From Bacteroidota bacterium (GTDB lineage: Bacteria > Bacteroidota > Bacteroidia > Bacteroidales > PUMT01): 52,944 nucleotides of DNA. The stretch spans positions 1-52,944 of the forward strand of contig PUMT01000022.1 in NCBI GenBank assembly GCA_003551495.1, given 5' to 3'. Below are positions 1 through 52,944 of this stretch, piece after piece. A program made the translations under genes and the position numbers. The stretch's first letter is position 1; each line of letters opens with the position of its first letter. A model generated the notes under the pieces. The model was not told the origin of the DNA. It worked only from the letters and a program-made list of their open reading frames with translations, and made no database searches.

Positions 1-115
1 ATGGCGACAGGAGAGGGAGTGCACTGGAAGCCCTTGAGTGAATAAACCATAACAGAAAAACACCATAATGGCGGCAGGACAGGAAGGACACTGGAAGCCC
101 CTGATATAATAAACC
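1..115. repeat. Two imperfect 48-bp direct repeats (1-48 and 68-115), 67-bp period
   Basis: atggcgacaggagagggagtgcactggaagcccttgagtgaataaacc vs atggcggcaggacaggaaggacactggaagcccctgatataataaacc; 39/48 identical by eye. May continue left of the window. Confidence 0.75.
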
Positions 116-187
116 CCGCCAAATGACCAGGTACAAAGACCGGAAGACGGGGTTTTATAAAATGAGAAACCGAAACCTTTGCAGGAA

Positions 188-2131
188 TTATTTCTTCTTC
201 CCTCCACCGGCTTTACGGGGTGTACTCTTCTGCGGTTTTTTCTTTTTTGCGGCTGCCTGCTGACTCTTTTGCCTGGCCATCTGTTCCATCCGCGCCTGGA
301 ACTTTGATTTTTTCCGGGGCTTCTTTTTATTTTCGTTTATTTTCCTCAAAATAGCCTCGTCATCAACAAATCTTTTTATTATTCCTATCTGGCCGAATGT
401 GATCATGTTGGTGAGGAAATAATAGTAGCTCAAGGCAGAGGCATAGCTGTTGAATATGAACAACAACATAACAGGCATCATGTACATCATTGACTTCATG
501 CCGGGCATCTGACTTGAACCGGCGGTCATTTTGCTGTTCATTCTGGTGTAAATTACAGTCGATACACACATCAGCAAAGTAAAAAGGCTGACATGATCAC
601 CATACCAGGGTATTGTAAACGGCAGCTCGAGAATAGAATCATATGTTGAGAGGTCTTCAGCCCACAGAAAACTCTCCTGTCTCAGCTCGAAAGAAGTGGG
701 GAAAAACCTGAACATTGCAATAAGTATGGGAAGCTGAATAAGCATAGGAAGACATCCACCCATAGGGTTAACACCAGCCCTTTTGTACAGGTCCATCATA
801 GCCTGCTGCCGCTCCATGGCCTTATCCTTTGGTATCCTTTCGTTTATTTCGTCAACCTGTGGTTTAAGCACCCTCATTTTGGAAGTTGACATATGCGACT
901 TGTATGTCAGCGGGAATATTATGATCTTTATAAATATTGTAAGAAGCAGTATTATAATACCGTAATTGGATGTATACCTTTCCAGAAAATTGAATACCGG
1001 AATAATTACGTAGCGGTTAACCCATCCGAATATTCCCCACCCTAGAGGAACCATTTTCTCAAGAGCAAGGTCATACCCGTTTTCACCCCCGTAATCAGAT
1101 GCATAAGCTTTAAGGGTGTTATAGTGGTTTGTGCCGAAGTAAAAGTTGAAACCCAGCCTTTCCTGTGGATTGCCGTCATATGGAAGCCTCATTTCAGCCG
1201 TAAAGTTCCTGAGGTATCTTTCTTCATCAAGCTTCTCCTGCTTAACATACCCACTTAGAAAATTATCTTCAGCTATCAGTACTGAAGAAAAAAACTGATG
1301 CTTGAATGCCACCCACTTAAGGCGTGTCCGTATCTCTTCTTCATCCATGCTCCTTCTTTCAGAAAGCCTGTCCAGATCATCAGCAAAATGCTTGAAATAA
1401 AGTGAAGTATAGTTGTTTTCATGCTGAGGATTTTTTTCCATTCCCGGCATATTGACCTCCCAGTAAAGGTCAATAAAGTTGGCAGCAGATCCCAGAAGCT
1501 CGTTCATCCCTACAAGATTTATCTCAAATCCAAGCATATAGCTGCCGGGTTCCATTGTATAAACATATTCAATATATCTGCCTTCTCCAGCATGCAGGCG
1601 CAATGCCAGTGACGCCGGTCCGGATTCTGCAACAATCCTCTCCTGATCTGAAACAGGTGTGAAAAAAAGATTGTTGGTGGAAATACTCCTGTTCTGTGCA
1701 AAAAAGTTGAGTCCAAATGAATTTTCATCGCCATCAAAAAGTATAAGAGGCAATGAATCAAAAGTTTTATATTCTTTAAGCTCTACCGAATATGGCCTGC
1801 CTCCCTTTTTTGAAACAGTCAGGGCAATATGTTCGTTTTCAAGAATATAAAAATCCTCCTCGCCTTCTCCTGCCCCGGCAAAAGGTCCGTACAGCCTTTC
1901 AAGGTCTTCCGCCGGTTCAGCTTCAGGGTCTTCCTCAGGATGTTCCTCAACAAGCGCTTCTTCCGGGTCAGCCAGACGTTCCCTTTCCTCCTGCTCCCTT
2001 CTTACCTGCTCAAGCGAATCACGCTCACGTCTCGCCCTTTCTATCTCTTCCTGCGAGGGCTGGTTTAATACACTGAAGATGATCAGTATTAATCCTATAA
2101 GCAATATTCCTATTATTGAATTTCTGTCCAT
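188..2131 (-). CDS. yidC: Membrane protein insertase YidC
   Basis: N-terminal TM, large periplasmic domain, then YGIIILLLT, GVNPMGGCLPMLIQLPIL and FLWAEDLS motifs; basic C-terminal tail. Confidence 0.97.
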   Translation of the reverse strand: MDRNSIIGILLIGLILIIFSVLNQPSQEEIERARRERDSLEQVRREQEERERLADPEEALVEEHPEEDPEAEPAEDLERLYGPFAGAGEGEEDFYILENEHIALTVSKKGGRPYSVELKEYKTFDSLPLILFDGDENSFGLNFFAQNRSISTNNLFFTPVSDQERIVAESGPASLALRLHAGEGRYIEYVYTMEPGSYMLGFEINLVGMNELLGSAANFIDLYWEVNMPGMEKNPQHENNYTSLYFKHFADDLDRLSERRSMDEEEIRTRLKWVAFKHQFFSSVLIAEDNFLSGYVKQEKLDEERYLRNFTAEMRLPYDGNPQERLGFNFYFGTNHYNTLKAYASDYGGENGYDLALEKMVPLGWGIFGWVNRYVIIPVFNFLERYTSNYGIIILLLTIFIKIIIFPLTYKSHMSTSKMRVLKPQVDEINERIPKDKAMERQQAMMDLYKRAGVNPMGGCLPMLIQLPILIAMFRFFPTSFELRQESFLWAEDLSTYDSILELPFTIPWYGDHVSLFTLLMCVSTVIYTRMNSKMTAGSSQMPGMKSMMYMMPVMLLFIFNSYASALSYYYFLTNMITFGQIGIIKRFVDDEAILRKINENKKKPRKKSKFQARMEQMARQKSQQAAAKKKKPQKSTPRKAGGGKKK

Positions 2132-2165
2132 TCCGTTTTATTTTTTCTCCGCAAACAGTTTTGTT

Positions 2166-3785
2166 TCAGTTATCCTCTTTTTTTATTGTAAGTACCGATT
2201 TTATAAAATCAACAAATAATGGATGAGGTTTTAGTACCGTACTCTGATATTCAGGATGGAACTGTACTCCTATGAACCATTTATGATCAGGGATCTCCAT
2301 AATTTCAACAAGACCTGTTTCAGGATTCATACCTGAAGCTTTCATTCCCGCTTTTTCATACTCATCCAGATATTGATTATTGAATTCATAACGGTGCCGA
2401 TGACGTTCACGTATATTTTTTTTCTTATAAATTTCATATACCCTGCTCTTCTCATCTATGGTACAGTCGTATGCCCCCAGTCGCATAGTCCCTCCCTTGT
2501 CTATTACCCCCTTTTGTTCTTCCATCAGATCTATAACCGGGTAAGGTGTCCTCCTGTCCATCTCCCTGGAATTGGCTCCTGTCATTTTCAGAACAGACCT
2601 TGCAAACTCTATTACTGCACACTGCAGTCCAAGGCAGATGCCGAAGAAAGGGATATTGTTCTGACGTGCAAACCTTACAGCGGCAATTTTACCTTCCACT
2701 CCCCTGCTACCGAAACCGGGTGCTACAATAATGCCGCTGAAGTCACCCAGAAGCTGCTCTACATTGCTTTCATTAATATTCTCTGAATGAATGTTTGTTA
2801 CACTCACTTTACAATCATTTACTGCCCCGGCATGTACAATAGATTCTGAAATTGATATGTACGAATCCGGCAACTCCACATATTTGCCTACCAGCGCAAT
2901 TCTGGTTTTTTTTAGCGGGTTCTTTACTTTGTCAACAAATTTTTTCCAGTGGGCAAGATCGGCCTCTTTCCCCTCAGGCATACGCAGCTTTTTGAGGGTT
3001 ATTACATCCAGCCTCTCCTTTTTCATCATCAGTGGCACTTCATATATTGTGCTGGCATCAATAGATTCGATTACCGAACTTATATCAACGTTACAGAACA
3101 ATGCCACTTTTTTCCTTATGTCGGTATTAAGAGGTTTTTCGGTGCGCATAACCAGGATATCCGGTTGAATACCGTTCTCCAGCAACAGTTTCACCGAATG
3201 CTGTGTGGGTTTGGTTTTAAGTTCCCCGGAAGCACCCAGGAAAGGAACCAGTGTAAGGTGTATTACTATTGCGTTTTCTGATCCGAGTTCCCACTTGAGC
3301 TGCCGGATCGCTTCCAGGTAAGGCTGGGATTCGATGTCCCCCACTGTGCCGCCAATCTCTGTGATGATAAAATCGAAATTGTGTTTTGTTCCAAGCACTT
3401 TTATCCGCCGTTTGATCTCATCCGTAATATGCGGTATCACCTGAACAGTCTTACCCAGATAGTCTCCCTTGCGTTCTTTGTTGATAACGGACTGGTACAC
3501 GGAGCCTGTTGTGATATTGTTGTCCTGTGTGGTCGGCAGGTTGATAAACCTTTCATAGTGTCCAAGGTCAAGATCCGTTTCGGCACCGTCATTTGTAACA
3601 TAGCATTCGCCATGTTCATAAGGGTTCAGTGTTCCGGGATCAACATTTATGTAAGGATCGAGCTTTTGAATAGTAACTGAAAAGCCCCTGGCTTGAAGAA
3701 GCTTGGCCAGAGATGCTGATATTATCCCCTTCCCCAGTGATGAGGCAACACCTCCGGTAACGAAAATATATTTTTTTGTAGGCAA
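2166..3785 (-). CDS. pyrG: CTP synthase
   Basis: KYIFVTGGVASSLGKG, KLDPYINVDPGT, glutaminase GICLG and QFHPE motifs; TTG start. Confidence 0.98.
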   Translation of the reverse strand: MPTKKYIFVTGGVASSLGKGIISASLAKLLQARGFSVTIQKLDPYINVDPGTLNPYEHGECYVTNDGAETDLDLGHYERFINLPTTQDNNITTGSVYQSVINKERKGDYLGKTVQVIPHITDEIKRRIKVLGTKHNFDFIITEIGGTVGDIESQPYLEAIRQLKWELGSENAIVIHLTLVPFLGASGELKTKPTQHSVKLLLENGIQPDILVMRTEKPLNTDIRKKVALFCNVDISSVIESIDASTIYEVPLMMKKERLDVITLKKLRMPEGKEADLAHWKKFVDKVKNPLKKTRIALVGKYVELPDSYISISESIVHAGAVNDCKVSVTNIHSENINESNVEQLLGDFSGIIVAPGFGSRGVEGKIAAVRFARQNNIPFFGICLGLQCAVIEFARSVLKMTGANSREMDRRTPYPVIDLMEEQKGVIDKGGTMRLGAYDCTIDEKSRVYEIYKKKNIRERHRHRYEFNNQYLDEYEKAGMKASGMNPETGLVEIMEIPDHKWFIGVQFHPEYQSTVLKPHPLFVDFIKSVLTIKKEDN

Positions 3786-3895
3786 GGTATTAGAATTTTG
3801 TTACTAAACTAAAAGTTTGCAAAGTAACAATTATTTTCGAAAAAATACAACGGTAATATATCCCAGCCATTTGCGAAAATTAAATACCCCTGCCA

Positions 3896-5929
3896 TTAAA
3901 GATAGTCCATCTCGTCAATCATCCTGATCTTTTTTTCAAGCAACTCTTTCTGCTTTTTGCCTCTCTCGATCTTCTCCCTGAACTCTTTTATCATAGGATC
4001 GGCGTTTTTTGAGCTGGAAAAAAACCCGATATTGTTCTCCCATAAAACAAGATCATTTTCAAGCTGCTTAAGTTTATTCATAAACTTTTCTCTCTCAAAT
4101 CCAAGTTTTTGCTCTGCATTTGGTTTTTGTTTAACCTCTTCAAGCTTGCTCCTGTACTTTAGCAGCCTTTTCTGGTATTCATCCATCCTGAGGTTTTCAA
4201 AGTGCTTGTCAAGCGCCGCCCTGTAGCGCTTCTGAAAATCTTCTTTTTGCTTTATAGGAACGAAACCGATATTTGCCCATTCCCTCTGAAACTCCTTGAG
4301 CACCTTAAGATTGGCGTCAACATCTTCTTTCAGTTCAAAACTCTCGATCTTTTCAATCAACTCGTTCTTCTTTCTTAAATTTTCTTCGTATTCTTCATTT
4401 ATTGATGAAAAGTATTCGCTCTTTCTGTTGAAAAAATGATCACAGGCAGCCCTGAAACGCTTCCATATAGAATCATAGTATTTCCTGGGTACGGGACCGA
4501 TCTCTTTCCATTTTTTCTGCAACCTGATCAGCTCATCTGTAGTCTTCTTCCAGTCAGTGCTATCCTTAATCTCTTCTGCATGAGCACATAATTCAAGTTT
4601 TTTCTGGTAATTCCCGTTCAACAACTCTTTGTTCTGGTTGCCGAATTCTCTCTTTCTGGTAAAAAACTCATCGCATGTCTTTTTGAACCGCTGATAAATC
4701 TTATTGTTATCCTTTTTGGGCGCAAACCCAATGGTTTTCCACATCCTTTGCAGCTCAATCATCTCCCTGGCACTCTTCTCAGCATCCTTGAGGCTCTCCA
4801 TAGGCCTGGCATTGATAGCCTCCGCCTTTTCACATAAAACAACCTTGGTCTGCAGGTTCTTTCTCTGTGTTTCCTTCATCTCCTCAAAATAGGCCTGATG
4901 CTTTTTGTTGATCTTTTGTGTTATTTCCCTGAAACGCTCCCAGATCACATCCTTCTGGTCGCGGGGAACCGGTCCTGTTTCCCTCCACTGATCGTGATAT
5001 TTCTGAAGTGTCTTAAAAGCATTCACCACTGAAGGTTCAAGCAGAAGCTCTTCAGCTTTTTCGCAAAGTTCCAGCTTGGCTTCCAGGTTTTTCTTCAGGT
5101 CAAGGTCCCTTAACTCTTTGTTTATCTTTACGTGGTCGTAGAATAACTCAACATAATGATTATAAGTATTCCACAAGTCCTTCAGGTTTTGCTGGGGAAC
5201 CATCCCAATGGAACGCCACCTCTTTTGCAGTTCCCTGAACTTCTGAAAATCCTTATTTATATCTTCACTGCTTTCAATAAGCTTCTTCAGCTCCTCGATA
5301 ATACCGTACTTTTCTTCAAGGTTTCTGGACTTTTGGTCTTCCATTTCACGGTTAAATGATGCCTTCATTTTACGGAAATCCAGATAAAGTTCCTTGAACC
5401 TTGTTTCCAAAGGATCTTCAGCAGGCATAAAGTCTTCCGGATTACCTCCCTCGATAAGGAATTTTTTCCGCTTCTTCTCCATTTCGGCTTTTTGCCTTTT
5501 GTAAAAATTCACCCTTATGACCTCGACTTCATCCTTTATATCCTGATAAGAACCCGATACAAGAAGATCATCAAGTGCGCCAACGAGTTCATCCCTCTCC
5601 ATACTATGGTAATCTGCCTGCTTCTTTTCAGGGACTGGTTCTTTAACTTCTTCATCCGATGTGACTTTATCCTCATTCACTTTTTCTGCAACACCGGAGT
5701 CTGTTTCTCCCGAAACGTTATCCTCTCCCGATCCCTCTTTTGGAGATGCGGATTCTTCCTTTTGTTCAGATTCTGTTTCCTCTTTTGGAGATGCTGACTG
5801 ACTTCCGGTACTCTTCTCCTTTTCCTTTCCGGTGTTATTTTCAGCAGATTTCCCTGTATTACCGGAATTATCCTGATCTTTTTCCGGTTGCTCATCCTGA
5901 GCAGAGCTGTTCACATCGTAGATATGCAT
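3896..5929 (-). CDS. DUF349 domain-containing protein
   Basis: Acidic disordered N-terminus followed by repeated helical units (LQxxWxxIGxVP...IWxRF) typical of DUF349. Confidence 0.88.
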   Translation of the reverse strand: MHIYDVNSSAQDEQPEKDQDNSGNTGKSAENNTGKEKEKSTGSQSASPKEETESEQKEESASPKEGSGEDNVSGETDSGVAEKVNEDKVTSDEEVKEPVPEKKQADYHSMERDELVGALDDLLVSGSYQDIKDEVEVIRVNFYKRQKAEMEKKRKKFLIEGGNPEDFMPAEDPLETRFKELYLDFRKMKASFNREMEDQKSRNLEEKYGIIEELKKLIESSEDINKDFQKFRELQKRWRSIGMVPQQNLKDLWNTYNHYVELFYDHVKINKELRDLDLKKNLEAKLELCEKAEELLLEPSVVNAFKTLQKYHDQWRETGPVPRDQKDVIWERFREITQKINKKHQAYFEEMKETQRKNLQTKVVLCEKAEAINARPMESLKDAEKSAREMIELQRMWKTIGFAPKKDNNKIYQRFKKTCDEFFTRKREFGNQNKELLNGNYQKKLELCAHAEEIKDSTDWKKTTDELIRLQKKWKEIGPVPRKYYDSIWKRFRAACDHFFNRKSEYFSSINEEYEENLRKKNELIEKIESFELKEDVDANLKVLKEFQREWANIGFVPIKQKEDFQKRYRAALDKHFENLRMDEYQKRLLKYRSKLEEVKQKPNAEQKLGFEREKFMNKLKQLENDLVLWENNIGFFSSSKNADPMIKEFREKIERGKKQKELLEKKIRMIDEMDYL

Positions 5930-6225
5930 ATGGCCACAAAGATTTGTTTCAATTTACCCCTTCAAGGGTATAACGGCTCAACTTTATCTTTCATGCCTGT
6001 AAAAGGCATAAAATTAAACCATGTAATTTCAATTAGCCCAAAATACTAAAATAAAAAATGTAGATGAAATTATTTCACCCTAATTATAACTCAGGCAAGA
6101 TGAAAAAATTTTATTAGAAATCCTCATCTGTTTCATTACAGATCGGAGTAAAGTGTATTGAATAAGGATCCCGGCTGTGAAAAACAGGAGGAAAGTGACA
6201 CTTTGCAGGGAAGAATTGAAAATCG

Positions 6226-6233
6226 TACTTTTG
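6226..6233 (+). promoter_or_regulatory. Bacteroidota sigma-A -7 element (TAnnTTTG) upstream of trmD
   Basis: TACTTTTG(C) ending 14 nt before the ATG at 6248. Confidence 0.55.
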
Positions 6234-6247
6234 CAAAAAACTTTTTT

Positions 6248-6937
6248 ATGCGCATAGATATCTTAACCATACTGCCTGAACTTATGGAAAGCTTTTTCAG
6301 TCACTCCATAATCAGGCGCGCCATAGAAAACAAAGTTGCAGAAATTCACCTTCATAATATCCGCGATCATGCAACCGGAAAGCACAGGCAGGTTGACGAT
6401 TACGCATTCAGTGGTGATGCCGGGATGGTAATGATGATCGAGCCTGTTGACAGGGCTATACAGGCACTAAAAAAAGAGAGGGATTACGATGAAGTGATAT
6501 ATCCTACTCCTGATGCAAAACCATACACGCAAAAAATTGCAAACAGGCTTTCCACTTTGCGGAACATTATTATTCTGTGTGGTCATTATAAAGGTGTTGA
6601 CCAGAGGGTAAGAGACCATCTTGTTACATGCGAAATATCTATAGGCGACTATGTTATTACCGGAGGAGAACTTGCGGCAGCAGTTATAACCGACTCGGTT
6701 ATAAGGCTCCTTCCGGGTGCTATTTCGGATGAAACCTCCGCCCTGACCGATTCGTTCCAGGACAACCTGTTGTCGCCTCCTGTTTATACAAGACCTGCTG
6801 AATACAAAGGCTGGAAAGTTCCGGAAATACTTTTATCGGGTAACCGTAAGGAGATCTTCAAATGGAAACATGAGCAGGCTGTCAGACGTACCAGGCTTCT
6901 AAGGCCGGGGTTGCCGGACAGGGAAGAAACAGGATAA
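6248..6937 (+). CDS. trmD: tRNA (guanine37-N1)-methyltransferase
   Basis: MRIDILT start, [36 protein letters not shown]. Start moved from 6158 to the ATG at 6248. Confidence 0.96.
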
Positions 6938-7011
6938 CCCGGGAAAGGTGATGTTCTAGCCTGCCGGCAAGACAAAAAGTAATTTTTTCAATATATAAAT
7001 AACCAAAAAAA

Positions 7012-8001
7012 ATGATTATGCAAAAAGTACTGGGAATAGGCAATGCTCTGGTTGATATAATGACAAGGCTGGATGACGAATCGTTTCTGAAAAAGTTCAA
7101 CCTGCCAAAAGGCAGTATGCAGCTTGTTGACAGGGTTGAAATGACAAAGATAGCTGATGCATCAGAGGGTCTTAAGCGGAAAAGAACAAGTGGTGGTTCC
7201 GCAGCCAATACAGTTCACGGACTTGCACGGCTGGGTGTTGAAACCGGGTTTATAGGGAAGGTTGGCAATGATGAAACCGGGGATTTCTTTTACAATGACC
7301 TTCAGAAAAACAATATTAAGCCTCTCCTTTTGCGAAGCAACACCGAAACCGGACGTGCACTGGCTCTTGTTTCTCCTGATTCGGAAAGGACGTTCGCAAC
7401 ATTCCTGGGTGCAGCAGTGGAGCTTTCACCTTCAGACCTGCAGGAAGATATGTTTTCAGGATTCAGCTACCTTCACATTGAAGGTTACCTTGTACAAAAT
7501 CATGAACTGCTTAAGGAAATAGCCTCAACCGCCAAAAAACACAATATGAAGATCTCACTTGACCTGGCAAGCTTTAATGTTGTGGAAGATAATATTGAAT
7601 TTCTCCGGCCTTTTGCAGAAAATTATATTGATATACTTTTTGCCAACGAAGAAGAAGCAACGGCTTTCACAGGGAAAGACCCCCTGGGGGCACTTGATGA
7701 AATGGCCGGTTTGTGTGAAATAGCAGTGGTAAAGGTAGGTAAAAAGGGATCATTTGTAAAAAAGGGGGATGAACAGTATTCAATTGATCCCATCAGGGCG
7801 AAACCTGTCGATACCACAGGTGCGGGAGACGCTTATGCCGCCGGTTTCATATACGGACTGGCAAATAACTTCACTTTGGAAATATGCGGCAAAACCGGTT
7901 CACTGCTTGCCGGTAAAGTAATAGAGGGTACAGGGGCTAAAATGGACGATGAGAAATGGGGTGAAGTGAAACAGCTTTTAAAAGAGATTACTACCGGCTG
8001 A
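7012..8001 (+). CDS. PfkB-family carbohydrate/adenosine kinase
   Basis: GIGNALVD, GGSAANT, ANEEEA and DTTGAGDAYAAG signatures. Confidence 0.92.
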   Translation: MIMQKVLGIGNALVDIMTRLDDESFLKKFNLPKGSMQLVDRVEMTKIADASEGLKRKRTSGGSAANTVHGLARLGVETGFIGKVGNDETGDFFYNDLQKNNIKPLLLRSNTETGRALALVSPDSERTFATFLGAAVELSPSDLQEDMFSGFSYLHIEGYLVQNHELLKEIASTAKKHNMKISLDLASFNVVEDNIEFLRPFAENYIDILFANEEEATAFTGKDPLGALDEMAGLCEIAVVKVGKKGSFVKKGDEQYSIDPIRAKPVDTTGAGDAYAAGFIYGLANNFTLEICGKTGSLLAGKVIEGTGAKMDDEKWGEVKQLLKEITTG

Positions 8002-8057
8002 CCAGTCCACTAAAAACAACAGGAAATGTTTAGCAAAAATATATGGGAAGCAGGAAA

Positions 8058-9236
8058 TCACTTCCTGCTGTCCCATGCTTCTTTAATCTTCTCGAGAGCC
8101 TCTGTCAACAAAGGCCTGGGGCATCCAATATTCATCCGCATAAATCCTTCGCCTCCGGGGCCGTAATCTGTTCCGCGGTTGAGACCTACACACGCCTCCT
8201 CCACAAAAAAGTTTTCCAGCTCTTCATCCCCCATGCCGGTTTCCCTGCAATCCAGCCATAAAAGGTAAGTTGCTTCAGGTTTCAGAACTTTTATATCCTT
8301 TATATGCCTGTTGAAGAAATCATCGGCATAGATATAATTATCGTAAATATAAACCATGAGCTGATCAAGCCACTCTTCACCATTGTTATATGCAGCCTCA
8401 AGTGCCGAAAGCCCGAAAATATTCACATTGTGCAGGTGAATATTCCTTACCATGCTGCAAAACTTCTCTCTCAGCTCTTCATTTGATATAATAATGGCAG
8501 AAGTGGCCAGTCCTGCAACATTGAAAGTCTTGCTGGGAGACATGCATGTAACGATTTTGTCAAATTCACCCCCTGTCACTTTCAGTGCCGGTGTATGGAT
8601 ACACCCTTCATGCACCATGTCGGAATGTATTTCATCTGAAACCAGTACTATTCCGTAGCGCCTGCATATATCGGTCACCTTTTCAATCTCTTCCTTGCTC
8701 CATACACGGGCTGCAGGGTTATGTGGACTGCAAAACAGCATCAGTCTGACACCTGATGCAGCTTTTTCTTCAAGGTCATCAAAATCTATCTGATAGCTTT
8801 CGTTAACAAGCTTTAGCTGGTTGTTGAGCACCTCCCTTCCGCTTTCAGTTATTGATGTGAAAAAAGGAGGATATACCGGTGACTGCAACAATACCTTTTC
8901 GCCTGGATCGGTATAAACCATAACAGATATGGTAAGGGCAGGGATAACACCGGGAGTGAACACTATCCACTCTTCATCTATATCCCAGTCGTGCCTCAAT
9001 TTCATCCACCTCTTAACAGCCTTGTAATATTTTTCTGTAAGCACATTGTACCCGTAAATTTCATGGGATGCCCTTCTTTTTACAGCATCTACAATAAAAG
9101 GCGGGGTTTTGAAGTCCATATCTGCAACCCACATAGGTAAAAGATTGCAGCTTCCGAAATAATTCTCCTGTCCGTCGTATTTTTGCGAATCGGTATTTGT
9201 CCGGTTGACTATTTCATCAAAACAGTACTTTTTCAT
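8058..9236 (-). CDS. PatB/MalY-family PLP-dependent C-S lyase (cystathionine beta-lyase-like)
   Basis: LPMWVADMDF, CSPHNP, SDEIH, SPSKTFN (PLP lysine), ATYLLWLD, RMNIGCP. Confidence 0.92.
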   Translation of the reverse strand: MKKYCFDEIVNRTNTDSQKYDGQENYFGSCNLLPMWVADMDFKTPPFIVDAVKRRASHEIYGYNVLTEKYYKAVKRWMKLRHDWDIDEEWIVFTPGVIPALTISVMVYTDPGEKVLLQSPVYPPFFTSITESGREVLNNQLKLVNESYQIDFDDLEEKAASGVRLMLFCSPHNPAARVWSKEEIEKVTDICRRYGIVLVSDEIHSDMVHEGCIHTPALKVTGGEFDKIVTCMSPSKTFNVAGLATSAIIISNEELREKFCSMVRNIHLHNVNIFGLSALEAAYNNGEEWLDQLMVYIYDNYIYADDFFNRHIKDIKVLKPEATYLLWLDCRETGMGDEELENFFVEEACVGLNRGTDYGPGGEGFMRMNIGCPRPLLTEALEKIKEAWDSRK

Positions 9237-9289
9237 CAGAACAAACTATTTTAATTTATTAAAAATATCAAAAAGCCATCTATTACAAG

Positions 9290-9297
9290 CAAATATA
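9290..9297 (-). promoter_or_regulatory. Bacteroidota -7 element upstream of the PatB gene
   Basis: TATATTTG(C) on the minus strand about 55 nt before the start. Confidence 0.45.
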
Positions 9298-9579
9298 ATA
9301 ATGTGTTTCAACTGATGGATTCCCCGCATTTATTCATTTCATTTTGTGAATCTTCAGAATCATGGGGAATTCATGATATTACCTTTTTAAAAACAGTTTC
9401 AAAAATAGTATTTTACTTTGTTAATCCAATATTTTGATTTTTTCGCCGTTTGTTCTCCATTTCAACAATATTATAAGCATGTTGGACATGAAACAATTTA
9501 GTTTTATTTTTGGTGATGAAGTGAGGCGGCATTTGTTAACATCAGAATCAAATAACTTGCTAATAATAAAATATATTAA

Positions 9580-10674
9580 ATGAGAAGAGTATTGATAGGC
9601 ACCGGAGGTGGTGATTGTCCGGGATTGAACGCTGTAATAAGAGGGGTTGTCAAACGAGCTTCCATGGAGAAAGAGTGGGAGGTGATCGGAAGCATCAACT
9701 CGTTTGACGGCATCCTCCGGGAGCCCACCGAAATTGTTGTCCTTGACGAAAAAGCGGTATCGGGAATTCATTTCAGGGGCGGTACAATTATCGGCACAAC
9801 CAACAAGGGTGGGCCATTTGCATGGCCGGTGAAAAAGAGTGACGGAACCTGGGAGACTGCTGACAGGTCTGATGAAATGATAAGAAAACTGGGATATATG
9901 GGTGTAGAGGCAGTAATAAATGTGGGGGGCGACGGTTCACAAAGAATATCCCAGGCGCTTTTCGAAAAAGGACTGAACATTATAGGTGTGCCAAAAACCA
10001 TTGACAATGACCTGCCTTTCACGGACTTTACATTCGGATATCAAACTGCAGTACAGATAGCAACTGAAGCAGTTGACAAGCTTGTAACAACTGCCGCGAG
10101 CCATAACCGAATACTGATACTTGAGGTTATGGGGCGCGATGCGGGCTGGATAGCTCTTAATTCTGCAATTGCAGGTGGTGCGGAAGTGTGCCTTATACCG
10201 GAGATCCCTTATGATATAAAAAAGGTTGTTGAGCGTCTTGAGTCCAGGTTCTCGAAAGGAAAGGGGTTCGCCAATATTGTAATTGCAGAGGGAGCAATGC
10301 CTGTAGGCGGCAAACCCTCAATCGAAGAAGTGGATGAAGTAGGCTATAAAAACAGAAAGCTTCGCGGAGCGGCCGCAAGACTTTCCGACGAGCTGAAAGC
10401 CGAAGGTGTCAAACCCGATATAAGGGAAACTGTGCTTGGTCACCTTCAGAGAGGGGGGATCCCTGTTGCATACGACCGCATCCTTGCCACTCAGTTCGGT
10501 GTAAAAGCATTTGAAATGGTGATGGAAAAGAAATACGGTGAAATGGTTGCATACAGGCATCCCAATATCGTATCGATACCACTTGTAGATGCAATACAGA
10601 AAAAGAAATATGTAAGACTTGAATCAGACCTGGTTAATACAGCAAGAGGAATAGGGATATCACTGGGGGATTGA
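9580..10674 (+). CDS. pfkA: 6-phosphofructokinase, PfkA family (GGDG + PKTIDND type, probably ATP-dependent)
   Basis: TGGGDCPGLNA, GGDGS, PKTIDND, EVMGRDAGW, LGHLQRGG. Confidence 0.93.
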   Translation: MRRVLIGTGGGDCPGLNAVIRGVVKRASMEKEWEVIGSINSFDGILREPTEIVVLDEKAVSGIHFRGGTIIGTTNKGGPFAWPVKKSDGTWETADRSDEMIRKLGYMGVEAVINVGGDGSQRISQALFEKGLNIIGVPKTIDNDLPFTDFTFGYQTAVQIATEAVDKLVTTAASHNRILILEVMGRDAGWIALNSAIAGGAEVCLIPEIPYDIKKVVERLESRFSKGKGFANIVIAEGAMPVGGKPSIEEVDEVGYKNRKLRGAAARLSDELKAEGVKPDIRETVLGHLQRGGIPVAYDRILATQFGVKAFEMVMEKKYGEMVAYRHPNIVSIPLVDAIQKKKYVRLESDLVNTARGIGISLGD

Positions 10675-10708
10675 CCCTTTTTATGGCATAGCATAATTAC
10701 ACTTCTCT

Positions 10709-12928
10709 ATGGGTATAGAAAAAAACAATATACGCCGTTTTGGCACCTCTCCGGTTTTTTTTACAGCTATAGCCACAATCCTCGGTGCAATCCTTTTCCT
10801 TCGCTTCGGCTATGCAACCGGTACTCTTGGTTTCTGGGGTGTTTTGCTTCTGATATTTGTCGGGCATACCGTAACCATTCCCACAGCACTCGCCCTTTCA
10901 GAGATAGCAACCAACCAAAAAGTGGAAGGAGGCGGGGTTTATTACGTTATTTCCAGGTCATTCGGTCTGAACATAGGGGCAACTATAGGGATTGCGCTTT
11001 ACCTTTCACAGGCAATAAGTGTTGCCTTTTATGTAATCGCCTTTACTGAAGCTTTTGAACCTTTATTCAACTTTGTCCACAAAAACACCGGAATATTGCT
11101 TCCCCGTCAGGTCATTAGCCTGCCTGCAATGGCCGTATTGTCGATTGTGATACTCAAAAGAGGGACAAATCTCGGCATAAAAGCACTCTATGCAGTTGCT
11201 GCAATTCTTTTTATTTCCCTTTTCCTTTTTTTTGCAGGAGAAGGGCAACGCCCCGGGGAAGAGGAGATAACAAACTTCGCCTTCAGAAACTCCGAAGATT
11301 TTTTTATGGTGTTTGCAATAGTGTTTCCAGCTTTTACCGGCATGGCTGCTGGAGTTGGTTTGTCGGGAGACCTTAAAAACCCCGGCAGGTCTATACCTCT
11401 TGGAACCGTTTCGGCTACTTTAACCGGCATGGTCATATATGTATTCGTTGCATGGAAGCTTGCCTCCTCTGCATACGCAGATGAACTGGTAAGCGATCAG
11501 CTCATTATGACAAGGATTGCCCTTCTGGGATCTCCAATAATACTTCTGGGACTTGCTGCTTCCACCATCTCCTCTGCACTCGGTTCGGTTATAGTTGCTC
11601 CGAGGACTTTGCAGGCACTTGCTGCCGACCGCTCTTTTCCCTCAATCAGAATTAACTTTCTTCTTTCAAAGGGAAAAGGTAACACAAACGAACCTTTCAA
11701 TGCTTCCCTGCTTACCTGCATAATAGCCTTTATCTTCGTTATGCTGGGAAGTATTAATGCCGTGGCAGGTATTATTACAATGTTTTTCCTTTTGACCTAC
11801 GGCTCACTTTGCCTGATATCTTTTCTCAATCATTTTGGTGCAGATCCCTCATACCGCCCGAAGTTCAGATCACGCTGGTATATTTCTCTTACAGGATTTG
11901 CAATGAGCATATGGCTCATGTTCAAGATAAATACGGGTTATGCTCTGGCAGCCGCTATAATAATGGTTGCACTGTATCTTTATATATCGGAAAAAAACAA
12001 GGAGAGAAAGGGACTGGAGGTAATATTCCAGGGAGTTATTCACCAGGTTGCACGAAAAATACAGATCTACCTTCAAAAATCAAAGAAAATATCCAGCACA
12101 TCATGGCGGCCATCGGTTGTTTGCATATCGAAACACTCTTTTGAAAGGGAAAAACCGTTTGAACTGATAAAATGGATCTCTCACCGCTATGGTTTTGCTA
12201 CATATATCCACCTAATAGACGGGTATTTTTCCAGGGCTACCTGCGAAGAATCAAACAGGCTTTTAAAAGAGCTTATAGAGAGGTCTAACGCAGAAGAGAG
12301 CAATGTATATGTCGACACCCTTATCTCACCTTCCTATACTTCTGCAATTGCCCAGATTATACAACTTCCCAGTATTTCGGGAATGGAAAACAACATGATA
12401 CTGTTTGAATTTGACAAAGACGAAACTGAAGAACTGTGCCGTATAATCGACAATTATTCACTGGTCAGGGCAGGCAATTTTGATGTTTGCATCTTCGGAA
12501 GCAGCAGAAAACCGGTTAATTACCGCAAGGGGATACATGTCTGGATAAAGCCCATCGACACCGAAAACTCCACCTTAATGATACTGCTGAGCTATGTGAT
12601 CCTGGGGCACCCTGACTGGAGGAAGTCGCATATAAAAATCTTCAGTATCTGCAACGAAAATGAGAAGCCGGAGGTGAGAAAGCAGCTTCTCGAACTAATA
12701 AGAAAAGGACAACTGCCCATTTCGCCCGGCAATATTGAAATCCTGTCAACCGGAGAAAACATGAACTCAAAACATCTTATCAACAGTAAATCAGCAGATG
12801 CTGCACTAACACTGATTGGTTTCAGAAACGAGCAGGTAAAGCACCAGCAGGAAAAGCTTTTTACAGGTTTTGAAAATATTGGGGATATAATATTTGTGAA
12901 TGCAAACAAGTACAAGGAAATAAAATAG
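10709..12928 (+). CDS. APC-superfamily permease resembling SLC12 cation-chloride cotransporters
   Basis: About 12 TMs with TILGAILFLR, GGGVYYVISRSFG, FPAFTGMAAG and FFLLTY motifs; large cytosolic C-domain starting WRPSVV. Confidence 0.85.
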   Translation: MGIEKNNIRRFGTSPVFFTAIATILGAILFLRFGYATGTLGFWGVLLLIFVGHTVTIPTALALSEIATNQKVEGGGVYYVISRSFGLNIGATIGIALYLSQAISVAFYVIAFTEAFEPLFNFVHKNTGILLPRQVISLPAMAVLSIVILKRGTNLGIKALYAVAAILFISLFLFFAGEGQRPGEEEITNFAFRNSEDFFMVFAIVFPAFTGMAAGVGLSGDLKNPGRSIPLGTVSATLTGMVIYVFVAWKLASSAYADELVSDQLIMTRIALLGSPIILLGLAASTISSALGSVIVAPRTLQALAADRSFPSIRINFLLSKGKGNTNEPFNASLLTCIIAFIFVMLGSINAVAGIITMFFLLTYGSLCLISFLNHFGADPSYRPKFRSRWYISLTGFAMSIWLMFKINTGYALAAAIIMVALYLYISEKNKERKGLEVIFQGVIHQVARKIQIYLQKSKKISSTSWRPSVVCISKHSFEREKPFELIKWISHRYGFATYIHLIDGYFSRATCEESNRLLKELIERSNAEESNVYVDTLISPSYTSAIAQIIQLPSISGMENNMILFEFDKDETEELCRIIDNYSLVRAGNFDVCIFGSSRKPVNYRKGIHVWIKPIDTENSTLMILLSYVILGHPDWRKSHIKIFSICNENEKPEVRKQLLELIRKGQLPISPGNIEILSTGENMNSKHLINSKSADAALTLIGFRNEQVKHQQEKLFTGFENIGDIIFVNANKYKEIK

Positions 12929-13094
12929 ACAGCCCAAACAGTAAAAAAATGGGTAATCAACTGGAGGAAGGCCGGTAAGGGAGGATTATTTATTAAAATT
13001 TATAATGGATATTAAGCCTGAGGAAGCCCTGCAAATGCGGGTTAAAAGTAGCCCGATAAAGGGGTAATAAAGAACAAAGTAAATTTCATTTATT

Positions 13095-14336
13095 ATGGTT
13101 AATATACCCGAAAAAAGAACCTTTCTTTTGCTGATAGTTCTGTTAATATCTCTTTTTATTTTCTCTTGCACACATTATGTGCCGGAAGAAAAAAGAAGAT
13201 ATGTTGTGGTTTTGTCGATGGACGGCTTCCGCCATGATTATCCCGAAATGTACAACACCCCCAATCTGGACAGGATAGCGGAAAAAGGAGTAAGGGCAGA
13301 ACACATTTTGCCTGTTTTCCCAAGTTTTACATTCCCCAACCATTACAGCATGGTTACAGGCTTGTACCCCGATAACCACGGTATTGTAATGAACAATTTC
13401 TATTGTCCGCGACTGGATGCTACTTTCCGTATTGGCGACAGGGATGCCCTGACCAACCCGGAATTTTATGAAGCCGAACCTTTATGGGTAACTGCGGCCT
13501 ATGAAGGTATCATTACAGCCACCTATTTCTGGGTAGGCTCAGAAGCTCCCATAGGCGGGATAAGGCCGGATTTCTGGAAAGAGTATGACCCATCCGTATC
13601 ATATGAAAGCAGAATAGATACTGTAGTTGCCTGGCTTTCACTTCCTCCTGCTGAAAGGCCTCAACTTGTAATGTTTTACTTTAACGAACCTGACAGCGAA
13701 GGGCACGAAAGCGGACCGGATAGTCCCGAAACAGCAACCGTTGTTGAATATCTCGACAGCCTTGTGGGTGACCTGAAAACCAAAATTGCTGCACTACCCC
13801 ATGCTTATAAAATTGACGTTATAATAACCTCAGACCATGGCATGGGCAAAGTATCCCATGAAAAATATGTTAACCTGCTGGATTTTATTGAATGGCACTG
13901 GATGGAGTACAGGCACGGAAGCAACCCGGTTTACATAATGCGCCCCCGTGAACCGTTTGGGGACACACTTTTCAGTTCGCTTTCAAGTGCGGAAAATATC
14001 ACTGTAAAATGGAACAATGATCTTCCTGCACGCCTGAATTACGGCAATCATCCCCGTACCCTGGATATGACTGTAATGGCTGACAGCGGCTGGAGTATGG
14101 GATTTGGAGAACCCGGGTCATACCATACAGGCGGGGCTCACGGCTACGATAACAGCAACCGCGACATGCATACCATCTTTTATGCTTACGGAAAGTCCTT
14201 CAAATATGGACATATTAATCCTCCTTTCGAGGTAATAGACCTCTATCCGCTGATCGCATACTTACTCGATATAACACCGCTCCCGTCAGATGCATGCGAA
14301 GAAAGGGTAAAAGGAATGTTCAGAAACAGATATTAA
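13095..14336 (+). CDS. Nucleotide pyrophosphatase/phosphodiesterase (alkaline phosphatase superfamily), probable lipoprotein
   Basis: Lipobox-like FSC; SMDGFR, TFPNHYSMVTGLYP, EPDSEGH, SDHGM, GAHGY. Confidence 0.92.
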   Translation: MVNIPEKRTFLLLIVLLISLFIFSCTHYVPEEKRRYVVVLSMDGFRHDYPEMYNTPNLDRIAEKGVRAEHILPVFPSFTFPNHYSMVTGLYPDNHGIVMNNFYCPRLDATFRIGDRDALTNPEFYEAEPLWVTAAYEGIITATYFWVGSEAPIGGIRPDFWKEYDPSVSYESRIDTVVAWLSLPPAERPQLVMFYFNEPDSEGHESGPDSPETATVVEYLDSLVGDLKTKIAALPHAYKIDVIITSDHGMGKVSHEKYVNLLDFIEWHWMEYRHGSNPVYIMRPREPFGDTLFSSLSSAENITVKWNNDLPARLNYGNHPRTLDMTVMADSGWSMGFGEPGSYHTGGAHGYDNSNRDMHTIFYAYGKSFKYGHINPPFEVIDLYPLIAYLLDITPLPSDACEERVKGMFRNRY

Positions 14337-14404
14337 GCGGACCTGCATGAGGGTCAGCCTTCCACATATTTAAGGGCTTCAGCGTACACCGCAAAAAACA
14401 ACAA

Positions 14405-15496
14405 TTATTCCACCGAATCTATGATCATATCCAGCAAAACAAAAAACTCTTCAGGACTCACTGCAGCTTCCTCCGAAGTATATGGCGACGCTGTATGAAT
14501 TACTGCAAGGTTGTATTCGGGCAAAATATACAGGAACTGGCCTCCCCTCCCTTTTGCATAATACCCGTTCCGTTCAGTGTCTATCCACCAGAAATAGCCG
14601 TAAGGAGGAGCGCTTTCGTTATCTCCTGTCCTGACAGAAGCAGCCTCTTCAATCCATGATCCGGGCACAATCTCATCTGCAAGCCACTTTCCGTTTTCAA
14701 TCATCAGAAGCCCGATCCTGGCAAGGTCCCTTGGAGTAAGATAGAGTGCCAGTCCACCATAATTAAACCCGTCAGTATGTTTTTCCCACATGAAACGGTG
14801 TATCCCCATCTTATCGAAAAGATAGTCCGAAGCAAACTCTTCAAGGGGCATTTCGGAGGTTTTCGATATAACCCCTGATATAAGTTGTGCATCTCCGTCA
14901 CTGTAGTTGAAAAAATTACCCGGTTCGGTTACCGATTCCTTTTGAAGTACTACCCTGAGTGAAGAGGGGAATCGATTATAATTGAAAAGGTCAGGGGTGT
15001 CCCTTTCATTGTCCCATTTGAGTCCGCTCTGCATAGTAAGGACATGGTGAAAGTTCATACTCCTCTTAACCTCCCCGGCACCGAAATATTCCGGTATATA
15101 CCTGTAGAGCCTGTGATCAAACTGACCGACATACCCTTTTTCAAGAGCTATGCCGAACAGAAGCGATGTAATACCTTTGGTTATCCCCTGAATGTTTTGC
15201 GGGTAAGTGATATGACTTTCGCAACGGATGTAAGATTCTGATACAAGTTTACCATCCCTGACAATCAGAAGGCTTCTGGACGATGGATATTTTTTCTCAT
15301 CGAAAATAAGTTCATAAACAAGCTGAAGCTTTGAGGCAACCATTCCCGCATTCTCAGGAGCAGAAGTAACCCACCCGTCATCCAGCATCCTGGGAGAGTG
15401 GTTTAGTTCAAGTGTAAACTCATCTTCCTTCAGGCAGGAAGTTGCAGCCAGAAAAAATGGCAGTGAAAAAAATATTAGCAGAGTACGTTTTACCAT
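14405..15496 (-). CDS. Beta-lactamase/AmpC-like serine hydrolase family lipoprotein
   Basis: Lipobox ATSC; LTMQSGL, FNYSDG, LYLTPRDLARIG, YGYFWW, AKGRGGQ. The SxxK position reads GITK (nucleophile Ser replaced by Gly). Confidence 0.85.
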   Translation of the reverse strand: MVKRTLLIFFSLPFFLAATSCLKEDEFTLELNHSPRMLDDGWVTSAPENAGMVASKLQLVYELIFDEKKYPSSRSLLIVRDGKLVSESYIRCESHITYPQNIQGITKGITSLLFGIALEKGYVGQFDHRLYRYIPEYFGAGEVKRSMNFHHVLTMQSGLKWDNERDTPDLFNYNRFPSSLRVVLQKESVTEPGNFFNYSDGDAQLISGVISKTSEMPLEEFASDYLFDKMGIHRFMWEKHTDGFNYGGLALYLTPRDLARIGLLMIENGKWLADEIVPGSWIEEAASVRTGDNESAPPYGYFWWIDTERNGYYAKGRGGQFLYILPEYNLAVIHTASPYTSEEAAVSPEEFFVLLDMIIDSVE

Positions 15497-15502
15497 TTCT
15501 TT

Positions 15503-16351
15503 TTATCTTATATGACTGTCGAACATAACCCTCAGAAAAGCGCCGTTATTGAAATATGTAGCCGGAACCTCTCCCGAGTACCTTAAAAATAACATTTCAT
15601 ACCCAAGGGTAACCGAACCCCTGTTTGTTCTGGTAAGGTCAACCATAAGCTTCAGGTTGGCTGACTGGAATTCGTCAACTGTGGTGAACCGGGCATTACT
15701 GTGAACACGCCTTAGTATTTCTCCCATTTCCATAATATGGTAGCTGGACGAATTTTGGGGGCCTGGTCTTGAAACCACTGCTGCAAGAGGTATACCTGCT
15801 TCCAAAAAAAGCATCCTGGATCTGTCTACCTCAAACCCGGCTACAAAAAAAAGATCCAAACTGTAACAGGTGAACCAGTAAATGTGGTGGGGGTCTTCAT
15901 CAGAAAAAAAAGTTATACTGGTGTTCCCTGAAATTGCCGGACCTGCATATACCCAGCTATCCCTGCCCGATAATCCGTCAACTTTGACAGAATAGCTGAA
16001 AGATAAGCGGGGATTGACATGCCACCCGCTTAATTTAAACCTGTTTTCAATATATCCGGCCTGCATCCCCAATTCCAGGCTGCGACGGAAATTGCCGGGA
16101 TATTTTATTGTTATTAAATTCAGCTCACCTGAAGGGCCATTGTAGCGAAGCGGAGAAAATGCATCATCTTTCTGCTGAAGTAAGTGTGTTTTTACGTAAA
16201 AACCGGTGGATAGGGTTTCGCGGATCTCAGGTCTGTAGAACCGCTGGGAATAACAGGGTTGAACAAACAACAGCAAAATTACAATGGTAACAAAATAATA
16301 CAGGTGTTCCCATTTAAGAATATTGCAGCTATATTTTCTGAAAAAATTCAT
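15503..16351 (-). CDS. Hypothetical exported protein, possible outer-membrane beta-barrel
   Basis: Hydrophobic signal-like segment, alternating aromatic/polar strands; 6 bp from the hydrolase gene. Start uncertain (ATG 16351 preferred over 16423). Confidence 0.6.
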   Translation of the reverse strand: MNFFRKYSCNILKWEHLYYFVTIVILLLFVQPCYSQRFYRPEIRETLSTGFYVKTHLLQQKDDAFSPLRYNGPSGELNLITIKYPGNFRRSLELGMQAGYIENRFKLSGWHVNPRLSFSYSVKVDGLSGRDSWVYAGPAISGNTSITFFSDEDPHHIYWFTCYSLDLFFVAGFEVDRSRMLFLEAGIPLAAVVSRPGPQNSSSYHIMEMGEILRRVHSNARFTTVDEFQSANLKLMVDLTRTNRGSVTLGYEMLFLRYSGEVPATYFNNGAFLRVMFDSHIR

Positions 16352-16549
16352 ATTTGCACGATCACCAATAACCGTCTCTTTTTGTGTACGTATACGAACA
16401 CAGAGTGTTTCATAACCGTGCACAATTTCTTCACTGAAAAACGGAAAAAAATTTTACTAATATCTCATTTCACGAGAATTAGGATCAATGGCATAAATGT
16501 TGGGCATATATGCTGTGCAAAAAGAGTTTATTGTTTTAAAATATTGTTT

Positions 16550-18916
16550 ATGTTCAGAAATTACCTGATTACAGCGCTGAGAAATATAAAAAGATTCAGA
16601 ACGTACTCATTTGTAAATCTCTTTGGACTGTCAGCGGGCATGGCAGCCGTACTACTTATCTTCACTTTCATCTCCCATGAAACAGGCTTTGACAGGTTTC
16701 ACGAAAACTACAACAGGATTTACAGGATAGGTGTGTTTATTGATATGGCAGGCGACCATTCGGTTAACGCCCCCATTACGGGAGGACATGAACCAGGGGT
16801 TTTGGCAGAGACTGTTCCCCAGATTGAAGCGGTTACAGTTGTAGAGCTTGTCGAATCAATTACCATTAAGCACAACGGTGACCATTTTCATAAAAACAAA
16901 CTGCTGTTTGTGGACAACACATTTTTTGATATTTTCTCATTTCCTGTGGTAAAGGGAAACCCGGAAGATCCGTTTACCGGACCGGGAAATGTAATCATCA
17001 CAAGAGACATGGCATACAAAATGTTTGGTACGACTGATGTAATTGGTAAAACAATTAATGTCAACGAAACAGATTTCACCGTATCATCCGTAGCTGAAAA
17101 TGTACCTGTGCAATCGCATCTGGATTTCGACCTCCTTATATCTTTCGAATCACTTCCGGACAAGGACCAGCACTTTAATAACAGGGGGTTCAGCTTTTAT
17201 TCCTATTTTATGCTGAATGAGGGGGCAGACCATGAAGAGGCACTTGAACAAAGCAAAGCTTTTCTTAAAGAATATTATGAAAAATTCACCAAAGAACTTG
17301 GGATTTATGTCACCCCTTTCTTTCAGCCCCTCTCAGATGTATATCTCAGGTCTGAACACCTTGAGTTCAATCCTGAAAGGACGGGAAGAATTTCAAATAT
17401 ATATGTTTTTTCACTCCTTGCCCTTTTTATCCTTGTCATTGCTATAGTTAATTACGTTAATCTTGCAACAGCCCGGGCAGAAACAAGGAGCAAGGAGGTT
17501 GCGGTTCGCAAGATCTCCGGTGCCAACCGTAAGGACTTGTTCAGGCAGTTCATCAGCGAATCAATGATAACCATATTGATTGCACTGGTCATATCAGTTT
17601 CCGTTGCTGAACTTTTAATACCTTCATTCGGCTCAATTGTTAACAGGCATCTTACACTTCATTATGCAGGAACAGGCATGTGGCTTTTTTTTGCCGCAAT
17701 AATCATCATTGTAGGTTTTGCAGCAGGATCATCCCCTGCCTTATATCTCTCACGATTCCGCCCCGCCAGGATACTCTCCGGAACATCAGGAAGCGGTAAA
17801 GTAAAAGGCAAATTGCTGAAAGTATCGATCGTGGTTTTTCAGTTCAGTATAGCTGTCTTCCTTATTACCAGCATAATTGTGATCCAGAACCAGGTAAGAT
17901 ACATGCAGAACAAATCTCCCGGCTTCAGCAGGGACAATATTGTGGCTTTTCATAACCTTAGCCGTGAAATAAGGGGGAGTTATGAAGCAATAAAGAATGA
18001 GCTTGAAACACATTCTTTTGTTACCAATGTTGCAGCATCAGGAGGAGTGCCGGGAAGGCATGCTCCGGTACAAACAAGCTATCCTGAAGGAGGAAATCCC
18101 GAAGAAGCTATAATGATAATAGAAATAAATGTACAAGATAACTATTTTGAAATATTTGATATCCCAATTTTGGAAGGAAGGGGGTTTTCTGACAGTGACA
18201 GGCCGGAGATCATACTTAACCAGGAAGCTGTGAGGGCTTTGGGACTGGAAGACCCTCTGGGTAAAGAGATCTATGTTGTAAGGAGTAAGGGAGAAGTTGT
18301 TGGGGTAACAGCGGACTACCACTACCATTCGCTTCATGAACCAATCAAGCCCATTGCCCACACCAGATTTTATCCCCAAATCAACTTTATTTCAGTAGCA
18401 CTGACTCCTGGTGATACCGGCGAAAAGCTTGAAATGTTAAGGGAAACATTAAGCAGTATCGATCCATTTTACGATTTCACTTATTTTTTCATGGATGAGG
18501 GTCTGAGAGAACTTTACGACGAAGAAGAGCGCAACGGAAAGCTTATTGGTTATGCCACTCTCCTTTCAATAATAATCTCCCTGCTGGGAATATATGCACT
18601 TACATCATTCACAATTATAAGAAGGACAAAGGAGATAGGAATAAGAAAAGCTATGGGTGCTACAGAAGGGTCAATACTTTTCATGCTTTACAAAGATCTG
18701 GGTCAATGGGTACTGCTTGCCAGCATCATTGGCTGGGGTTTTGCATGGCTTGCAATGGAAGGCTGGCTTGACGGCTTTGCCTATACAGCCGGATTAAAAC
18801 CCTGGATGTTCGTGGTATCGGGAGCAGCGGCTATTGTTATTGCGCTTGCAACTGTAACCGGACTTGCAGTGAGGGCAACCCGTGCCAATCCCGTTGATGC
18901 ACTCAGGTATGAGTAA
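16550..18916 (+). CDS. MacB/FtsX-type ABC transporter permease (duplicated)
   Basis: MFRNYLITALRNI start, NYVNLATARA..RSKEVAVRKISGA, RRTKEIGIRKAMGA, ANPVDALRYE end. Start moved to ATG 16550. Confidence 0.93.
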   Translation: MFRNYLITALRNIKRFRTYSFVNLFGLSAGMAAVLLIFTFISHETGFDRFHENYNRIYRIGVFIDMAGDHSVNAPITGGHEPGVLAETVPQIEAVTVVELVESITIKHNGDHFHKNKLLFVDNTFFDIFSFPVVKGNPEDPFTGPGNVIITRDMAYKMFGTTDVIGKTINVNETDFTVSSVAENVPVQSHLDFDLLISFESLPDKDQHFNNRGFSFYSYFMLNEGADHEEALEQSKAFLKEYYEKFTKELGIYVTPFFQPLSDVYLRSEHLEFNPERTGRISNIYVFSLLALFILVIAIVNYVNLATARAETRSKEVAVRKISGANRKDLFRQFISESMITILIALVISVSVAELLIPSFGSIVNRHLTLHYAGTGMWLFFAAIIIIVGFAAGSSPALYLSRFRPARILSGTSGSGKVKGKLLKVSIVVFQFSIAVFLITSIIVIQNQVRYMQNKSPGFSRDNIVAFHNLSREIRGSYEAIKNELETHSFVTNVAASGGVPGRHAPVQTSYPEGGNPEEAIMIIEINVQDNYFEIFDIPILEGRGFSDSDRPEIILNQEAVRALGLEDPLGKEIYVVRSKGEVVGVTADYHYHSLHEPIKPIAHTRFYPQINFISVALTPGDTGEKLEMLRETLSSIDPFYDFTYFFMDEGLRELYDEEERNGKLIGYATLLSIIISLLGIYALTSFTIIRRTKEIGIRKAMGATEGSILFMLYKDLGQWVLLASIIGWGFAWLAMEGWLDGFAYTAGLKPWMFVVSGAAAIVIALATVTGLAVRATRANPVDALRYE

Positions 18917-20932
18917 CTAATCCTGTTCGTCATCCTCATCATCGTCTTCATCCGTATCTTCAGATACATCGGAAAACATCATGGCGATAGGATCCCTGTT
19001 CAGACCGAGATTCATAATATTCATGTCATTCCCGTACCTGACAATCGAGAGTCCGTTATTCTCAAAACCGTAACGGTTATCCGACCTGCGGAACATGAAG
19101 TCGGATTGCAGCAGGTCGACATTCACAAGGGGCAGGCATGCACGGAAATCGCGACCATAATTTTTCATTGCTGTCAAAAAGTAAAATGTCACGTCATATC
19201 CGTTAAAGCCATAGTATTGAGGTTCGGAGTTGTACCTTTGCCTGTACTGCCTGAGAAAGTATTTAACATGATCACAACTGTAATCAATAAAAAATGGCGA
19301 AGCATAATGCAGTTCCATTTTATGGAGGTGGCCTACATCAATGTTCATAAACCTTGCCCAGTCACTTAACCCGAAAAGGGTTATATCATACCTGTTTGAT
19401 ATAATATTGAGCCTGTTGAGGACACCTGCAACAAAAGCCTGGTTGGAAGAGGGTATTATTACTATGTTTTCTTCATCAGGATTTAGCGAATGGTGCAGGT
19501 TGTCAGCCACAGAATCATTGTACACAACCTCCTTGAACGGAGCTTGATGTCTCCCTGAACCGGAACCAAGTGAAGTGAACAGTTTTCTTTTCAGCTTCTC
19601 TGCAGTATCCATATCGCGTATATTCCCGCTGTGAATAAGGACTATATTGTGGTCTTCAAAATTAGAAATAAAATATGCTGCCTGCTCCAGTTCGGTGTCC
19701 AGAGAAGGCATAACCTGAAACAGGTGAGGGTTTTGAACAACAAAATCGGTTCTGGTTGAAAAGGGTGAAACCATATTAACCCTGTTCCTCCTTGACCATT
19801 CTGATACAACATTAATTACTTCAGGGAAAACCGGACCGATAACAAGATCTATATCTCTCATTTCTGGCTTTTCAAGTAAGCCGCGAACTATCATCGGGTT
19901 CCTTTGTGTATCGAAAACGTGAAGATTAACTGAAAGTCCGGCTTCCTTAAGGGAATCCAGGGCAATCAATGCCCCCTGGTAAAATTCAAGGAAAGGAACG
20001 GTAGCAGGATGAAGCTCATCGGCACTTTCCACATGACCGGGAGCCGGCTTCATCTCAATCCTCATCCTTCCGTTCTCCTCAAGCGTATCGGGCACTTCAA
20101 GCGGATAGTTGCGATCTATGAATAAAGGGAGAAAAAGAGCAACATTGAAAGGTCTGTCGTAACTTCTATAATCAAAATCCACACATTCAGCATCTTCAAC
20201 AGAAGGGATTAAACGTTCTGCAACCTCTTCGGCAGGTGGTGGCTCCGGTTCCTTTTCAACAGGTTTTTCAGGATAGCGGGGGATTCGTATATATTCACCA
20301 GCCCGAAGGCCCCAGGCCAGCTTTTCATTAGCTTTAAGTAATTCTTCTTCCTCTATTCCGTACTTTCTGGAAATCGACCATCTGGTTTCCCCGGTTTCAA
20401 CCCTGTGGTACTTATACTTTTCCTCGTCAATGTCGAACCCCCTGCGGGTAATGGCAGGAGCCCTGCGCGGTATTTTGACTACCTGTCCGATCTGAAGATT
20501 GTCAACTTCCAGTCCGGGATTCAGCCTGTCTATCTCACCGGCGCTTACATTATATTTTTGTGAAATATAGAAAAGAGTTTGACCCTCATCTATCTCATGG
20601 TATATAAAGTTTTCGGTATCCCTGACTTCTTCGGGCTCTTCCGGTTCTTCAGGTGGAGCAACAGGTATATGCAGAACCTGACCTATTTGCAGTCCCACAT
20701 AAGCTGAAGGATTCTTAAGAAGCACATCCTTTTGAGAAACATTATAAGCCCTGCTGATCGAAAAAAGTGTTTCTCCCTTTCTGACGGTGTGCACATAATA
20801 TTTTTCCCCGTCAATTTCAATGGTTTCGGAAGATTTTTCCACCACTACACTCCTTTCCTGTGCCGTAGCGTTCAGTGCTAAGAATAACAAGATTATCAAA
20901 CCTGAATATTTAACCGACATGCTTCTAATCAT
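18917..20932 (-). CDS. Exported protein with three LysM domains plus a periplasmic-binding-protein-like domain
   Basis: Signal peptide; HTVRKGETLFSIS, HEIDEGQTLFYIS and HRVETGETRWSIS LysM repeats; VALFLP, FYQG and DLVIGP in the C-domain. Confidence 0.88.
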   Translation of the reverse strand: MIRSMSVKYSGLIILLFLALNATAQERSVVVEKSSETIEIDGEKYYVHTVRKGETLFSISRAYNVSQKDVLLKNPSAYVGLQIGQVLHIPVAPPEEPEEPEEVRDTENFIYHEIDEGQTLFYISQKYNVSAGEIDRLNPGLEVDNLQIGQVVKIPRRAPAITRRGFDIDEEKYKYHRVETGETRWSISRKYGIEEEELLKANEKLAWGLRAGEYIRIPRYPEKPVEKEPEPPPAEEVAERLIPSVEDAECVDFDYRSYDRPFNVALFLPLFIDRNYPLEVPDTLEENGRMRIEMKPAPGHVESADELHPATVPFLEFYQGALIALDSLKEAGLSVNLHVFDTQRNPMIVRGLLEKPEMRDIDLVIGPVFPEVINVVSEWSRRNRVNMVSPFSTRTDFVVQNPHLFQVMPSLDTELEQAAYFISNFEDHNIVLIHSGNIRDMDTAEKLKRKLFTSLGSGSGRHQAPFKEVVYNDSVADNLHHSLNPDEENIVIIPSSNQAFVAGVLNRLNIISNRYDITLFGLSDWARFMNIDVGHLHKMELHYASPFFIDYSCDHVKYFLRQYRQRYNSEPQYYGFNGYDVTFYFLTAMKNYGRDFRACLPLVNVDLLQSDFMFRRSDNRYGFENNGLSIVRYGNDMNIMNLGLNRDPIAMMFSDVSEDTDEDDDEDDEQD

Positions 20933-20972
20933 TAAATTCCAAAACCTGTAACAAGGTATTATTTTAACCCTG

Positions 20973-20980
20973 CAAAAATA
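20973..20980 (-). promoter_or_regulatory. Bacteroidota -7 element upstream of the LysM gene
   Basis: TATTTTTG(C) on the minus strand. Confidence 0.45.
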
Positions 20981-21138
20981 CTAAAGTAATACTCCAAAAC
21001 AAAAAACAGATTTATTACATACACAAAGAACGGTTTTTTAATATTTCTCTGTGTAATATTACAGAGAAAAAAAAATTATATATTTGAAAACTCTATCAAA
21101 TCCCTTTAACAACTTAACAAACCAGGAGGATTATTATT

Positions 21139-22830
21139 ATGCTTAAATTAAAGAACCTATTATTATCATTATTAATTTTGCCGCTTGCATTGCTGCTTGT
21201 TTCGTGTGCAACTGCAGAAAATGTTAACGCTCAGTCGAATCCCGAAAAATACGACCTTATAATTAAAGGTGGCAGGATTATGGACGGTACGGGGAATCCA
21301 TACTTTGTTGGTGATGTGGGAGTTATTGGCGGCAGGATATCTTATGTGGGCGACCTGTCAGATGCCGGTGCAGAAAAGATTATTGATGCTGCCGGTAAAA
21401 TAGTGGCACCTGGCTTTATTGATATCCACACCCATGCCGAAGGAGAAATGACACACGATGACCCCAGGCGCAGAGCTGCCCCAAGTGATGTAATGCAGGG
21501 AGTCACTTCAATAGTGGTAAATCAGTGCGGCCGCTCACCTATTCCGATAAGGAACCAGATTGCAGAACTGAAGGAAAAAGGAACCGGTCCGAATGTAATG
21601 GTGCTGGTAGGCCACGGTGCGGTCAGGCGCCAGGTTATGGGAAATGACCACCGGCGGCCTGCAACGGAAGAAGAGATCAGTCAGATGCGTGCAATCGTAA
21701 GGCAGGCAATGGAGGAAGGAGCATCGGGTATGTCGGCCGGACTGGAGTATGTACCGGGCAGGTGGAGCACAACCGAAGAGGTAGCAGCAGTTGTTTCAGA
21801 ACTCGTGCCTTTCGGAGGCGTTTTCCACAACCATATGCGTAGTGAAGGGACAGACCCGATGTGGTACTGGCCCAGTCAGGATGAGCCAGGACCGCCCACC
21901 CTTGTTGATGCAGTCAGGGAATCAATTGAAATTGCTGAAAATACAGGGGCAAGAGTAAATATTTCGCATATCAAGGTGAAAGGCGCCCATTACTGGGGTG
22001 TAAGCCATAACATAATAAGGCTTATAAATGAAGCCCGCGAACGTGGTGCAGATATTTGGGCAGACCAGTATACTTACAATACTACAGGGACTGACGGCAG
22101 CACTATTCTGCTTCCGCCATGGATCAGGCGCGAACAGGAAGACGGGGAAAACTTTGCAGCGCTCCTGGAACGCCTGCTTGAAGACCCTGAAAAGAGAGAT
22201 ATGATATTGACAGATGTGGCACATGAGATCAGCAGGAGGGGCGGTGCTGACCAGATCCTTATACTGGAACATCCTGACGAAGATTATATTGGTCTGACTC
22301 TCATTGAGGTAGCCGACAAAAAAGGTCTTTCATCCCTGGAAATGGCCATAAAACTTCAAATGGAAGGTGATGTTGACAGGTTCGGAGGTGCGCGGGTCAG
22401 AGGTTTTTCTCTCAGCGAATACGACATTGAAAACTATATGCAGCAGCCGTGGGTTGCAACCGCATCTGATGGAAGGGTGCGTGTTGCCGAGCTGGATGAA
22501 GGCTTTGTACACCCCAGGTTTTACGGTACCTTCCCCAGGAAGATACGCTACTATGCAATGGAAAGGGGTGTTGTTACGGTCGAGGATGCAATTCGCTCCT
22601 CAACTTCACTCCCTGCCCAAATTCATGGCATAATGGACAGGGGACTGATCAGAGAGGGAATGCATGCGGATATTGTTGTATTCGACCCCGATACAATACG
22701 CGACAGGGCAACATTCTTTGAGCCTCACCAGTATGCAGAAGGCATAGAATACGTCTTGATAAACGGAACCTTTGTTGTTGAAGAAGGTGAACACACGTGG
22801 GAACTGCCCGGTGTTGTAATTACACCATAA
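21139..22830 (+). CDS. N-acyl-D-amino-acid deacylase family amidohydrolase, lipoprotein
   Basis: Lipobox LVSC; APGFIDIHTH, GLEYVPG, HMRSEG, SHIK, HPRFYGTFPR, ADIVVFDP. Confidence 0.9.
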   Translation: MLKLKNLLLSLLILPLALLLVSCATAENVNAQSNPEKYDLIIKGGRIMDGTGNPYFVGDVGVIGGRISYVGDLSDAGAEKIIDAAGKIVAPGFIDIHTHAEGEMTHDDPRRRAAPSDVMQGVTSIVVNQCGRSPIPIRNQIAELKEKGTGPNVMVLVGHGAVRRQVMGNDHRRPATEEEISQMRAIVRQAMEEGASGMSAGLEYVPGRWSTTEEVAAVVSELVPFGGVFHNHMRSEGTDPMWYWPSQDEPGPPTLVDAVRESIEIAENTGARVNISHIKVKGAHYWGVSHNIIRLINEARERGADIWADQYTYNTTGTDGSTILLPPWIRREQEDGENFAALLERLLEDPEKRDMILTDVAHEISRRGGADQILILEHPDEDYIGLTLIEVADKKGLSSLEMAIKLQMEGDVDRFGGARVRGFSLSEYDIENYMQQPWVATASDGRVRVAELDEGFVHPRFYGTFPRKIRYYAMERGVVTVEDAIRSSTSLPAQIHGIMDRGLIREGMHADIVVFDPDTIRDRATFFEPHQYAEGIEYVLINGTFVVEEGEHTWELPGVVITP

Positions 22831-22880
22831 CGGTAAAGGTTTAAAAGAGGCTGCTTTACTGCATGCCTGATACATGTTTT

Positions 22881-22914
22881 AAAAGGGGCTTAACCGTGCG
22901 GTCAGCCCCTTTTT
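22881..22914. terminator. Bidirectional intrinsic terminator
   Basis: aaaaggggct...agcccctttt hairpin between convergent genes. Confidence 0.8.
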
Positions 22915-22969
22915 AATTCATGCCGGCCGGGCTAAGATAAAGCCGGAGTGTAGCTGCAATTTTTTTGTA

Positions 22970-23425
22970 TTAGTTTTCTCTCAGTACATGCTCGTCGTAT
23001 TCTATCTCAAAGCGCAGCTTGTGCTTCGACTCTTCAATTGCAAGAGCCATAAACAACTCTTTCAGCTCTTTGGAAGGCGCTCTTTCTGAAAGTCTTATAT
23101 ACAGCTTGTAAGCAGCTTTTTCCTTTTTCATTGCCACAATGAGGGCGTCCCTGTAGCTCATATCAGGCGAAGGAGTTACAGAAACCACATAGTCGCTTAT
23201 ATGCAGGTCTGCTATATCCTCTTTTTCAATTTCGAAAAACCCCTCTTCCTTTACTTTCTTGATCCTTGCCTTATGACTGATCTCTTCCCTGGCAAACTGC
23301 TCAAATACATCACGCATATCTGATGATTTTGCGTTAGCCGCCAGGCCCTTGTAGAAATCAACTGCATCCTGCTCCGACTGAATGGCAAAATCCAGTATAT
23401 CATCAATTGATTTGAATTCCTTCAT
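22970..23425 (-). CDS. Ferritin-like/rubrerythrin diiron-domain protein
   Basis: Two E...Y...EExxH helical pairs (EQDAVDFY...EEISH; EKAAYKLY...EESKH). Confidence 0.9.
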   Translation of the reverse strand: MKEFKSIDDILDFAIQSEQDAVDFYKGLAANAKSSDMRDVFEQFAREEISHKARIKKVKEEGFFEIEKEDIADLHISDYVVSVTPSPDMSYRDALIVAMKKEKAAYKLYIRLSERAPSKELKELFMALAIEESKHKLRFEIEYDEHVLREN

Positions 23426-23504
23426 AGCTTCAATATTTTTTTTGATTTTTAATTTTTCTAAAATGTTAAAAAGGCGCAGCCTGTTAGTTAACCCAAATTA
23501 AATG

Positions 23505-26500
23505 TCATTTTTTAAAAGCCTTTTCAAACTCTTCATCAAATCTTTTCACAACAAAATCACATCCATGCCCGAACAGTTTTGGAGCGTTTTTGTTTGAAGT
23601 GATCCTGAAGCGGAATTTTTTGCTGTTTGATGAACTACCGGCAAGTATTCCAAATATCTCTTCCCGTACTTCGTTTACCCCTTCGAATCTATTGGCTCCC
23701 AGCCTTTCAATCAGTCCTGCAAGCTGTCCGATATTTGTCTTTTCCGTCAGAGGATCAAACACAGCGGAAAACTGTTGTATAACCCTGCCGGTATTGGTAA
23801 AACTACCGCCTGTTTCAACAGGCATAGATGCGGGCAGTATCAGGTCTGCCAAACGGACTGTATCTGTCATGAAATAATCCTGCACGGCAACAAAATCTGC
23901 CTTTTCAAACCACTTTTTCACTTTTCCGGAATCATCGGCACATCCTGCCGGATCCTCGCCAAACACAAAAATATTTTTTATTTCACCGCTTTCAAGCATC
24001 TCCATTTGGCTGTCAGTCAATTGCGGTGGCAATTCCTCAATTTTCCACGCCTTCTTAAGTTTGTCAGCATAACTCCTGTCATCCAGGGGGACCCTGCCTG
24101 GGCCAATGCGACTGTCAACTCCCATATCAAATACCCCCTGTGAATTATTCTTTTCTTTCAATGCCAGAAGTCCCATAACAGTTTTCCCCAGCTTGCCGGT
24201 TATCATTGCCAGGTTAAAAAGTTCGGTAACGGTTTCAGATGAAACCTCCTTTTCTGAAAACAGAAGTACGGCATTTTTCTGTTTGTTAAAATCTTCTGCA
24301 AACAAATTGAAACATTCCTCACAGCAGAAACCTGACTTTTTGTACAATTTTTCAAAATCCTCTTTAAGAAGCGCCTCCCTGTACTTTTCAAATTCCTCAC
24401 AATTATCCTTTATGTACAGGTCATTTTGCAAATTGGCCGAAAGGTAAAAGTGGTTCAGGGCTTTCACGAAGTGATAATATGATTTTACCTCCCACTTTTT
24501 ATCAACCTTATGCTCCATGCTGCTTTCCTTACGGTCGGTTACCAGTTCAACCGGAACATTGTGCAGCACTTTCATGTTGTTTATTGTAAAACCGGCTACT
24601 GCATTGTCCCTGTTTATTTCAGAACCTAAAAGATATATTTTGGAAGCTCCTTTAAGGAGATCCAGGGGAACTGAGCCATCAGAGCTCCTCATATATCCAT
24701 CCCCCCTGCCCAGGTAATGAAAGCTGCCAACATTATTGGTTTTGGCCCCTGCCCTTGCAAGTTTCTGTACAAGATACAGCTCTTCATTGGTCAGCCTGGC
24801 GCCACCAAAAAATGAATTCCTGTCGGGTTCAACAGATTTGATCCTGGATACAATTATATCCAGAGCCTCCTCAAAATCTATTTCCTTAAACTCCCCGTTC
24901 ACCTTCTTCATAGGTTTAGTTATCCTTTCACGGTCATTCAGGTAATGATAACCAAACATGGCATAGCGGCAAATATTGCCGTTCTTGTTAACCTGTCCGT
25001 TTGTCCCTGACACACTTACAACGAAACGGTTCTTGTAGTGCAGGTTAATTTCGCATCCTATGGAGCAGTAATTGCATATAGCAGTTGCCTTATCCAACTC
25101 TACGGGCAGAGGTTTGAAAGCCGTGTTCTCTGTCAGGGCGGCTGTGGGACATGTAGAAATGAAAAGTCCGCAAGACTCGCAGCGGGTATCTGACAGGGAA
25201 TCACCCAGACTGGGTGCCACGTATGTTTCAAAACCCCTGTTCACAAGTCCCAGCGCATTTGCACCGTTCACCTCATTGCAAATCCTTATGCATCGTGAGC
25301 AAAGGATACACTTTGTATTATCAATTTCAACATAGGGATGTGAAAAATCCACTTCATACTCCTTGAACTCGCCCGTAAACTTGTCCTGTACCGCCTTGTA
25401 GCGGGTTGCATATTTTTTCAGGTCACATGTAAAGAATTCGGAACAACCGCATTCAAAGCATCTTTCAGCTTCCTTAACAGCCACCTCTTCATTCTCATAT
25501 CCCAGCTCCACCTCGTTAAAGTTCATCCTCTCTTCCGGCGGAAGAGTGGGCATTTCATGCCTGAACTGCTTACGGTAACGGCCGGTAAAATCATCAACCT
25601 TCAGTTCACGGAAATTTTCCCTTTTACTTATAAACTCATACTCTTCCGCCTCCGGTTTTTCACCGGTGAGATACCGGTGGCAGCTCTTTGAAGCTGTCTT
25701 TGCCTGGTCTATTGCTTCTATAATGGTGGCAGGACCGGTTACACCGTCACCAGCGGCAAAAACGTTGGGTATGCCAGTCTGCAATGTTTGCGGATCAGCA
25801 TCAATATCGCCCCATTTGTTAAGCTTCAGCTGGCCATCAGATGCATTGCTGTTTATATCGTCAAGGAAATCAACTTCAGTTTTCTGTCCGATTGCAGCCA
25901 GGATATAGTCAACCCCGACATCAAACTCCGAGCCTTCAATTGGCACGGGACGCCGTCTGCCGGAGGAATCGGGCTCTCCCAGCTCCATCTTTATGCATGT
26001 TACCGACTTCACCTCGCCTTTTTCATTCTTGTTTACAAGAACCGGATTGGTAAGGAACATGTACTCCACCCCTTCAATTTTGGATTCATGTATTTCAATT
26101 GGGTTTGCAGGCATCTCCTTTTCCGTTCGGCGGTAAATGACAATTACCTTTTCCGCGCCGCATCTTACCGAAGTACGGCAGCAATCCATCGCCGTATTAC
26201 CCCCTCCTACTACTGCCACGGTTTTACCTGAAAAATCATACCTTTGTCCGGTCATTTCCATGTTCCTTAGGAAATCTATTCCCGAGAAAACATTTTGAGC
26301 ATCCTCTCCGTCACATCCAATAAGGGTACCCCTTTGCGAGCCTATGGTAAGAATAACGGCATCATACCTGTCCTTTAACTCTGAATAGCTGAGATTCTTT
26401 CCAAGTCTTTTACCATAATGGATATTCACACCCAGTTCGGTAATGGCATCTACTTCTTTTTGAAGCAGGTCGTTCGGAAGCCTGTATTCCGGTATCCCGT

Positions 26501-27206
26501 ACCTGAGCCAGCCTCCTGCATATTCATTTGCTTCGAAAATATCGCACTGATGGCCATTCAGTTGAAGGAACCATCCGCATGAGAGTCCACCAGGCCCGGC
26601 ACCTATTATGGCAACCTTTTTCCCTGTTGAGGGTTCCACCTTTGGAACATAACGTTTAGGCGACTCAAGGTCAATATCAGATGTAAATCTTTTCAGGTAA
26701 TCTATGCCTACTGCAGTACCTTCATCAAGAAAGTTCCGCCTGCAGGCAACCTCGCATGGCCTGACACATACACGTCCGCATATTGCCGGCAGGGGATTGA
26801 CCTGCTTGATCACTTCCACGGCCTCACTGTAGAGTCCTTTTTCTATTAGTGAAATATAGGCCTGAACATCAACTCCGGCCGGACAGGTCTGTTTGCAGGG
26901 GGCTTCGCAATCGGCAAAATGGTTGCTGACTAAGAGGTCGAGTGCCATTTTACGGCCTTTCCCACCCTTTTCGTTTTCAGTATTCACAACCATGCCTTCC
27001 GCTATTTTTGTAGAACAGGCAGGCTCCAGTCCTTTTGCTCCCTCTACTTCCACTACGCACAAATAACAGGAAGTAAACGGCTCCAGCCGGGGATCATGGC
27101 ACAGAGTGGGAATTTCTATATTGTTGCGTTTGGCGAGGCTTAATATTGTTTCTCCGGGCTTGCCGGTAAGGTTTTTTCCGTTCAATGTAATATTTAATTC
27201 CTCCAT
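23505..27206 (-). CDS. Large subunit of a NuoEFG/HydABC-like complex: [2Fe-2S] + GltD-like FAD/NADPH module + FeS + NuoG-like domain (StnC/NfnA-like)
   Basis: IPTLC..C..C..C; CPAG, CGRVC..PCE; GAGPGG; GGGNTAMD; YRR; AAGD; CILCSRCIRIC; CNYCSIGC; molybdopterin-fold C-terminus lacking a Cys/Sec metal ligand. Confidence 0.85.
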   Translation of the reverse strand: MEELNITLNGKNLTGKPGETILSLAKRNNIEIPTLCHDPRLEPFTSCYLCVVEVEGAKGLEPACSTKIAEGMVVNTENEKGGKGRKMALDLLVSNHFADCEAPCKQTCPAGVDVQAYISLIEKGLYSEAVEVIKQVNPLPAICGRVCVRPCEVACRRNFLDEGTAVGIDYLKRFTSDIDLESPKRYVPKVEPSTGKKVAIIGAGPGGLSCGWFLQLNGHQCDIFEANEYAGGWLRYGIPEYRLPNDLLQKEVDAITELGVNIHYGKRLGKNLSYSELKDRYDAVILTIGSQRGTLIGCDGEDAQNVFSGIDFLRNMEMTGQRYDFSGKTVAVVGGGNTAMDCCRTSVRCGAEKVIVIYRRTEKEMPANPIEIHESKIEGVEYMFLTNPVLVNKNEKGEVKSVTCIKMELGEPDSSGRRRPVPIEGSEFDVGVDYILAAIGQKTEVDFLDDINSNASDGQLKLNKWGDIDADPQTLQTGIPNVFAAGDGVTGPATIIEAIDQAKTASKSCHRYLTGEKPEAEEYEFISKRENFRELKVDDFTGRYRKQFRHEMPTLPPEERMNFNEVELGYENEEVAVKEAERCFECGCSEFFTCDLKKYATRYKAVQDKFTGEFKEYEVDFSHPYVEIDNTKCILCSRCIRICNEVNGANALGLVNRGFETYVAPSLGDSLSDTRCESCGLFISTCPTAALTENTAFKPLPVELDKATAICNYCSIGCEINLHYKNRFVVSVSGTNGQVNKNGNICRYAMFGYHYLNDRERITKPMKKVNGEFKEIDFEEALDIIVSRIKSVEPDRNSFFGGARLTNEELYLVQKLARAGAKTNNVGSFHYLGRGDGYMRSSDGSVPLDLLKGASKIYLLGSEINRDNAVAGFTINNMKVLHNVPVELVTDRKESSMEHKVDKKWEVKSYYHFVKALNHFYLSANLQNDLYIKDNCEEFEKYREALLKEDFEKLYKKSGFCCEECFNLFAEDFNKQKNAVLLFSEKEVSSETVTELFNLAMITGKLGKTVMGLLALKEKNNSQGVFDMGVDSRIGPGRVPLDDRSYADKLKKAWKIEELPPQLTDSQMEMLESGEIKNIFVFGEDPAGCADDSGKVKKWFEKADFVAVQDYFMTDTVRLADLILPASMPVETGGSFTNTGRVIQQFSAVFDPLTEKTNIGQLAGLIERLGANRFEGVNEVREEIFGILAGSSSNSKKFRFRITSNKNAPKLFGHGCDFVVKRFDEEFEKAFKK

Positions 27207-27245
27207 GTGAACAAAGTAAGTTTGTTGATTAATAATATTTTTAGG

Positions 27246-29024
27246 CTATGACAGGTTTATTGCATCAAATTTGCATTTGTTGAAACAAACACCGCAACGT
27301 ATGCATATATCCTGTTTTATGAAATGAACCTCTTTCCTGGCTCCCTCAATGGCGTCAACCGGACAGTTTTTGGCGCAAACCGTACATCCTGTGCAGTTCT
27401 CCTCATTCACCTCATATGTCAGAAGCTTTTTACAGGTAAGTGAAGGGCATTTTTTCTGGCTGATATGTGCCTCATACTCATCCCTGAAATATTTCAGCGT
27501 TGTCAGAACCGGGTTTGGAGCAGTCTGTCCAAGTCCACACAAAGAGCTGTCCTTTATCTGGTATGCCAGCTCTTCAAGTTTCTCCATATCCTTCGTCTCC
27601 CCTTCTCCTTCGGTTATACGAATGAGTATCTCAAGCATTCTTTTCGTTCCTACACGGCAGAAGGTGCATTTGCCACATGACTCTTTTCTAGTGAAATCCA
27701 GAAAAAATTTGGCAACATCTACCATACATGTGGTTTCATCCATAACAACCATTCCGCCGGACCCCATGATGGCGCCCGTAGCCGTAACAGAATCGAAATC
27801 CACTACAGTACTGGAAAGATATTCGGGGATGCATCCGCCTGAAGGTCCGCCAAGCTGTACAGCCTTAAATTTCTTCCCTCCGGGTATCCCTCCTCCAAGC
27901 TTGAATATAACATCCTTAATGGTAATTCCCATAGGCACCTCTACCAGTCCGCCATGATTAATTTTCCCTGCAAGTGCAAATACCTTTGTGCCTTTACTTT
28001 TCTCGGTTCCATATTTTGCATATGCAGAACCTCCTTTATCTATTATCCATGGAATATTGGCAAAAGTTTCCACATTGTTGATGTTTGAAGGCTTCCTCCA
28101 TAATCCTGATTCAGCCGGGAAGGGAGGCCTTTTCCTGGGCATTCCCCTTTCTCCTTCTATTGAAGCTATAAGAGCAGTCTCCTCACCGCAAACGAAAGCA
28201 CCGGCTCCCTCCTTGACAGTTATGCGGAAATCAAAACCTTCTTTTCCCAATATGTTGCTTCCAAGGTATCCCCTGTCTTCAGCCTGTTCAATTGCTATGG
28301 CAAGCCTTTTTAAGGCAAGGGGATATTCAGCGCGGCAATATATGACACCTTCATTGGCACCCACAGCATACCCTGCTATGATCATACCTTCAAGGACAGA
28401 GTGGGGGTCTCCTTCCAGGAGCGACCTGTCCATAAAAGCCCCGGGGTCTCCTTCATCGGCATTGCAGATGATATATTTGTTATCGGACTTGTTCTTGTGT
28501 GCAAACTTCCATTTCAGTCCGGTAGGAAAACCACCACCGCCCCTGCCGCGGAGTCCGCTATCCATCACCTCCTTTATCACATTTTCCGGAGGGATCTTAT
28601 TTTCAACAATCTTCCTGACAGCCCCGTAACCTCCCCTTTCTTCATATTCGGCAATTATTTCCGGATCGATCATTCCGCAATTGCGAAGGGCTATCTTAAC
28701 CTGCCCTTCAAGGTACTTCCTGTCAGGTGTATCATAAAGATCGGTTACAACTATATAGTCCCTCACCGGATTGTTATTATTGACATGCTTGTTGATAAGT
28801 TCAACTGCCTTATCTTCGTCTATCCCGCCATAAAGAAAGCTGCCGTTTTCATCAATCACCTCTACCAGCGGCTCACGGTAGCACATTCCCACGCAGCTTG
28901 TCTTTCCCAGTTCAAAATCAAGATTCTCGGCTTCCTTCAATTCACTGATTTTTTTATATACCTTGCCGGCTCCGGCTGCAACGCCGCAACTGCCAAGGCC
29001 TATTATTACTTTGGTTTTTGTCAT
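27246..29024 (-). CDS. NuoF/HydB-like FMN/NADH-binding subunit with N-terminal thioredoxin-like FeS domain and C-terminal 2x[4Fe-4S] domain
   Basis: SGLRGRGGGGFPTG, NADEGDPGAFMD, GAFVCGEETAL, GGPSGG, ESCGKCTFCR, CTGCTVCAKNCP, CIRCGVCFNKC. Confidence 0.93.
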   Translation of the reverse strand: MTKTKVIIGLGSCGVAAGAGKVYKKISELKEAENLDFELGKTSCVGMCYREPLVEVIDENGSFLYGGIDEDKAVELINKHVNNNNPVRDYIVVTDLYDTPDRKYLEGQVKIALRNCGMIDPEIIAEYEERGGYGAVRKIVENKIPPENVIKEVMDSGLRGRGGGGFPTGLKWKFAHKNKSDNKYIICNADEGDPGAFMDRSLLEGDPHSVLEGMIIAGYAVGANEGVIYCRAEYPLALKRLAIAIEQAEDRGYLGSNILGKEGFDFRITVKEGAGAFVCGEETALIASIEGERGMPRKRPPFPAESGLWRKPSNINNVETFANIPWIIDKGGSAYAKYGTEKSKGTKVFALAGKINHGGLVEVPMGITIKDVIFKLGGGIPGGKKFKAVQLGGPSGGCIPEYLSSTVVDFDSVTATGAIMGSGGMVVMDETTCMVDVAKFFLDFTRKESCGKCTFCRVGTKRMLEILIRITEGEGETKDMEKLEELAYQIKDSSLCGLGQTAPNPVLTTLKYFRDEYEAHISQKKCPSLTCKKLLTYEVNEENCTGCTVCAKNCPVDAIEGARKEVHFIKQDICIRCGVCFNKCKFDAINLS

Positions 29025-29045
29025 GATTTGAAATATTTATTCCGG

Positions 29046-29570
29046 TTAATTTTTTTCCTTGAGCTTCAGTTCTTTTATGATTTTAACGGCCTCATTGCCT
29101 GTAAGTTTGCCATAGGTTTCATCCCCTATCATCATTACCGGTGCAAGAGAGCAGCAGCCAAGGCAGGCTACCGATTCAAGTGTGAAGAGTCCGTCTTCAG
29201 TTGTACACCCATCCTCTACTTTCAGGGATTCCTGCAAAGATTCGGTAATTGTGCCTGCATTTTGAACATGACAGGCTGTTCCGTGGCATACTTTTATGAT
29301 CATTTTGCCAACCGGGCTAAGTCTGAACTGGGCATAAAAGGTGGCCACACCGTACAGCTCGTTCAGCTCCAGGTTCAGTTCTTCAGATAACCTGATAAAT
29401 ACTTCTCTTGGAATGAAACCGAATATTTCCTGGGCTCCCTGAAGAACCGGAATGGTTATTCCTTTTTTGCCGCTGAATTTTTCTATCAGCGGATCAAGAA
29501 GCGACAAATCCACTTTTTCGGGGGATTCGGGAAGTTCGGGGATTTTTTTACTGATCCTTTTAACTCGCAT
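29046..29570 (-). CDS. NuoE/HydC-like [2Fe-2S] subunit
   Basis: GVATFYAQF, VCHGTACHV, CLGCCSLAP. ATG 29570 preferred; a TAAATTTG -7 element lies at 29633-29640. Confidence 0.92.
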   Translation of the reverse strand: MRVKRISKKIPELPESPEKVDLSLLDPLIEKFSGKKGITIPVLQGAQEIFGFIPREVFIRLSEELNLELNELYGVATFYAQFRLSPVGKMIIKVCHGTACHVQNAGTITESLQESLKVEDGCTTEDGLFTLESVACLGCCSLAPVMMIGDETYGKLTGNEAVKIIKELKLKEKN

Positions 29571-29824
29571 AGATTTGAAATTGTTTGAACGGTTAATTGT
29601 TGAGTTTTTAAAGAGAGTTTGCTTTAGCAAACCAAATTTAAATAAAGCCTAAATATAGAAAATCTCAATATATATATGTTTAATAACATATTTTTTTTCT
29701 GAAAAATTAATTTAAAAGAAAACGGCTATAAGCACTGGGAAATGAGAAAAACCATATATCCCGGGAATTATTTAAAATCATTATTAATAAGTATGGCAAA
29801 TAGTGTAAAGGTATCCTGCAAAAG

Positions 29825-29855
29825 AAAAACCCCGGTAGTTTTAACCATCCGGGGT
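29825..29855 (-). terminator. Intrinsic terminator downstream of purC
   Basis: accccgg...ccggggt stem followed by a U-tract on the minus strand. Confidence 0.6.
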
Positions 29856-30028
29856 GTTCCATAAATTTGAATAAAAAAATTTCAGAACCTGCCTCACTTA
29901 ATTGTGCCCCTGATCTGGCGGGGCTTTAAACGAACCGGATGTGCTGTTAAAGTGTTAGCGCAAGCATAAACCGGAGTTAAACCCGCCTCCCGGGGTGAAT
30001 GGTCAGGTTATGGAGAATTATTTAATTC

Positions 30029-30976
30029 CTAAAGCCTGTCAAGAAACCCGTTTATATTATTTTCTATTCGCAAAGTAACATCTTTGTTGTCAGCTTTCAC
30101 AAACTTTTCTCCGGTGATTTTTTCAAACAGTTCAATATACCTTTCTGATACACTGTTAATGAAATCATCGGGAAGAGAAGGCATCTTTTCCCCGTCTTTC
30201 CCACTGAAACCTTTGTCAATCAGCCATTCACGAACAAATTCCTTGGATAGCTGCTTTTGAGGCTCACCTTTTTCAAGTCTTTCTTCGTATCCTCTGGAAT
30301 AAAAATACCTGGATGAATCGGGTGTATGCACTTCATCTATCAGGATTATTTCACCGTTTCTTTTTCCAAATTCATATTTGGTATCTACAAGTATCAGTCC
30401 CTTTTCAGCAGCCATTTGCGTCCCTTTCTCAAACAGGTAATACGTAAACTTTTCAAGTTTTTCATAATCCTCCTTAGTTACCAGTCCGCCTGAAATGATC
30501 TCCTCTTTTGAAATATCCTCGTCATGTCCTTCGGTGGCCTTGGTAGTTGGGGTAATTATTGGTTCAGGGAACTTTTCATGTTCCTTCATCCCTTCGGGCA
30601 GCCGCACTCCACATATTTCGCGTTTACCCGATTTGTATACACGCCAGACGTGCCCGGTAAGATATCCCCGTATAACCATTTCAACCATGAAAGGTTCTGC
30701 AAAATATCCGGCAGTAACCATCGGGTCAGGTGAATCGATCTTCCAGTTAGGAACAATATCTGAGGTAGCATCGAGAAAAATCGAAGCTATCTGGTTAAGA
30801 ACCTGTCCCTTAAAGGGCACTCCTTTTGGAAGCACATAATCAAATGCTGAAATACGGTCAGTTACCACCATAACAAGATAACCTCCGTCAAAATGGTACA
30901 CATCCCTTACTTTTCCCTTATAACGGTTTTTTAGTCCGGGCAACCTGAAATTGGTTTCAATAATAGCTTTTTCCAT
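30029..30976 (-). CDS. purC: Phosphoribosylaminoimidazole-succinocarboxamide synthase
   Basis: [48 protein letters not shown]. Confidence 0.97.
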
Positions 30977-30982
30977 CTGATT

Positions 30983-31100
30983 GAAAAATAATTAGTTTTT
31001 GGTTAATAAAAAGTATCACGGGTGATCCGGAGCACCCGAAAAAAATAATTAATTTTAGTTAACAAGGTGATTACCAGGCAATCCGGAGCGCCCGAAAAAT
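30983..31100. repeat. Degenerate ~56-bp tandem duplication with atccggagcRcccgaaaaa core
   Basis: 19-mer at 31025-31043 and 31081-31099 (1 mismatch); the preceding AT-rich segments are also similar. Confidence 0.6.
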
Positions 31101-31144
31101 ATTTGATTGAGAATAATCCGGTTACTTTTTTGCTAAGAAACAAC

Positions 31145-32149
31145 CTACTCATCCTTTTGTTGACTGCGGCCGGGAGAAGTTTTCTTTTTAACTCCTGCAT
31201 CCTTTTCACTTAAATGCTCTTCGTAAGCCTTCACAATATGCCTTACCAGCCTGTGCCTTATTATATCCCTTTCATCAAGGTATATTACAGAAATCCCCCT
31301 TATATGCGAAAGTATTTTAAGTGCAGGCATGAGTCCTGACTGCCTCTTATCGGGCAGATCTATCTGGGTAATATCCCCGTTAACAATGAACTTGGCATTC
31401 TTCCCCATTCTGGTAAGGAACATCTTCAGCTGCTTTACGGTTGCATTCTGTGCTTCATCAAGAATAACAGCGGCATTGTCAAGTGTGCGTCCCCTCATGT
31501 AAGCCAGTGGCGCTATTTGTATTGTCCCTTCGCTAAGGTAATCCTGTAGCTTTCTGGGAGGAATCATATCATTGAGCGCATCGTAAAGGGGCTGAAGGTA
31601 GGGGTCGAGTTTTTCCCTGACATCGCCCGGCAGGAACCCGAGGTGCTCACCGGCTTCAACTGCAGGACGGGTTAGAATGATCTTTTTTACCTCCCTGTTT
31701 TTGAAAGCCTTTACAGCCAAGGCAATAGCCGTATATGTCTTGCCCGTTCCTGCAGGTCCAATAGCAAAGAGGAGGTCATTATCCAGGTAATCCTTCGCCA
31801 TCCTGCGCTGATTAACAGTTTTGGCTTTTATCTGTTTACCCTGGTTTCCGAAAACAAGGGTATCTTCGTCCTCATCTTCAATTACGGTATTTGACTCTTC
31901 TTTTCCCATTATCTCTTCAATGTCTCTCTCTGCAAGACGATTATATTTCTGAAGATGCTCCATCAACATCCTTATCTTGTCTTCAAACAAAATTATCTGT
32001 TCTTCCTCTCCGTAAACACGGATCTCATTACCTCTTGCCACTATCTTCAGTCTTGGGAAATAGCTTTTTATTTTATCGAGCAGGTTGTTGTTTGCTCCGT
32101 AAAGGACTACAGGATCAACGCCTTCCAAATATATGAGATGCTCTATCAT
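31145..32149 (-). CDS. phoH: PhoH-family ATPase
   Basis: GPAGTGKT, TRPAVEAGEHLGFLPG, LAYMRGRTL, DEAQN, GDITQIDLP. ATG 32149 preferred; TATATTTG element at 32184-32191. Confidence 0.95.
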   Translation of the reverse strand: MIEHLIYLEGVDPVVLYGANNNLLDKIKSYFPRLKIVARGNEIRVYGEEEQIILFEDKIRMLMEHLQKYNRLAERDIEEIMGKEESNTVIEDEDEDTLVFGNQGKQIKAKTVNQRRMAKDYLDNDLLFAIGPAGTGKTYTAIALAVKAFKNREVKKIILTRPAVEAGEHLGFLPGDVREKLDPYLQPLYDALNDMIPPRKLQDYLSEGTIQIAPLAYMRGRTLDNAAVILDEAQNATVKQLKMFLTRMGKNAKFIVNGDITQIDLPDKRQSGLMPALKILSHIRGISVIYLDERDIIRHRLVRHIVKAYEEHLSEKDAGVKKKTSPGRSQQKDE

Positions 32150-32310
32150 AAAATTTGTCAAATAATGTTTACTTTTGGTTTTGCAAATATAAATGAATTT
32201 TCCATCAGGCTAAGTCAGCAATACTGAAAACCGTTAATATGGAAAATTAACGAAGTATTTTTTTTTTTCAAAAATTTCACACAAACAGATAAAAAGTCCA
32301 ATTTATTGAA

Positions 32311-33096
32311 ATGTCTGTTATAACTCTTACAAGTGACTGGAACCGGGATGATTATTACAGTGGAGCAGTAAAGGGGGATATCCTCTCCGGCTTACCTGAT
32401 GCAACACTTGTTGACATTTCACACAGTATCCAGCCCTTTAATATTGCCCAGGCGGCATTTATTCTTAAAAACAGCTATACCCATTTTCCTGCAGGCACCG
32501 TTCACACAATCTGGCTGAACAGTGAATGCAGTAAAACTCCGGTTTACCTGGCAGCAAAATATGACGGACATTACTTCATAAGTGCTGACAGTGGTTTGTT
32601 CGGACTGCTTTTCAGGAAAGACCCTGATATGATCGTTACTCTTGCCGGAAATACAGGAGAATCTTCCTTTGCCTCACTTAAACCATTTACCCGTGCCGCC
32701 TGCCATCTTGCTTCGGGCAAAGATATTGCCGGACTGGGAGATAAAGTTGAAGATTTTTCCAGAAGCACTCCCAGGCGTGCCACAATTGATGAAAACATCA
32801 TTACCGGAAGTATTATTTATATAGATTCCTACAAAAATGCAATAACAAATATTACACGTGAGCTGTTTGAGCGTGTGGGTAAAGGACGTCCCTTCGAGAT
32901 ACTGGTTCAAAGCAATCATTACCGGATAAACAGGCTCAACAATATATACGGTACAACTTCACCCGGTGAGATGCTGGCGCTTTTCAACTCATTGGATCTT
33001 ATGGAAGTTGCCATTTACAAAGGAAATCTGGCAGACCTGCTTAATCTTGACACCAGCTCAAGTGTAAGGGTGAAGTTCAGGGATAAGAATAAATAA
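32311..33096 (+). CDS. SAM hydroxide adenosyltransferase/chlorinase/fluorinase (DUF62) family protein
   Basis: ITLTSDW..DDYY, DISHSI, FPAGTVH, ADSG, IYIDSYKNAITNI. Confidence 0.85.
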   Translation: MSVITLTSDWNRDDYYSGAVKGDILSGLPDATLVDISHSIQPFNIAQAAFILKNSYTHFPAGTVHTIWLNSECSKTPVYLAAKYDGHYFISADSGLFGLLFRKDPDMIVTLAGNTGESSFASLKPFTRAACHLASGKDIAGLGDKVEDFSRSTPRRATIDENIITGSIIYIDSYKNAITNITRELFERVGKGRPFEILVQSNHYRINRLNNIYGTTSPGEMLALFNSLDLMEVAIYKGNLADLLNLDTSSSVRVKFRDKNK

Positions 33097-33109
33097 GATT
33101 ATAACTATT

Positions 33110-33883
33110 ATGGATAAAAGTCTGACCGAATTCAAAAAGCTTCTCGAAATAATGGATGAACTTAGGGAAAAATGTCCGTGGGACAGGAAACAGACTTTTG
33201 AAACCCTCAGGAATTTAACCATAGAGGAGACTTATGAGCTGGCCGATGCTATTTCCGGGAACAACCCCCGGGAAATAAAAACAGAACTGGGAGACCTGCT
33301 TCTTCATATAGTCTTTTATGCAAAAATTGGTTCTGAAACCGGCGAATTCGATATCGGGGATATTGCAAAGTCCATCAACAACAAGCTGATCTCACGTCAT
33401 CCCCACGTCTTCGGCAACACTGAAGTATCAAGTGAAGAAGAGGTAAAGGATAACTGGGAACATTTGAAAATAAAGGAATCCGACCGGAAAGTTCTTTCCG
33501 GTGTACCCTCTGCCCTTCCTGCCCTTATAAAGGCCAACAGGATTCAGGATAAAGTGAAGGGGGTTGGATTTGACTGGGAAAAGCAGCATCAGATATGGGA
33601 CAAGGTAATGGAAGAGATAGGGGAGTTGAGGAGCGAGATTGATAAAAGTGACAGGGAGAAGACTGAGGCCGAATTTGGCGACCTTTTATTTTCAATTGTA
33701 AATGCAGCCAGGCTTTATGGTATAGACCCCGAAAATGCGCTTGAAAAAACCAACCAGAAATTTATAAAACGTTTCGGATACCTTGAAGAAAAAACAATAC
33801 AGGCAGGGAGGTCGCTCAGGGAAATGACCCTTGACGAGATGAATGTAATCTGGGAAGAGGCAAAGCAGTTTGATAAAAAGTAA
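33110..33883 (+). CDS. mazG: Nucleoside triphosphate pyrophosphohydrolase MazG
   Basis: CPWDRKQT, IEETYEL, ELGDLL, RHPHVF, second domain EFGDLLF. Confidence 0.96.
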   Translation: MDKSLTEFKKLLEIMDELREKCPWDRKQTFETLRNLTIEETYELADAISGNNPREIKTELGDLLLHIVFYAKIGSETGEFDIGDIAKSINNKLISRHPHVFGNTEVSSEEEVKDNWEHLKIKESDRKVLSGVPSALPALIKANRIQDKVKGVGFDWEKQHQIWDKVMEEIGELRSEIDKSDREKTEAEFGDLLFSIVNAARLYGIDPENALEKTNQKFIKRFGYLEEKTIQAGRSLREMTLDEMNVIWEEAKQFDKK

Positions 33884-33884
33884 C

Positions 33885-34044
33885 TCAACCCGGAAAACCC
33901 AGGATCCCGACAGAACGGAATCCCGGTAAACCGGAATCCAGACAGACCAGGAAACGGACAAACCAGAACCTCGGCAGACCGGAATCCGGAAAAATCAGGA
34001 TCCGGAAAAACCGGGATCCCGACAGACCAGGAAACGGACAAAGC
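33885..34044. repeat. Degenerate 16-bp tandem minisatellite, about 10 units
   Basis: Units such as aggatcccgacagaac / ggaatcccggtaaacc / ggaatccagacagacc / aggaaacggacaaacc; an exact 22-mer recurs at 33941 and 34021. Confidence 0.85.
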
Positions 34045-34080
34045 GGAATTAATTTTAAAACCTTAAAATAAATTACAGTT

Positions 34081-35280
34081 ATGAAAAGAAGTGTTGTTAC
34101 TTTATTATTGTTTATCATATTTTTTGTGCAGGCAGTACCCTGCACATCAGTTATCATATCGGGTAAATATACACCCGACGGTCGTCCCCTTATGTGGAAA
34201 CACAGGGATACCCAGGCATTCGACAATAAGCTGGTATTCATAAATGACGGGAAATATGATGCCATTGCACTTGTCAATTCCGGTGATGCCGATGCTGAAA
34301 GGATCTGGATAGGCTTCAACAGTGCAGGTTTTTCAGTTATGAACACCCTCTCCTACAATATAGAAGGAGACGGTGCAAATAACGGCAGATTCATGAGAGA
34401 GGCGCTTATGGAGTGTGAAACGGTTGAGGATTTTGAAAGGTTTATTGAAGATTATCCGCAGCCCCGCAATGTGCGATCCAATTTTGGAGTAATTGATGCA
34501 CAGGGAGGAGCTGCATTTTTTGAAACCGGCCATTATACATATACCCGGTTTGATGCTGATGACAAAAGAGTTGCACCTCACGGATACATAGTGCGGACTA
34601 ACTTCTCTTTTGACGGTGAATGGAACGAAGGGGCAGGATATATCCGCTACGGAACAGCCGAAAATATGTTTTACAGGGCATCGGGTGAAGGAAATCTTTC
34701 ACTTCAGTTCCTTCTTGAAGAAGTCCTCATATCGCTTGAAAACTGGTATACCGGTCATAATGCAAGGGTAAACATGCCGCCGGAGAGCCAGGATAATTTT
34801 GTTTACTTCCAGGACTATATCAACCGTTTCACTTCAACATCATCTCTTGTTGTACAGGGTGTAAAAGAAGGGGAATCTCCGTTGCTTACCGCTATGTGGT
34901 CAATGGTAGGCTTCCCCCTCGGATCTGTCGCCATACCGGTATGGCTGACACCCGGCGGGCACCTTCCCGAAACTGTCACTGCCCCCGGAGGGGAAAATTC
35001 GGAAATATGCGACTATGCCCTTGAAGTAAAAGATATTATGATACCTTCAAGGAGAGGTTCCACACAATATTATATAAACACAACCAAAGTTTTCAATTCT
35101 GACAACACAGGAATAACCCAACAGCTTCTGGAGGTAACACGTAACATCTACAATATGACAAACGAAAAAACAAATCAATGGAGAATTGACGGCAGGCCTG
35201 ACGAAAGGGAAGTCAAAGAGCTTTATGACGCATACGACAGGATGGTTCGCGAGGCCTACGGGAATATCCTGGGAAGGTAG
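34081..35280 (+). CDS. Exported Ntn-hydrolase (C45/acyl-CoA:6-APA acyltransferase-like)
   Basis: Signal peptide followed by CTSVIISGKYTPDGRPLMWKHRD (N-terminal Cys nucleophile); NFGVIDA, VRTNFS. Confidence 0.8.
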   Translation: MKRSVVTLLLFIIFFVQAVPCTSVIISGKYTPDGRPLMWKHRDTQAFDNKLVFINDGKYDAIALVNSGDADAERIWIGFNSAGFSVMNTLSYNIEGDGANNGRFMREALMECETVEDFERFIEDYPQPRNVRSNFGVIDAQGGAAFFETGHYTYTRFDADDKRVAPHGYIVRTNFSFDGEWNEGAGYIRYGTAENMFYRASGEGNLSLQFLLEEVLISLENWYTGHNARVNMPPESQDNFVYFQDYINRFTSTSSLVVQGVKEGESPLLTAMWSMVGFPLGSVAIPVWLTPGGHLPETVTAPGGENSEICDYALEVKDIMIPSRRGSTQYYINTTKVFNSDNTGITQQLLEVTRNIYNMTNEKTNQWRIDGRPDEREVKELYDAYDRMVREAYGNILGR

Positions 35281-35516
35281 AGTTCCGGCCTGATCTTTGC
35301 TTTCACCAGCTGCAGGACTGCTAAGTAAATGTCCCGGGAAGGCAGAGTTCCGGCATTGCTTTTCCTGATAATTATCCGGAAGAATTATTTAATCCAACTA
35401 TAAATAATTTGTTTGCCAGTGTGTTTTTCCAATATTTTTGTATTTTGTAGAGTTATTAGGAGTAAAAAGTATTATTCTTGAATTTAACAATAATGCCAAA
35501 CTAAACCCATATCACC

Positions 35517-36686
35517 ATGAAGAAATCACTCGACCGCCGCAACTTTCTTAAATTATCCGCCGCCGGAGCAGCAGGCAGTATCCTTGCGGGCAGCGGAACT
35601 TTGCACGCTTCTGCTTTGAGAAACACAAAGCCGGAAGGAAGTAACGGAATTATTTACCGCACACTTGGAAAAACAGGTATAAGGGTGCCTGTGGTAAACC
35701 TTGGTGTAATGCGTGTGGATAATCCCAGAATAGTAACCATGGCCCTTGACGGGGGAATGAAGTTTCTTGATACTGCATACAGTTACCAGAATGGGAGGAA
35801 CGAAGAGATGCTCGGGGAACTTTTGAAGGACAGGCCCAGGGACTCCTACTATATTGCCACAAAAATAAGGGGCGAAAACGAGGAGCAGCTTATGGGACAG
35901 TTTGATGTCAGCATGAAAAGGCTGCAGCTTGATTATGTTGACATTCTTCATTTTCACCGCCCCACAGCAGAGCAAACCCTTGATCCGGAACTTTTGTCGG
36001 TTTTTAAGAAGATAAAGGAGAGCGGAAGGGCGAAATTCCTTGGAGTAAGCACACATTCAAATGAGCCTGAAGTGATAAGGGCTGTCATTAAAAGCAATGT
36101 TTACGACGTTGTTCTCACCTCTTACAATTTCAGGATGGAGTACTACGCTGACCTTAAAAAGGCTGTAGCCGAAGCGAATGCAGCAGGAATCGGTGTTATT
36201 GCACAAAAAACCATGGCCGGTGCTTACTGGGACAGGGAGAGGAATGACCCGATCAACACAAAGGCAGCCCTGAAGTTTGTCCTTCAGGATGAAAATGTAC
36301 ATACTTCAATTCCGGGAGTAACAGCATTCCATGAACTGGAAGATAACTTCGAGGTGAACAAGGATATTTCGATGACTGAGCAGGAAATAAAAGACCTGAG
36401 GCTGGATGAACAAACCGCAGGCATGTTCTGCCTGGGCTGTGAAAAATGTATAGCCCAGTGCCCGCAAAAACTGCCTGTCCCCGACATAATGCGTTCATAT
36501 ATGTATGCTTACGGTTACAGGGACCTGTCACTTGCACGTGAAACGATGGATTCACTCAGCCTGAATGCTGATGCATGCGGCAACTGCACTTCCTGCAGCG
36601 TGAAATGTGTTCAGGGGTTCAATGTAGCCCAAAAGATAAGGGATATTGACAGGATACGTCATATACCCTCCGATTTTCTAACGTGA
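35517..36686 (+). CDS. Aldo/keto reductase with Tat-like leader and C-terminal FeS dicluster
   Basis: DRRNFLK twin-arginine motif; YRTLGKTG, DTAYSY, ATK, LQLDYVD, GVSTH; CLGCEKCIAQCP and CGNCTSCSVKC. Confidence 0.9.
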   Translation: MKKSLDRRNFLKLSAAGAAGSILAGSGTLHASALRNTKPEGSNGIIYRTLGKTGIRVPVVNLGVMRVDNPRIVTMALDGGMKFLDTAYSYQNGRNEEMLGELLKDRPRDSYYIATKIRGENEEQLMGQFDVSMKRLQLDYVDILHFHRPTAEQTLDPELLSVFKKIKESGRAKFLGVSTHSNEPEVIRAVIKSNVYDVVLTSYNFRMEYYADLKKAVAEANAAGIGVIAQKTMAGAYWDRERNDPINTKAALKFVLQDENVHTSIPGVTAFHELEDNFEVNKDISMTEQEIKDLRLDEQTAGMFCLGCEKCIAQCPQKLPVPDIMRSYMYAYGYRDLSLARETMDSLSLNADACGNCTSCSVKCVQGFNVAQKIRDIDRIRHIPSDFLT

Positions 36687-36739
36687 TAAAACAGGCGGAA
36701 GAATTTCAGAACAATACGAAAACCAAAAATTGAGCAGAT

Positions 36740-37630
36740 ATGAGAGAAACATCAGGAAAAAGATTTAAAACAATGGTTTTAGCCTTTCTTGCGGCAGTTT
36801 TGTTTTTTATTTCAGGGACAATGAATTATGCTGCCGCCGATCACACCAGGTTTTTCCCTGATATGGACGGTTGGGAAGAGCCGGAAGAAATTGTGGTTTA
36901 CACTCCCGAAACTTTATGGGATATTATCAATGGGGCAGCAGACCTCTTTTATGCATACGACTTCCAGGAAATGTACTGGGGTGAATTTGTAAACTCAGAA
37001 GACAACAACATTTACATTGTTATGGAAATTTACCGCCAGGGTGATCCTGTTACTGCTTTTGGAGTTTATTCCCAGGAGAGGCCAAGGGTGCCCGATCTTG
37101 TTGACATCGGGGTGGAAGGATACACTGCTGAAGGGATTTTACATTTCTTTGTAGCCGACTGTTATGTGAAGATCAGGAGTCACGACACTTCCGAAGAGAC
37201 TAAAGAGGCAATGGAGAACCTGGCAAGACATGTTGCAGGGATGCTGGATCCTGATCCTCAGTTCCCGGAAATAGTCTATGCCCTTCCTGAAGAAGGAAAA
37301 GTGGAGTATTCCGAAGAGTTCATCAATACCAATTTCCTGGGGCACACTTTCCTTTCACGTGCATTTGTGTCGACATATGAAATTGACGGAAGCAGGTTCA
37401 ACCTGTTCGTAATAGAAAAGGAAAGCAGGGATGAATGTAAGGATATACTTGCCAGTTATTATGAATTCAGCGGACAGGATGCCGAAATTTCGGAAGGTAT
37501 TCACAGGATAGATGACCGGTGGAATGGTGAGGTGGGGATAGTCTGGAAAGGCAACAGGATGTACGGCTATTTCAACCTTGAAGAGGAAGATCTTCAGGAA
37601 AAATATCTGGAGCTTTTTTCAGGACGTTAA
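36740..37630 (+). CDS. Exported hypothetical protein, DUF6599-like
   Basis: Signal peptide; LWDIINGAADLF, AFGVYSQER and NFLGH motifs; directly after the aldo/keto reductase. Confidence 0.65.
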   Translation: MRETSGKRFKTMVLAFLAAVLFFISGTMNYAAADHTRFFPDMDGWEEPEEIVVYTPETLWDIINGAADLFYAYDFQEMYWGEFVNSEDNNIYIVMEIYRQGDPVTAFGVYSQERPRVPDLVDIGVEGYTAEGILHFFVADCYVKIRSHDTSEETKEAMENLARHVAGMLDPDPQFPEIVYALPEEGKVEYSEEFINTNFLGHTFLSRAFVSTYEIDGSRFNLFVIEKESRDECKDILASYYEFSGQDAEISEGIHRIDDRWNGEVGIVWKGNRMYGYFNLEEEDLQEKYLELFSGR

Positions 37631-37672
37631 AGTTGTTAAAACACTTCCGGATCTATTCAATTTTATAAAAAG

Positions 37673-37707
37673 AGAGGGTGTCTCAAAAACCTGAAACACC
37701 CTCTTTC
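37673..37707. terminator. Hairpin terminator between convergent genes
   Basis: agagggtgt...acaccctct stem flanked by A/T runs. Confidence 0.65.
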
Positions 37708-37809
37708 TATTTGTACTGCTATCCTGAAATATTTCCAGTTATCAGGAGTTTAATATTTCATTTTAGACAGCCTTTTTAAAAATTCAACACACTTAATAAA
37801 CTTGATTTA

Positions 37810-39453
37810 TTATAATTTGGGACCTGCGGCTACCAGCCGCTTGCCTTCATCAGAGTCGGTAAACATCTCAAAATTGTTGATGAATTTTTGGGCCAACTCA
37901 CAGCAGATTCTGTCATACTCCTCCTTGTCCTCCCACATATTCCTGGGATTCAGGATTCTGCTGTCAACACCTTTTAGGGTTTTGGGGATGGATAAATTGA
38001 AGACAGGCATTGTTTCATATTCAGCTTCCAGAATTGAACCGTCGTGTATTGCATCTATAATTGTTCTTGTAGCCGGTATGTCAATCCTTTTCCCTACTCC
38101 GTATTTTCCGCCTACCCATCCGGTATTGACAAGATACGCCTTCGAGTTATGAGCATCCATCTTTCTGGCAAGCTCACGCGCATAAACAGTTGGGTGCAGA
38201 AGGAGGAAAGCAGCACCGAAAGCAGCAGAAAAAGTGGGTTTGGGTTCAGTTATTCCCCTTTCAGTTCCCGCTACCTTTGCAGTGTATCCGCTCAGAAAGT
38301 GGTACATTGCCTGGTCGCGGGTTAATCTGGCAACCGGTGGCAGGATACCAAAGGCATCTGCTGTAAGGAAAATTATGTTTTTGGCATGGCCTCCTTTGGA
38401 AACTGGTTTTACAATATTTTTAATATGATAAATCGGATATGACATCCTTGTGTTCTCGGTTTTTGAACTGTCACTCATATCCACTACACCCGTTTTTTCG
38501 TCGTAAACCACATTTTCAAGTAATGCGTCACGCTTCATTGAATTGTAAATATCGGGTTCATTTTCCTTGCTCAGGTTGATTACCTTTGCATAGCAGCCTC
38601 CCTCAAAATTAAATATTCCATCATCATCCCATCCATGTTCGTCATCTCCAATAAGCTTTCTTTTAGGATCGGCAGAAAGTGTGGTTTTGCCCGTTCCTGA
38701 AAGGCCGAACATAATGGCTGTGTCACCTTTATCTCCCATATTGGCAGAACAGTGCATTGATGCAATATTTTTCAGGGGGAGCAGGTAGTTCATTATTGAA
38801 AAGAAGCCCTTTTTTATCTCTCCTCCGTACCACGTTCCGCCCACACATGCCATACCGGCGCCAATGTTAAATGCAACAAACACCTCACTGTTCAATCCCT
38901 GTTCTTCCCATTTGGGATTTGTGATTTTCGGTGCATTCAGCATTACAAAATCCGGCTTGAAGTTTTCAAGCTCCTCTTCTGTCGGCCTGATAAACATGTT
39001 TTTCACAAAATGTGCCATCCATGCAACTTCGGTTATAACCCTTATGCCTATTCTTGTATCGGGATTAGCACCGGCAAATGCATCCTGAACATACAGCCTT
39101 TTGCCTGAAAGCTGCTTCTGGGCAAGCGTTTTCAGGTGTTCCCAAACCTCAGGTGAAATAGGTTTGTTATCCGAACTTTTTCTTTCGGGAGATTTCCACC
39201 AGATATTTTTCTCTGAAGAAGGCTCTTTCACTATATACTTGTCTTTTGGAGAGCGGCCGGTAAATATTCCTGTATCAACAGCAACCGCACCTGTACTTGT
39301 AACAAAGCCTTTTTCAAGGCCTTCCAGGTTCGGGTCGGTTTCGTGCCTGAACAGTTCTTCATATGAGAGGTTGTGAAATACCTGTCCCGGATTTTCAATG
39401 CCATAAGCTGACAGGTCAATCTTTGTTTTTTGAACGGGGTCCTTAGTATCCAT
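37810..39453 (-). CDS. pckA: Phosphoenolpyruvate carboxykinase (ATP)
   Basis: [52 protein letters not shown]. Confidence 0.98.
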
Positions 39454-39542
39454 AAACGGGAATTTTAATTTTAATAGACTGGGAAATGATATTTATATCT
39501 CAAAAATAACCAATAAACCGGAAACAAAATGCTAATTTAAAG

Positions 39543-39577
39543 AAAAAAGCAGCATTTGTAAAAAACGCTGCTTTTTT
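39543..39577 (-). terminator. Intrinsic terminator downstream of ppdK
   Basis: aaaaaagcagc...gctgctttttt inverted repeat. Confidence 0.75.
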
Positions 39578-39723
39578 ATCTGAATTTACGAGTTATGTAT
39601 TTAAGGTAGTTCGAAAAAAGTTTTTGATCAATTCAAACTGTTAGTTTATAATTTTTCGCCCCAGACCCCCACCCCGCAGATATTTCAATGCGCAATGAAT
39701 GGCAGGGGACGATCATTATTTGT

Positions 39724-42453
39724 TTATTCCATATCCTTTATTGCTGCATGTGCGGCTGCCAGTCTGGCCACCGGAACCCTGTAGGGAGAACAGCTTACAT
39801 AATCCATTCCGGCTCTGTGGCAAAACTCAACCGATGACGGCTCACCTCCATGCTCACCGCATATACCAATCTTCAGATCCTTTTTGGTTTTCCTTCCTTT
39901 TTTGACAGCCATGTCCACCAGCTGTCCCACTCCCTCCTGATCTAGCACCTGGAAGGGGTCTACTTTCAGTATTCCTTTTTCCAGGTATATATCGAGGAAT
40001 GTGCCGGCATCATCGCGTGAGTAGCCGAATGTCATCTGAGTCAGGTCATTTGTTCCGAATGAGAAGAAATCGGCTGCACCGGCGATCTTGTCGGCTGTAA
40101 GGCATGCCCTGGGCACCTCTATCATGGTCCCTACAAGATAATCGATCCTGTCATTATATGCACTGAAAACCTCTTCTGCGGTATTGCGGACTATCTCAGC
40201 CTGCAATTCCATCTCTTCGACGTTTCCAGTCAGCGGAATCATTATTTCAGGTACCGCCGTTATATTTTTCTTCTTCAGGTTAAGAGCAGCCTCTATTATT
40301 GCCCTTGACTGCATTTCGGTAATTTCAGGGTAGGTATTGCCAAGACGGCATCCCCTGTGCCCGAGCATAGGGTTGAACTCATGAAGCGAATCAACCTTTG
40401 CCTTTACCTCTTCAGCCGAAATTCCCATGTCCTTTGCCATCTCTTCCTGGTTCTTTTTTTCGTGGGGAACAAACTCATGCAGGGGCGGATCAAGCAATCT
40501 TACAGTTACGGGCAAGTCCTGCATCGCCTCAAAGATACCTTCGAAATCTGACCTCTGGACAGGCAACAGCTTTTCAAGGGCTTTTCTGCGCCCGCTTTCA
40601 TCATCTGCAAGTATCATCTGGCGCATCAACCTGATACGGTCGCCTTCGAAAAACATATGCTCTGTACGGCAAAGTCCTATTCCCCCTGCACCGAATTTTC
40701 TTGCAACCTTCGAATCGTGAGGTGAATCGGCGTTTGTGCGTACATACATCCTTGTATATTTGTCAGTCAGCTCCATCAGCTCCCCAAAACTTCCTGTAAG
40801 CTCCGGATTGATGGTCGGAATTTTTCCTTCGTAAACATTTCCGGTTGTACCATTCAGCGAAAGCCAGTCTCCTTCGCTGTAAACCTTACCGTCAACGGAA
40901 ACAGTCTTTTCCCTGTAGTTTACCTTCAGCTTGCCTGCTCCTGAAACACAGCATTTGCCCATACCCCTTGCAACTACAGCTGCATGGGATGTCATTCCCC
41001 CGCGGGCTGTAAGGATGCCTTTTGCAAGATTCATCCCCTTGAGATCTTCGGGAGATGTTTCCACACGTACCAGCAACACTTCCTTGCCTTTGGCATGCCA
41101 CTCCTCCGCATCATCAGCAAAAAACACTATTTGTCCGGTTGCAGCACCAGGAGATGCAGGCAATCCCTTTGCAATCACTTCCGATTTCTCCATTTCACCC
41201 TTGTCAAATACCGGATGCAAAAGCTCATCAAGTCTTGCAGGAGTACAACGCAATACAGCAGTGGGTTCATCAATCAGTCCTTCATGAAGCATATCCATTG
41301 CAATCTTTACCATTGCAGCACCCGTACGTTTCCCGTTCCTGGTCTGCAGCATCCAGAGTTTCCCCTCCTGTATGGTGAACTCTATATCCTGCATATCCTT
41401 GTAATGTATTTCCAGCTTTTCCTGTATTTCAAAAAGCTCCTTGTATAGTTCAGGCATGCACTCTTCAAGGGAAGGATAGCTGTTTTTCCTGGTCTCTTCA
41501 TCAACTGCCGCAAGCTTAGCCCAGCGAACAGAACCTTCCTTTGTGATCTGCTGGGGAGTTCTTGTACCTGCTACAACATCCTCACCCTGCGCATCAATCA
41601 GGTATTCACCGTTGAATATCTTTTCGCCGGTTGCAGCATCACGTGTAAAAGCCACGCCGGTAGCAGAATTCTGTCCCATATTACCGTAAACCATCGCCTG
41701 CACATTAACCGCTGTTCCCCATTCCTCAGGGATTTTGTTAATCTTGCGGTAATATGTAGCACGGGGATTGTTCCAGCTTTCAAATACTGCAATTACCGAA
41801 CCCCATAACTGTTCATAGGGATCGGTCGGGAAATCCTTTCCGGCCTTTTCCCTTACAATCTTTTTAAATCTTGACACCAGTTCCTTGAAATCTTCTGCCT
41901 TGAGTTCGTTGTCATTTTCCACTCCCAGCTCTTCCTTGAGCTTGTCCATAGCTTCATCAAAAGGATCATGGTCTTCCTTTGACTCAGGTTTGAGACCCAT
42001 CACAACATCCCCGTACATCTGTATAAACCTCCTGTAGCTGTCCCATGCAAATCTTTCATTACCGGTTTTAGCTATCAACGCCTCAACTGTTTCATCATTC
42101 ATTCCAAGGTTCAGCACTGTGTCCATCATCCCCGGCATAGAAGCCTTTGCACCTGAGCGGACTGAAAGAAGGCAAGGGTTGTCTTTGCTGGTAAAACCAG
42201 CTCCCATAATATCTTCTACGTATTTTACTGCCTTTTCAACTTCATCCCTGATCAATTCGATGGTTTTCTCCCTGCCCTGTTTGTTGTACATAATACAAGC
42301 TTCAGTTGTAATTGTAAAGCCGGGGGGAACAGGAATGCCTATCAGGTTCATTTCTGCAAGATTTGCCCCTTTTCCGCCAAGAAGATCTTTCATTTCTGCA
42401 TTACCCTCAGCCTGTCTGTTACCAAAGGTATATACATATTTAACATTCGCCAT
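39724..42453 (-). CDS. ppdK: Pyruvate, phosphate dikinase
   Basis: LLGGKGANLAEM, SVRSGA..SMPGMMDT, GGMTSHAAVVAR (phospho-His), GLCRTEHMF, FSFGTNDLTQ, ICGEHGG. Confidence 0.98.
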   Translation of the reverse strand: MANVKYVYTFGNRQAEGNAEMKDLLGGKGANLAEMNLIGIPVPPGFTITTEACIMYNKQGREKTIELIRDEVEKAVKYVEDIMGAGFTSKDNPCLLSVRSGAKASMPGMMDTVLNLGMNDETVEALIAKTGNERFAWDSYRRFIQMYGDVVMGLKPESKEDHDPFDEAMDKLKEELGVENDNELKAEDFKELVSRFKKIVREKAGKDFPTDPYEQLWGSVIAVFESWNNPRATYYRKINKIPEEWGTAVNVQAMVYGNMGQNSATGVAFTRDAATGEKIFNGEYLIDAQGEDVVAGTRTPQQITKEGSVRWAKLAAVDEETRKNSYPSLEECMPELYKELFEIQEKLEIHYKDMQDIEFTIQEGKLWMLQTRNGKRTGAAMVKIAMDMLHEGLIDEPTAVLRCTPARLDELLHPVFDKGEMEKSEVIAKGLPASPGAATGQIVFFADDAEEWHAKGKEVLLVRVETSPEDLKGMNLAKGILTARGGMTSHAAVVARGMGKCCVSGAGKLKVNYREKTVSVDGKVYSEGDWLSLNGTTGNVYEGKIPTINPELTGSFGELMELTDKYTRMYVRTNADSPHDSKVARKFGAGGIGLCRTEHMFFEGDRIRLMRQMILADDESGRRKALEKLLPVQRSDFEGIFEAMQDLPVTVRLLDPPLHEFVPHEKKNQEEMAKDMGISAEEVKAKVDSLHEFNPMLGHRGCRLGNTYPEITEMQSRAIIEAALNLKKKNITAVPEIMIPLTGNVEEMELQAEIVRNTAEEVFSAYNDRIDYLVGTMIEVPRACLTADKIAGAADFFSFGTNDLTQMTFGYSRDDAGTFLDIYLEKGILKVDPFQVLDQEGVGQLVDMAVKKGRKTKKDLKIGICGEHGGEPSSVEFCHRAGMDYVSCSPYRVPVARLAAAHAAIKDME

Positions 42454-42676
42454 ATTTGTTATATTTTAATTGATTAAAAATAAATTGCAAAATCAAACCA
42501 CAGAAGTCTGGAAAAATTCTCCCAAAATTAAGAAAAAAAAATCCAAAATCAGACAGCCGGACTGTTCATTCGTTCCGTTTAGCGGAACAGTCTAATAACC
42601 ACATGGTAAACGGCTATTCTCAAAGGGCAAATGGTTTTTCTGAAAAAGAGCCGCCACTTCTTTTACCGGACGATTG

Positions 42677-44008
42677 TCATCGGGCACGATGTCTCAGGAG
42701 ATGTCTGAGAGGACTTACCATTCTTTGGAGCAGGCTCAGATCATCGGTTGATATTTCGGCTGTTCCTGTAAGTTCACGTATTACATCTATTTCATAGCCA
42801 TAGGATGTAACCGGACCATTGGTAAGATCCAGAACAGCCGGGAATCCCGTTTCAAGCGGGCCGCTGGAAATAGAGTGAACCCTTGCTTCAATCATCCCGA
42901 ATTCCATATATGGATAGCCGTCCAGTTTTATATTGACAATTTGTCCGGGTCTTACCTTCCCTGCCCCCCTGTGCGGCAATATAAGTCGCGCATGAAGCTC
43001 CCCCTTATCTTCCGGCACAACTGAAAAAACGGGGTCGCCTTCCCTCACTTCCTGCAGGACACTCCAGATCATTACATAATTCAGTATCCCGTCAGTTGAA
43101 GAAACAACAAGATATCTTTTTTCCCATGCAGAAACTGAGCTTTCAAGTTGCCTGAGGGCATTTACAAGACCGGTTACCAGATCCTGTCTCCTCTGCTCCT
43201 CCTCCATCCTTGTATCGGTAATGGAGTGTCTCAGTCTTGCAATAGTTACTGCTGTATTTGAAAGTGAGAGCCTTGCCGATTCAACAGCCTGCTCTTTTTC
43301 CAGAAGTGAAGAGCGTGCTTTTTCGAAGTCAGATGTAGATATAACACCCGTAGAATAAAGTAATGAGTCTCTTCTGAACTGGCTCCTGGTAAGCTCAAGA
43401 TCGGTCAGTGCCAGATTTTCCTGTGATTCAAGTACCCTGAAATACTGTTCATACTCCTTCAGTTCTTCTTCAAGAGCATTGATCTTCCTTTTGTAAAAAT
43501 CCTGTGATTCAAAAATATTGAAATCATTTACAGTTTTAACGAGTTGGTTATAGTAAGGCTGAATCTCGCCAAGTACAAGGTCGCGCGGAAAAGTGAACCC
43601 TTTAAAATACTGTTCCGGACTGCCGTTGTTATTAACTTCCTTCAGAATATCAAGTAACCTGAATACATCCCTGTGGCGTGCAGGATTTTCGATAACAGCC
43701 AAAGTATCGGAATACTTAACAAAATCCCCGTCTTTCCTGAAAATAGTTGTAAGCCTTCCTGTTGAGCGGGCTGTAATAACTGACGGAGGATTTTCAGTGG
43801 TAATAATGACCGGGGCGGTTACAATATCTGGATAACTGAAAACTCCGCTACCGGCAAGTATAATAACCACAACTGCAAACATCACTCCGATACCCGACCT
43901 TACAAGCCAGCCGGGTGGAGTTCCCATTATATCCTGTACCTCTTCCGACCGGATCGATATCTTTTCAGCTTTCCTTTTCAGGCTTTCATCATCAGTTTGC
44001 CTTTCCAT
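42677..44008 (-). CDS. HlyD-family type I secretion adaptor
   Basis: RSEEVQDIMGTPPGWLVRSG, single TM, long coiled coil, GAGKVRPGQ.V.IKLDGYPYMEFG; adjacent to the PCAT. Confidence 0.92.
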   Translation of the reverse strand: MERQTDDESLKRKAEKISIRSEEVQDIMGTPPGWLVRSGIGVMFAVVVIILAGSGVFSYPDIVTAPVIITTENPPSVITARSTGRLTTIFRKDGDFVKYSDTLAVIENPARHRDVFRLLDILKEVNNNGSPEQYFKGFTFPRDLVLGEIQPYYNQLVKTVNDFNIFESQDFYKRKINALEEELKEYEQYFRVLESQENLALTDLELTRSQFRRDSLLYSTGVISTSDFEKARSSLLEKEQAVESARLSLSNTAVTIARLRHSITDTRMEEEQRRQDLVTGLVNALRQLESSVSAWEKRYLVVSSTDGILNYVMIWSVLQEVREGDPVFSVVPEDKGELHARLILPHRGAGKVRPGQIVNIKLDGYPYMEFGMIEARVHSISSGPLETGFPAVLDLTNGPVTSYGYEIDVIRELTGTAEISTDDLSLLQRMVSPLRHLLRHRAR

Positions 44009-44042
44009 CAGCCGTTACAAATTTCAGGTTATAAATAGTTTA

Positions 44043-46235
44043 TCACAGTTCAAGCTGGTTCTTTACCAGTGTATAGTATGCTCCCTTTTTACGGGCAAGT
44101 TCTTCATGTGTGCCGGTTTCTGCAATTTCACCTTTTTCAAGTACAATAATGCGGTCGGCATCTTTGACGGTGCTGAGCCTGTGCGCAACAACAACTACTG
44201 TTTTCCCCCTGAAAAATTCATTGAGGTTTTCCATAATTATCTTCTCATTATTTGCATCAAGGGCATTTGTCGCTTCATCAAAAAAGATGTATGCCGGATC
44301 CTTATAAACGGCTCTGGCGATCAGAAGCCTTTGTTTCTGCCCTTCACTCAGTCCATGTCCTTCACTGCCGATTTTGGTGTTGTACCCCAGGGGAAGTTCT
44401 TCAATAAAATCGGATATATTTGCCGTTTTTGCAGCATTGAGCAGCCTCACCTTGTCTATTCTCTCTTCGCCTGGAGCTATGTTGTTTGCAATGGTGTCGG
44501 AGAAAATGTAGCCGTCCTGCATAACAACCCCGCAATTCTTTCGCCACATACGTACACTGTAAACATCCAGTCTGCTGCTGCCCAGCCTTATCTCTCCTTT
44601 CGCAGGTGGATAGAACCCAAGAAGGAGCCGGATAAGGGTGGTTTTACCGCTACCGGATGTTCCAACAATAGCAGTCTTTTTGCCCCCTTCCAGACCGAAT
44701 GATATATTTTTCAGTACCATCTCTGATTCAGGGCCTTCATACTGAAAAGAGACCGATTCGCCCTCCAGGGATGTCTTAGCGGGGATCTCGTGTGCCTTAG
44801 CCTCACCTGAATCCTCTTCATCCGGACGGTTGTGAATTTCACCAAGGCGTTCCAGACTGATCTTTGCATCCTGCGTGGTATTGAAAAAGGTTATAATCTG
44901 TTCTATGGGACTGTTAAGCTGACCTATAATATACTGAACGGCCAGCATCATACCGAGTGTCATTGTACCTTCCACAACTGCAGTTGCAGCAATAACTGTA
45001 ATTACAATATTTTTCATCTCATTGAGGACAAGTGCGCCCGATTGCTGATACTGCCTCAGAGCCAGTCCTTTCACCCCAATCCTGAAAAGTCTGGCACGGA
45101 TTTGTTCCCATTCCCATCGTTTCTGTTGTTCGCATCCCTGCAGCTTTATCTCCTGCATCCCTTGTATAAGCTGGATGAGGTTACTCTGGTGGGCTGATTG
45201 TTGTGCAAACCTTTTGTAATCCAGCTCGGCCCTTTTTTTCAGGAAGATCCAGACCCATGCGGCATAAAGGATGCTTCCTGCAAAAAATATTGCAAATATC
45301 AGACGGTTATAGTACAGCAGTACCAGTCCGAACACCACAATATTAACCAGTGAAAAAAGAATTCTCAGTGTTGTCCCGGTAAGGAATGTTTCTATTCTCC
45401 TGTGATCTCCAATACGCTGCATAAGGTCACCGGTAAGCTTGGTGTCGAAAAACCTCATGGGGAGCCTCATCAGTTTAATGAGAAAATCGGAAATAAGTGA
45501 TATATTCACCCTGACCCCGATATGAAGGAGGATCCAGTTCCTTATAAAATCTACAGATGCCCTGCTTAAAGTAAGTACAAGCTGTGCGATAAGGACAAGG
45601 TAAATAAAGCTTATATTCTGGTTGCCGATACCGTAATCAACAATACTCTGGGTGAGAAAAGGGAATATAAGCTGCAGCAAGCTTGCCAGCAGAAGTCCCA
45701 GAAAAAGCTGTATCACCAGCTTCCTGTAAGGTGTAAGATATGAAAAAAGAAAAGAAAAACTTGCCTTGTTTTTCCGGTCATCCTCAGCCGCATGGAAGTC
45801 GGGTGTAGGTTCAAGAAGCAGTACCACCCCTTTCTCTTCTCCTTTTTCCTTTGTGGAAGCCCAGCACCGCATGAACTCTTCCCTGTTGAACCGTACCAGT
45901 CCACCCGCAGGATCAGCAACATGTAAAATTTCCCTGCCTTTTTTACCGGTGATCTTGTGTAAAACAACAAAATGATCCTGGTTCCAGTGAATAATTGCAG
46001 GAAGGCGTGCTTCTCCTGCGAGCTGATCAAATGTAAGTTTGACACCAAGTGTTCTGAAGCCGATACTTTCGGCGGCCTGACTAATGCCAAGCAGGCTCAC
46101 TCCTTCACGGGTAATATAACTCCTGTCTCTCAGGGTAGACAATGAATAGCGTTTACCGTAAAAAGCGGCCACCATTCTCAGGCAGGTAGGACCGCAATCC
46201 ATGGCATCTGGTTGTCTGTAATGCGGAAAAGCCAT
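44043..46235 (-). CDS. Peptidase-containing ABC transporter (C39 + TMD + NBD)
   Basis: QPDAMDCGPTCL (catalytic Cys14), HWNQDHFVV (His), ADP (Asp); Walker A GTSGSGKTT, LSEGQKQR, FFDEATNALD, VAHRLST. Confidence 0.96.
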   Translation of the reverse strand: MAFPHYRQPDAMDCGPTCLRMVAAFYGKRYSLSTLRDRSYITREGVSLLGISQAAESIGFRTLGVKLTFDQLAGEARLPAIIHWNQDHFVVLHKITGKKGREILHVADPAGGLVRFNREEFMRCWASTKEKGEEKGVVLLLEPTPDFHAAEDDRKNKASFSFLFSYLTPYRKLVIQLFLGLLLASLLQLIFPFLTQSIVDYGIGNQNISFIYLVLIAQLVLTLSRASVDFIRNWILLHIGVRVNISLISDFLIKLMRLPMRFFDTKLTGDLMQRIGDHRRIETFLTGTTLRILFSLVNIVVFGLVLLYYNRLIFAIFFAGSILYAAWVWIFLKKRAELDYKRFAQQSAHQSNLIQLIQGMQEIKLQGCEQQKRWEWEQIRARLFRIGVKGLALRQYQQSGALVLNEMKNIVITVIAATAVVEGTMTLGMMLAVQYIIGQLNSPIEQIITFFNTTQDAKISLERLGEIHNRPDEEDSGEAKAHEIPAKTSLEGESVSFQYEGPESEMVLKNISFGLEGGKKTAIVGTSGSGKTTLIRLLLGFYPPAKGEIRLGSSRLDVYSVRMWRKNCGVVMQDGYIFSDTIANNIAPGEERIDKVRLLNAAKTANISDFIEELPLGYNTKIGSEGHGLSEGQKQRLLIARAVYKDPAYIFFDEATNALDANNEKIIMENLNEFFRGKTVVVVAHRLSTVKDADRIIVLEKGEIAETGTHEELARKKGAYYTLVKNQLEL

Positions 46236-46370
46236 TTATCAGGATAATATGCTAAATAATTGACCTGCTAAATATACTCAGGTATTTTTGAAAAATCCAA
46301 TAATTAAGAAATAAAAGTGTTTTAAGTCCAATAAACTTAACGTTTATTATTTGGTCAAGGAAAGCTAAAG

Positions 46371-46466
46371 AAAAAAAAAGGCTGCCGTGCACACTTTGAT
46401 AAACTCGGGCGAGTTTTAACTGACGGAAGACAACTCATGGAAATGGCGTGTGACGGCAGCCTTTTT
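46371..46466 (-). terminator. Long hairpin with U-tract between the kinase gene and the PCAT; possible terminator or structured RNA
   Basis: aaaaaggctgccgt(g)cacac ... gtgtgacggcagccttttt enclosing about 55 nt that contains an inner aaactcg/cgagttt hairpin. Confidence 0.6.
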
Positions 46467-46492
46467 AACCAAAAAGAAAAAAAGAACTCTTG

Positions 46493-47317
46493 TTACATTG
46501 CAATATGTTTTCTGGCTGAAACACCAAGCCTGTAAAACCTTTCTATTAAAGTACCATTTGTTTTCAGGGGCAGGGAAAAATAGAGTGCTGAACCGTTATA
46601 ACTTTCCGATTCGGTCCAGAACCTGCCGTTCATTATCTCAACAATACTTCTGGCAATTGTCAGCGGCAAGCCTCCGCTTTCAGGGTGGCATGAATATTCT
46701 CCCCCACCGTTGTATGATTTTGTTTCCCCGTTCATTTCACATCTTTTCCCTGAATACCTTACAAAGAAGCGCATAGTGCCGCCATCTTTGCCAAACCCGA
46801 ATTTAACATATCCTTCGGGAGTATTTCTTACAGCACATTCTATAAGATTCCGCATTGCGGATTTAAGCCGGTTTTTGTCAGTTATCACATTTGAGAGGTT
46901 TACATTCCCCCTGCATGGAATAAGGTTGAGCTTTTTGGATTCAACTGCTTCGCAATTTTTATATTCAATGTATAGTTCATCCACCATTGAATTCAGGCAA
47001 AGCTTATCCTTTTCAAGTTTCACCTTGCCCGATTGCAGCAATGTGAGGTCAACCATATTGTCAATAAGCCTGAGTAACAATTCGCTGTTTTCATTGATGT
47101 GGCGGACAAACTCCTTTTTATCCTCCGCACCCAGCTCATCGTCTGCAAGCAGATTTGCAAACCCCACTATGGCATTCATAGGAGTTCTGAGTTCATGTGA
47201 CACATTTGACAAAAAAAGCGTCCTGATAGAGTCAAACTGCCTGTTTTTCCGCTCAAGATCCTCCTTCAGCTCCCTTATTGCCGACAACAACTTTCTATTT
47301 TCATTGAAATAACCCAT
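46493..47317 (-). CDS. Sensorless histidine kinase-like protein with degenerate HATPase domain
   Basis: Intact H-box FLSNVSHELRTPMNAIVGF; N-box reads NLIECAVRNT, G1 reads YSGKR, G2 reads SGGLPL. Confidence 0.85.
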   Translation of the reverse strand: MGYFNENRKLLSAIRELKEDLERKNRQFDSIRTLFLSNVSHELRTPMNAIVGFANLLADDELGAEDKKEFVRHINENSELLLRLIDNMVDLTLLQSGKVKLEKDKLCLNSMVDELYIEYKNCEAVESKKLNLIPCRGNVNLSNVITDKNRLKSAMRNLIECAVRNTPEGYVKFGFGKDGGTMRFFVRYSGKRCEMNGETKSYNGGGEYSCHPESGGLPLTIARSIVEIMNGRFWTESESYNGSALYFSLPLKTNGTLIERFYRLGVSARKHIAM

Positions 47318-47366
47318 AACTGGCTTTTTTTAATCTGGCCCGTTGCCAGCGGACCTTACAACAGCT

Positions 47367-48125
47367 TTAGAGAGATTCCAGGATAGAGGCGGCCCTGTTG
47401 CTGTAATACCCATCACCGTCTTTTATCCGTGTGAAATACTCCCTTGCCTTTTCGTTTTCTTCAAGTTTAACATAGCAAAGCCCTTTATACCACTCTGCAT
47501 TCTCGACAAAGAGATTGTCCCCGTGTTCAACAACATCTTCAAGTGATCCAAGTGCTTTGGCAAACTGACCGGTTTCCATATATGAAATCCCGGCATAGAA
47601 TTTTGAGGCAATGTTGTCCGGATCGTTTTCGAGCACCTCTTCAAACAATACAATTGCCGACCCGAATTCCCTGTTCTCGTATTGGAGCATGGCATTTACC
47701 ATCAATTCATCCAGTTCTGTATCACCTGAACGAACATTCATAACTCCGTCATATGTTTCATAATGCATTGAAAACAGGTCTTCTGCAGCAGGCTGGTTGC
47801 CGTAAAAATAAACTGCAGATGCAACTGCAATAAGCACCGCAACAAGCGATGCAGCAGCATACTTGATCATACCTTGGGAATAAACCCTTTCCGGTTTCTT
47901 CTTCAGTGTCCGTCGGTCACTGTCAAACAGCCTGTTCATCTGGTCGCGCAAAGCCATCACATCATCATCGAGTATTGCTTCGCTGACTTCCTGCTGCAAC
48001 CTGACCTCTTCGGAAAGACGTGGGTTTACTTCCATCTCGCCTCTGAACCACTGAAGCTCTTCTCCTTCCATTTCACCATTCAGGAATTTATCAATAAATG
48101 CCTGATAATTAAGTTCTTTTTTCAT
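47367..48125 (-). CDS. Single-pass membrane TPR protein with anti-sigma-like N-terminus
   Basis: IDKFLNGEMEGEELQWF...NPRLSEEV (zinc-less anti-sigma-domain pattern), TM YAAASLVAVLIAVASAVYFY, C-terminal TPRs (FYAGISY, AEWYKGLCY). Confidence 0.8.
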   Translation of the reverse strand: MKKELNYQAFIDKFLNGEMEGEELQWFRGEMEVNPRLSEEVRLQQEVSEAILDDDVMALRDQMNRLFDSDRRTLKKKPERVYSQGMIKYAAASLVAVLIAVASAVYFYGNQPAAEDLFSMHYETYDGVMNVRSGDTELDELMVNAMLQYENREFGSAIVLFEEVLENDPDNIASKFYAGISYMETGQFAKALGSLEDVVEHGDNLFVENAEWYKGLCYVKLEENEKAREYFTRIKDGDGYYSNRAASILESL

Positions 48126-48284
48126 TTTTGGTTGGTTTTTTTATTATAAAACATGCTAACCTGTTAAAATTTTTCAGCCTTTCAGCTTTCCTTTTTTATG
48201 CAATATTTCGCAGGATGTTTCATTCGCAAATCATTTTTTTTCTTTAGCAGACTGCCGGGTCCTCCAGGCAAGTCAACGTATGTT

Positions 48285-48494
48285 TCAATCGGGCAGCAAC
48301 ATCTGGCTCGGCCTTACATAGATCCATCTTCTGGGCTCCTCCTGTTTCTTTTCATCTTCCTCTTTTTTTTCCTCTTCTGCCTTTTTTTCCTCACCACTAT
48401 CCGTGCCGCTTGTACGTCCGCCACGTATTCTGGAAAGAGCCGCACTGTCCAGTACATTCTCTTCCAACTTTAAAAAACCTTCAATTGTTTTCAT
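48285..48494 (-). CDS. Double-glycine-leader precursor peptide 1 (26-aa leader, 43-aa core)
   Basis: Leader ...EENVLDSAALSRIRGG has L(-12), L(-7), I(-4), GG; A-rich translation initiation region; same strand as the PCAT. Confidence 0.8.
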   Translation of the reverse strand: MKTIEGFLKLEENVLDSAALSRIRGGRTSGTDSGEEKKAEEEKKEEDEKKQEEPRRWIYVRPSQMLLPD

Positions 48495-48920
48495 GGCGAA
48501 AATATTTTAGTTATTATTAAAACCGTATTTGCCGGTAACTGCAGCAAAGCCCTGTTTCAGTCCGGCACACATAGCCGCAACACGCTGATACGGATGCGGC
48601 AATCATATATGGTTTTTGAATCACTCATCTTCTGCCTTTTGCTGCAGCAAACTTCACAAATAGTGAAGATGCGTTTGCAGCTTTAAAAAACTTCAGCTTT
48701 CAACTTTGTCCCATTTTGGGCATTCCCCTGGCTGAAGGTCATTCAGTAAACCGGTGATCTATCCTCTTCATAATGCAACATTTGGCACTTGCATCAATAT
48801 TCCATCTCTTTTACCGGTTTCCTGCCGCCGTACCTTCATACGGCGGGGTTTTCCTGCCCGGGCCCTGTAATTATTACTTCAAGACACCCGGATTATATTT
48901 TAGTCTATACTGCTTATTTC

Positions 48921-49133
48921 TCAATACATACAACCTGTTTTATTTTCTTTCTCTTCTTCCTCCTCTTCTTCTTCATCTTCGTCGTCACCCGGCGGAGGAA
49001 TTATTATATCTTCATCTTCTCCGATAGGCAGTCCGTTGGTTCCGCCCCTGAGGGTGCCGAGTTCGTTGCGTGTTAAAACTGTTTCTTCAGGAAGTCCTGC
49101 CAAAAGGCTGAAAAAGTTTTTTGTAGTTTTCAT
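48921..49133 (-). CDS. Double-glycine-leader precursor peptide 2 (31-aa leader, 39-aa acidic, Pro-rich core)
   Basis: Leader ...EETVLTRNELGTLRGG has L(-12), E(-8), L(-7), L(-4), GG; paralogous to the leader of peptide 1. Confidence 0.82.
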   Translation of the reverse strand: MKTTKNFFSLLAGLPEETVLTRNELGTLRGGTNGLPIGEDEDIIIPPPGDDEDEEEEEEEEKENKTGCMY

Positions 49134-49363
49134 GACTTTAAAGTTTCAGGTTAGGTTTTATAATATTTTCAGGTGATTTTCAGCTTGGTTTTTAATCTTT
49201 GTTCATCTATAGGTGGGAAAACCTTAAATTTGTGACACGAAAAAGATCCCGGGTTTTCATTTTTTCTAAATAAGAAACTTTGTTTTTTGTTGCTTTACTT
49301 TGTTTTATGATTTATTTTCTAAATTATATTTTTTAATTTAATTTGCAGGGTTTTCTGTTTTGC

Positions 49364-49396
49364 TTTTTCGACCCAAACTAAATGCGGGTCGAAAAA
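49364..49396. promoter_or_regulatory. Perfect 11-bp inverted repeat in the divergent promoter region
   Basis: tttttcgaccc-N11-gggtcgaaaaa. Confidence 0.5.
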
Positions 49397-49482
49397 CAAT
49401 TTTCTTAACCCTGTAAGGTATTAGCTTGAAACTTAAAAAAATAAATATCGTAAAATTCAGGATATTAATCATATAAATTTTA

Positions 49483-49490
49483 TATGTTTG
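49483..49490 (+). promoter_or_regulatory. Bacteroidota -7 element upstream of the CHAT gene
   Basis: TATGTTTG(C) ending 47 nt before ATG 49538. Confidence 0.5.
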
Positions 49491-49537
49491 CCTGCAGGGA
49501 TTGCACGGTTTTATAATATAAAACTATTAAAAGTACC

Positions 49538-52342
49538 ATGCCTTCAGCAAGAGCCGGTTTCATAGCAATATTCTGGATATTGGCGGCGGTTATCTTTCAG
49601 CTGCCCGCCTATCCTGCAGTTGCTTCCGGCGACACTATTGCATCCGATTCTGCCCTGCATTTTTACAGGATTGGAATATCTCAATACAGTGAAGGGCATA
49701 ATGAAAAAGCACTTGAGTCTCTTAACAGGACACTTCAGTTCTACAACAAAAGACCCGACACAGAAGCATCTGAGATAGCAGGTGTTTACTCCAACCTGGG
49801 TGTTGTCAGCAGGGTTCTGCTGAGATACGATGATGCAATAAGGTATTACGACACAGCACAGGTGATTCTGGAAGAGAATTTCGGGACAGATCATATAAAC
49901 CTTGGGGTGGTTTACCAGAACCAGGGGAACATATACAGGGAGGGACGCGACACCCCGAGAGCCCTTCAGCACTATTACAGGGCTCTGGCAATTTTTGAAA
50001 AACATGAGGGCATTCCTAACTGGCTTGCTTCCCTTTACAACAATATTGGATTATCTTATCTCGATACTGAAGAGTATGAAACTGCAATAAATTATTTTGA
50101 AAAATCTCTTGAACTCAGAAGAAAGCATCTGCCCCATGCTATAAGGACTCCTGCAGGGAACCTGGCAGTAAGCTACTATTACCTGGGAAACGAGGAAGAG
50201 TCCTCCCGCTATTTTGAAATGGCCTTGCAATCGACCATTGAGCACCGGGGTAAACTTTATCCCGGACTGGCAAACAACTACCTGAATTACGGCCTTCTCT
50301 TTGCAAGTGTTTCTCTCGATTACGGGAAAGCTATGGAGATGTACGAAAAAGCACTACACATCTTCGAGCACCACTTCGGCGAAAGAAATCCGGGCAGGTC
50401 TCGAGCGCTGATGAACATGGGGGGAGTTTACGAAATGCTCGGCAACTACCGAACAGCTATGGATTATTACCAGGAATCGCTTATTGCCATAAGCAGCTCA
50501 TTTGAATCCTCCTCCTGGGAGGACAATCCCGGAATAGAAAGCGCCCTGTCGTATACATACCTCTACGAAACACTGAGCAGGAAAGCCAATGCTTTGAAGG
50601 AACTGGGACTGGAAGAGGGAAATACCAGGAATATAAGACTGAGTCTTGAGACATACGACAAAACATTACGTGTACTTGAAACCATGAGGATGGGATACCA
50701 GACCGAAGAGAGCCGCCTGCACCTCTCCCAGAGTGAAAGCGACATATATCCGAAGGCAATAGATGCAGCATACCATATGTACAGGAAAACGGGTGACGAA
50801 ACTTATATCGAAAAAGGGTTCAACTTTTCAGAGCGCAGCAAGGCAGCTGTCCTGCTGGCCTCAATGAGAAATATTGAAGCACTTGAATTCGGAGGTGTGC
50901 CGCCTGAACTAAGGGAAGAGGAAGAAGGCTTGAAAAGGAGCCTGACAGCCTACACCGAACTTATTTACGAGGAAAGACAAAGGGCAAGGCCAAACGAGCA
51001 AAGGATCACCAACTGGGAAGAGAGAATATTTGAATTAAACCGGGAACTGGCAAGGCTTACTGAATTTCTGGAAAAAGAGTACCCAGACTATTACAACCTT
51101 AAATATGATCCCCGTTTCGTCTGCATAAGTAAAGTCCGTTCCGGTATGGCCCGGAGTGAAACCCTCCTTTCATACAGCATAAACGACTCTGTGCTGCACA
51201 TTTTTGTTGTAAACAGGAACGGCACACACTGGGAAGAAGTGCCTCTCCCCTTCAACCTTGAAGAAAAAGTCAACTCCTTTCTGGGGTTGATGAACTTCAA
51301 TTCGCTGTCAACCGATGCAGGAAACAATTTCAGGGCATTTTCAGAAATATCACATTTGCTTTACAGTATACTGGTACAGCCGGTAAGTGAAATTATCAGA
51401 GGCAGGAACCTCATTTTTATTCCCGACGGGGTTCTTTCATACCTTCCCTTTGAACTGCTCACAGTCAACAATGAGCCACACTCGGGAATAAACTTTGCAG
51501 CGCTCCCCTACCTGCTCAGGGAGCACCCTGTAAGTTACGCTTATTCTGCAACAATATGGACTGAAACACTAACCCACGAGATCAGTCCCAATAAAGACCT
51601 TATAGCTTTCGCTCCATACTATGAGATGGCCACCGGACAGGATACTGACAGTCCGGCCAGGGGTTATCGCAACAAACTCACTCCCCTGCCTGGTGCAAGG
51701 GCGGAAGCAAGGGCAGCTGCAGAAATATTCGGGGGAAAAGCCCTTTTTGACGAAGATGCATGTGAAGCAAATTTCAAGAGCATTGCAGGGGATTACCGGT
51801 TTATACACCTTGCTATGCACACGGTTATTGACGATGATGACCCCATGTTCTCCAAGCTGGTCTTCACGGATACCGGCGGAGAGTCAGGCGAAGATGACAT
51901 GCTCAATACACATGAGATATATAACCTCAGACTGAATGCGAGACTGGCAGTTCTAAGCTCCTGCAACAGCGGATACGGGAAATTGCAAAAGGGAGAGGGT
52001 ATAATGAGCCTTGCACGCGGTTTCCTTTTTGCAGGAGTGCCCTCGATAGTAATGACATTCTGGGAGATCGAAGACAAGTCGGGTGTAGACATAATGAAAA
52101 GGTTCTACCACCATCTTGGCAGGGGGAAGCGTACTGATGAAGCGTTAAGGCTTGCACGGCTCGAATTTATTGAGAACTCGGACATGCTTAGGTCACATCC
52201 CTATTTCTGGGGAGGCTACGTGTGCATAGGCAATCCAAGGGAGGCGGTCGCAACCGCACGTATCGTTCATACTGCCGTCATTGCTGCAGTTATAATTCTG
52301 GCACTGGGAATAACCTGGCTTGCAAGGAGGAAAAGAAAGTAA
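49538..52342 (+). CDS. TPR-CHAT (caspase-like, clan CD) protease with signal peptide and C-terminal membrane anchor
   Basis: Signal peptide, multiple TPRs (YSNLG, YQNQG, YNNIG, YLNYG, LMNMG), SERSKA, IPDGVLSYLPFE, IHLAMH (His761), VLSSCNSG (Cys809), HPYFWGGY, terminal TM followed by RRKRK. Confidence 0.93.
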   Translation: MPSARAGFIAIFWILAAVIFQLPAYPAVASGDTIASDSALHFYRIGISQYSEGHNEKALESLNRTLQFYNKRPDTEASEIAGVYSNLGVVSRVLLRYDDAIRYYDTAQVILEENFGTDHINLGVVYQNQGNIYREGRDTPRALQHYYRALAIFEKHEGIPNWLASLYNNIGLSYLDTEEYETAINYFEKSLELRRKHLPHAIRTPAGNLAVSYYYLGNEEESSRYFEMALQSTIEHRGKLYPGLANNYLNYGLLFASVSLDYGKAMEMYEKALHIFEHHFGERNPGRSRALMNMGGVYEMLGNYRTAMDYYQESLIAISSSFESSSWEDNPGIESALSYTYLYETLSRKANALKELGLEEGNTRNIRLSLETYDKTLRVLETMRMGYQTEESRLHLSQSESDIYPKAIDAAYHMYRKTGDETYIEKGFNFSERSKAAVLLASMRNIEALEFGGVPPELREEEEGLKRSLTAYTELIYEERQRARPNEQRITNWEERIFELNRELARLTEFLEKEYPDYYNLKYDPRFVCISKVRSGMARSETLLSYSINDSVLHIFVVNRNGTHWEEVPLPFNLEEKVNSFLGLMNFNSLSTDAGNNFRAFSEISHLLYSILVQPVSEIIRGRNLIFIPDGVLSYLPFELLTVNNEPHSGINFAALPYLLREHPVSYAYSATIWTETLTHEISPNKDLIAFAPYYEMATGQDTDSPARGYRNKLTPLPGARAEARAAAEIFGGKALFDEDACEANFKSIAGDYRFIHLAMHTVIDDDDPMFSKLVFTDTGGESGEDDMLNTHEIYNLRLNARLAVLSSCNSGYGKLQKGEGIMSLARGFLFAGVPSIVMTFWEIEDKSGVDIMKRFYHHLGRGKRTDEALRLARLEFIENSDMLRSHPYFWGGYVCIGNPREAVATARIVHTAVIAAVIILALGITWLARRKRK

Positions 52343-52344
52343 TA

Positions 52345-52944
52345 TCACACTTCATCGTCCCTCCTCTCTTTCATTATTCTTTTGAACTCCTTGTCATTTT
52401 TTATATTCTTCATCAGATGCCTCCAGCAGAGATACTTTTTTCTCCGGGCATAGCCGGAACTTCCATAACCCATCTTAAAGGCAATATGGTCATAGCTGTG
52501 TTTTCTGTAAAACATTGTAAGCACCTTTTTACAGTCAAATGCCAGATTCCGGTAATGCCTCTGGTAAATTTTTTCTTTTCTCAGGTATGCATCTCCCCTT
52601 GCCGGTGCATCAATCTTGCCTTCAACCTCCCTCTCTTCTGCAAGCGGTTCCTCAACACTGCCTTCCAGTTGCCCCTTAAGTTTATTGCGAGTTGCCGAAT
52701 CGGAACCCTTTGTGTCATACCAGAGGAACCTGCACATTACAAGGAAATATGAGGAAAAAGAAGCCTTAATATGCAGTTTGCCTTCGCGTAACTTTTTGAA
52801 TACGGAAATTACGGCATCCTGGAAAAGATCCCGTGCATCCTGCTCGTCGCCTTCATTATCCTTCACAAACTTCAGAACGGCGGGGAAGTACCTGCTGTAG
52901 ATATACTCCAAAACATCATTGTCCTTGTGGCGAATTCCATATAA
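52345..52944 (-). CDS. ECF-type sigma-70 factor (5'-truncated by the window edge)
   Basis: Frame stays open to base 52944 (LYGIRHKDNDVLEYIY...); region 2 DARDLFQDAVI, region 4 CKKVL..FY..HSYDHIAFKMGY...ARRKKYLC. Confidence 0.88.
   Translation of the reverse strand, partial: LYGIRHKDNDVLEYIYSRYFPAVLKFVKDNEGDEQDARDLFQDAVISVFKKLREGKLHIKASFSSYFLVMCRFLWYDTKGSDSATRNKLKGQLEGSVEEPLAEEREVEGKIDAPARGDAYLRKEKIYQRHYRNLAFDCKKVLTMFYRKHSYDHIAFKMGYGSSGYARRKKYLCWRHLMKNIKNDKEFKRIMKERRDDEV

What the first reader, a model, noticed from the sequence alone, without database searches (positions are those of the whole stretch)
42677..52944. Candidate undescribed peptide-signalling system: PCAT-exported GG-leader peptides + TPR-CHAT protease + anti-sigma + ECF sigma
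Seen in sequence: eight contiguous genes encoding HlyD, an intact C39 PCAT, a degenerate kinase, a TM-TPR anti-sigma-like protein, two GG-leader peptides, a TPR-CHAT protease and an ECF sigma. No lanthipeptide, radical-SAM, YcaO or immunity gene is in the window. Established: PCATs cleave GG leaders and export peptides; TPR arrays bind peptides (e.g. RRNPP regulators); CHAT proteases can be gated by their TPRs and control a sigma factor via cleavage of its inhibitor (Csx29/Csx30/CASP-sigma in type III-E CRISPR). Inference: the exported peptide binds the CHAT TPRs, the protease cuts the anti-sigma, and the released sigma drives the peptide/exporter genes. That would be a CRISPR-independent, quorum-sensing-like loop using a caspase-like receptor. 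I know of no characterised system with this layout, but could not search.
Basis: partly seen in the sequence, partly recalled or inferred. Interest (0 to 1): 0.92.

Follow-up and report, generated by a model that had tools for sequence, protein, structure and literature searches.

The report
Exported-peptide, sigma factor and CHAT protease circuit
A gene cluster conserved across many marine and sediment Bacteroidota pairs small exported acidic peptides with a membrane sigma/anti-sigma switch and a periplasmic caspase-like protease, which looks like an undescribed peptide-based cell-to-cell signalling circuit.

Summary
The eight genes are there as described: HlyD, intact C39 PCAT, kinase with degenerate ATP site, ASD-TM-TPR protein, two GG-leader peptides, TPR-CHAT protease, ECF-type sigma cut by the contig end.

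The set is conserved. Of 37 related loci with enough flank, 37 have the TM-TPR gene, 36 the sigma and 24 GG peptides. GG-leader ORFs are about 90-fold enriched directly upstream of the CHAT gene. Cores are short, acidic, mostly Cys-free and clade-specific.

In relatives the TM-TPR gene overlaps the sigma gene like a classical anti-sigma. TPR-CHAT is predicted periplasmic, and its His/Cys dyad is invariant in 78 sequences.

An ECF-type promoter motif precedes the first peptide gene in 44 loci. It occurs once in this genome. In Marinifilum and Labilibaculum it also precedes a gingipain-like protease gene, and in Labilibaculum a lanthipeptide cluster ending in the PCAT.

No RiPP maturase lies in the window, the own genome, or beyond the edge in a same-genus relative.

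Best reading: a peptide autoinduction loop read out by a split version of the Myxococcus DdvA/DdvS CHAT anti-sigma system. Not found in print.

The parts
42677..44008 (-). HlyD-type periplasmic adaptor (443 aa), last gene of the peptide operon
   Evidence: Pfam HlyD_3 E 8.3e-8; NCBIfam type_I_hlyD E 2.5e-23, below its cut-off. Follows the PCAT in L013, L015, L024 and L109.
44043..46235 (-). Peptidase-containing ABC exporter (PCAT, 730 aa); C39 domain at 45858-46226
   Evidence: Peptidase_C39 3e-30, ABC_membrane 8e-30, ABC_tran 9e-30. It is the only C39 match in the genome. Orthologues are 76-92% identical within the family, far above the other cluster genes.
46493..47317 (-). Soluble histidine-kinase-like protein (274 aa): H-box kept, ATP-binding N and G1 boxes degenerate
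   Evidence: HisKA 1.8e-16, HATPase_c 1.7e-8. The alignment with 22 relatives shows canonical boxes in most clades and degenerate ones here, in L013, L021, L041, L043 and L050. No TM segment or sensor domain.
47367..48125 (-). Candidate anti-sigma factor (252 aa): cytoplasmic N-domain (~1-85), one TM helix (~89-107), conserved juxtamembrane stretch, periplasmic 3-TPR domain
   Evidence: TPR families. Single internal TM in 13 of 13. The orthologous gene overlaps or abuts the sigma gene in many relatives. 11 of 37 N-domains give weak zf-HC2 hits, best E 8.7e-4; the window's own does not. The juxtamembrane motif is conserved in all 66 TM-TPR proteins listed.
48285..48494 (-). pep2: GG-leader precursor (69 aa; leader 1-26, core 43 aa, charged, ends ..LLPD)
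   Evidence: Read from the sequence. No orthologue in the same-genus L013. Its C-terminus resembles the family core motif.
48495..48920 (-). Structured 426-nt spacer between the two peptide genes
   Evidence: RNA fold z-score -3.66; 0 of 100 shuffles fold as well. No Rfam match. Role unknown.
48921..49133 (-). pep1: GG-leader precursor (70 aa; leader 1-31, core 39 aa, strongly acidic, holds the family motif acidic-acidic-acidic-I-I/L-I/L-P)
   Evidence: 82% identical over 49 aa to the L013 orthologue. It is the only genome-wide match to the strict leader pattern.
49211..49258 (-). ECF-type promoter-like motif (GAAAAC-N15-TGTCAC-N-CCCAC) about 80 nt upstream of pep1
   Evidence: Conserved upstream of the first peptide gene in all 12 family loci and, as a clade variant, in 44 loci. 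One copy in this genome and one each in the two same-genus genomes.
49538..52342 (+). TPR-CHAT protease (934 aa): N-terminal signal/anchor, about 7 KLC-like TPRs, CHAT domain (51350-52234), C-terminal TM plus basic tail; dyad H761 (51818-51820) and C809 (51962-51964)
   Evidence: CHAT 3e-58, TPR_12 1.8e-37. It is the only CHAT match in the genome. H757, H761 and C809 are invariant in 78 sequences. N-terminal hydrophobic segment in 76 of 78, C-terminal TM in 78 of 78.
52345..52944 (-). ECF-type sigma factor, 5' end cut by the contig end (about 7-10 codons missing, judged from L013)
   Evidence: Sigma70_r2 1.5e-6. The profile of 29 orthologues matches SigW, SigH and RpoE structures over regions 2 and 4, best E 5e-7. 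Adjacent to CHAT in 16 of 17 first loci and 36 of 37 well-flanked loci.

Best explanation
This is a self-contained peptide autoinduction circuit with an ECF sigma factor as its output.

Proposed sequence of events:
1. pep1 (and pep2) are made with a double-glycine leader. The C39 domain of the PCAT cuts the leader off and PCAT/HlyD export the peptide. This step is family-level knowledge.
2. The short acidic core accumulates outside the cytoplasm and is sensed by the periplasmic TPR surfaces of a two-protein receptor: the membrane-anchored TPR-CHAT protease and the ASD-TM-TPR anti-sigma. Together these equal a split form of the fused Myxococcus anti-sigma DdvA. This step is inferred.
3. Peptide binding activates or repositions the CHAT His/Cys site, which clips the anti-sigma in its conserved juxtamembrane stretch. 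An RseP-type site-2 protease then finishes the job and the sigma is freed. This step is inferred by analogy with the DdvA model.
4. The sigma reads the conserved ECF-type promoter in front of pep1 and so drives the operon pep1-pep2-antisigma-kinase-PCAT-HlyD, closing a positive loop. The promoter is observed; its reader is inferred.

In other genera the same promoter type also precedes a secreted gingipain-like protease, a small HTH regulator and a lanthipeptide cluster. There the circuit would control exoproducts, as quorum sensing does. In this genus no target beyond the operon itself was found.
For: Conservation
- Sigma, CHAT, peptide(s), TM-TPR and kinase are syntenic across the family.
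- Among 37 related loci with at least 4 kb on the left and 2.5 kb on the right: TM-TPR 37, sigma 36, kinase 24, GG peptide 24, PCAT within 10 kb 9.
- One genome holds two diverged paralogous copies with the same layout: sigma, TM-TPR, CHAT, GG peptide, PCAT, HlyD (L024 and L109).

Peptides
- 78 GG-leader ORFs lie in 106.5 kb directly upstream of CHAT, against 19 in 2384 strand-kb elsewhere.
- There are 63 unique precursors. The core median is 16 aa; 59 of 63 are net negative and 55 of 63 have no Cys.
- Marinifilum carries 4-5 tandem copies.

Dedicated parts in this genome
- One PCAT, one CHAT and one strict GG leader genome-wide.
- No LanB or LanC.

Anti-sigma role of the TM-TPR protein
- Its gene overlaps or abuts the sigma gene in many relatives.
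- The kinase-linked clade, which includes this gene, is nested among sigma-linked clades.
- zf-HC2 is the only Pfam family hit repeatedly by the N-domains.

Topology and catalysis
- Topology and the invariant catalytic dyad.
- Four Peptidase_M50 matches in three ORFs in the genome.

Promoter
- 31 exact matches in 27 of 120 loci.
- Genome-wide counts against the reversed control: Marinifilum 4 vs 0, Labilibaculum 5 vs 2, five family genomes 11 vs 0.
- Extra sites lie upstream of orthologous C25 peptidase genes in two genera, of a lanthipeptide cluster plus PCAT, and of a small HTH gene in two distant clades.
- One site lies directly upstream of the sigma gene in L056.
- The sigma gene itself has a housekeeping-type TTTG..TAnnTTTG promoter in the sister genus.

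Precedent: DdvA (PMC11506125; abstract and sections 8 and 13 read).
Against: - No experiment, no RNA data and no structure or complex model stand behind steps 2 to 4.
- The modules can be separated. Lentimicrobium-type loci keep sigma, anti-sigma and CHAT but have no GG peptide. One such genome, G045, has no PCAT orthologue. These loci carry a T9SS-sorted 400-aa protein gene upstream of CHAT instead.
- G022 and G026 have the CHAT orthologue without a PCAT at E 1e-100. G036, G038 and G039 have PCAT orthologues without the CHAT.
- In this genus the kinase is degenerate, and the promoter motif was found only at the operon itself. No output gene is known.
- The CHAT domain profile finds neither DdvA, craspase nor separase in the PDB by sequence. 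The DdvA likeness therefore rests on Pfam family and architecture only.
- The anti-sigma N-domain gives no PDB match to anti-sigma domains.
- The loci were picked by likeness to the CHAT protein (best 80 of 573) and are related to each other, so the counts are not independent.
Confidence: 0.55

Rival explanations
1. Same circuit, different job for the protease. The TM-TPR anti-sigma is itself the peptide receptor. The TPR-CHAT protein acts on the peptide: it trims the variable acidic tail to the active form, or it destroys the signal.
For: - Peptide genes lie directly upstream of, and co-directional with, the TM-TPR gene in several layouts. In L095 the unit peptide plus TM-TPR is duplicated in tandem, each copy with its own promoter motif.
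- Some cores stop right after the conserved hydrophobic-P-D end while others carry long acidic tails, so the tail looks dispensable.
- Small 3-TPR domains that clamp acidic C-termini are an established binding mode (recalled: Hop with EEVD).
Against: - Marinifilum-type cores are only 12 aa and end at the motif, which leaves nothing to trim.
- Peptide-less loci still keep the CHAT gene next to sigma and anti-sigma.
- The fused DdvA protein argues that CHAT and the anti-sigma act on each other (PMC11506125).
Confidence: 0.17
2. The peptides are exported products and not signals, for example unmodified bacteriocin-like or surface-active peptides. The sigma/anti-sigma/CHAT module senses some other cue (envelope stress, a competitor or a phage) and merely switches their production on.
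For: - PCAT/HlyD with GG peptides is the standard bacteriocin export layout (family knowledge).
- In Labilibaculum the PCAT orthologue sits in a class I lanthipeptide cluster behind the same promoter type.
- DdvA is thought to sense a phage cue (PMC11506125, section 13).
Against: - Cores are very short (median 16 aa, down to 7). 59 of 63 are net negative and 55 of 63 have no Cys, unlike cationic amphipathic class II bacteriocins.
- No immunity gene is present.
- None of the eight proteins matched a PADLOC system model, apart from generic ABC-ATPase and TPR matches.
- The peptide genes hold the position nearest to the CHAT gene in every peptide-bearing layout.
Confidence: 0.18
3. An anti-phage or stress-defence regulator of the DdvA kind. 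The cluster's true targets are defence genes elsewhere and the peptide module is an accessory.
For: The only studied CHAT-type anti-sigma controls a CBASS/CRISPR island (PMC11506125).
Against: - No defence gene lies in the window or in the flanks of relatives; the neighbours are housekeeping genes.
- No PADLOC system hits.
- The promoter sites found elsewhere precede a protease, lipoprotein operons, an HTH gene and a lanthipeptide cluster, not defence systems.
Confidence: 0.05
4. Chance neighbours: the PCAT/peptide unit and the sigma/CHAT unit are unrelated.
For: The two modules occur apart in some genomes.
Against: - About 90-fold local enrichment of GG ORFs next to CHAT.
- One shared promoter type.
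- Two paralogous full sets in one genome.
- The peptide, anti-sigma, kinase, PCAT and HlyD genes form one co-directional array here.
Confidence: 0.03

Closest known systems
[quoted passage not shown]
   Same: An ECF sigma, a single-pass anti-sigma with a cytoplasmic N-domain, and a periplasmic TPR plus CHAT with a His-Cys dyad. The proposed CHAT-mediated site-1 cut in the juxtamembrane linker, followed by RseP, fits the conserved juxtamembrane stretch seen here.
   Different: - Here the parts are split into two genes: ASD-TM-TPR, and signal-TPR-CHAT-TM.
- The N-domain lacks the CHCC zinc site.
- There is no sequence-level match to PDB chains.
- The DdvA signal is unknown and thought to be phage-derived. 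Here a self-made exported peptide is genetically linked.
- The DdvA regulon is CBASS/CRISPR; no defence genes are seen here.
Type III-E craspase (Cas7-11 with Csx29 TPR-CHAT, Csx30, CASP-sigma); recalled, plus section 8 of PMC11506125 and the search listing of PMC10028731
   Same: A TPR-CHAT protease whose activation is proposed to free a sigma factor by cleaving its inhibitor.
   Different: Craspase is cytoplasmic, RNA-guided and CRISPR-bound. Here the protease is predicted periplasmic and membrane-anchored, with no Cas gene in the window and no PADLOC hit.
GG-leader pheromone circuits of streptococci (ComC/ComAB/ComDE, BlpC/BlpAB/BlpHR); recalled
   Same: An unmodified GG-leader peptide cut and exported by a PCAT, autoinduction of its own operon, and control of bacteriocins in some carriers (compare the Labilibaculum lanthipeptide cluster).
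   Different: The receptor there is a membrane histidine kinase with a response regulator. Here the kinase is soluble, has no sensor, and is degenerate in this genome. The output is an ECF sigma behind an anti-sigma/CHAT pair in a diderm periplasm.
RseA/DegS/RseP-type regulated intramembrane proteolysis of anti-sigma factors (recalled; also discussed in PMC11506125, section 13)
   Same: A peptide-like periplasmic cue, a site-1 cut of a single-pass anti-sigma, and then a site-2 M50 protease (M50 genes are present).
   Different: The site-1 candidate is a caspase-fold CHAT protease rather than a PDZ serine protease. The cue would be a dedicated secreted peptide rather than misfolded porin tails.
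RRNPP peptide receptors (Rap, NprR, PlcR, PrgX, AimR); recalled
   Same: TPR arrays that bind short secreted peptides. The weak AimR hit of the CHAT TPRs (E 0.0017) is below its cut-off.
   Different: RRNPP receptors are cytoplasmic, need peptide re-import, and carry HTH or phosphatase outputs. None of that is seen here.
ECF54 gene context (Actinobacteria): CHAT, subtilase and carboxypeptidase neighbours noted by synteny (one passage of PMC8999054; passages of PMC7826278)
   Same: A CHAT-domain protein conserved beside an ECF sigma, with proteolytic control proposed.
   Different: A different phylum and sigma group, said to lack an anti-sigma, and with no peptide or PCAT link mentioned in the passages seen.

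Membership tests
Peptidase-containing ABC transporter (PCAT / AMS) | N-terminal C39 peptidase domain with catalytic Cys and His, followed by an ABC membrane domain and a nucleotide-binding domain | tested here: met
   Peptidase_C39 3e-30 (aa 4-126), ABC_membrane 8e-30, ABC_tran 9e-30. The Cys in the ..DCGP.. context and the His in the ..HFVVL.. context are present in the translation.
Double-glycine (GG) leader peptides | Short N-terminal leader ending in GG, with hydrophobic residues at -4 and -7 and an acidic residue at -8 | tested here: met
   Leader consensus E-(L/M)-x-x-(I/V)-(K/R)-G-G over 63 unique precursors. pep1 fits fully; pep2 has Ala at -8. No NCBIfam or Pfam peptide model matched.
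ECF (group 4) sigma factors | Regions 2 and 4 only, about 170-220 aa | tested here: met
   Sigma70_r2 is above its cut-off (28.3 bits against 24). NCBIfam sigma70-ECF scores 34.7 bits, below its cut-off of 42.9. The profile of 29 orthologues aligns to SigW over positions 10-178 of 191, E 5e-7.
Class I anti-sigma factors (ASD, single-pass) | N-terminal helical anti-sigma domain that binds the cognate sigma; gene coupled to the sigma gene; one TM helix | tested here: inconclusive
   TM and topology are met. Gene overlap with sigma is seen in relatives but not in this genome. 11 of 37 N-domains give weak zf-HC2 hits, not the window's own. No PDB anti-sigma match.
CHAT (caspase-fold) peptidases | CHAT domain with a conserved His-Cys catalytic dyad | tested here: met
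   PF12770 E 3e-58 over 286 of 289 positions. H761 and C809 are invariant in 78 sequences.
DdvA-type anti-sigma factors | One polypeptide: zinc-binding ASD, TM helix, periplasmic TPR-CHAT | tested here: not met
   Two separate genes here, and no Cys/His zinc motif in the N-domain. It may work like DdvA but is not a member.
Type III-E craspase module | Csx29 bound to Cas7-11 with Csx30/CASP-sigma and a CRISPR array | tested here: not met
   No Cas gene among the window ORFs scanned. No PADLOC match beyond generic TPR. The protease is predicted periplasmic.
Two-component peptide quorum sensing (Com/Blp/Agr type) | Membrane histidine kinase receptor with a cognate response regulator | tested here: not met
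   The kinase has no TM segment or sensor and its ATP site is degenerate here. There is no response regulator in the cluster.
RiPP / lanthipeptide biosynthetic cluster | Precursor plus maturase (LanB/C/M, radical SAM, YcaO) | tested here: not met
   None in the window. None in the flank beyond sigma in the same-genus L013. No LanB or LanC in the own genome by tblastn with a positive control; the genome is 94% complete. 55 of 63 cores lack Cys.

The most novel reading that the evidence does not exclude
Many Bacteroidota (Marinilabiliales/Bacteroidales lineages) use a true peptide quorum-sensing system of a kind not described before. An unmodified acidic GG-leader peptide exported by a PCAT is read in the periplasm by a split, DdvA-like pair: a TPR-CHAT caspase-fold protease and a TPR anti-sigma. 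The proteolytic switch frees an ECF sigma that autoinduces the peptide operon and turns on exoproducts (gingipain-like protease, lanthipeptide, secondary HTH regulator). This would also give the first defined ligand class for CHAT-type anti-sigma factors.
Probability: 0.4. Interest if true: 0.9.

Novelty: new variant of a known kind. Interest (0 to 1): 0.8.

Why it matters
- By my recollection, peptide-based cell-to-cell signalling is largely a Gram-positive theme. No peptide circuit of this kind turned up for Bacteroidota in six of the eight full-text searches (only located a paper).
- The signal that switches CHAT-type anti-sigma factors is stated to be unknown for the one studied case, DdvA (PMC11506125). 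Here the candidate ligand is written in the genome next to the receptor, in 1 to 5 copies, short enough to synthesise, and in cultivable hosts (Marinifilum, Labilibaculum, Prolixibacter, Ancylomarina).
- That makes two things directly testable: how a caspase-fold protease is gated by its TPRs, and how it feeds regulated intramembrane proteolysis.
- The clade-specific cores, together with a dedicated sigma and promoter, would also offer orthogonal peptide-inducible switches.

Tried and rejected
- Complex of the CHAT periplasmic body with the pep1 core: complex prediction was unreachable twice and then declared unavailable. Nothing was folded.
- Sequence searches of the PDB found only TPR proteins with the full CHAT profile. 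They found nothing with the CHAT-domain protein or profile, and nothing relevant with the anti-sigma N-domain profile.
- RNA evidence: no RNA holder was listed. The four listed runs are DNA runs of salt-lake metagenomes, one of which is probably the source sample.
- Rfam: no match in 42500-52944.
- The sigma-70 promoter and terminator scan was not informative: 25 found against 16.7 expected, and 9 against 11.2.
- Juxtamembrane motif: I tested whether the anti-sigma juxtamembrane motif co-varies with the peptide core type, which would fit a pseudo-substrate idea. It does not; the stretch is the same in all clades, including peptide-less ones.
- Regulon in the own genome: relaxed searches for further promoter copies found none with 4 or fewer mismatches. 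No homologue of the small HTH gene and no C25 peptidase (the controls of that family search rang nowhere, so this is a weak negative).
- ECF classification paper (PMC7826278): its main text does not mention CHAT.
- Rejected readings: RiPP cluster, defence island, chance adjacency (see rivals).

Full report
**What is there**

The window is one whole 52,944-bp contig of a 2.9-Mb, 94%-complete draft genome.

Seven genes run head to tail on the minus strand from 49133 down to 42677:
- pep1 (70 aa) and pep2 (69 aa);
- a 252-aa protein with one internal TM helix and a C-terminal TPR domain;
- a 274-aa soluble HisKA/HATPase protein;
- a 730-aa C39-ABC exporter;
- a 443-aa HlyD adaptor.

Diverging from pep1 on the plus strand is a 934-aa TPR-CHAT protein (CHAT E 3e-58). 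Converging on its 3' end is a sigma gene that runs off the contig (Sigma70_r2 1.5e-6).

Left of HlyD lie pyruvate-phosphate dikinase and PEP carboxykinase. The rest of the window is housekeeping. The genome has a single CHAT match and a single C39 match, both here. The details to correct are gene orientation and the fact that the edge is a contig end.

**The parts, one by one**

*PCAT.* It has the C39 Cys and His contexts and full ABC domains.

*Kinase.* It keeps the phospho-acceptor His box but has lost the N-box Asn and the G1 box. An alignment with 22 relatives shows this is a local degeneration, seen in this genus, L021 and one other clade. Most relatives, including the sister genus and Marinifilum, keep all boxes.

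*Sigma.* A 29-sequence profile aligns over regions 2 and 4 to solved ECF sigmas: SigW, SigH and RpoE, best E 5e-7.

*TM-TPR protein.* It has a roughly 85-aa N-domain with basic residues before the TM helix, so the N-terminus is inside. Then come the helix, a conserved stretch, and three TPRs. The conserved stretch is hydrophobic-F/Y-x-x-Y-Y-x-P-Y ... R-S-G.

*CHAT protein.* An N-terminal hydrophobic segment is present in 76 of 78 orthologues. A C-terminal TM helix followed by a basic tail is present in 78 of 78. The body should therefore be periplasmic. H757, H761 and C809 are invariant in 78 sequences.

**Conservation**

The CHAT protein has strong orthologues (E below 1e-100) in 17 of 19 other genomes of the family. 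The two genomes without one are 85% and 74% complete. Orthologues also occur in several other families of the order.

In 17 loci fetched around them:
- the sigma lies beside CHAT in 16;
- the TM-TPR gene is present in 14, and two of the three misses are contigs that end there;
- the kinase is present in 10;
- the PCAT orthologue is present in 6.

In the sister genus a 4.5-6.5-kb insert separates the kinase from the PCAT. It carries a second ECF sigma/anti-sigma pair, DUF6249, an S9 prolyl oligopeptidase and an esterase. In the same-genus relative L013, the stretch beyond the sigma corresponds to what lies past our contig end. It holds that second sigma pair, DUF6249, an MscS channel and housekeeping genes. 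There is no RiPP maturase.

A scan of one genome per species found 573 CHAT relatives. The best 80 loci come from Marinifilum, Labilibaculum, Ancylomarina, Prolixibacter, Sunxiuqinia, Lentimicrobium and many uncultured Bacteroidales.

Using HMMs built from the first loci, among the 37 loci with at least 4 kb left and 2.5 kb right of CHAT:
- TM-TPR 37;
- sigma 36;
- kinase 24;
- GG peptide 24;
- PCAT within 10 kb 9.

In many of these loci the TM-TPR gene overlaps or abuts the sigma gene on the same strand, which is the classical sigma/anti-sigma arrangement. Some loci have two TM-TPR paralogues, one sigma-linked and one kinase-linked. In a tree, the kinase-linked clade, which includes the window's gene, is nested among sigma-linked clades (midpoint rooted, so indicative only). 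One genome has two diverged full copies of the system (L024 and L109).

**The peptides**

All 12 family loci carry 1-3 small ORFs between CHAT and TM-TPR. Each has a leader ending (N/S)-(A/S)-I-R-G-G and a core holding D-E-D-I-L-(I/L)-P-D, often followed by an acidic tail.

Across the 80 loci, a leader pattern finds 78 ORFs in the 106.5 kb just upstream of CHAT on the diverging strand. It finds 19 in 2384 strand-kb elsewhere. 43 of 64 loci with at least 400 bp upstream have one or more. The pattern misses three further copies in L060.

The 63 unique precursors have these properties:
- leader consensus E-(L/M)-x-x-(I/V)-(K/R)-G-G;
- cores of 7-38 aa, median 16;
- 59 net negative;
- 55 without Cys.

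Cores are clade-specific. For example, Marinifilum carries 4-5 tandem copies of a 12-aa core ending E-D-I-L-V.

In the own genome the strict leader pattern hits only pep1. No LanB or LanC homologue is found, with a positive control run. The single PCAT therefore appears dedicated to these peptides.

**A shared promoter**

Upstream of the first peptide gene, all 12 family loci share a block: GAAAAC-N15-TGTCAC-N17-(C/T)AC.

A Gibbs search over 44 loci recovered the wider form, G-G-G-T-n-A-C-C-T-T-T-T, about nine bases, then C-G-G-A-A. It lies 42-128 nt before the ATG. It has the AAC-type -35 and CG-type -10 look of ECF promoters; the ECF consensus here is recalled.

An exact IUPAC form occurs 31 times in 27 of the 120 loci held. 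By my own rough estimate, far fewer than one match would be expected by chance. Nearly all lie at the peptide genes. Others lie:
- directly upstream of the sigma gene (L056);
- upstream of the kinase, and of the T9SS-protein/CHAT pair, in a peptide-less locus (L064);
- upstream of each copy of a duplicated peptide/TM-TPR unit (L095).

Genome-wide matches against the reversed control:

| Genome | Matches | Control |
|---|---|---|
| Marinifilum flexuosum | 4 | 0 |
| Labilibaculum | 5 | 2 |
| Ancylomarina | 1 | 0 |
| Prolixibacter | 0 | 2 |

The extra sites precede:
- orthologous T9SS-sorted C25 (gingipain-family) peptidase genes in both Marinifilum and Labilibaculum;
- lipoprotein operons;
- in Labilibaculum, a small HTH gene followed by a GG precursor, LanC, a split LanB and the PCAT orthologue.

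Five sister-genus genomes have 11 matches against 0 in the control: one at each peptide locus, and others before the same small HTH gene.

In this genus the motif occurs once per genome, at the peptide operon. The sigma gene in the sister genus has a housekeeping-type TTTG...TAnnTTTG promoter (that consensus is recalled).

**Reading**

The simplest model that uses all of this is a peptide autoinduction loop.
1. The PCAT cuts and exports the peptide.
2. The peptide is sensed in the periplasm by the TPR surfaces of the CHAT protein and/or the anti-sigma.
3. The CHAT protease performs the site-1 cut of the anti-sigma.
4. An M50 protease completes it (four M50 matches in three ORFs).
5. The sigma is freed and drives the peptide operon and, in other genera, exoproduct genes.

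Steps 2 to 5 are inference. The closest studied system is Myxococcus DdvA/DdvS. In DdvA the anti-sigma domain, TM helix and periplasmic TPR-CHAT are one protein. Its authors propose CHAT autoproteolysis in the juxtamembrane linker ahead of RseP, and its signal is unknown (PMC11506125; abstract and sections 8 and 13 read). The present system is a split version with a genetically linked candidate signal.

**Points against, and limits**

- The modules separate in some genomes.
- No output gene is known in this genus.
- The kinase here is degenerate.
- There is no sequence-level link to DdvA.
- The loci are related to each other and were chosen by CHAT likeness.
- The structure, complex and expression tests could not be done.

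**Novelty**

Eight full-text searches were run. only located the ECF classification paper. The other seven found no paper that links GG peptides or a PCAT to an ECF sigma/anti-sigma/CHAT module.

Passages of the ECF re-classification paper (PMC7826278), a review on non-canonical ECFs (PMC8999054) and a Bacteroidales RiPP mining paper (PMC10352776) were checked by term search. Only an actinobacterial ECF54-CHAT synteny note turned up. Supplementary tables were closed and may list this sigma group.

I rate it a new variant of known kinds (peptide autoinduction; CHAT-type anti-sigma signalling), of high interest.

Noticed in passing
window 48495-48920 (-): The 426-nt spacer between pep1 and pep2 is GC-richer and folds much better than shuffles (z -3.66; 0 of 100 shuffles as good). 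It has no Rfam match. It might be an attenuator, a processing site or a remnant.
   Followed up: partly
window 46493-46520 (-) and kinase orthologues in L013-L021, L056, L074, L080: The soluble kinase ends in a conserved C-terminal tail, (K/R)-(K/N/H)-I-A-(I/L/M/S), across distant clades. It could be a degron or a docking motif.
   Followed up: no
L064:8219-9454, L086:8147-9364, L097, L022 (upstream of CHAT): Peptide-less variants of the system carry, in the place of the peptide genes, a roughly 400-aa secreted protein with CarboxypepD_reg/SdrD_B, dockerin-like and T9SS C-terminal sorting domains. In L064 it is preceded by the same promoter motif. One such genome has no PCAT orthologue.
   Followed up: partly
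L116:141-7389 (Labilibaculum), L114 and L115: The promoter motif precedes a class I lanthipeptide cluster that ends in the PCAT orthologue. It also precedes orthologous 982-aa gingipain-family (C25) T9SS proteases in two genera.
   Followed up: partly
L121, L123, L126 (sister genus) and L116:202-399: A 65-85-aa HTH-like protein with no Pfam match in the one copy scanned (L116) lies directly behind the promoter motif in two distant clades. It may be a second-tier regulator. No homologue in the own genome.
   Followed up: partly
L024 and L109 (one genome, two contigs): Two diverged paralogous full systems in one genome, each with sigma, TM-TPR, CHAT, GG peptide, PCAT and HlyD. The second peptide core is proline-rich.
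   Followed up: partly
L074:8900-9700, L056, L078, L080, L089: The peptide genes are amplified as 3-5 near-identical tandem units of about 168 bp in Marinifilum and Labilibaculum.
   Followed up: partly
window 44043-46235 versus neighbouring genes: The PCAT is far more conserved between genera (76-92% identity within the family) than CHAT (38-73%), TM-TPR (41-67%), the kinase (27-53%) or sigma (37-62%).
   Followed up: no
L013:3727-5203; L015:11886-13408: A second ECF sigma (regions 2 and 4), a 140-150-aa partner and a DUF6249 membrane protein travel with the locus, but on different sides in the two genera.
   Followed up: no
L045 and L070 (Ancylomarina): Two tandem TPR-CHAT paralogues lie behind one pair of peptide genes.
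   Followed up: no

Follow-up and report, generated by a model that had tools for sequence, protein, structure and literature searches.

The window, by which we mean the whole 52,944-nucleotide stretch of DNA analysed here, carries two small open reading frames upstream of a peptide exporter. The question they raise is whether these frames are genes and, if so, what their products do. The original prediction described them as paralogous double-glycine precursors in which a conserved leader precedes a variable core, the pattern of substrates of a C39 peptidase-containing ABC transporter (PCAT). Both frames, ORF A and ORF B, are present at the positions it gave (between 48285 and 49133); they lie on the minus strand, within the following set of features:

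42677..44008, minus strand: HlyD-family membrane fusion protein, 443 aa, following the PCAT
44043..46235, minus strand: PCAT (C39 peptidase, ABC transmembrane and ABC ATPase domains, from a domain search), 730 aa
46493..47317, minus strand: histidine kinase core (HisKA and HATPase_c), 274 aa
47367..48125, minus strand: single-pass TPR membrane protein, 252 aa
48285..48494, minus strand: ORF A precursor, 69 aa, ATG start
48825..48846, minus strand: GC-rich hairpin, about 75 nt past the ORF B stop
48921..49133, minus strand: ORF B precursor, 70 aa, ATG start
49211..49256, minus strand: conserved promoter-like block AAAC-N15-TGTCAC-N17-ACCT, upstream of the first peptide gene
49538..52342, plus strand: TPR-CHAT protein, 934 aa, divergent from the peptide genes
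52345..52944, minus strand: ECF-like sigma-70 family factor, region 2, with a frame that reaches the window end

ORF A consists of a 26-aa double-glycine leader and a 43-aa core with a net charge of -3, and ORF B of a 31-aa leader and a 39-aa core with a net charge of -15. The shared MKT..(x)F start and the EExVLxxxxLxx(I/L)RGG pattern can be read in both, with hydrophobic residues at -4, -7 and -12 (I, L and L in ORF A; L at all three positions in ORF B); position -8 is Ala in ORF A and E in ORF B. Aligned as leaders the two are 52% identical, and the pairwise BLASTP match between the full peptides (E = 0.18) is not significant alone. The ORF A core has a KE-rich spacer followed by the C-terminal WIYVRPSQMLLPD, which we call the PD-ending type, and ORF A is the final peptide copy ahead of the TPR gene. 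The ORF B core, which we call the tail type, carries GEDEDIIIPPP and then a polyacidic tail. The description of the two cores as unrelated is right for the comparison of A with B, but each core type is conserved in other genomes. The exporter lies where the original prediction placed it, on the same strand and beginning 2,050 bp past the ORF A stop. Annotation pipelines do not miss these genes, contrary to the original prediction: both exact sequences are already called as gene products in the protein collection, and their relatives are deposited as 'hypothetical protein'. Pfam and NCBIfam searches with both peptides returned just low-complexity noise and one sub-threshold TIGR04149 match, and the top ESM Atlas score for ORF B was 0.80, under the meaningful level of 0.9.

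Comparison with relatives argues strongly that both frames encode peptides. A profile HMM made solely of relatives, from which the window's own sequences were excluded, matched ORF B at E = 3e-17 and ORF A at E = 2.4e-6. When all 64,597 stop-to-stop frames of the genome were scored, the two took the first and second ranks, with E = 0.6 for the frame in third place. A profile restricted to sequences from the other genus gave E = 1.7e-9 and 3.6e-6 for B and A, respectively; for ORF A the alignment with the other genus is limited to the leader plus six residues. One relative of ORF B (P0003) is 82% identical to it. A word-indexed homologue search with ORF A found only ORF A itself, and a later exhaustive profile search gave P0031, which together with G001 supplies its orthologues. 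Across these orthologues, 10 of the 13 C-terminal residues are invariant (W57, I58, Y59, R61, P62, S63, Q64, L66, P68 and D69). Relative to G001, ORF B is 76% and ORF A 66% identical, against 43-49% for the flanking intergenic DNA. The locus is listed in four sequencing runs, all of them DNA contigs with a salt lake or soda lake metagenome label, and no RNA run is among them. Together, these comparisons indicate that ORF A and ORF B are almost certainly real genes for double-glycine-leader peptides.

To define the family, we searched 1.84 billion representative sequences with its profile and obtained 29 matches at E <= 1e-3, of which 28 are peptides of 42-91 aa and one is an unrelated 401-aa repeat protein. 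One order-level match, G347, proved to be a different double-glycine peptide and was left out of the counts. Among the 44 unique sequences used for family statistics, the leader (20-31 aa) has GG, I/V/L at -4, L/M at -7 and L/I/M at -12 in every member, R at -3 in 42 and E/Q at -8 in 40. The cores have a median length of 25 aa and a median net charge of -6 (range -18 to -2); all 44 are anionic and only two contain Cys. A conserved core is built of a Gly/Ser/Thr linker, an [IVLM]DEDI[LI][LI]PD-like motif and an acidic tail, and the ORF A type, with its KE-rich spacer and WIYxRPSQxLxPD C terminus, is conserved in two other sequences. The pairing of a conserved leader with a variable core therefore does not describe this family, whose short, anionic and almost Cys-free core with its DEDILLPD-like motif is itself conserved family-wide. 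In relatives the precursor genes are tandemly multiplied, and the PD-ending copy is the last gene in all six arrays that have such a copy. As far as sequence searches reach, the family is small, unnamed and confined to Bacteroidales-type Bacteroidota.

We then considered whether the neighbouring transporter exports these peptides. Pfam recognized its Peptidase_C39 domain at E = 3e-30, and the genome has no other C39 domain. In alignment with PCAT1 chains, its catalytic-type residues Cys, His (of HFVV) and Asp (of ADP) are all matched. The original prediction had looked to leader homologues near PCATs, and these were found, with a PCAT downstream of the peptides in 8 of 11 related loci and the remaining three running into a contig end. 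The full seven-gene order, including the peptide-PCAT linkage, recurs in one distant family. In Draconibacterium aestuarii a peptide array lies beside the CHAT, sigma and TPR genes with no PCAT adjacent, and the constant neighbours of the peptides are the TPR-CHAT protease, the ECF-like sigma factor and the TPR membrane protein, not the PCAT. The locus resembles the PCAT1, ComA/ComC and LahT systems in its substrates and in its exporter. The substrates have a GG leader that is hydrophobic at positions -4, -7 and -12 and has Glu/Gln at -8, and the exporter fuses a C39 peptidase to an ABC transporter, with Cys, His and Asp that can be aligned to those of the PCAT1 and ComA structures, and has an HlyD-type partner. 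Unlike the cores of those systems, the core here is not variable but conserved and anionic, with a motif of its own, and the constant partner is a TPR-CHAT protease accompanied by a sigma factor rather than the transporter. The PCAT-substrate reading accordingly survives in one half, that of double-glycine leader genes lying on the same strand as a C39 PCAT and HlyD gene, and fails in the other, that of variable cargo of the bacteriocin or RiPP type. The peptides are probably cargo of this PCAT.

The remaining neighbours point to regulation. The 252-aa TPR protein begins with a conserved, anti-sigma-like helical domain on the cytoplasmic side, followed by a single TM segment and a periplasmic domain of three TPRs, and the 274-aa kinase has no TM segment or sensor domain. 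From its N to its C terminus, the 934-aa TPR-CHAT protein shows a signal-like segment, a TPR array of the kinesin-light-chain kind, a caspase-like CHAT domain (PF12770, E = 3e-58) and, conserved in homologues, a TM segment followed by a basic tail. All 36 homologues compared keep H757 and H761 of its HLAMH motif and C809 of LSSC (LS[AS]C), and prediction places the protease in the periplasm. The sequences nearest to its TPR array are the kinesin-light-chain, LGN and Hop TPRs, which bind short acidic linear motifs. The sigma gene matches Sigma70_r2 at E = 1.5e-6, above the Pfam cut-off, and scores 34.7 bits with TIGR02937 (cut-off 42.9) and 36 bits with TIGR02985 (cut-off 126.4). From gene order and architecture, the TPR membrane protein is presumed to be an anti-sigma factor. 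Its N-terminal domain had no match under E = 0.15 in a PDB profile search, and zf-HC2 appeared as one weak Pfam match (E = 0.017) in a distant homologue only. Its AlphaFold2 model has a pLDDT of 65.9, and the best that Foldseek matched to that model were the cytoplasmic domains of MucA and RseA, at E values (4.4 and 7.2) short of significance. A complex prediction for the TPR domain (residues 109-252) with the ORF A core (residues 27-69) scored 0.01 against a mark of 0.32 and, having no controls, weighs neither way.

To measure how constant this neighbourhood is, we used 69 loci for which the TPR membrane protein, rather than the peptide, was the point of entry. A CHAT homologue was found in 46 of them and the kinase in 43. 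Forty-one loci extend at least 300 nt past the CHAT start, and in 33 of these a small ORF with a double-glycine leader lies on the divergent strand within 2.2 kb; the other eight have no such ORF. The leader pattern occurred in 52 of 202 small ORFs in the CHAT-divergent stretch compared with 15 of 3,021 elsewhere. Of the 48 loci with a sigma match, 30 have the sigma gene immediately upstream of the gene for the TPR protein, and in 16 of these the gap is 4-33 nt. Where peptide genes occur in the loci compared, they are always head-to-head with the TPR-CHAT protease gene. The module is spread through Bacteroidales MAGs and the cultured genera Draconibacterium and Maribellus, with Draconibacterium aestuarii Z1-6, Maribellus luteus XSD2 and Maribellus sp. 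CM-23 among its cultured carriers. A literature search found no paper on double-glycine peptides linked to CHAT proteases, nor on this module; PMC12648112 matched through an author's name and not through the domain.

Conserved elements ahead of the peptide genes suggest how they may be controlled. The sequence TGTCAC-N17-ACCT has four sites in the genome, and only the one at 49211..49256 adds AAAC-N14-16-TGTCAC. This block is 82% identical to that of G001, against the 43-49% of flanking intergenic DNA given above. We read TGTCAC as a putative ECF-type -35 element. An earlier pairing of AAAC-N14-16-TGTCAC as -35 and -10 was dropped, as wider comparison shows that the conserved spacing is that of TGTCAC-N17-ACCT. 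Other lineages have GGTTACC or GGTAAC where TGTCAC stands, and a -35-like word of this kind lies 74-108 nt ahead of the first peptide ATG in 27 of 32 loci compared with 93 of 2,505 control windows, a comparison in which the words were picked after the sequences had been inspected. In Draconibacterium and Maribellus, the sigma gene and the peptide array are each preceded by one and the same motif, GGTTACCTTTT-N11-GAATA. Each of three cultured genomes holds exactly two copies of it, one at the sigma operon and one at the peptide array; other matches to the pattern numbered 1, 4 and 4 in these genomes against 1, 3 and 1 for the reversed control. In these cultured carriers, the transcript would start a few bases downstream of the GAATATATA element. 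In the lineage of the window the sigma gene has no TGTCAC motif and bears another conserved block, so the link from sigma factor to peptides is carried over here from Prolixibacteraceae-type loci. We lean towards the view that the peptide genes are under the control of the module's own sigma factor. A sigma-70 consensus scan of the region gave 12 sites against 7.0 +/- 3.0 in shuffled sequences, not beyond chance, and a scan of the whole window at the Rfam gathering thresholds gave no matches. Hairpins of differing sequence stand at the place equivalent to 48825..48846 in two genomes of the same genus (z-scores of -2.1, -3.1 and -3.7). The hairpin lacks a T-run on the coding strand, so that its role as terminator or stabiliser is putative.

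Because the peptide genes sit in a conserved exporter, sigma, TPR and CHAT module, we propose that the locus may be a signalling circuit, in which sigma-controlled, PCAT-exported peptides act on the TPR/CHAT module, and not a bacteriocin locus; for this reading as a whole, we hold belief and doubt in about equal measure. In this circuit, the module sigma factor would drive the ECF-type promoter ahead of the peptide operon. The PCAT would cleave after RGG and export the core, leaving new N termini that begin RTSGTD and TNGLPI. The acidic core would then meet the periplasmic TPR surfaces of the CHAT protease, of the TPR membrane protein or of both, as a ligand, a substrate or a pseudosubstrate, and a proteolytic feedback loop between sigma and anti-sigma factor would thereby be closed. 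That the peptide acts back on the TPR, CHAT and anti-sigma proteins is an attractive step about which we remain somewhat doubtful. One tentative version, which we think rather unlikely to hold in full, is autoinduction in a Gram-negative bacterium, whereby a PCAT-exported acidic peptide is read in the periplasm by the caspase-like TPR-CHAT protein, which then cleaves the TPR-bearing anti-sigma factor and so frees the ECF sigma factor. Here the CHAT protease might trim tail-type copies after their ...PD, or the PD-ending copy might gate it, and the freed sigma factor would target only its own operon and the peptide genes. Such a scheme would join parts that are not known to work together.

The alternative that survives best is that the peptides are an exported product controlled by a sigma, anti-sigma and CHAT sensor, with no feedback on that sensor. 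They might be secreted acidic effectors that bind cations or modulate matrix or surface, or inhibitors of foreign proteases, while the TPR and CHAT proteins sense another extracytoplasmic cue. The promoter evidence fits this view, as in three cultured genomes the array is the sole predicted target of the sigma factor beyond the sigma operon, which is output-like; a peptide that is the sole predicted target could equally be a pure output. It also accords with the extreme acidity of the cores, whose net charge falls to -18. Against the signalling circuit, if export through PCAT and HlyD uses an outer-membrane channel, the peptide would bypass the periplasm that contains the TPR domains. However, 33 of 41 loci pair the peptide genes tightly, head-to-head, with the CHAT gene, which suggests a closer partnership than that of a sensor and its output. 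Conservation of a short hydrophobic-Pro-Asp motif within an otherwise low-complexity core suggests recognition by a protein, and the PD-ending copy is retained as the final gene in every array that has one. We consider a product without feedback unlikely.

Less well placed is the idea that the peptides are unmodified class II-like bacteriocins that are exported by the PCAT and kill competitors. A double-glycine leader, a C39 PCAT and an HlyD gene on one strand would suit it, as would the tandem precursor copies in relatives, which are common in bacteriocin loci. Class II bacteriocins have a cationic or amphiphilic, membrane-active core, often with a Cys pair, and an immunity gene next to the precursor. 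Neither core in the window is of this kind, with net charges of -3 (A) and -15 (B), and throughout the family every core is anionic and Cys is confined to 2 of the 44. The cores showed no amphipathic or hydrophobic run longer than the motif of 3-4 residues, and they are conserved across genera and not diversifying. We saw no candidate immunity gene in the seven-gene module, and no gene for a small membrane protein separates the precursors from the TPR gene, although immunity proteins share no universal signature. The array also stays beside the CHAT and sigma genes where no PCAT is adjacent. On this evidence, a bacteriocin function is distinctly unlikely.

It is highly improbable that the peptides are RiPP precursors whose core is modified before export by an unlinked enzyme, such as the radical-SAM partners of TIGR04149. 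TIGR04149 (GG_sam_targ_CFB) describes rSAM-RiPP precursors from the same phylum with a weakly similar leader, and it is the source of the 15.3-bit match to ORF A (15.1 in the genome scan) and of sub-threshold matches in 7 of 10 relatives, the best at 19.9 bits. All of these scores are below the cut-off of 25, ORF B has no match, and the TIGR04149 core is unrelated. The cores are Pro-rich, and in one locus of the sister genus (L030) the kinase and PCAT genes are separated by an S9 prolyl-oligopeptidase-like gene, which would be in keeping with processing of this sort; this gene is absent from the locus in the genus of the window. Pfam identified only C39/ABC, HlyD, HisKA/HATPase, TPR, CHAT and sigma-70 region 2 domains in the six neighbouring proteins, with no radical-SAM, cyclase, dehydratase or ATP-grasp domain among them, and the cores lack Cys and the usual modifiable patterns. 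Finally, that one or both ORFs are chance open frames in intergenic DNA, as their shortness, the low complexity of the ORF A core, the insignificant A-B similarity and the listing of the locus in DNA runs only might suggest, has next to no chance of being right, given their top two ranks with the relatives' profile, the frame and C-terminal motif kept in orthologues, their better conservation than the flanks and the fixed position of the family in dozens of genomes.

The signalling circuit can be compared with several known systems. Pheromone systems of the ComC/ComD/ComE type carry a peptide-sensing membrane histidine kinase and a response regulator in the locus. Unlike ComD-type receptors, the module kinase has no membrane sensor, and the module includes no response regulator gene within the window. 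HetC and HetF of Nostoc heterocyst patterning are similar in that a PCAT reported to export a small morphogen-type peptide and a CHAT protease belong to one developmental signalling pathway. HetF is the founding CHAT protease and acts in heterocyst patterning; hetC and hetF are not known to lie in one locus, and they differ from the present case in phylum and in their unrelated peptides. Craspase (the type III-E CRISPR TPR-CHAT protein Csx29) and separase with securin likewise provide allosterically controlled TPR-CHAT proteases, and cleavage by craspase is linked to a sigma factor. These enzymes are cytoplasmic or nuclear, and craspase is RNA-guided, whereas the protease here is predicted to be periplasmic and is paired with a predicted exported peptide. 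Separase, according to PMC11506125, is held by a pseudosubstrate and cleaves at an acidic motif.

The closest parallel in regulatory parts is DdvS/DdvA, which, in the accessible text of the same paper (PMC11506125), combines an ECF-type sigma factor with a periplasmic-TPR membrane protein and a periplasmic TPR-CHAT domain, and for which signal-induced proteolysis is proposed as the release step. That text names no signal for the periplasmic TPR-CHAT/anti-sigma system. Unlike in DdvA, these parts are encoded here by two genes on opposite strands, one for the anti-sigma-like protein (252 aa, TPR only) and the other for the TPR-CHAT protein (934 aa), which carries a C-terminal anchor of its own. 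The active site of DdvA is called incomplete in that paper (PMC11506125), whereas the CHAT His and Cys are invariant here. The N-terminal domain of the 252-aa protein has no evident zinc-binding CHCC motif, which is a further difference from DdvS/DdvA. The predicted regulon here is an array of double-glycine peptides and not, as in that account of DdvS/DdvA, a CBASS/CRISPR island.

For genome mining, these results suggest caution, in that a double-glycine leader beside a PCAT does not by itself denote a bacteriocin or a RiPP; conservation of the core and the regulatory neighbours are the informative features. Peptide-based signalling is well worked out in Firmicutes and hardly known in Bacteroidota. 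The module described here links a TPR-CHAT protease and its sigma factor genetically to a possible ligand or substrate, and the predicted regulon in cultured species has just two promoters. As the module is present in Draconibacterium and Maribellus strains that are cultivable and not pathogenic, the question of whether such a peptide acts on its protease is directly testable.

Two small genes for double-glycine (GG) leader peptides, ORF A and ORF B, lie in the window among the following neighbours:

42677..44008, minus strand, downstream of the peptides: HlyD-family protein, 443 aa
44043..46235, minus strand, downstream: C39-ABC transporter (PCAT), 730 aa
46493..47317, minus strand, downstream: HisKA/HATPase kinase core, 274 aa
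47367..48125, minus strand, downstream: TPR-repeat protein, 252 aa
48285..48494, minus strand: ORF A, 69 aa, ATG start
48921..49133, minus strand: ORF B, 70 aa, ATG start
49538..52342, opposite strand, upstream of the peptides: TPR and CHAT protein, 934 aa
extending to the window end, minus strand, upstream: sigma-70 region-2 protein

The leaders of ORF A (first 26 residues) and ORF B (first 31) are 52% identical and share M1, K2, T3, F7, EExVL and RGG; full-length BLASTP between the two gave E = 0.18, which alone is not significant. A profile HMM built from relatives in other genomes only was run against every stop-to-stop frame of 25 aa or longer in the genome that contains the window, 64,597 in all, and returned B at E = 3e-17 and A at E = 2.4e-6, with the third-best frame at E = 0.6. 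Because this profile places B and A so far ahead of any other frame, the presence of two GG-leader ORFs is confirmed, far beyond chance, and the original observation of two paralogous MKT..F ORFs with EExVL and RGG leaders was correct. A profile of the sister genus alone gave 1.7e-9 (B) and 3.6e-6 (A), and ORF A aligned with it over the leader and six further residues, no more. The exporter had been placed downstream on the same strand, where the C39-ABC gene is indeed found. Its C39 domain, the sole one in this 94%-complete genome, aligns with the PCAT1 and ComA structures, and its Cys, HFVV His and ADP Asp, the catalytic triad of C39 peptidases, fall in matching columns. The window peptides have the sequence hallmarks of known GG peptides and, like them, would be exporter cargo. 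Neither reached a Pfam or NCBIfam cut-off. ORF A scored 15.3 bits against TIGR04149 (cut-off 25), a family with sub-threshold matches in 7 of 10 relatives (best, 19.9 bits); on this score the peptides are not members. The window peptides also show none of the properties of class II bacteriocins, and no ComD-type membrane receptor accompanies them.

A scan with a leader profile, as had been proposed, gave matches to small open frames at E <= 1, weak ones counted, in 17 of the 41 related genomes; for other members of the same family the figure was 11 genomes of 19. Relatives carry tandem sets of 48-70 aa ORFs, in which a Gly/Ser/Thr linker is followed by [IVLM]-D-E-D-I-[LI]-[LI]-P-D-P and an acidic tail. 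ORF B fits this pattern, with GEDEDIIIPPP and then a Glu/Asp run. The expectation of a conserved leader with a variable core was therefore not upheld, since the core too is conserved. When 1.84 billion representatives were searched exhaustively with a profile, 29 matches reached E <= 1e-3, comprising 28 peptides of 42-91 aa and one unrelated 401-aa repeat protein; family members with a source name are each a 'hypothetical protein' from Bacteroidales MAGs. Across 44 unique sequences, GG (44/44), I/V/L at -4 (44/44), L/M at -7 (44/44) and L/I/M at -12 (44/44) were invariant, with Arg at -3 in 42 and E/Q at -8 in 40. Cores had a median length of 25 aa and a median net charge of -6 (range -18 to -2); 2 of the 44 contained Cys and 11 ended exactly at PD. 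At the order level, the profile matched 6 of 401 evenly sampled genomes, a count that takes in the window's own genome and one different GG peptide outside the family. Cores of distant lineages differ (for example, ...PPKSRDKDVFDYDE) but keep the acidic-hydrophobic/aromatic-acidic character. At two loci of another lineage (L064:13302-13742 and L074:12485-12920), variant cores end in ...DGDFDYWPEPEV or ...DTDFDFWLEPEV, with an aromatic residue amid acidic ones; these ends resemble the acidic cargo motifs with Trp or Tyr that kinesin-light-chain TPRs bind. Runs of N, from masked or withheld bases, inside a peptide ORF at L009:1726-1997 and L010:1132-1380 make the copy numbers in those two genomes lower bounds.

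ORF A found itself alone in a word-indexed homologue search. The exhaustive profile search added a 68-aa database relative (P0031), and alignment of intergenic DNA uncovered a 71-aa orthologue in the same-genus genome G001. Because all three orthologues have the leader, then a spacer rich in Lys and Glu, and the same C terminus without variation (W-I-Y-x-R-P-S-Q-x-L-x-P-D), ORF A is, judged by sequence, the local form of a class that stops exactly at ...PD, distinct from the acidic-tail type of ORF B. Between the window and G001, identity was 66% for ORF A, 76% for ORF B and 82% for the promoter block, versus 43% and 49% for the flanking intergenic stretches. A PD-ending copy occurs in 6 of 14 related loci with at least two detected peptides, and in 6/6 of these, as in the window, it is the single last copy, adjoining the TPR gene.

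In tblastn searches with the window proteins, 11 loci from two genera followed one gene order: sigma, CHAT (divergent), peptide(s), TPR protein, kinase, PCAT and HlyD. PCAT was present in 8 of the 11, and the contig end comes first in the other 3. The full seven-gene order recurs in a genome of a distant family (G116). Directly downstream of the window's HlyD gene, at 37810-42453, are large genes with translations like pyruvate phosphate dikinase (909 aa) and PEP carboxykinase (547 aa), named by eye. They are syntenic with the module in both same-genus genomes at 83-91% identity, and the module's right border is therefore fixed in the genus. In the sister genus the kinase-to-PCAT gap is 4.6-5.5 kb (L027-L032), an insert absent from the window's genus. 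The one gap examined (L030:12300-16930) contains a second sigma-70/ECF-like gene paired with one for a small membrane protein, a small lipocalin-like ORF and a 717-aa S9 prolyl-oligopeptidase-like protein with a signal-like N terminus, which might process the peptide cores because these are Pro-rich.

To count the peptide we used 69 loci gathered through the TPR membrane protein, so that the grouping is independent of it. They are mostly from Bacteroidales or Bacteroidota MAGs, the cultured members including Draconibacterium aestuarii Z1-6, Maribellus luteus XSD2 and Maribellus spp. CM-23 and YY47. A CHAT homologue was found in 46/69, a kinase in 43/69, a peptide-profile match at E <= 0.01 in 27/69 and, with flanks of 8 kb at most, a PCAT with its N-terminal part in 14/69. 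Where at least 300 nt lay past the CHAT start codon, 33 of 41 loci had a small GG-leader-pattern ORF on the divergent strand within 2.2 kb; the pattern occurred in 52 of 202 small ORFs in the CHAT-divergent stretch versus 15 of 3,021 elsewhere. D. aestuarii has three tandem peptide genes by its CHAT gene, followed by unrelated genes on the other strand, and PCAT-sized C39 frames are present elsewhere in the cultured genomes. At four Lentimicrobiaceae-type loci (L087, L088, L089 and L096), sigma adjoins the TPR gene, and neither a CHAT homologue nor a peptide was detected in the 8-kb flanks; the module may be reduced there, or arranged in another way. A kinase homologue lies about 4.5 kb upstream at the same loci.

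In 30 of 48 loci with a sigma match, the sigma gene immediately precedes the TPR gene on the same strand (gaps of 4-33 nt in 16); the window's order is seen in 15, and adjacency with larger gaps in 3. A sigma gene directly upstream of a membrane protein is the usual sigma/anti-sigma operon layout, and we call the TPR protein anti-sigma-like mainly because of this gene order; sequence and fold comparisons gave nothing stronger than a weak zf-HC2 match in one distant homologue (E = 0.017) and non-significant MucA and RseA folds (E = 4.4 and 7.2). The TPR protein carries a single hydrophobic stretch at about residues 86-108, with basic residues ahead of it. The CHAT protein has a hydrophobic signal-like N-terminal segment and a hydrophobic C-terminal segment followed by a basic tail, the latter pair present in all four homologues whose C termini were inspected. 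On the basis of these segments, both TPR domains and the CHAT domain are predicted to be periplasmic. All 36 of 36 homologues keep the His (HLAMH) and the Cys (LS[AS]C) of the CHAT domain. The nearest PDB sequences to the TPR array of the CHAT protein are the kinesin-light-chain, LGN/Pins, Hop and Rap TPRs, which bind short acidic linear peptides.

In the window's family, the first peptide gene of each array is preceded by TGTCAC-N17-(C/T)ACCT (49211..49237, minus strand, in the window), with an extra AAAC 15 nt upstream. Other lineages have GGTTACC or GGTAAC[CG] at this position, then a lineage-specific AT-rich element 15-17 nt on. One of these three words, picked after the sequences had been inspected, occurs 74-108 nt before the ATG in 27/32 loci versus 93/2,505 control windows. 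In loci of the Draconibacterium/Maribellus type, the motif found before the peptide array, GGGTTACCTTTT-N11-GAATA(A)TATA, recurs 38-40 nt ahead of the sigma gene. In each of three cultured genomes, a genome-wide pattern search located exactly two copies of the GGTTACCTTTT form, one at the sigma promoter and one at the peptide promoter, with 5.3-5.6 kb between them; further matches numbered 1, 4 and 4, and those of the reversed control 1, 3 and 1. The strongest sign that the peptides are part of this regulatory circuit is an autoregulated alternative sigma factor for which the peptide array is the sole other predicted target. In the window's family, the sigma gene is instead preceded by a different conserved block, TTTG-N20-TAGGTTTG, of the Bacteroidetes housekeeping promoter type, so the sigma-to-peptide link in the window is carried over by module homology. 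In the sister genus, a strongly conserved ATATTTTGGGGAATACCTTAnTTT...TTAGGTTTGGAAAC lies about 60-120 nt upstream of the sigma gene (L047-L051, L054, L055, L061 and L073); its resemblance to the Bacteroidetes housekeeping -33/-7 promoter suggests a sigma factor made constitutively rather than autoregulated. GC-rich hairpins of differing sequence lie 3' of the B-type gene in three genomes of the genus (z-scores -2.1, -3.1 and -3.7), and would fit higher transcript levels for the peptide than for the genes downstream of it.

Full-text literature searches turned up no account of this module or of GG peptides linked to CHAT proteases; the supplements of the DdvA paper, which lay outside the search, may list homologues and could mention the module in passing. 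The peptide class and each protein family are already known, and the conserved combination and conserved acidic core appear to be undescribed. The DdvA paper describes DdvA/DdvS as a system with a transmembrane anti-sigma factor bearing a periplasmic TPR-CHAT module, autoproteolysis being the proposed trigger (PMC11506125). The same paper gives an acidic (S/D/E)xExxR motif as the cleavage site of separase, an enzyme held by its inhibitor securin, and Leu or Met as the residues that craspases cut behind (PMC11506125). Given these sites, a non-Asp specificity of the window's CHAT protease is, by analogy, quite possible. Direct observation covers the genes with their leader and conserved cores, the module, and a promoter motif that is shared, and from these we infer a circuit in which the module's sigma factor would transcribe the peptide operon, and the PCAT would cut after RGG and, with HlyD, export the cores. 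The acidic motif might then be recognised by periplasmic TPR surfaces of the CHAT protease, the anti-sigma-like protein or both, with the peptide acting as ligand, substrate or pseudosubstrate, and CHAT proteolysis, on the precedent of DdvA/DdvS, would control release of the sigma factor.
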